DNA of 61,581 nt, filler included, from Sluysia triapertura (taxonomy: Eukaryota), in assembly GCA_046118255.1 (NCBI GenBank). It is 4 parts of 4 records of this genome, joined end to end, with 100 filler letters (N's around TTAATTAATTAA, not from the genome) between each part and the next. Parts side by side here need not be neighbours in the genome. Positions count along the whole stretch, not along the records: positions 46,435 to 61,581 come from JBJNIA010237775.1; 3 more parts are not named here. One strand, written 5' to 3'. This document shows positions 1-61,581 of the stretch, in pieces (the first letter of the stretch is position 1; each line of letters opens with the position of its first letter). The notes under the pieces were generated by a model. That model saw only the letters and a list, made by a program, of their open reading frames with translations, ran no database searches and had not been told where the DNA came from. A program made the position numbers and the translations under genes.

Positions 1-13419: not shown

Positions 13420-14410
13420 TGAGTATACCTCCACTGACTGAAAACTTTGGGGGCTTCCAATTTTTAATTTCTTCAATTATTTCCGGTCTTCCGAATAATT
13501 TCAACGATTCAAATTGACATATTTGTAATCGATGATGTTGAATTCATTTTTTAATTTCCCTTGATAATGAAGTCATTTTGTAAATTCTTTAATGTCACAT
13601 TCGAATCACGTTTATCCAATAAATAACGCATTATAAATAAGTCATTATTATTTAACTTAAAACGTTTGTGAATAATTTCTACTTCGTTTTCATTATCAAT
13701 AATTAATCGTAAAAAATTCGCACTTGAAGCATCAATTTTCTGCAAGTTTTCATAACTCACAAAATCGTTTTTTCTTAGTTTCAAAATTATTTTTTACTAA
13801 GCCGGTATAAAGAAATAAATTTACTTCAAACATTCGCTTTAATATATCACACGCATGTCTACCTTTAATAACTTTACTCAATTCTGCCCAAATACGTTCA
13901 CCAATAATATTTTTCTGACTATCAACATTTTGTTTGATATCAGATAAAATTTCTTGGACGTGTGAATCGGATTGTTCCGAAATTATCCCAAAAAGTCTAA
14001 AATATCGTAAAATTCTTAAATAATCTTCTTGAATTCGATTGACATTGTTTCCAACAAAACAGATAATATTATTTTCTAAATCTTTAATGCCACCAAGGTC
14101 ATCATAAACAAAATCATTTTCATCAAAGAATAAATAGTTAATAGTTAAATCACGTCTTTCGGCATCTATTTTCCAATCTTTTATAAATTGAACTTGTGCT
14201 CCTCGGCCATTAGTTACAACTTCAAATAGTAAATTATTTATTTCAAAATTTTCTTTATCATTAATTCTTTGGGTTATTGTATCATGTGATTCATCATTTA
14301 ACATATATTGAAATCTTAATTTTGAAAAATGATCTCTAACATTTATTAATTCTGTACGAGCTATTAATTGCCATTCAATGTTTTTTAACTTAAATATCGC
14401 TGAAGTAATT
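13420..14410 (-). pseudogene. TRNT1: Intronless, frameshifted CCA tRNA nucleotidyltransferase (TRNT1-like) copy; cargo of cassette A
   Basis: HDTITQRINDKENFEI, DWKIDAERRDLTIN, RIQEDYLRILRYFR, GERIWAEL and C-terminal EIKNWKPPKFSVSG match class II CCA-adding enzymes. No introns; frameshifts near 13770 and 13550; the N-terminal GGxVRD/DxD motif is not recognisable. Confidence 0.9.
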
Positions 14411-14588
14411 TTTACAATAATGAAAATTCAATAATGACAATAAGTAACTGATTGTAAAATAACAATAATCTAGTAAATATTTTTAGCTTTCTTTTTTAAT
14501 CACTCTAGTAAATTTTATTATAATGTACTATCGATAACTTGCCAATAAGAAACAACTTTTGTTAATTAATCTTCTTCATATTGTAAGT

Positions 14589-14853
14589 GGCTGCCCAATC
14601 AAAACACAAAAAGCAAACAATATTCATAATTTTAATTGGGCAGTCATCAAAATACTCAGTAATACTGATAGGCAGTACATGTAATGAGCTGTCATCAGTC
14701 GACAGTAAAGCAACGTCAAATGATTTAAAATGCCTGGCGACTGATGGCAGGTTAAATAATATGTAAATTTTTGTGTATGTTGTAAATACAACCACTATCA
14801 GTAGTGACAATGAATTGTAATTACGAATTAATGACGTCACCACTGGCAGTGGT
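14589..14853. repeat. Array of three 16-18-bp inverted repeats (cassette A leader)
   Basis: Stems at 14791-14808/14836-14853, 14689-14705/14734-14750 and 14589-14604/14630-14645, with 25-28-nt spacers. Confidence 0.85.
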
Positions 14854-14956
14854 AGTTACAGAATTAATAAATTAGTAAAATTGTTAATAAAAATAATGTA
14901 GAATTAAAATGATGATTGTAATAATAATAACAATAATGTTATTGTTGTTGTTGTTA

Positions 14957-14998
<42 letters not shown>

Positions 14999-15249
14999 TA
15001 AAATGCATAAACCTTTTAAAATATAAAGGACATGATCTTCCTAATATTTAACTTTCTTATTCTCGACATATTTGAAGTTCTTAACATGGTTGAGTATTAA
15101 AGAATTTAGGTTACCTTCACGGCTTATGTTATACTTCTAAGTCTTATGAATAAAATGTTTTTATGAAGTTTTTAATTATAAGCTGTTAATTCTGAAAGTG
15201 CATGTGACTCCGATGAGGTTAGACTATGAATTTGAGATGTTTTCAATTA

Positions 15250-15650
15250 TTTTGAAGGTGTAGTTGTAATTCTGATGTTGTAAAATAATGAATGGAATGT
15301 TTTAACTAGGTTTTAATGTGCATTAATATGTTTTAAATGAATTTTTAAATATACTTTGATGTTTTGAATAAAAGTAATGTTTCGATGTTAGAAGATTGTG
15401 AGTTGAACGTGTATTGAAAAGAGAATAGTTTAGTGGATCTGAAGGAGATAAATTATAACCCAGGTTTGGTACATTCTAAAAAGGTAGTTGCGCAATGTTG
15501 AAAATTATGATTATGATTACGTTGATATGAGACTATGTTTAAGAATGTTTTTAATGAATTTTTAAAATGTACATTGTAGATTCTGAAAGTAAATGTGGTT
15601 TTATGTGATGGTAGAATAAAATTTGTAAGAGTTACAGGTTGGCCACTACA
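15250..15650 (-). repeat. Upstream block shared by cassettes A and B
   Basis: Exact inverted matches 15328-15349 to 53280-53301 (22 nt) and 15429-15443 to 53183-53197 (15 nt), with collinear similarity between and beyond them. Confidence 0.8.
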
Positions 15651-17384
15651 ATTTTAATATGAATAGTAATTTAAGAGTAGAGGAAAATAATGAAGTCTGA
15701 CAAGAAGTACCATGTAACTGTCGCCTCGACTCTCAAAAGATGCTCAGATGATTTGTGTAAGAAAATGTTTGATTATAAAACTCAAACGTGATTGGATGAG
15801 AAAGTGTTAAAGGGGTTATTTGTAAAATTTTAAAATACAACAACGATTCTAATACGTTGGTGATCCAGAAAATTCAAGGAAAGGGTATTAATTATTAATT
15901 AAGTATTTTATTTTAAATTTCTTTGGTTTAAGGCGACGTCTATTGTTTAATTGTTTATTGTTTATTTTAATATTTTAACATTGATTAGTGGCATATTTTA
16001 TGTTCGTCATTACTCTAGGATCATTTTTTGTGTAATTTAATTTAACATTTCTGCTCATAATATTTATTTAGGATAATTTGTATTGATTGTAATATAAATA
16101 ATATAAATGAGGTTAAGTCTTATTTTGAGTTTTTAAATAATTAAACTAAATTGTTTAAAAGACGCAAAACCCACGCATTTCGAACTATTTATTTAGACTT
16201 TTTACAAAATAGAAGTCTCTTTTTAAATGAATTATTGTGTTACTGTATTATTTTTAAAATCTTAAATTGTTTGTTTTATTTGGTCAAACAAAATATTAAT
16301 TTCTAACAATAATTACTATATATATCTTAACAATTAAATTATATCGCAAATTGAAGCTTCAAAAATGGGCTTCATTATCTAGTGGATAATTTTGTAAAAA
16401 TGGTACTTAAACCTATGAAGCTTGAATCTGATTGGTTAAATCTGAAATTATTCGACCGTGTATGTATATATTCCAGATATTTTAGTATAATTATAGTTAC
16501 ATTGACATATAATGAGTCACCACTTCAGAAATATTTCAGATTAAAACAATCTTCCATTACTATTGCGTCTTGCACAAAAACAGACACTAATCGAATTCGT
16601 TCAGTCTTGATTGTGTAAGGTCATTCTGTCCGTACGTATTAAACAGAATTTATTTTATAATTTATTTCTCAACATTTTATGAACAATTGAAAGTTGATTT
16701 TCTTATATACTAAATGTTTTTTTACTTTGATTGTTATTAAATCGTTATAGCCGATTGTTCTTTCAAAATTGAATAATAATCACAGATAACATTGTAACTA
16801 AAGCGAAAATTAAATTAAACAAAATAACGAAATGTCATTAGTCGACACTGAAATGGAAAAGTACGTCGACAAAAAACGATTTTTAGCATTACTAATAACT
16901 ACATTATGATAATTACAAATGACAATGACGTTAAATGAAACCATTTGTGCAATCTAATCAGTCCGATTAGTTATAATGGTCACAGTTTGCATATTACGAT
17001 CGAACCATTAATTGATTATTTTATCGATTTAATAAAGAGTATTTTACAATGTGATTTAAATGGTTAACACAGATATTAAACATAATTGGTCGAATTAAGA
17101 TTAGTATTTCTGAAAATATCATCATCAAGGCACACAATAAATGGAGGTGGCTTACATAAAACGTCAGTCAAAATTCAAGGTTATAAGGAAAATATAGAAT
17201 CAAAGAAAATCATTCTTATTTGGAAGATCATATAGTCGGATATATATGTAAAATTTTATCATTATATATTACTAAAAATAAATTAAATTTGATTTGTTAA
17301 TTTTGATTGGTTAGTGACCTGTATATAAACATTCATTTTAATTTTTGTCAATATTAAAAAGTAGAGGTTGAAAGTAGACATCCA

Positions 17385-17450
<66 letters not shown>

Positions 17451-19299
17451 GAATAATAACAATATAATGTATAATAATAAATTTAATGTAGTAAAAGTCC
17501 TTTGTAATACATCTAAATACTTTAATGACCTTTAAAGTTAAAGATAAACAATTTTGTATTCGTAAATGTGTTGTATTATTACACATTGCCACGCACATCC
17601 AGTCTGCACAATCAATAGTGACATATCAAATACACCATCAATTTTATAAACAAAAGCAAAAATCACAAAGTCAATTAAAAACTCTCTCAATTTCTAAATC
17701 TGTAAATTCGATAGCGATTGGAACGTAGTCGCAGTTAAACATAATGCTATTTTACTGGTTTGTTTAAGTTGTAGACGTAAATTCGCACTTAAATCATTAT
17801 TCAATTACTCTAGTGAACGGAATCTTCAAAATTCCAACAAAGACCACTCGAATAATCAATACTTCATTCCCTGAATATACTTCACTCACGAAATGTCCCA
17901 AACATTTCAACTTAATAAAAGTTCATCCAATAAAAAGCATGAGGGAGTCAAGTCTATTGTCGAGTGTGCACATCCCACAGAAATGTGTTTTAGAAAGAAC
18001 TGCGTGTTCATTGTTCATGTATGAACTTTATGTCACGATTTGTATATATTAAATATTTCTACATATTTTGTATTTTATTGTTATATCATTAAAAACAATA
18101 GAAACTGTAAGTCGCTGACAAACTTATTTGTATTTTACGTAGTTGATTTAAATCGAGCCTTAAGCTCGAATATATTGAAAAAATATATATTTTATCACGA
18201 AAAATACAACTTATTTGAGAAATTATGAGCTCAACAGCGTATTGCAATAAATACTATTTATAGTATTTATAAACACCTTAAGGATTGATACTGAATGATT
18301 ACGATGAGAAATGCACTAAGTCTAGTAATTCTAACCGTTTGAGTGCTAAGGAATTTTCCGCTCCAAGTGCGGAATGAAATGCATTGTCATTTTTTGGAAA
18401 ACAATAAAATAGTTATAATTATTATATAACAAGTAATTTTGATGAACAAAAATATTTTTTATTCTCACAATGTTTTGCTGCATAAATTGTGTGGATTCCT
18501 TTTTTACTTATCGCGCAAAAAGCAGCGTCTCCTCATTCTCGATACAAAAAAAGAGAAGTACTATCGCGCTTCTTCGCATTTTTGGCATACGACTAGTGAA
18601 GCGCGATGGCATTCAAGGTTAATAAAATAAAATCTCAAAAATTAGATCACAACACATTACCAAAGCATTTCAAACACCCTAATAAAATCATAATTAGCAT
18701 ATATTTGAACTGTCTAAATATTCTTATCTCTAAATAGATAAATTATAATATTCGTTATAAGTGAATATAAAATATAAATCAAGTATTATTGATTCTTTGT
18801 TAAAATAATCCCTTTAAACTTAAAGCGCCTTTACAACTCTCATTTTAAATAGAGGAAACTTCCACAATATTATATAAATTACTTTAAAATCTAATTCAAC
18901 TTGTTGAATAAATATGTAATTCCTGTAGGCGATGTCTTTGGTGGGAATATAAAATGTACACCATAGATAAACCCATGCATAAAATCTAATTTTGCATATT
19001 GAAATAAGTAAACAGTTAGCAAATTATTGGCATCCGAATTGGGACAAAATAAGCACTGATATAAGTTTAAAATATTTGATTGTAAATCGCACTTAAGTTT
19101 AAAGTTAATTATCATTTTTTAATTCTAAATCTGTGGAGTTTTATGATAGAATATAATAGATAATAAAAGAATAATACAGATAATAGTAGAACAATACAGA
19201 TAGTAATAGAATAATACAGATAATAGAATATAATAGATAAAGTCACATAAGTATAAATTCATAATTTGAATTATTTACCTGGACCACGGGTTTTAAACG

Positions 19300-19920
19300 T
19301 TGATAATAACAATATTTATAATTCAGTGGATAATAATCAAACCAATGATTCTCGGGTTTAATTACAATTACGTAAAACCTAATAACGGCTCTCATAATGA
19401 AATAACGGATACTGAAATTAATGACAATATATCGTTAAACGAGTTTCAAACTATTCATCATATTCAAGCAAATATTAAATTCGCTAAATCAGTTTATCAT
19501 GAATCAACATCATTTCCGGTTTTACTTTTATCACAATCATCTAAATCATTATAAAATTACATATTGTAATTTTTACTCTTATGAATTAGTAAATTCTTTT
19601 GAATCAGATGTTTTAGTAACTAAATATTGAACAAAATTACACGAAGTCGATTTACAGATTCAATTTAAGAATTTGTCGACTAATTTTGTTAATAATTGTA
19701 ATAGTGAAATAGCTTTATATGTTATTAAAAAAATATCAAACATACAATGAAGTATTTCAGAGATTTATTAATGTTTTAAGACGATTAGAATTAGCATAAA
19801 TCAGTTGTATTAAGTTTTGTTAAATCATTCATCGTAAACAATGAATTACATGATGTTATCAAACTCCAAACAATATATTTGCAATATAAGATCATTGATA
19901 GATAAGATCAATTATAAAAT
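19300..19920 (+). pseudogene. Decayed ORF, possible distant copy (D) of the shared cassette domain
   Basis: HHIQ..YHESTSFPVLLLSQS versus copy A HRIQ..YHNLKNIESLLLKHA, and LQIQFKNLSTNFVNNCNSEIALYVIKK versus LNIIYINRFPYSINGKSDFELIKFKK. The composition is biased, so this is tentative. Confidence 0.35.
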
Positions 19921-20140
19921 AACAAATAATTATTTATAAAATTACGTCGTTGCACAAGCCATTTAGTGTAAGAATTAGATCACAGTTGTAGTGTCAACTC
20001 ATTCACCAACCTCTTACCCATCAATCATTAATATCCAATATGCAATACACCTCCGCCACATCATACACACAACAACACCGAAAACATAACACACTTTAAA
20101 CACAGTACATTAATACACCCTAAATTAAATAAAATATAAT

Positions 20141-20240
20141 NNNNNNNNNNNNNNNNNNNNNNNNNNNNNNNNNNNNNNNNNNNNTTAATTAATTAANNNN
20201 NNNNNNNNNNNNNNNNNNNNNNNNNNNNNNNNNNNNNNNN
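20141..20240. other. Artificial assembly linker (N44-TTAATTAATTAA-N44)
   Basis: Exactly 100 bp with a six-frame stop cassette. Identical linkers at 31617-31716 and 46335-46434. Confidence 0.97.
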
Positions 20241-20366
20241 CGGGTATTCTTAAGTACAGTCCATAAAACGGGTAATAATACTCGCCCCGCTCATAATGTG
20301 TTAATTCACTTCTTTGACTTTTGTGATATATTTGTAAAGGAAAATTAATGTTTAATAATAATAATA

Positions 20367-20409
<43 letters not shown>

Positions 20410-23400
20410 TAACTTTACTATTTTACTATCAATAGTTATAGTTTATCATTTAAGTGCCGGAAATTTTATGGCTTAATTTAAACGGTTATATACCCGCATT
20501 TAGAATTAATAATTTATTAATTAAATAAATTAGTATTATAATTAATTATAATATTAGTATTAATAATAATAATAATGGTAACGGTAATTATAATCAATAT
20601 AAATGATAATAATAATTAATAATAATTATAGTGATAAATAAAATGATAATAATAATATTTACTACAAAGTAAGTACTCAAAAGCGCTTAAAATAAATTAT
20701 CCACACAATATTTTTGAAACAGAAAGAACTTTGCCTTTTTCTTAAATATTTCGTAATATTCCAATAATTTAACATTCTCTGGTAGATTGTCAATATTCAT
20801 TATTATTTTCAAGAATTATTTAGGACTTCCATAATAGATTTATAAATTATTAATATGATTTTGAATTATCTTGTTGCTTTTAGTGCGGACCAGTAATTCT
20901 TTAAGATAAGATATTTTCTTCTTGCTTGGAAAATCTATTTATTATTAATTATAATTTTTGCACTTTTCTGAATGGAATCAAGTATAATATGCCGTTACGT
21001 TCTATGTTATTAGTTTTTTTGCTGTGATTTTGTCGTATTATTTTGTTAGTGTTTTTAATGTCTGAGGTCAGACATTTTCTTCGGGGATGAGATACTTTGG
21101 GATTACTAAGTTAGTGAATACAAAATAAGTTAGAAGATTAGAGAATTTAAAATATATGAGAAAAAGTGATATAAAATATCTGAAATATAATAATATAAGC
21201 ATAATTAAATTTTACTAGAGGAAGAATGATGAAGAAGAAAATGTTTTTAGTTATTTTGAAATCAGAGAATATCTTGGAGTTCCAAAGATAAAGATAACTT
21301 TGAACTTCTCAACTTTGGGATCATTTGAGACCTTTCTGATCTTCAGGAACCTTTGAAGACCTTCAAGTGACCTCTTAAAATGTTCAAGAATTAAAATCAT
21401 CGTTTATAATATAAAGGAAGTAGAAAAAGGAATCAGAGTGGTGAAGGTGAAACGATCGAGAGCCCCTTTAAGAACTTTATAGCATAGTAAGCATAAAATA
21501 AAATAAGTTAAAATAAATAAATAATTAAAATCTTAATTAACTTAAGAAAATTTGCGTTTGTGTGAATAACATTTGAATGGGGAATATTACATTAAAATTG
21601 TAACTGTGCATGCCTTTGTTTCAAAGAGATCTTCCAATGGAGATAAGGTTTAACGGAGCTCATGTAAGCAAAACTTCCCTATTGAGTAAAGTCGAATTTT
21701 AAAAAATGTTGAATTTTTCATATTTAGAATGATGAAAAAATAATGAATTGAATATGAAATGATTGCTATGAAAGAGGAGAATCTGAAAATGGGGTTGCTA
21801 TGTTTGTGAAATGGTTTGTTTGGGAATGAAAGCCTTAAACATTTCCAATTAGAAAGTTGATTATGAGGAATTGAAAATTAATTAAATTGCAACAGATAAA
21901 GTTAAATTCATCATTTTTAAGTATGTCATTAATAATAACAAATGCTATTTTAATGTAATAAGTGATTCATGGAATAAACAGATCGTGTAAAGAAAAATAA
22001 GAGTGATTGTTAATGGAATTTTTATGATACGCTTGACAGGTTATACCATGTAAATGTCAAAAGCATTATGATCGGTTTAATTTTTAAAGGAAGTTTTAAT
22101 GATTTATGTAAGAGTAATTCTTGATTGTGAATTTGGGAATGATTGAACGGCACAATAGTGTGAAAAGGAATACTTAAAAAATTTATAACATAACGCAAAA
22201 TGATGAAAATGATTGAAAAGAAAATGCATGCTTGGGTAATATTTTTAATCTTATTTTTATTTAATTTTTTAAATATTTGAATTTGACTAGTTTTTTATAT
22301 TATTTTGGGAATTCCCCTTTTGATATGAATTTAGATAAGTTTTATATATTGTTTTATAAGTGCCCGTTTGAAGTGAGATTTCATTATATAATTTAGAATT
22401 GATAATTTTGGGAATTTACTTTGCGTTTTAACTAGATTATGTTGCATAAAACCTGATTTGAAGATTAAGTTACATGAAATTGCTTATTTATAGTTAAAAA
22501 TTAATTTTTATTTGATAATTACTAAAAAATTATATTTTGGATAATATCTTTTTGTAGACTAAGTTACCTTTGTGATTATTTAAAATATATTGAAGTGTTT
22601 GTTATTTTAATTTTATTATTTGATTACTAGATTATTATTTTATTAATAGAAAATAATTTGTTAATGAGACAAGGGTTTAAGAATTACAATTACTATTTAT
22701 AATATTTTAATATAAAGCCCAATAATTTATTTATTTATTTCTATTTATGTTAGATTTGGAAATTTATATTTTGCATTTGATTCAAAAAGTAATATTAATT
22801 TAATTGAATTAAAATTAATATTAATTGAATAATTTTTTATGTAGATTGTTACAATATTTAACATGTTCTTTCTCCATTGATGATTTGATTATAAATGGCA
22901 TGATTTAAGAATAAATCAGTTACCAGAAGTTGCCATAAAAATGTTTCAACAGGAAAGACAAATATTGCATAGTTAGACTAATAGCTTACAAATATATACA
23001 CAAGAACAGGCATCAATTCATCAAGAGAGAAACATAAATAAAAAGTGATACAAGGTGACAACGATTCTAAAACAACAATCTTAACGCTATTAAATGACAA
23101 TATTAAATTTTGTTTGTGAAACTATACGATGTTATAAAAATTGATTTTGTGTTTTATATATTGTTTGATGATTTGATATTTTGTGTAATGTGATGATGTT
23201 TGTTTAAGATTTTGTATATAAGGAATGTGTTATTTTGTGTTAATATTTGCTTGCGACTATGTTTACAATTAGAGTGTTTTATCCCTGAGTTCACTACAGT
23301 TGCATTATTCAATACATTTACCAAATTCATAAACAGTTATAAATATTATAACTAAAATCATAATGGTAAATACAATAGGACTCAACAGAGAAACAATTTA

Positions 23401-23911
23401 ATAACCTACAATAAAACCTTTAATCGTACGGACACATTAATCAAAATTTATCAAAAAATATGGCTTATGTAAAATTAAAATTTATAAAGTTCATTGATAT
23501 CACAGTAGTCATATGTTTCGTGTCTTCAAAGAGGACTAATGTATATAAACCAATATAAAACACTTAATCAATCAGAACGAACTAATCCATAATAAAAACG
23601 AACCAGTTAATTAACACCAAATCCGAATTTAATATAATATTCACTATAACCAATAAAACATTCAACTAATCAGAAAACGATCTATACAAATTCAACTGAA
23701 GCGCGTGAGATTAAACCAGGTATCTCTCTATTCTCCAGGATATATCTTCGAAATATTTATCTAAAATATTAAAATGAAATTAGAATTAATATTTTTTGGA
23801 GTTTAATTTGGTTTATTTTGCTATAATATATTTATTTTGAGAATGATTATCAAAATATTATTTTATTATTTAAGAAATATAGTTTTATTTCTATTTTAAA
23901 ATATATTTAAG

Positions 23912-24064
23912 GTATGTATGCTAAGTTCCGCAGGCTACCATATATTTTTGTGTCATAATGAATCAACAAATATGTATTGGTTATCGGTGGATCTATTTGG
24001 CATTTGTACCGGATTGTTAGGTTGCTATATACCTGGAATATATTTGGCTTTTTACTGTTTTTGG
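23912..24064 (+). CDS. PAQR3: PAQR3-like (progestin and adipoQ receptor family) internal exon
   Basis: AG|VCMLSSAGYHIFLCHNESTNMYWLSVDLFGICTGLLGCYIPGIYLAFYCFW|GT; 153 nt, phase 0-0. Matches PAQR3 VCMLCSVGYHLFSCH..WMALDYAGISIGILGCYVSGVFYAFYC. Confidence 0.85.
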
Positions 24065-27000
24065 GTTAGAAATTTGATAAAGCATTAAATTTATTGCTCG
24101 TTAATTAAAGATTACGTTTAAACGATTATATGTAATTATTAGTTAATTAACTATGAATCATCTATAGACAAAGTGGTGCGGAGAAATTTAAATTAATTAT
24201 TTGACGAATGAGATTTTTCATTTCATATTATATATAAATATTACGCTAAACTTACTGCAGATTATCTAATGAAATGCGTAATTTAATTAATTACTTAGGT
24301 GCAGCTTTTAACCATTTAATAATGCGTTAATGTTTCGCCACAAAAGCTGTATCAATGAGTTATTATTTAATATATAAAAAGATTAAAGTAAATTCTTTAA
24401 CCAATGTATGTACGATCTGTTATCAATGAAGAGAAAATTAAATTCGAATTTTGGAAGATCTTAAAATATTTTACAATGATTTATAAAATTCGGTATAAAA
24501 AATGCTTAAAAACTACAATAAAACAAATATAGGAAGAAAACTTTGAATCGTAGATGTGAAACTAAAACTACGGAATATGGAATGTTATGTGGATTCAATA
24601 ATGAACATGGAAGAAAATATTAATTATATTTCGAAAAGTGTACATAAAGTGAAGAAAGTATTTCAATAAAGATAGGTCAAAACTAATTGTTCATTCATAG
24701 ATAACTAATTACATAGTTTGATTTACCATTTCCATACAGAAACATGCGAAAGTTACAAATATTATTAAATCTAACCTTAAATAATTAAATGGTTAACAGT
24801 AAAAGCAAGAGTAGAATTCAACGTCCTGATGGTAATCTATAAATGCTTACTATGTAGAAGTTATAGGTTTCTCATAAAAATAATAAAACGCAGAAATAGA
24901 AATGAATATAGAAATTTATATATATAGAAATTTATATGAAATACATGATAATGATATAAATAATATGTATGTACCGTTTATATTTCAAAATCCACAGCCA
25001 GTCACTTTATTTATAAACTTTACGTTAACTATTACGTCAGAGACGTAATGTAAATTATTAATAATTTGATTTGTTTAACAGTTTATCCACTAGTAAAATT
25101 AAGCTAGCCTTCTTACGGTTGATTGATATTTAACTATATTACTTCGAAAATAAAACCCACTTAATTAACATTTAGCTATATATAAAATTACTTCAAAAAC
25201 TAATTGGTACAATTCACAAAAATATAATAATAGACAGTTTAAGTGGTACTTAAGGGATAAATTTAAAATGATTTTGACCTAGCCTTTTTACGGTTTAGGA
25301 AATTTAATTAAAGTTACGCGCATTTTAGTTTTTTTCTACGCTTACGGTTAGAAAATTAAAACTTATGCAAATAATCTTACTTGTTTCTTACAACAGCTTC
25401 GTTTGACATCGATGATTAAATTAGATTCTTAATATTAATATAGCTTGAAAATTTCACTTCTATTTATTATGAAATTTTAGTCGCCATATTAATTGTTTAT
25501 TTTTTAAACAAAATATTTTGAATAAACAAAACTTAAAATTTTATTTATTTATTATTTAAAGTTTTACTTATTTATTTTTAAAATTTTTTTAATGTTTTAT
25601 TTGATATAATAAATAAAAAGATTTTAATAAATAATTAACAGATAAATATTTTTACAAATAATTATTAATTCTTTACAAATGTTGAATTTATGAATTAATT
25701 CAGGCTTAATATAATTCAATAATAATAAAATTCAATAATTAAATTTCTTCTTCAAACGATTACGAATACTTTCTTATGTCAATAAATTAATATTTAATTA
25801 ATAAATGTAAATAATTAGGCTTTCAATACAAATTCTGCAAAACATTAATATTCCTCAATGTCTTTAAGGCATTTTATAATAGATTCTCAACTTTAGTCAA
25901 TACACACTTTAGTCCTCAATAACACTTTAAATATCTTCGCTTATATAAATTATTTTTAATCAGCAACAACCTAAACTCTATCGTTTTACTAATTAATGTT
26001 TGCTCATTCTATCTAGAAGTCTGAGTTCGGATACTCGTTCCGATGACCGGGAATGTTTTATTTGCGAGGATACTCGACGTTGACTTTGATTGTTATATAA
26101 ATAAATATTATTTTGTTCTATTCTGTTTTATTTTTGCTTTGGGGTTCTCTCTTTCTACTTAACAATTAATTAATAAAGCAATAAATTCACAAAAAATTTT
26201 ATTTAACAAATATTTAAACACTTAATAGCAAAATATAAAATGGCAAATATTTTAATAATGATGAATTTTAATGTTAATAAAATTCATTATTTTAATTTTT
26301 CAGACAAAAAAAGCAATAATAATTACCATTACGTTCAACGCTTGATCCAATTAATAAAGTTCAGAAGACTCGAACGAATTCCAAAATTTGTGTGAAATAC
26401 TGTGTCAAATTCTATATCAAATTCTGTGCCAAGTATCTGTCAACTTCTGTAAAAAAACTTGTATGGAATTCCTTATACTACTGTCTGAAAATTCTACGCA
26501 CTATTATGTGGGTTGAAAATCAAATCGTCTATTTATACTATTTTTTATATGACGATAATTTATTAAATTCTACATGCAGAAGTAATAAAATTAGTAATGA
26601 TAATATACAATGCATCATTTAATAGTAATAATTTACAAGTAGTAGCTAATAATAATACACATAGTAATTATTGTTCTTTGTCTTAAATAATGATACTAAA
26701 TAATTTATAAGTAATAAAACATAATAATTATTCTTTTCTGTCTGAAATTTTTGTAATAAGTAATTTATAAATAATAAATATTAATGAGTGACACATACTT
26801 TTCATTGTTGATAAATTTTAATTTTATAGTATTTATATTAAATCTCACTTTAATATGGATTTTCTCGATTAGAATGCTTTTAAATTTGATATAACATTAT
26901 CCTCTCAATCTTTAATTTAAGTTAATTTTGATCGAGAATAATGTTATTAATTTTTAATTGTATAATAGTTTTATTAAATCTCAATTTAATATAATTTTAA

Positions 27001-29148
27001 TTCTCATATTAGATAAATCTTAATGCTCTTAAAATTTAATATAGTCTTTATAGAATCTCATGTTAAATGACTATTTTATTTTAATCGAATATTAAATGTT
27101 ACTTGTTAAATTTTGAATTTATATTAACTATTAAATCTCATTTTAAACTGATGAAAAGCATTATAATCTTAATGAAAGTGATTTTAATTTTACTTTAAAA
27201 TTAATTTTTATTTTAAATTAAATCAATTTTAGATTTTAAAAATTAAANNNNNNNNNNNNNNNNNNNNNNNNNNNNNNNNNNNNNNNNNNNNNNNNNNNNN
27301 NNNNNNNNNNNNNNNNNNNNNNNNNNNNNNNNNNNNNNNNNNNNNNNNNNNNNNNNNNNNNNNNNNNNNNNNNNNNNNNNNNNNNNTGGAAATGAAAATG
27401 GTATTAACCAGATATTTCATGTAAATATCCAAATGTTTAATAATACAAAGCAATAAGAAAATAAGCATAAAATAGTAAATGGAGGCCACTAGGTGGAAAG
27501 AATAAGTAACAATATATGAAAGATTATGGATGAAAAAATTATAAAACAAAGACCGTGAAATAAAAATCATTAATATATTCGATATTAATTTGTAAAGGTA
27601 ATTCGTTAGTATATTTGGCATAAATTTGTTAAAAATTAAAGACAATACAATCTTAACGATTTTTTCTATTATATTTAAATCGCGAATAATTCAAATAAGT
27701 ATTTATTTCATTAAAATATTTCTCTAAAATATAACCTTCAAAGGAAAATAAGTAAACTCTATTTATATTATTCTTTTTATAAGTACTAATTATCGTTTAC
27801 GTAATTATTAGTTAATAGAAAAAATTCACTTCTTGTAAAATATAAAAGACAAATATAAAAGAATTAGTTTATTCACATCATTTGTTTTTTCGGTCTTGTG
27901 CTATCGTCGATTTCTAATCTATTTGCTAATTTGCTATTTGCTTTTTACTTAATTCTTAATTTAAGAGAATCTTTGAGATGTTTATTTCTCACATTCAGAA
28001 CTTTTAATCGGATTATTATTATTAGTTTTATTTTATTAACAATTTTTATTTTGATATTAAAATGTCTAAAAATATTACTGTCAAATTATACTATTAATTA
28101 TAATGATAATAATATTCGATTGTACGATTAATTTAGTTTAAAATTTTACTATAAATGCAATACACAAAGTCAATTTTTATTGGAGCCCACAATGAATATT
28201 GGAAACAATAAAAAGTGCATTTCCCTAAAAGTTATGTTTTCACAAATAATTCATGATCACTTAATGACCAAAAATATATAAGTATATATGGCCAATAAAA
28301 TTTTTGTACAATTTTGTACAGAGGCTGCATTAAATATTAAATAAAATTGAATTAATTAATAAGTTCTATATTAAATTATTGATTTTGTAAAATAAATTAT
28401 ATTCACACTGACACGAAATTTAACAATATTTTCTAATGTAAATTAATAATTGGGCAGTTCAATTTTGTAAAATTAATTATTGATTTTTTCAATAATTAAA
28501 AGTCATTAGTTTCATTTGGATTACATAAACAGTTTTATTTTTTCTTAATTATGAAAAATTAGCTGTAATTCATTTACAAGGAGAAATAAAGGAAAGAATT
28601 TCTAACGAAAGTGCATTACGAATGTACCTAAGCAGTTGTATAAGAATATACTTTTAATAGAAATTTGTCTTTCCTAAACTCAAATATTTTTATATTCTAC
28701 AATTCAGGAAGAAACTTTACATTAATTTTATTTATCTAAATGAAATATAATGTGCGTATAAATTGAATTTCTTGAGTTTTAAAATAAAAAATAGAATGCC
28801 TAGTTTAATTTTAATGATTAAATATAAAATTTTCTTTATAACAAATATAAATAAAGCGAAATGTGCTTTTAATGCATATTTGTAATGCGAATATTTAAAC
28901 AAAAAACACATCATTTATCAAATTATCAATGAACACTTAATTAAATCACATTAAATCATATAAATAACATATTAAAACTATGACATTAGGTCATATCGTT
29001 GCTATTGATCAATTAAAACACTATAATTTATTATTTTAATGTAAATTTCAAAAAGAAATTGGTGATTATAATGATCATTTTTAAGGAAATTAATAGCTGC
29101 TTCTTTTGGTGGTTTATTTTCATTTATGAAAAATCAATTGAGATTTAA

Positions 29149-29294
29149 TCCGTTGCGGTCCATTGAACATATTTCATTGACATACATTCATTACAATTGT
29201 GTTTCTTTTCCATTTATTCAAACTGACTTATATTCTAAAAATTAACCCGGACCTGGCGACCAGCACTCTAATAAAATCAGTGGACCACAAAGAG
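29149..29294. mobile_element. piggyBac-type MITE
   Basis: TTAA on both sides; imperfect terminal inverted repeats TCCGTTGCGGTCCATTGA and TCAGTGGACCACAAAGAG. Confidence 0.55.
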
Positions 29295-30113
29295 TTAAAG
29301 ATATATTAACTGTATAAATTTACTTCATCAAATAAATATATCATATTTAAATAGGAACAAATTGAGAGATTTTTGTGAAACAACTTTCATTTTTATGTCA
29401 AGTACTTTTTCATTCAGTTAGTGAAAGTACACAATTCACATTCAGAAATTGTATCAATACTTCACAATTTTGTCACAATTCAAATCTATAACGTCATATT
29501 TACCTAATATCCTCTCGAATTAAATGATTTTAGTCAAACGACACATTTCTGAGTATATGAGCGAACTCAATTTCATAACTTCATACATGTATTGCAGATA
29601 TAATCTGTACTTGATCTAAGTAATGACTCTCTCTTTATTTGGGTTTTTTATTAATTTTTATAAATTTTTCTTATTTTTAATTATTATTATTATTAATATT
29701 ATTATTATTCTGATAATTATTTATAATTACTTATTTTTAATTTAGAATTTAGAATTTTAGAACAATAAAAACTATAAAACTATTTATTAGAACTATAAAT
29801 AAAATTTAAAACAATAGATGAATGTTTTAAGTTAAAATTTATTTAAAATTAATGCTGTTAAGGACGTGGCCAAGTTTTTTCACTTTCCTATTTATTAAAT
29901 GTGACTCAATAGAATGCTGAAGTAATTGAATGAGTTCAAAACATTCATGCGATTAACATTCACATTTCATAAAATCATTATTTTCGTAATTATTCAATAT
30001 TTATTAACAATTTAAATTATTAAATGGGTCAATTTTGTTTTTATATTTAATTTTAATTATGAAATTTATGAATTAATGGTGATGATGATGATGATCATTA
30101 TTATTATTATTAA

Positions 30114-30165
<52 letters not shown>

Positions 30166-30440
30166 TCATTATTTCATAATTTAAAACTCCATTAAGCATT
30201 GAATATTATTAATTAATATTATAATAATTCCTTATTTCTTTGTTGATTATTGAATGGTTTTGTTATGTTTCAACTTGTACAATGATTAAATAAATTTTAT
30301 TCAAACTTTTTCTGGTTTACTTTTTACGTTTTTATTTGTTTGCTTAATTAAAAGTAATTTGTCAATGTCTACTTATTTTTCTTTTTTGACAATATAATTT
30401 TTATTATAATGTGATTATTTTTAAATTAATTTTCAATATA

Positions 30441-30720
30441 CTGTAAAATCCCATGTATAGGCCGCACCCGTTCATAAGCCGTACATTAGAAATTTTTTTA
30501 AAACGATCTTTTCTGTAGATAAGCATCATTTAGATATACATTTATGTATCAGTTTAATGATTCTTTTTAACTTTATAAATGTTACCCTGTTAAATCTTAA
30601 ACTTACTTTTCACAAACTGAAGTTGTCTTACTGTTTTAAAATCCCGTGTATAATCATAGTAAAGATTAAAAAACAACTTTTTTTCTTAGATAAGTCGCGT
30701 CTTATACATGTGATTATCGG
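30441..30720. mobile_element. pogo/Tc1-mariner-type MITE
   Basis: TA on both sides; imperfect TIRs CTGTAAAATCCCATGTATAGGCCGC and GCGTCTTATACATGTGATTATCGG. Confidence 0.65.
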
Positions 30721-30789
30721 TAAATATAAACTTAGAATAAATCATATTTAAAAGCTCAGTTCTGTCTATTCAAAATAATTTAATTCAAG

Positions 30790-30843
<54 letters not shown>

Positions 30844-30897
30844 TATCTTTATATTAATGCATATTTAGCAATTTTCATTCCTGCAATTCTATGACAG

Positions 30898-30996
30898 TTG
30901 ATGAAATAAAAAACGAAAAAGAACGCCTACTGGCCGAAAAAAGACGACTACAAAAGTTACTGAAAGATTTTGAACATGGCCTTGAAAGAATGACAG
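30898..30996 (+). CDS. FAM13-family C-terminal coiled-coil exon
   Basis: 99-nt AG..GT exon DEIKNEKERLLAEKRRLQKLLKDFEHGLERMT(G), resembling FAM13 EMREEKKRIRKKLRDFEDNFFRQNGR. Confidence 0.65.
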
Positions 30997-31616
30997 GTTA
31001 ATATAAATTAATTTATTATGGTTTAAACATTTTGAGTAATGGAAAATTTTTTTATTTAATTTCGTAATTGATTATCAAAATTAATAATTGAAACAAATAT
31101 TACAAAGTACTATTTATTACAAAGTGATAAATAAATAATGTTAGTAAGTATTAATAAACATAGTAGTCAACAGTATCGTAAAACAAATGTATCTGCAGTA
31201 ACAGCATATGAATCTTCGCTCTCCTTTAAATGGTTAAATGTTTAATTGTTTAAATATTTTAATGTACATATTTTATAGAATTGTTACGGAAAACAGAACA
31301 TTGAAGAGAAGAAACAATAAACAAATTACGGAGGAATTTTTCATATTCATAATCAAACTATTTAATTTTCTTAATCATTTTTCACTATAGATCCATTTTT
31401 TGTTAGATAATGATGCTACAATCTGCATATGATACTCTGCTTAAAAAGACTGAAATGAAAATCAGAACAATTTATTTAATTTTCATTTCAGCGTGATATT
31501 TATTTTGGTAATTTATTGGATAATGGGCTACAACTTGTGTCTTATAATGTTAAGTAGGTATGTCTGTAGCTACATAAATTAAATAACTTGATGTGTGGTT
31601 TGTATTTATTTTATAT

Positions 31617-31716
31617 NNNNNNNNNNNNNNNNNNNNNNNNNNNNNNNNNNNNNNNNNNNNTTAATTAATTAANNNNNNNNNNNNNNNNNNNNNNNNNNNN
31701 NNNNNNNNNNNNNNNN
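31617..31716. other. Artificial assembly linker
   Basis: 100-bp N/TTAATTAATTAA/N spacer. Confidence 0.97.
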
Positions 31717-33671
31717 TCAAGCATTTACATATTAAAATTGATAAATTTATTACTACGAAAAATAATTCCTCACAACCAATTACAAGCACAGTTTCGTGGA
31801 AATACTGTACTCAAGATTTGATTGGTTTATTGGAAATTTTACAAAACCTTTGCCACGATTATCCAGATGCTCAATCAGCTGCGGTGGCCGCAGGAATACC
31901 AAGTGTTGGGTTTAGTTATTGAGATTAAATTATAGTATAACATTTATTTACTATTGTTTGCGAAATATACTCGAGACTGGTTTCACTTTATTCTACAATA
32001 AAATATCAAAATGTGGAAATATTTTTTACTTGAATAATTTAATTGATTTTAATCTACGTGAGTTCCTTACGATGTTAGTCTTATAAAATGTTAGGCGTAT
32101 GAAATAAGATCAAAAATCTTAGAATAAATTCTTATCTGGGGGTTTCTGGAAGGTTAAAGCTTCGTAAAAGATCTACTTACGTGATGTCAATGGTTTAGTT
32201 TCTGTCGTCTTGCAGTGACAAGTTTATAGGTACAGATTTTACTTAGAATCCCAATTAAACAGGATCTATGATAAAAATTTTAAGTATTAAATCGGTTATG
32301 AATGTTATATTTAAGGATAGTTTGAAAACAATATAAATTATTACTACGAAAGAAATGGTTTAAAAATAACTAATATAGTAATTTTCAAGATTAAAACCCT
32401 TTTTAAACGGTTGATTCTGTTCGAAGAAATCCTCTAGAAAGAATCATCTAATAAATTATGCTTGCCAAGGAATTATAATTGACGAAATTTTTTCGAGAAT
32501 TAATTTTTTGTGTTTCTTTATTAAAGTTGGTTGTTTATGTACAGTTTTTTCAAGGTTAAAAATAGAGTTTTATTTTAAACAAAAATTGAAATATGCTTAA
32601 TTTTGGAATTAATATTTGTTGAATTAAAAAATAATTTGATTTTTAAAATTACTAAATTAATATATTAAAAGTTATTTAATTATTTCCAGGTAAAATCATT
32701 TTATGTTTTTAGAAATCTAATATAAATGTACAAAATATTTGATATTATTTTTAGATTATTGATTTATAAAATAATATAATATACATAAATACATAAATAC
32801 ATAAATATTGTATTGACTGAAATACACGCATTTATAAATAGTATATGACAAATATATAGTAATTTATAAATAGTATATTGACAAAAATATGTCTGACAAT
32901 TTCAACTGCATCTGCTCTTTGACGCCTCATAAGTAGATGTATGCTTGTTTATGATGTTAGTAGAATGGAAATGTGATGCGGATATTATTAAATGAAAATA
33001 TATAACAGATATGTTTGATTCTGCCTTGATAAATTGTAAATAATATTGTTTAATTATAGGATTTTGTTTTTGTAGTATGTCGTATTATATGGTTGAGTTT
33101 ATACATTATTAATGTTCCTGTATATTGTTTATATATTATAAAAAAGTAGTTTCACAGTCGATTTATTGGTTAGTTAATCAGAAAAATGAATCAAAAACTA
33201 AACCATTCAAAATCACATACAATTTGAACATATTATACTTCTTTAAACTTTTCACTTTAAACCTTCTATACTCTTCCACATCCTTTTATATATTTAAATA
33301 TCAAGTTATATCATATTGTACTGCTTTAAGAACTTTTAACATATTTATCTAAATTTGTTATAAAATTATTAAGCCATATATCAATTTTTTATTTCGTTTC
33401 AATTAATTTTTCCAACAATTTTATGTATTATTTTATAACATATTAATATTATTATATATTAATGTTTATTTGGTATCCAGTATTGTAGACAAAGTCTATC
33501 GTAAGTGTTTTATATTTTGTCTTTTTCACAATGTTCTTCGATTTGAAGCATTTGTATTTTTTGTTAATTACCTCAGGGCTTATTGTTCTAGTTCTAATGT
33601 TTTTAAATTATAGATTACCAAAAAATTATTATCTAATCAATTAAAAGCAACATTGAGAATATTATTATTAC

Positions 33672-33725
<54 letters not shown>

Positions 33726-35864
33726 GGAAGTATGGCACTTAAGGCGCTTAAAATATACATACATTGACTTAACGTCGTTAATAAGCATAGTTATTCTGCA
33801 TTTAAAATCGTTTATTTGGGTGCTCAAATCAAAATGGGACAAAATGGTAAAGTTTTATTAAGATTAAAATTAAACCTGTTAAAATATAAAATTCCATTTT
33901 TAAACGAGAAAAATACGATCGCGTTTCGTAAAATCGAACAGTCTTTCATCCCTGAAAATTATAATTTTTCCCCTGTTTAAGTTAATATTTAATAATGCAT
34001 AGATACTCGGAAGTAAATGGTCGCTCGTCTCTGATCTAAGAGATGAAAATGCAGTCTTAATTACATATTTTCTATTTCGATTTTAAAATGAAGAAACTTA
34101 CAGGTTTAAACCACATGTAATATATATTTTAAAATATTGTAATGAAATATCAACTAATTTAATTTAATTTTTATGTTAGATAACGAATTCTTTAAATATT
34201 ATTCTATAATAACAAGATGATATAATGTTACTGTTAATATTTTCTTCTTAAATTATCTTCTCTCCAATAATAATATAATGTACTTTGAATTATCTTCTCT
34301 TATTTATACTTTTTCTTTGGTGCGGGGTAATTTTTTATAGAATAACATAATTGTAATAAAATTAAGTTATGGTTTAACAATAAAAACAAATATTATTAGT
34401 AAGACAATAAATAAATATATTATTATTCAAAAGTAATAATTAAGTATATATTTATTGTTTTTATAAAATAATAAAACAATTATTATCTAAATATATTTTT
34501 ATATTTTTTCATAAATTTATTCAGTTTTACTTATTTTTATTTGCAATTAATTTTATTTAAAATTTTCACATTTTTATTTCAATTTTATGATTGATTTTAT
34601 TTATAACAATATTTTGAATTAAAGTTATCGTAATATTTCTGTTGTGTTTAAAGTAAAAGTTAGTAAAACATCTTTAATCTTTGAAGTGTGATGTCTAAAA
34701 CCAGTTCTATTTATACGTAAACTATCTTCGAATGCATAAAATAATATTTAATGTATTAGTTGTAAAAATTATGTGTTTGACCAGTTTATTTAATTAAACT
34801 AAGTCGGTATTTGAATAATCCGAAAGAATAGTAATAGAATGTTCAATGTTTATTATATACAAACAATAAATCTGACACATCAATCATTAGAATACATCTG
34901 TAGACCACTCTGTGCTAGCATAACATGTAACCTTACAAATGAATATGAATATGTTCTGGGTTTTTGGACAGATATTTCCTTTTGAATGAAAAACAGTTCA
35001 TAAAGGCATCAATTTTATTAGAGATTTGTTTACAAAATAATAACTTTTCCAGTTTAATCAAATATTAAAAACTGAATGATAATAATAATAATAATGACTC
35101 TTCAATCAAATTGCAATAAGCAAATAATAATAATTGTCTAACAAATAATAATGAAGTCTATATATGTAATTATTGCTTAATAGAAAATAAAAGTTTGTAT
35201 AGAATTTTCTGTCTAAACTAAATTATGATTTATTAATTTTTCAATTCCATTCTATACTAATTATTCTACAGTTAAGTTTTTATATCGCCAATTTCTTTCT
35301 ATAATTCTAGCCTGCATATATTAATTTCTTCAATAATATTGATTGTACCGCATTATGTACATGAATACACTCATGTGATTGGTTTATATTACTTTATATT
35401 GCATTTCTATTTTAATAAAAACATATTTTTCCTTATTCGGCGGTGCCGTCTGACCCATAATCTTCTAGACTTGCTAATTAATCTTGTTATTCTAGTTGTA
35501 CTTTCATCCAATATTTTAATTTATTTAGACCATATACCGATTGTGGACAGTGGCTCAATTAGACTCAAATCCAACTCGGCCAATTTTACATACACTGTTA
35601 CTTTGTTTTATCAATATCACATCTTCAAATTCTGCTCACATCTTACGAACTGTGGTGCAGGCTCATCAGCATAATTCAAATACTGATCAACTATTATTTA
35701 CTGGTAATTGTTCATTGGTGGAAAGTGTAATTCAATTTATTCAACAAGAATTCGACATGGTTGCTAGACAGCATCCTGCTACGAAGTGGCACATAATTTC
35801 AGCGGCATTCCGGTTACTAGCAAATTTAGCATGGTCATCTGAAGCTTTAATGGTATTGACTCGG
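31717..35864 (+). CDS. RTTN: Rotatin (Ana3) C-terminal armadillo-like region; exons 31717-31904 (5' truncated) and 35529-35864
   Basis: Spliced DLIGLLEILQNLCHDYPDAQSAAVAAGIPS|TIYRLWTVAQLD..AAFRLLANLAWSSEALMVLTR aligns with rotatin [63 protein letters not shown]. Phase-0 junction. Confidence 0.8.
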
Positions 35865-37479
35865 GTTAGAGAATATAATGATAAACTAAGAACCCAGTTA
35901 ATACAATAAACACAGTTTTTGTAAATATTTTGTGTTTAACTTTTGATGGTTGTTCTTTGATATAATATTTACTGAATTAGTGATTCGTCAGAAAATTACA
36001 CCAACCAATAAAATTTTTTCCCAATAACGGAATTATACCTTAAACTAACTTACAAAATGAATATATAATACAAAGGGTTCGTCTATAATCTACAATTTAT
36101 GTTGAATATAATGACGTATCTATAGGTTTTGACTCCTTGTAATAAATTGAGAGTCATTATATCTAATGCCTGTGGAGTGATATATTCTTACACATTATAC
36201 AATTAATATAACCTTTATTTTTTATTTATTTATACATTTTACTTATAACGGATAACTTATTTTCTAACAAACTAATTAAATATAACAATAAATATGAATA
36301 TATTAATAAGTTATGTAATAAACAATAAAACTGAAATAGACACGCGCACACACATATATAAACAAAATTTATTACTATTAAGGATTATTCTTTAATGCAA
36401 AAAATAAGTGAATTTAAAAAATGATTTTTCACTGGCTTAAGCCAGCAGCAAATATTTTTAATTTCAGTCTGAATTTTTATCTTACTTAAGTAATATAAAA
36501 CTTATCAGTACAAAACCTACGAAGATTATTATTATCATGAGACAGATTTTCAGATAGGATTATTTCTTCTGCAACGTATCGGACAATTAACTAGTATAGA
36601 TTTCGAACTTAACTAATAAAAGTTTCCTCGGAGATAGATTGAACATTTGTCCAAAATTTTCGTAAGAAATTTTTCAGTTACTTTTTGTTCTGCCTCATCT
36701 TTTCGTAATTTTCTCGATTTATATTGGAAGGTTGGTGAATATTTTATTTAAGAAACTATTTATTTGTTTTTTTGTGAGTGTTAAAGTAACTATTATACGC
36801 GTTGATAAGTTACTGTCACATTTTATTTACCATTATTCTCATACTAATAATTAATTAAGTTAAAATTTTATATTTTATAATTCCATTAAACTTTTCAATA
36901 TTCTATTCAGAATTCTCAATTATATCCTTATCCCTTCATGTACCTATGAACTGATCCACTGTTGATATCCCTACATAATAATTATTTTAATCATCATCGT
37001 CATATATCGACAAAACAATAATAACAATTAGTGATAGTACAATTAAAACTAGTAAGAATAACATTAAAAACAATAATAATAAATAGTCCATTAAATAATA
37101 AGAACACTGAATTCCATCTGATAATATATTTCAATAATTACTTGGAACCGATATGCACATAATATAATAAATGAATAAATTGTATAAACAGACTAACTCT
37201 TACTTGCTTCTATATTCAAGTAATTCCATTTTGTTTTTGAAAAAATATAATCTTTGTATAAATTACGTATCAAATGTGAATAGACTTTGTATAGATTTCA
37301 GATAAGGTTTGAATACGTAGACTAAAAATTATCTATTTTTGAATTATTTTTCTTTGTATTAGCCATCTTCTTATTTGTTAATTTTCTTTTGTTAAATTAA
37401 AATTGAATCCATATAAATGAAAATATTTTTATAACTGTCATAATTTGATTCTTAAAGTGCCACTTTATTGTTATATTCA

Positions 37480-38118
37480 ATAATCGAGAACTATAATGTC
37501 GACCAATGTCAAAGAAATTAAGAATAGGACGATGCACCGTACAGCTATCTCAATAAATTCTCAAACCAGTCTTTCAGTGTTCAGAGTGTATCTACAAAAC
37601 TGGGAGTTCCTGCGATGGTTCCTCAAAAGGATTGCCTCAGAAGGCAGTACTGTTATTAGATAGTGCTTCTTGTCATCCAAATGAAAGCATACTGAAAACA
37701 GACGATGGCTGCAAAATTTTTACCACCTAATGTAACATCTTTAATTCAACACCTATGGATCAAGGAGTTACCATTATCGCAATGTTCTCCTTAGAAGCTT
37801 TTGCAGCGAGAATGATTCATGGAAAAAAATGACAATGCTGGATGCAATTTATGAAGCTGTTAAATCTTGGAACAAAATTAAGCCAATAACACCAGTTCGA
37901 TCTTTGTTGAAAATTTTGTCAAATGTAAGAAGTAATGTTTCAGACTCTATCGAACCTGCGATATGTAACATTTCAGAATTATGTGAAGTAACTATGAAAT
38001 AAAATCAGAGTGACAGTGATATTTTTTTAAATCTAATTTCAAATTAAAATGAAAATAAAAACGCGGATTATCCGTGTCGGGCCTCCCATCATTAGCCCGG
38101 ATAATCGGAAGTTTGCTG
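37480..38118 (+). mobile_element. Decayed Tigger/pogo DDE transposon, 3' part
   Basis: Frameshifted [38 protein letters not shown] (DDE_1 motif) and a right TIR cggataatcggaagtttgctg followed by TA. Confidence 0.85.
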
Positions 38119-39017
38119 TATATGAAAACGGAATTACAAATTTGAAAATATAATTAATTATAATTATAATTATATTATAATTAATTATAATAATAAATCT
38201 TCAATTATAGGAATTACAAAGGACAAAAATACAAAAGGAATTATAAGTAATGGTGACGACGACAAAATTTAAAATATAATTAACCGTAATCCTTTATATA
38301 ATAATGATTAAATTAAGATTATACAGATTTTCCAGCTCCAACGAACATTACTCACTTTAAAATAACATTTAATAATGCTACATTTTCTCTTCTAACAATT
38401 AACATAGCTTTTGGTATAATTTTCTCTATTTTTAGTAACTTTTAACTGCTGAAAAACATTTTCACTATGCAATATACTAACTTTACGTTTTTCGATGAAA
38501 TAGATATCAAATTCAGAATCATGCTTAACAAGGTTCCATTCTACGTCCAGTTAGTTCATACGATTGTTCTATTGTTGGATTGCTCATGCAAGAAATGTTT
38601 GCGTTGAATAAAACTTTAAAAATAGAAGGTGAGTCCACCAACGTATTGGGCTTACTAACTTAATGGCCAACCGTTGGATTTATATTCACTTGCTAAAAAT
38701 CTCTAGTTAATTTATAAGGAGGTCTTTAATTAAAAAGTTTAAATGTTTAAAAATCAGATTTTAATGAGATTCGATGAAACGAACCTTTTTTTATTTAGAT
38801 TTTAATAAGGTACAGAAAAAGAACCTGTAAACTTAAAGTACATTAATGTGGTTGTTACGTTGAACTGGTGCTTTTATTGTAAATTTAGAATAACAAATTA
38901 TAAGAATTTTATTTCACAAAATGTACATGACAAATTCATATAATAAAAACAATAAATGTAATAAATTAAAATTGATTATAAATATAATCAAAAAATAATG
39001 AGTTTAAGTAATATTTT

Positions 39018-39177
39018 TGTTGGGGTAAAAGGCCTAAAATGTGCCAAGTAGTATAATTGAATACATTGAAAGTGAATTTGTTAGGCGGGGCTGATAGCTC
39101 AGTGGTAGAGCATTCGTACTGCGCAGACGATGGTCCCGGGTTCGATCCCCGGTCAGTCCATTTTACGAAGTCTAACA
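39018..39177 (+). mobile_element. Solo LTR-like element containing a tRNA-like gene (Helenus-like), copy 1
   Basis: TGTTGG...CTAACA termini, 4-bp TSD TTTT (39014-17 and 39178-81), internal tRNA-like sequence; close inverted copy at 43012-43170. Confidence 0.8.
39088..39160 (+). tRNA. tRNA-like (Cys-related) sequence inside the element, probably non-decoding
   Basis: Acceptor stem GGGCTGA/TCAGTCC, A box TAGCTCAGTGG, B box GGTTCGATCC, then TTTT. The anticodon arm is irregular. Confidence 0.55.
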
Positions 39178-39753
39178 TTTTAATAAGCTATCATGAAACG
39201 ATAGCTGTACAATGTTATCTAAGATTTTAAGTGTAATTTAAAAATGTAATGTTAAATATTACGGAAAACTTATAAAAAACAAACTAACGATGAAATTTCG
39301 CAAGAATAGAATCGGATTAATTATTGTTGCTGCTCGAAGTCAAAATCGCGTAAGAACTAATTGTCAGAGAATTGGCGTTTGAATTCAACGAGTTTTAATT
39401 GTGTGTTTTTGCAAAATTTTAAGCTTATTTATATAGGTCCAATGACCTTGAAAGATAATTGAAACAAAATGAATTTTTTAGTTTAAAACAAAATAAATTT
39501 TAATTTGAAGAACTTAGCGTATTTTTTAATATTTCTAATTGTATTTTATAAAAATGTAAAATGACAGCGACTAACATTATTTTCCCAAAATAATTCCATA
39601 AAAATCAAAGTATAAATTTGCATTAGATATTTAAAACATAAAAATTATTGATTAAATAATTATATAATTTAAAAATTATTGATCTAAAATTAGATATAGC
39701 TTGTTTAGAATTTAAATCTGTGTGTTTAGAATCTAAAATTAGATATAGCATTA

Positions 39754-39827
39754 TGTGTGTTTAGTTTAGCTTTACAATGTGTGTTTAGTTTAGCTTTACA
39801 ATGTGTGTTTAGTTTAGCTTTGCACAA
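39754..39827. repeat. 24-bp tandem repeat, three copies
   Basis: tgtgtgtttagtttagctttacaa repeated three times. Confidence 0.85.
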
Positions 39828-40798
39828 TCAACAATATTGTTAACAAACATTAAAAACATGAATTTAATTGATTTTCGATTTTTTACACCCAATTTTCTAA
39901 TGAAAAATGTTTTAAGCTTCCTCGATAAAATACTTGCATATTAATTTATTTATTATGTTTATTTCCCAACTAATAATTTATTGATAGAGGTACTACTTCT
40001 GACTCTACCAAACTACACTCTTTATTGATGACAGATGTTGCAGATAAACTCAGTTAGTTCAATATTATTATATTATCCCGTTTATCCTGTTAATCAAAGT
40101 AATAACCGGCACTGAATAAAGCACCCATTGCAAATTTACAGAAAATCGTATCCCGCAAATAAGAAACAGGATATCGAGTCCTGCTGCGTTCCATTTCCAA
40201 GTAGGAGTATATTCGTGTTTGATATTTGTACATATAAATGATTATTTATGACAAAACATGTGTGTATTTATCTTGAAATAATAAAACTTAGAAAAACAAT
40301 AACACTCAGAACAAAAAGCGAATAACTTCATACAATTTAGGCTTCACAGCGCATGGTTTAACAATATTTCATTACAATCTAATGTAAAGTAATAACACAT
40401 AATGTTTAATAACATTCATGATAAACAGCATGAATCAACTATAGTGACAATTAGATTTTCTAGGCGACAAGCAATCATTTCAATCGTTGTTGATAAATTA
40501 AGACAATGTATTTATTGTTAGTGGATTTATAAAACACTAAGCTTATTTTATTTTATTATTATTTTCAAAGATGCTTCAAATTAAATAACAGTACTTTTTC
40601 TTTATTTAAATGTTTACTTTTCGAACATTAAATTTCATTTAATTAAATAAATTAAACAAACATATTATTAGTAAAACATATTTTATTTTCATAAAACACA
40701 TTTGCCATTTGTTTTTTGTTTCAAGTATCAAATTTACATTTTTCAACTATAAAAAGCAATCAAACATTTAGTTCATTTAACGTGAACCAATTTTAGTA

Positions 40799-53200: not shown

Positions 53201-56200
53201 ATTTTTATATCTCAAAACACTTAAGTTCACAAGTTTTCAACATCCCAAACGTACCTTCAGTTAAAACCATCAATTTAACTTTAAAAATTCATTTAAAACA
53301 TTTCATTCATTATCCTTTGACATTAGAATCACAATTACATCTCAAATTATCAAATTTACGTCTTAAAATTTAATTCAAAATGTTTCAAGTTTACAATCAT
53401 TAACACTCAATCTCTAATACCATTGAAGACATTAAATTAATACTCTGACATTGCAAGCAAATTACTACTTCTTTAACATCTTCAATTACATATTACTTTC
53501 TTCAATCATTCTTCCATCAATTCTCGCTACATTATATATCTCAGTAATTATTAAATAAAGTTTCTGTTAAAAATTTTAATATGTCCAGAACAAGAAAGAT
53601 TGCGTTTTTGTTATTTTTAAAAGATGTGTCTTTATATTATTATCATTTGAACAATTTTTATTATCATCACCATTTTGATTATTATTGTTTCGGACACTTG
53701 ATTATTTTAATCATTATTATTTGGTCTCATTATTGCAATATTAAACACATTCTAGTAATTGCCAGCGGTTGACAGTTAATAAACAAAGTAGAATCAATAG
53801 TACATACTGTCAACCACTGACAGCTGGTTATCGTAATTACTAATTCTGTGCTTCCATTGGTCGTCCAACAAGAATTAACATTGCTGTCTTGTCTTACTTT
53901 CTGGTTAAACAACCAATGATGGTTGCACAGTTAACATCATAGCAGTGTTGCGGATTAATATTCATTAGGGAGCTATTTTTAGAATTATGACAGCCAACAT
54001 TTTGTAAAAATTTTTATTGATTAAACTTAACATATTTAGAATTTAATTTTATGATCAGATGTTGAAAAATAAAAATGAACTTAGAACTACAGTAGTAACT
54101 GATGAAATCATTGATGTAGTTCAAGAATAACGTAAAAAATTAAAGAATTCTATTGTTATTAAAAGAGAAGTGATGTAGATGGGTTATTAATAGAAAATTT
54201 TGAATTTATTGAGCAAGAATCGGCAAAATTATGACAAATTCGTGATCTAAAACCTTTTATAGAAAAAGTTCGTTTTCTTAAATTTTATATTGGACGTAAT
54301 TATGTTGAAATTAAAAACAAAAATAAATTATACCGTGGTTATGTAAAATTATTAAATCATGCTATAAAACGTCGATATGTGTTTAACTGGACTCCATTAC
54401 AACAAAATTTTTGCGTGAAAGATGAAAATGAATTAACAAATATTCTTTACATGGGTGATGAGCATGACGTAAAATTTGTTGAAGAATTATTAAATAATTA
54501 CGATGGTAAATTGTACGGAAACTTTCCTTTTAATTTTGCTGAAAGATTATTTAGTGATTTATTGAAGAATCTTAATGATAATCACCATTGGAAAAATCAT
54601 TAAATTGTAAAGTATTAGATGAAAGTTCTACTGCATGTCCAACTATAATACATAAAATTGTTGCAGAGGTGGTTATGACAAATTAATAAATCGTAATTTG
54701 GATATTTTGAATTCTAATGAACACGTTGCAGACAAAGTTACACCGAATTTTGATAATGAGTCAGAAATTTAAAGATAACATAAAAGTAACAAATTCCAAA
54801 GTAAGTAGTAAAACATTAGGGCATAGCCGTGGTGAAATAATTCATACATTCCGATCATTAATCTGTCGTCGCTGCTTTAAGTACGATTATATTATGCATC
54901 CATACAGATGATCAATTTCAATGTATAATAAGCCATCCTATTCTAATACAGTTATAGTCATCATTAATCGACAAAAGCCGGACTTCGACACGACAATGTA
55001 TTAATACATAACGAAAGTGAAATTAGTAACTGTGAACTGAATTTAAATAATATGTCCAAGATCGTAAATATTCTTGGTTGGATGTCAGACTTGACAGATT
55101 ACCATCGGAGGATCCATGAACTGGTATTAATCTTGATGGCAGTTCCCGCTTACAATAGCAACGATTATGATTCAAAAGTAATTCTGATTTTTAATTCTGT
55201 CTACATGTTTACTACTATAACTATTCATTTATATGCTTTATTTTTCTTTAAGAGTTTAGAAAAACTGTTGCCGAGACATGCTCAGAAAATGATTAACGTG
55301 GAAAAGAGTTTAAATATAAATGTCAGAAATTTTTTAAATATAAATAAAATATATGTTAATTTTCTTTGTTGCTTGGTTGATTATATTACAGAGTTAAATT
55401 TAATTAAACATATTAAAGATTTTATAAACTTTGAACTTTTTATAATATTAAAAATAAATTATGTGAAAAAATTAGTTAACAAATATAGATGAAATTTAAA
55501 ATTAAAAATTTTAAATAGTAAATTTCAGTTAATACCACAACATTTTTAGAGTTTCAGAAATTGAAATATTCCGAATTAAAATCAATATTTCACAGTGAAA
55601 GCTGTTACTTTCTAATTTTATGGAATCATGTAGTGTGCACATCACTTGATGTTTTTAGAAGAACCACATATTCTGGCCATTGAGAAATAGCGAACTGAAA
55701 CTAGAAAGCATCTCCTATTCTTATCTTATTGATAATGCTTCAATAAGAATAAATAGATCGAAGAATTAGAACTAACTTCCGTAATTTTCCGTTGATCGAA
55801 CATGTTGAAACTTATGAATTAATGATTATTGTCAAAAAATATTTCTCAAATCATCCGAAAGACCTCATTTCTAGAAGCAGGGAAGACCTGGCAAGCAGGT
55901 GGAGGAAGTTATGTTTTGCTAAATTATTGTGAAATAGGGTATTAGACCTACTACTTAATGAACATACTGTAAAAGGTGTCAGAACTGAGAAGTTTACTAA
56001 GATTGACTGTGAAAATATCGATTGATTAATTTGCACGTTTTAATTTGAACACTTACTCATTTTCCAAATGTTTATCGCAGGCTTGCGACGTGGAGATTGA
56101 AGATGTTCTTGATTCAACATTGAATGTGATACCTTTTGAATTTTAATAAAGTAAGAAATATTGATATAATAAAATTTTATTTCTTTGTTATTTCATTTAT

Positions 56201-59200
56201 TCAGAGCCGTGTTAAATACCTTGAACGCTTCGTTTGGTGCTGGATGTTCGGGGATTCTTGTGACGTGAGTATTTTATTATTTTTATTGAATGCCTTAAAA
56301 ATAGAATAATAAAATTTTAATGAGGAATTTAATAAGGAATTATTGTTANNNNNNNNNNNNNNNNNNNNNNNNNNNNNNNNNNNNNNNNNNNNNNNNNNNN
56401 NNNNNNNNNNNNNNNNNNNNNNNNNNNNNNNNNNNNNNNNNNNNNNNNNNNNNNNNNNNNNNNNNNNNNNNNNNNNNNNNNNNNNNNNNNNNNNNNNNNN
56501 NNNNATAATGATAAACATTAGAGGCAATACACATTAATTTACGAAGATAAAATGTGAATTAACACTTGTCTTGGATTCACACAATTATAAATATTATTCT
56601 CAAAGGGTTCGCCTATAATCCCACGATTGTTATCTTATGGAAGACACGGTCATAGGATTTAGTTCAAATACTTCTTCAGTGAGAGTATTGTTTATTAATT
56701 TCAATCCTTAATTTATCTTATCGTATTTTCTTTTATACAATTGATTTCATTAATTCTAAACAAATAATTCTTCTTAACAATTGACGAATAATTAGCAACA
56801 GGCAAGTTATTTAACAGATAAACACAAAAATTATTATGAATCGATTAACAAAATAAGATTTAAATTTAATCAGTTTACTTTAATAATTCTTTGAAAGGTA
56901 GTTAGCTATTTTCTATGTCGATAAATTTTCATTTAAAAGCGAAGTTAATCAATAAAAGTTTAATAAACACAACAATCATATTATTTGCAAAAATAATAAT
57001 TAATAAAATGGATACTAAGGTGTGGTGGCCCGGCCCACACCTATCTACGTATCATATAAATCATAACGATCATCTACACAAACCTCATCACAAAAAATAC
57101 ATTATAACAAATCTTATCCACATCACTCGCAACATCACACCACTCATCCTTACAAAATTTCAAACCTCTAATAAAAATTATTTTATTAAACTCAGTGTTC
57201 ATTGTCATTTTGTCATCACTATGACACACTATCCTTTTTATTGTGTCTCCCAATTTTTCATTTTTATCTTTTTACGATTTATTCTTGTTAAAGTGCAATT
57301 AGTCATATTACTATTGTTAAAGATCGTATTCAATCTCCTTATTGAATGTTTTATTTAATTTCAATTATTGAATAGTTCCCGCTTTAAAATTTGCAGCAGC
57401 TTCAGAAAGAAAAATGGATAAATGAATTGAAGAAGTTAAATTATCAATGATTTTATCTAAAAATAAATAACTCAATCGAATCAACACGTCAAGTAGTAAT
57501 TATAGTGACGTCGAAATTTGAACAATTAGTACTAAAACAAGATGAGATTGTGAAAATAATTGAAGAACAGAAACTGATACCATCAAACGATATAATACGT
57601 TTTATTAGAATGGAACTTCAAAAGTCTTTAGTTATTGTTAAAGAGTTTTAAAATTTGTACATAGTAGAAAAACATTCTTTGAAATTATCCCCAATATAGA
57701 ACAGAAATCTTTTAATTGGAAATGCCGAAAATAGTAAATAAATTCAATGTATATGTCAGTTTAATTCTTTTAATCCACAGCTAGACATAAATTCGAACTT
57801 TAACTTAAATGGAGATATGATCGTCAATGTCATTAATCTTACTATTATTTCTTTAGTGATAGAATATAATATTTCAAAATTCAGTTATTTGGATTTGAAT
57901 TTTTTGGACATTTCAGTTTATTTTATTAAGGTTAAACACTAAAATAATTACAACGAAATATTACTTTACAAATAATTTACTTTTAGTGCTACCAATAATA
58001 TTTTATTGACAAGATTTCATTAGTTATTATTTTGGCAAATAAAAATTGTCGTTTAAATATTAAGTTGATAAAATGCAAAAAAAAATTTGAAATAATTTAA
58101 AAATATTAAACTGCTGCTGATGATGAAGATATAATTCCAAATTTGAAGTAAAACATTGAAAAATTCGTACGAAAAGTTTTGAAAGATTGAAATGACTGAA
58201 ACAGTAACATATAATCCTAGAATTCACGAAACATGGAATTTTACATCGGTTGATTCTGGTTCAAGTGAACATCAGTTTTTTACGAATGCTACTTCGAGTA
58301 AATTTAGCGGATTTTCAAATGATATAAGTAGTACTTTCGATGAAATTAATCAACAGACAAAAATTCTCAACGATTTTCATCAGATTTTAATCGTACTTCA
58401 TTGCTTCTGAAAATTCGTACAGACACGCCTATATTTAAAATACCATTTAAGGAAAATGATACGCATATTTTAGATGTAAGTGGTAATCAACTTTTACATG
58501 AAATCGAAATATTATCAAAAGGTAGACATCCATACATTGCTCGGTGTTACCGAACTTGGATTGAATTTCAATCAGTTGTAAAACAATAAAAAATCCTTTT
58601 GGGTATTCTATTTATGATCACATTAAAAACTGTTTAAAATAAAGCTTCACTTGTGAAATTAAAGAAGTATTTGTAATAAAAATGATTTCTAATATTCTGT
58701 CAGCTATATATTATTTATTTGATAATGCTATTAATGTTAAAAACATTTGGGTACAAACATATATAATTGTGAATTCATGTCTAAGATTAGAAATAACAAT
58801 TTTGTTATTTTTGTTTTATATAATTTTGAAAATGCACTAACCAATTTTGAAGACAAACAATGTTATATTAAATAAGGATATATTTGAATTTATATTTCCA
58901 CAAAAAGTCAGTTTTAATTTTAATTTAAGTCTCGAAGTTTTAATTCAAAATGTTATATCTCAAAGTACAAGGACCACTTTGAAAGCTGTAAAGCTTATTA
59001 ATCTTAACTCTATTTTAAGTCTTAAAGTTTTAATTTAAATTTTAAAGTTTTCGATTTTAAATATATTTTAATCTTTAAGGTTTATGAAGGCCTTTGTATC
59101 GATTTCAGATTAAAGTATACTGATAAATTGAGTAGTATACTGATCTTAAAATTTTATAAAGTTAAATAAGTTAATTCGAATAATATTAATAGCTTTAGAG

Positions 59201-60694
59201 AGATTGTGTATTTAAATTTTAAAAGTTACAGGCAGTATACTTATTATATTGAATATTTCCTATCATTTATTTTCGTAAACCTCGTTACATGGTTTTGAAA
59301 TACATTTCTCCTTGTGCAACAGTTTCATACTACGTTAACATATATGTACTAGAGAATGATAGAATCTTGGATCACCTGTATTTGGAAAATCGGAATGGTA
59401 CCAAAGAACTTGAANNNNNNNNNNNNNNNNNNNNNNNNNNNNNNNNNNNNNNNNNNNNNNNNNNNNNNNNNNNNNNNNNNNNNNNNNNNNNNNNNNNNNN
59501 NNNNNNNNNNNNNNNNNNNNNNNNNNNNNNNNNNNNNNNNNNNNNNNNNNNNNNNNNNNNNNNNNNNNNNNNNNNNNNNNNNNNNNNNNNNNNNNNNNNN
59601 NNNNNNNNNNNNNNNNNNNNNNNNNNNNNNNNNNNNNNNNNNNNNNNNNNNNNNNNNNNNNNNNNNNNNNNNNNNNNNNNNNNNNNNNNNNNNNNNNNNN
59701 NNNNNNNNNNNNNNNNNNNNNNNNNNNTAATAGTAATAGTAATAAAATGATAGTAATAATGATAATAGTCATAATAATAGTAATACTACTAATAGTAATA
59801 GTAATAATAATAATATTGATAACAATAATAATAATGAATGATATTCCATTATTATGGTGGTCCTGTCGTACGAACAAATGATATTAATAAACTTTGATTT
59901 GAATTGTGTTTGTTTGCCTATATAGAAAGTAAAGAAAATAGTATATAAATGTTTTCTGTGACAGGTTCGTGATGACTCGAGGACACTACAACGTGGGCAC
60001 GATCTGCAATGCTGTATTGTGTGGACTAGTCGGTATCACAGGTATTTCATCTATTTTATTTACTTATTTGAATGATGCTCTGCAGCAGGGTGTGCGCTTG
60101 TCGAGCCCTGGGAAAGCTTCGTGATTGGGCTTATCGGCGGGACACTAGTGTCTCCAGTAGAGAAGTTGTTGGAAATAGTCCGTATAGACGATCCAGTTTC
60201 TGCAACCGCAGTCCACGGTGTTGGAGGTATTTGGGTTAGTATTTCCTTAATGAAAGAGGATTAATTCAAATTTTATTATCATGTATGCTGCTCTTTCATC
60301 ACGACTTCCAAAAGCGACGCTATCATCCTTAATTTATTAAAGATATTCTTTTGTCAGCAGTATCGTGTTACTTATCGAACGTAAATAATATTTAATAATT
60401 GTCATACGAAACGACAATTTCGTAAGAAAATTTCCAAACAACGACGACACTGTCAAGGGGTTAATAAATGACCTATTGATCTTTCAATTTGATATTTTTC
60501 AAATTCAGCAGTACTTGAAATATTTCTAATGTTCAGATATTGATAATTATCTTGAAACAATGCTTGTATTATTCATAATAATTATTATAATAATAATTAA
60601 CATTATTATTATTATCATTAATATCATTATTATTATCATTATAATTATCATAATTAGAATTATCATTATTATTATTATTATCATCAATATTGTC

Positions 60695-60725
<31 letters not shown>

Positions 60726-61429
60726 CGACCTTTTCTTAATTATTATTGGCTTGATAGCTATAATTCTTATGGCTCATGTAACCACTGCAATAATCTTAGC
60801 ATTTGGGAAAGTTTCTTAGAATGTCTCAAGAAAATCCTAGTTTTATCCAAAAAATTATCTGCATTCTGATTGGCCCAGAATACAACGACCTTGAGAATTA
60901 TAAAACTAGTGGAGTCTGCTGGGCCTTATTTATTAGCTTTTTTGACTTGTATTGTGCAGTGTCACTTGATGCGTATTATATATGTTATTATGACAATTAG
61001 ACTGTGCACACATGCGGGTGTTCGTGTCAGCATGAAGACTGTCCCTGGGTTACATTTAATGTGACATGAGACACTGAGTTTTGATGCGACTCCTTACCTT
61101 GTCCAAGGAGTAGGATCTTAAAATACTGCTGACATTGTGTATGATGTTTCTTGGAGATCTATTTCTTCCAAAAAGATGAGATAAACAAAATTAATCCAAT
61201 TCTGAAAATCTGAAAATGATTTGAGATCTGTCATATTTTATATTATCCATTTCTAAATAAGGGACTTCTGGCAGTTGGTGTGTTTTGCGATATCGATCAG
61301 CTGGAAGACATGACTCGTGGAAGTGTCGGACTGATTCATGGTGGAGGATGGCGATGTTTCGGGGTTCAGTTGCTAAGCACTGTTGCTATTATGATATGGA
61401 GTTCTCTTTCTACCTTGGTGATTTTCGGG
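50296..61429 (+). CDS. amt: Ammonium transporter (Amt family), partial multi-exon gene
   Basis: Exons 50296-50486, 50826-51042, 51731-51872, 51910-51981, 56205-56264, 59965-60041, 60086-60234, 61262-61429. Motifs GFGLLESG, MMKNVID, QLSFATTATTIVSGSMAER, DIAGSGAVHLLGG, LWWGWLAFN, GLVGITAGC, IDDPVSATAVHGVGGIWG. Confidence 0.95.
53070..53350 (+). repeat. Upstream block shared by cassettes A and B (copy B)
   Basis: Reverse-complement match to 15250-15650. Confidence 0.8.
53760..53999. repeat. Inverted-repeat array (cassette B leader)
   Basis: Stems at 53760-53776/53806-53822 (15 of 17 paired) and 53846-53930, plus a weak third at 53945-53999. Confidence 0.8.
54060..54911 (+). pseudogene. EZH2: Intronless, frameshifted Enhancer of zeste N-terminal half (no CXC or SET); cargo of cassette B, inside an Amt intron
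   Basis: VFNWTPLQQNFCVKDENELTNILYMGDE..FVEELLNNYDGKLYG and [23 protein letters not shown] match E(z)/EZH2 [43 protein letters not shown] and [22 protein letters not shown]. Confidence 0.92.
54970..55492 (+). pseudogene. Shared unknown C-terminal domain, copy B, with a candidate 75-nt intron at 55178-55252
   Basis: SNCELNLNNMSKIVNILGWMSDLTDYHRRIHELV..YNSNDYDSK|SLEKLLPRHAQKMINVEKSLNINVRNFLNINKIYVN..LIK aligns almost without gaps to copy A once GTAATT..TTTAAG is removed. Confidence 0.78.
58401..58800 (+). pseudogene. Decayed intronless protein-kinase-like (pseudokinase) fragment in an Amt intron
   Basis: LLHEIEILSKGRHPYIARCYRTWIE (subdomains III-IV), then after a frameshift GYSIYDHIK..MISNILSAIYYLFDNAINVKNI (V-VIb). 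HRD and DFG are absent. Confidence 0.6.
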
Positions 61430-61460
61430 GTTGGTAATTGAAATGAATTTTTTATGTAAA

Positions 61461-61497
<37 letters not shown>

Positions 61498-61581
61498 GTA
61501 ATAATAATAGTAATATTAGTAATAATAATAGTGTAAAGATTAAAATACATTAATTTTTGTAAATAATTTTTAATTTTCGTA

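What the first reader, a model, noticed from the sequence alone, without database searches (positions are those of the whole stretch)
54970..55492. Unnamed ~150-190-aa domain conserved at protein level across three or four loci
Seen, A versus B: SELTNNFTWMSHLTIHKHRIQHLISSL / SKIVNILGWMSDLTDYHRRIHELVLIL and ESLLLKHAKEMIYKKRISKLIVNKFLNLNIIYIN / EKLLPRHAQKMINVEKSLNINVRNFLNINKIYVN. Identity is roughly 30% by eye over about 75 ungapped residues, with synonymous codon differences (tta/ctg, ctt/ttg, gcc/gct), which points to selection on the protein. Copy C (48612-49010) matches in four collinear blocks. I cannot assign the domain to a known family.
Basis: seen in the sequence. Interest (0 to 1): 0.82.

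Follow-up and report, generated by a model that had tools for sequence, protein, structure and literature searches.

The report
Shared tail of gene-capturing cassettes
In an AT-rich animal genome, the unnamed "domain" is the shared rear part of repeated DNA cassettes that carry intron-free pieces of different host genes (one is the front of the Polycomb silencing enzyme); it is likely the decaying end of a zinc-finger gene spread by a mobile element rather than a new conserved protein fold.

Summary
The A-B similarity is real: 26 of 77 residues are identical without a gap, and 0 of 2000 shuffles reach the score. It is not a free-standing conserved domain. B's ORF includes a 75-nt GT-AG segment that A lacks exactly, most likely an intron. 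The first exon (W-M-S...H-x-R-I) shows only weak, non-significant purifying selection. The 77-codon last exon stays free of stops in both copies, yet dN/dS is about 1. In A the tail follows an Unkempt-type CCCH finger. Both loci share one layout: a G-poor high-copy leader, hairpins with CCAAT boxes, intronless host cargo (CCA-adding enzyme in A, N-terminal E(z) in B), then the tail. B and C are multicopy units in contigs of one run. C is a probable distant member; its protein match is marginal. The fourth locus (D) shares only non-coding DNA. No homologue turned up in Pfam, PDB or 1.84 billion proteins, and there is no match to hAT or LINE tails. No terminal repeat, target-site duplication or mobilising enzyme was found. 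The scan already noted this cassette family on many other pieces of this genome. New here are the tail's exon anatomy, the intron missing from A, and the amplified E(z) cargo.

The parts
53090..53409 (+). B leader: G-poor (3% G) high-copy non-coding module with a splice-acceptor-like site near 53179-53197
   Evidence: 67% to 15214-15550, z 11.9; contig depth 11,106 vs about 41 in the flanks; composition
53767..53918 (+). B twin inverted repeats (53767-53815; 53855-53918, arms carry ATTGG and CCAAT); likely promoter module
   Evidence: the promoter role is inferred
54059..54980 (+). B cargo: intronless, broken N-terminal part of E(z)/EZH2 up to the MCSS region; no SET domain follows. Ends are approximate.
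   Evidence: EZH2 99-178 at 54346-54573, E 2.8e-14; EZH2 273-299 at 54825-54905; Pfam Ezh2_MCSS E 1.4e-9
55025..55177 (+). B tail exon 1 (S-N-C...W-M-S-D-L...H-R-R-I...P); no intact CCCH finger
55178..55252 (+). 75-nt phase-0 GT-AG segment, stop-free, absent from A: probable intron
   Evidence: best deletion length is 75 of 31 tested, and the GT-AG cut is one of 4 tied best positions among 2015; background GT..AG rate 123 of 59,899
55253..55492 (+). B tail last exon, AT-rich, open frame, dN/dS about 1 against A
15214..15550 (-). A leader, homologous to the B leader
14591..14997 (-). A (TAA)n at 14939-14997 and three inverted repeats (14845-14799, 14746-14693, 14643-14591, the last with CCAAT/ATTGG arms)
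13430..14427 (-). A cargo: intronless broken copy of the tRNA CCA-adding enzyme (3' end approximate, read by eye)
   Evidence: 172 residues collinear with human TRNT1 60-231, E 2.7e-42; Pfam PolyA_pol; the last piece has no significant hit
13256..13321 (-). C-x9-C-x6-C-x3-H finger of Unkempt type
   Evidence: only such motif in six frames; Pfam zf-CCCH_UNK E 0.0019, 18.5 bits, below the cut-off of 31.1
12876..13249 (-). A tail: collinear with spliced B (209 of 351 nt identical, one 1-nt gap between about 13181 and 13152), no intron
46436..46980 (+). C leader (high-copy, G-poor, cut by an assembly gap), inverted repeat 46728-46785, (TTA)n 46917-46980
   Evidence: depth 10,223; weak match to A and B leaders, 2 and 14 of 300 shuffles
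47250..48490 (+). C cargo: broken, unidentified coding sequence (longest frame 47562-48080)
   Evidence: no hit; weak unnamed PHROG rows at E 0.01 or worse
48454..49095 (+). C ORF, probable distant tail; holds a GT-AG segment at 48499-48613 whose first 45 nt resemble B's intron
   Evidence: best of 766 tiles, score 44.5 against next best 43.5; protein match marginal
21734..21951 (-). D: non-coding segment shared with the DNA right after A's stop (12656-12858); no tail ORF detected
   Evidence: 71% over 219 nt, E 1e-27; z 22

Best explanation
The domain is likely the C-terminal tail of a lineage-specific Unkempt-type zinc-finger gene that forms the fixed 3' part of a multicopy, probably mobile, non-autonomous cassette. 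SHOWN: A and B share leader, hairpin module and tail in the same order and orientation. They carry different intronless host-gene pieces in sense between these parts. The B and C units are multicopy. A lacks exactly a 75-nt segment that fits GT-AG ends. The last exon is stop-free in both copies, but its amino acids are no better conserved than its DNA. INFERRED: the leader/CCAAT module drives a transcript through cargo, finger and tail. Cargo is exchanged by template switching between this transcript and host mRNA during reverse transcription by an enzyme supplied in trans; one such RNA passage removed A's intron. Intron-retaining copies such as the B subfamily were then amplified at the DNA level. 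Selection on the last exon acts mainly on an open frame or on composition. The short W-M-S...H-x-R-I exon was probably a structural helix next to the finger.
For: Shared leader 67% (z 11.9). Hairpins with CCAAT/ATTGG in A and B. Cargo is E(z) and CCA enzyme with no room for introns. Spliced B and A are collinear with one 1-nt gap. Deletion length 75 fits best, with GT-AG among the best cuts. Finger in A. Contig depth is 275-870 over B and 231-508 over C, against 31-42 in the adjacent bins, with 11-21 different contigs at single sites; leaders exceed 10,000. Neutral drift predicts 4.7-6.2 stops and none in only 0.2-0.7% of runs. LTR-mediated template switching that joins several genes is published (PMC5131818).
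Against: No terminal inverted repeat, direct terminal repeat or target-site duplication was found. No empty site and no mobilising enzyme were seen. The B subfamily keeps its intron (12 contigs differ inside it), which ordinary retrotransposition would not do. B has no intact finger, so the finger as a fixed part rests on one copy here plus unchecked notes of the scan. Parent genes were not available, so 'intronless' means only that no intron is present. A's copy number was not measured. Contig depth is not a copy number, and only one run holds the DNA. AT bias can saturate synonymous sites, so dN/dS near 1 may understate protein constraint.
Confidence: 0.55

Rival explanations
1. DNA-level capture: a Helitron/Helentron-like or Pack-type element picked up a finger gene and already processed retrocopies, and amplified them.
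For: A very high-copy 5' module with lower-copy cargo behind it, and intron retention in B. Bat Helitrons carry promoters and nested retrogenes (PMC4224331 passages). Animal Pack-TIRs exist (PMC8277862).
Against: No TIR pair was found. No poly(A) or duplication at the cargo ends is visible in the sequence. Cargo is in sense and at the same slot in A and B. A lost an intron of the cassette's own tail.
Confidence: 0.22
2. No mobile element: an expanded lineage-specific finger gene family, duplicated with its promoter, repeatedly received retrocopy insertions (jingwei-like chimeras; label taken from scan note e1-9012287 and from recall).
For: No element ends were found. The tail has an intron and an open frame like an ordinary gene. 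A-B homology and B's multicopy depth both end close to the stop codon (estimate near 55560).
Against: The leader is at more than 10,000 depth. The units are dispersed and have sharp depth edges against low-copy flanks. All copies here are broken.
Confidence: 0.15
3. The tail is an eroded transposon protein end (hAT dimerisation domain or LINE ORF2 C-terminus).
For: A W-to-P spacing in B exon 1 and a CAGTGG start near 53079 recall hAT features (recalled, from no call).
Against: No such Pfam family at E up to 10 for any exon. No match to two L2-like C-termini in the window (170-992 of 1000 shuffles; they match each other with 0 of 1000). No partner for the CAGTGG end.
Confidence: 0.05
4. A new, folded 150-190-aa domain conserved by protein-level selection.
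For: Gap-free 62% DNA identity and an open frame over 77 codons, while exon-1 synonymous sites are near saturation.
Against: dN/dS about 1. 25 residues come from a probable intron. The model is two long helices with pTM 0.34. C is marginal.
Confidence: 0.12

Closest known systems
LTR-mediated chimeric retrocopies (Tan et al. 2016, PMC5131818; abstract and passages seen)
   Same: Intronless host sequence in sense inside a repeat, several genes joined, further copying afterwards.
   Different: No LTR, gag or pol pieces flank the cargo here. The constant 3' partner is a finger gene tail with an intron.
Helibat Helitrons with captured promoters and nested retrogenes (PMC4224331; passages seen)
   Same: High-copy 5' part, promoter-like module placed before processed genes, DNA-level amplification.
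   Different: No Helitron ends or empty sites shown. No poly(A) or duplication around the cargo. Constant coding tail.
Pack-TIRs / Pack-MULEs (PMC8277862; passages seen)
   Same: Multicopy units holding host gene pieces.
   Different: No terminal inverted repeats found. Cargo is about 1 kb of processed coding sequence, not short genomic filler (median 224 bp there).
Penelope-mediated gene dispersal (PMC3846280; passages seen)
   Same: Retro-type spread that can keep introns, which would fit the B subfamily.
   Different: No pLTR pair or 8-bp duplication found, and no hammerhead ribozyme in Rfam.
Unkempt CCCH finger (Pfam PF25427)
   Same: C-x9-C-x6-C-x3-H finger in A with a weak profile hit.
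   Different: Single finger, below the Pfam cut-off, followed by an unrelated tail; absent in B.
TART-A capture of nxf2 (PMC7785250; abstract seen)
   Same: A mobile element holding part of a host silencing gene.
   Different: Here the captured gene is E(z). No small-RNA or expression data exist.

Membership tests
Unkempt-type CCCH finger (PF25427) | C-x9-C-x6-C-x3-H spacing | tested here: met
   A 13321-13256 only; B lacks it
Unkempt-type CCCH finger (PF25427) | Pfam gathering score 31.1 | tested here: not met
   18.5 bits, E 0.0019
Non-LTR ORF2 C-terminus (L2-like) | Similarity to LINE C-terminal motifs, RT upstream | tested here: not met
   the upstream coding DNA is E(z) or CCA enzyme. Dfam and Repbase are not available here.
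hAT transposon | C-terminal dimerisation domain | tested here: not met
   no Pfam hit at E up to 10 for 7 pieces; exons were scanned apart and HMMER filters drop weak hits
hAT / Pack-TIR | Terminal inverted repeats and target-site duplication | tested here: not met
   old ends could be eroded
LTR-mediated retrocopy | Intronless host cargo in sense | tested here: met
   parent gene structure unknown
LTR-mediated retrocopy | Flanking LTR-element pieces or direct repeats | tested here: not met
   no 5'/3' module similarity among 10 modules compared
LTR-mediated retrocopy | Microhomology at fusion points | not testable with these tools
   no parent genes and no genome
Helitron/Helentron | Characteristic ends and empty sites | tested here: inconclusive
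   ends not resolved: B depth edges near 53080 and about 55560; no empty site available
Penelope-like | pLTRs, hammerhead ribozyme | tested here: not met
   Rfam gave 3 matches: 2 tRNA-like and 1 snoRNA at E 0.68
Spliceosomal intron (55178-55252) | GT-AG ends and exact absence from a sister copy | tested here: met
   cut position tied with 3 non-canonical ones
Spliceosomal intron (55178-55252) | Spliced out in RNA | not testable with these tools
   no RNA holder listed

The most novel reading that the evidence does not exclude
A selfish cassette family fuses captured host proteins to an RNA-binding finger and a tail kept only to be translatable. Its amplified E(z) subfamily makes a SET-less Polycomb decoy, or small RNAs against E(z), and so weakens the host's silencing of repeats.
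Probability: 0.08. Interest if true: 0.88.

Novelty: new variant of a known kind. Interest (0 to 1): 0.5.

Why it matters
Gene capture by mobile DNA is known, but a cassette with a fixed promoter-like head, a fixed intron-bearing coding tail and exchangeable processed cargo did not turn up in my seven literature searches. The intron present in B and missing in A points to both RNA- and DNA-level steps in one family, which narrows the mechanism. An amplified, SET-less E(z) fragment would offer a testable case of a repeat acting against Polycomb silencing. As a new protein domain the finding is weak.

Tried and rejected
Searches for relatives of the tail gave nothing: Pfam, PHROGs (63), PDB with a profile (32), word-based protein search with B (31 candidates, 0 pass) and with A's finger exon among longer proteins (19 candidates, 0 pass), 1.84 billion representatives (0 at E 0.001), metagenome contigs (220 pattern matches, 0 confirmed), ESM Atlas (unnamed clusters at 0.90 or less with low recognition). 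The profile A3 used had only 4 rows and placed C in a register that later looked wrong, so these blanks are weaker than they seem. The structure model is two long helices, pTM 0.34; Foldseek gave 0 matches at E 0.001, which is uninformative. The opposite strand and other frames have 3-14 stops. hAT and LINE tails were rejected. The leader is not similar to the 3' modules. The acceptor-motif pattern was made after seeing the sites, and 6 matches are not above chance (27 of 100 shuffles). A count of indels in leader versus tail depended on gap costs and was dropped. The exon-1 block was off by one codon and was redone. C's cargo stayed unidentified. No RNA holder was listed. No genome is held. 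Supplements of the papers were not read.

Full report
Setting. The window is an AT-rich (20-31% GC in most bins) animal scaffold with intron-containing lectin and ammonium-transporter genes. No genome is held. Earlier scan notes call the organism a flatworm; I did not test this.

Observation. B is a stop-free frame at 54968-55492 (+). A lies on the minus strand in two frames, 13348-13133 and 13193-12876. B against A's second frame scores 115, reached by 0 of 2000 shuffles, with 26 of 77 identical residues and no gap. A's first frame against B's first 70 residues scores 63, reached by 0 of 3000. Only one of six frames is open in this block in either copy. So A and B are homologous coding sequence.

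Anatomy of the tail. Removing 55178-55252 from B makes it collinear with A over 351 nt, with 209 identities and a single 1-nt gap in A. Among 2015 trial deletions of 60-90 nt, length 75 scores best. The cut with GT-AG ends is one of four tied best positions, while GT..AG at that distance occurs at 123 of 59,899 places. The segment is in phase 0 and happens to be stop-free (1072 of 5000 shuffles are too), so 25 residues of the 'domain' are probably intron. In A the tail follows the window's only C-x9-C-x6-C-x3-H motif, which hits Pfam zf-CCCH_UNK at E 0.0019, below the cut-off. B keeps only S-N-C at the matching place.

Selection. Exon 1 (29 codons): position identities 0.55/0.69/0.38, dN 0.55, dS 2.30. 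A codon model on its first 23 codons gives omega 0.43, not different from 1 (p 0.18-0.25). Last exon (77 codons): 0.61/0.65/0.61, dN 0.52, dS 0.54; 7 of 26 identical residues differ synonymously; column shuffles give 26.1 identities. Omega is 1.7-4.5, not different from 1. GC falls from about 42% to 8-18% along the tail. Yet neutral drift over the A-B distance predicts 4.7-6.2 stops, and none in only 0.2-0.7% of 1500 runs per setting. The open frame therefore looks maintained while residue identity is not detectably selected. One caveat works against this reading: strong AT bias can saturate synonymous sites, and 62% gap-free identity is itself a constraint.

Context. Upstream of B lies the N-terminal part of E(z): EZH2 99-178 at 54346-54573 and 273-299 at 54825-54905. 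These lie 160 codons apart for 174 residues, so there is no intron; the copy has stops and frame breaks and no SET domain. Upstream of A lies a CCA-adding enzyme copy, collinear with TRNT1 60-231. Further upstream both loci have inverted repeats with CCAAT/ATTGG arms and a shared G-poor leader (15214-15550 vs 53090-53409, 67%; z 11.9).

Copy state. One public run holds the stretch. Its contigs, laid at 80% likeness on 46500-56340, give depth 11,106 on B's leader, 371-869 across hairpins, E(z) and exon 1, and 275 in the bin with the stop, against 40.5 and 42 in the flanking bins. C gives 10,223 on its leader and 231-508 to 49131, then 31. Other bins between the two units range from 25 to 210, with one at 895. 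Single sites differ in 11-18 contigs across E(z) (4 at two sites near its start), 21 in exon 1, 12 inside the intron and 62-63 in the leaders. Depth is not a copy number, but B and C are clearly repeated as units. The contigs laid over the stop at 54232-54234 read a sense codon there (16 and 15 contigs differ at two of its letters). Whether any copy has an intact E(z)-tail frame is unknown. Only 15 of 66 joints were shown, so intron-less B copies are neither shown nor excluded. A's copy state was not measured.

C and D. C has a high-copy G-poor leader, a hairpin and (TTA)n. Its leader matches A's and B's weakly (2 and 14 of 300 shuffles). B's intron finds its best match among 766 tiles at C 48499, though by one point only. 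C's ORF is the best non-self hit after A/B among 1235 frames. However, two different registers compete, the intron-anchored one is not significant (499 and 546 of 3000), and an ungapped A+B profile does not rank C in its top 10. C is a probable distant member. D shares 200 nt of non-coding DNA with A's 3' flank and has no detectable tail.

Identity of the tail. It has no relative in Pfam, PHROGs, PDB, the word-indexed protein set, 1.84 billion representatives or metagenome contigs. The profile was shallow and had C mis-registered. A recalled likeness to the hAT dimerisation motif was not borne out, nor one to L2-like ORF2 ends in the window. The model is uninformative.

Mechanism. The layout leader - hairpins/CCAAT - processed cargo - finger - tail, with one copy lacking the tail's intron, fits best with cargo exchange by template switching during reverse transcription, followed by intron-keeping amplification (0.55). 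Such switching is described for LTR elements (PMC5131818, abstract and passages). Helitron or Pack-type capture of ready-made retrocopies (PMC4224331 and PMC8277862, passages) gets 0.22, an expanded gene family receiving retrocopies 0.15, a true folded domain 0.12 (partly compatible with the others), and a transposon protein end 0.05. No ends, duplications or enzyme were found. Penelope elements can spread intron-containing genes (PMC3846280, passages), but no pLTR or ribozyme was seen. A review of giant elements, including planarian Burro, has no mention of CCCH (PMC6431247, passages). TART-A/nxf2 (PMC7785250, abstract) is the precedent for capture of a silencing gene.

Earlier scan notes. 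Many unchecked notes on other pieces of this genome describe the same cassette: leader, hairpins, cargo, Unkempt-type finger and an H-x-R-I tail. They changed my reading of the finger from second cargo to fixed part. A look-up by B's sequence found nothing, and none of the eight notes shown for Polycomb words names E(z) (17 fit).

Verdict. This is a real homologous tail of an unclassified gene-carrying repeat family, not a demonstrated new domain. Interest 0.5; new variant of a known kind.

Noticed in passing
window 41026-44390 (+): Three or more tandem C-type lectin repeats with introns.
   Followed up: no
window 39018-39177 and 43012-43170: Two 94% identical tRNA-derived 160-nt repeats in opposite orientation, SINE-like.
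   Followed up: partly
window 6593-7380, 20369-21057, 24575-25002, 3720-4047: Decayed LINE-like 3' fragments; two C-terminal pieces match each other, 0 of 1000 shuffles. The L2 label is recalled.
   Followed up: partly
window 45084-46335 (+): Broken frames that by eye resemble a gypsy integrase end followed by an env-like start, just upstream of the gap before C's leader; no Pfam hit.
   Followed up: no
window 50265-50576 (+): Exon of an ammonium transporter, Pfam E 3.9e-17.
   Followed up: no
window 1591-12363 (-): Large low-complexity exons (628 aa at 7376-9262) of an unidentified gene on the same strand just downstream of cassette A.
   Followed up: no
window 49461-49789: Another repeat, contig depth 895.
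   Followed up: no
window 46820 and 53895: One contig joins C's leader region to B's hairpin region with 36 letters between, a hint of head exchange between subfamilies; one contig only.
   Followed up: no
window 53179-53197, 15429-15447, 46486-46504: A splice-acceptor-like word sits in all three leaders; depth near 53182 reaches 41,000. Not above chance as a loose pattern.
   Followed up: partly
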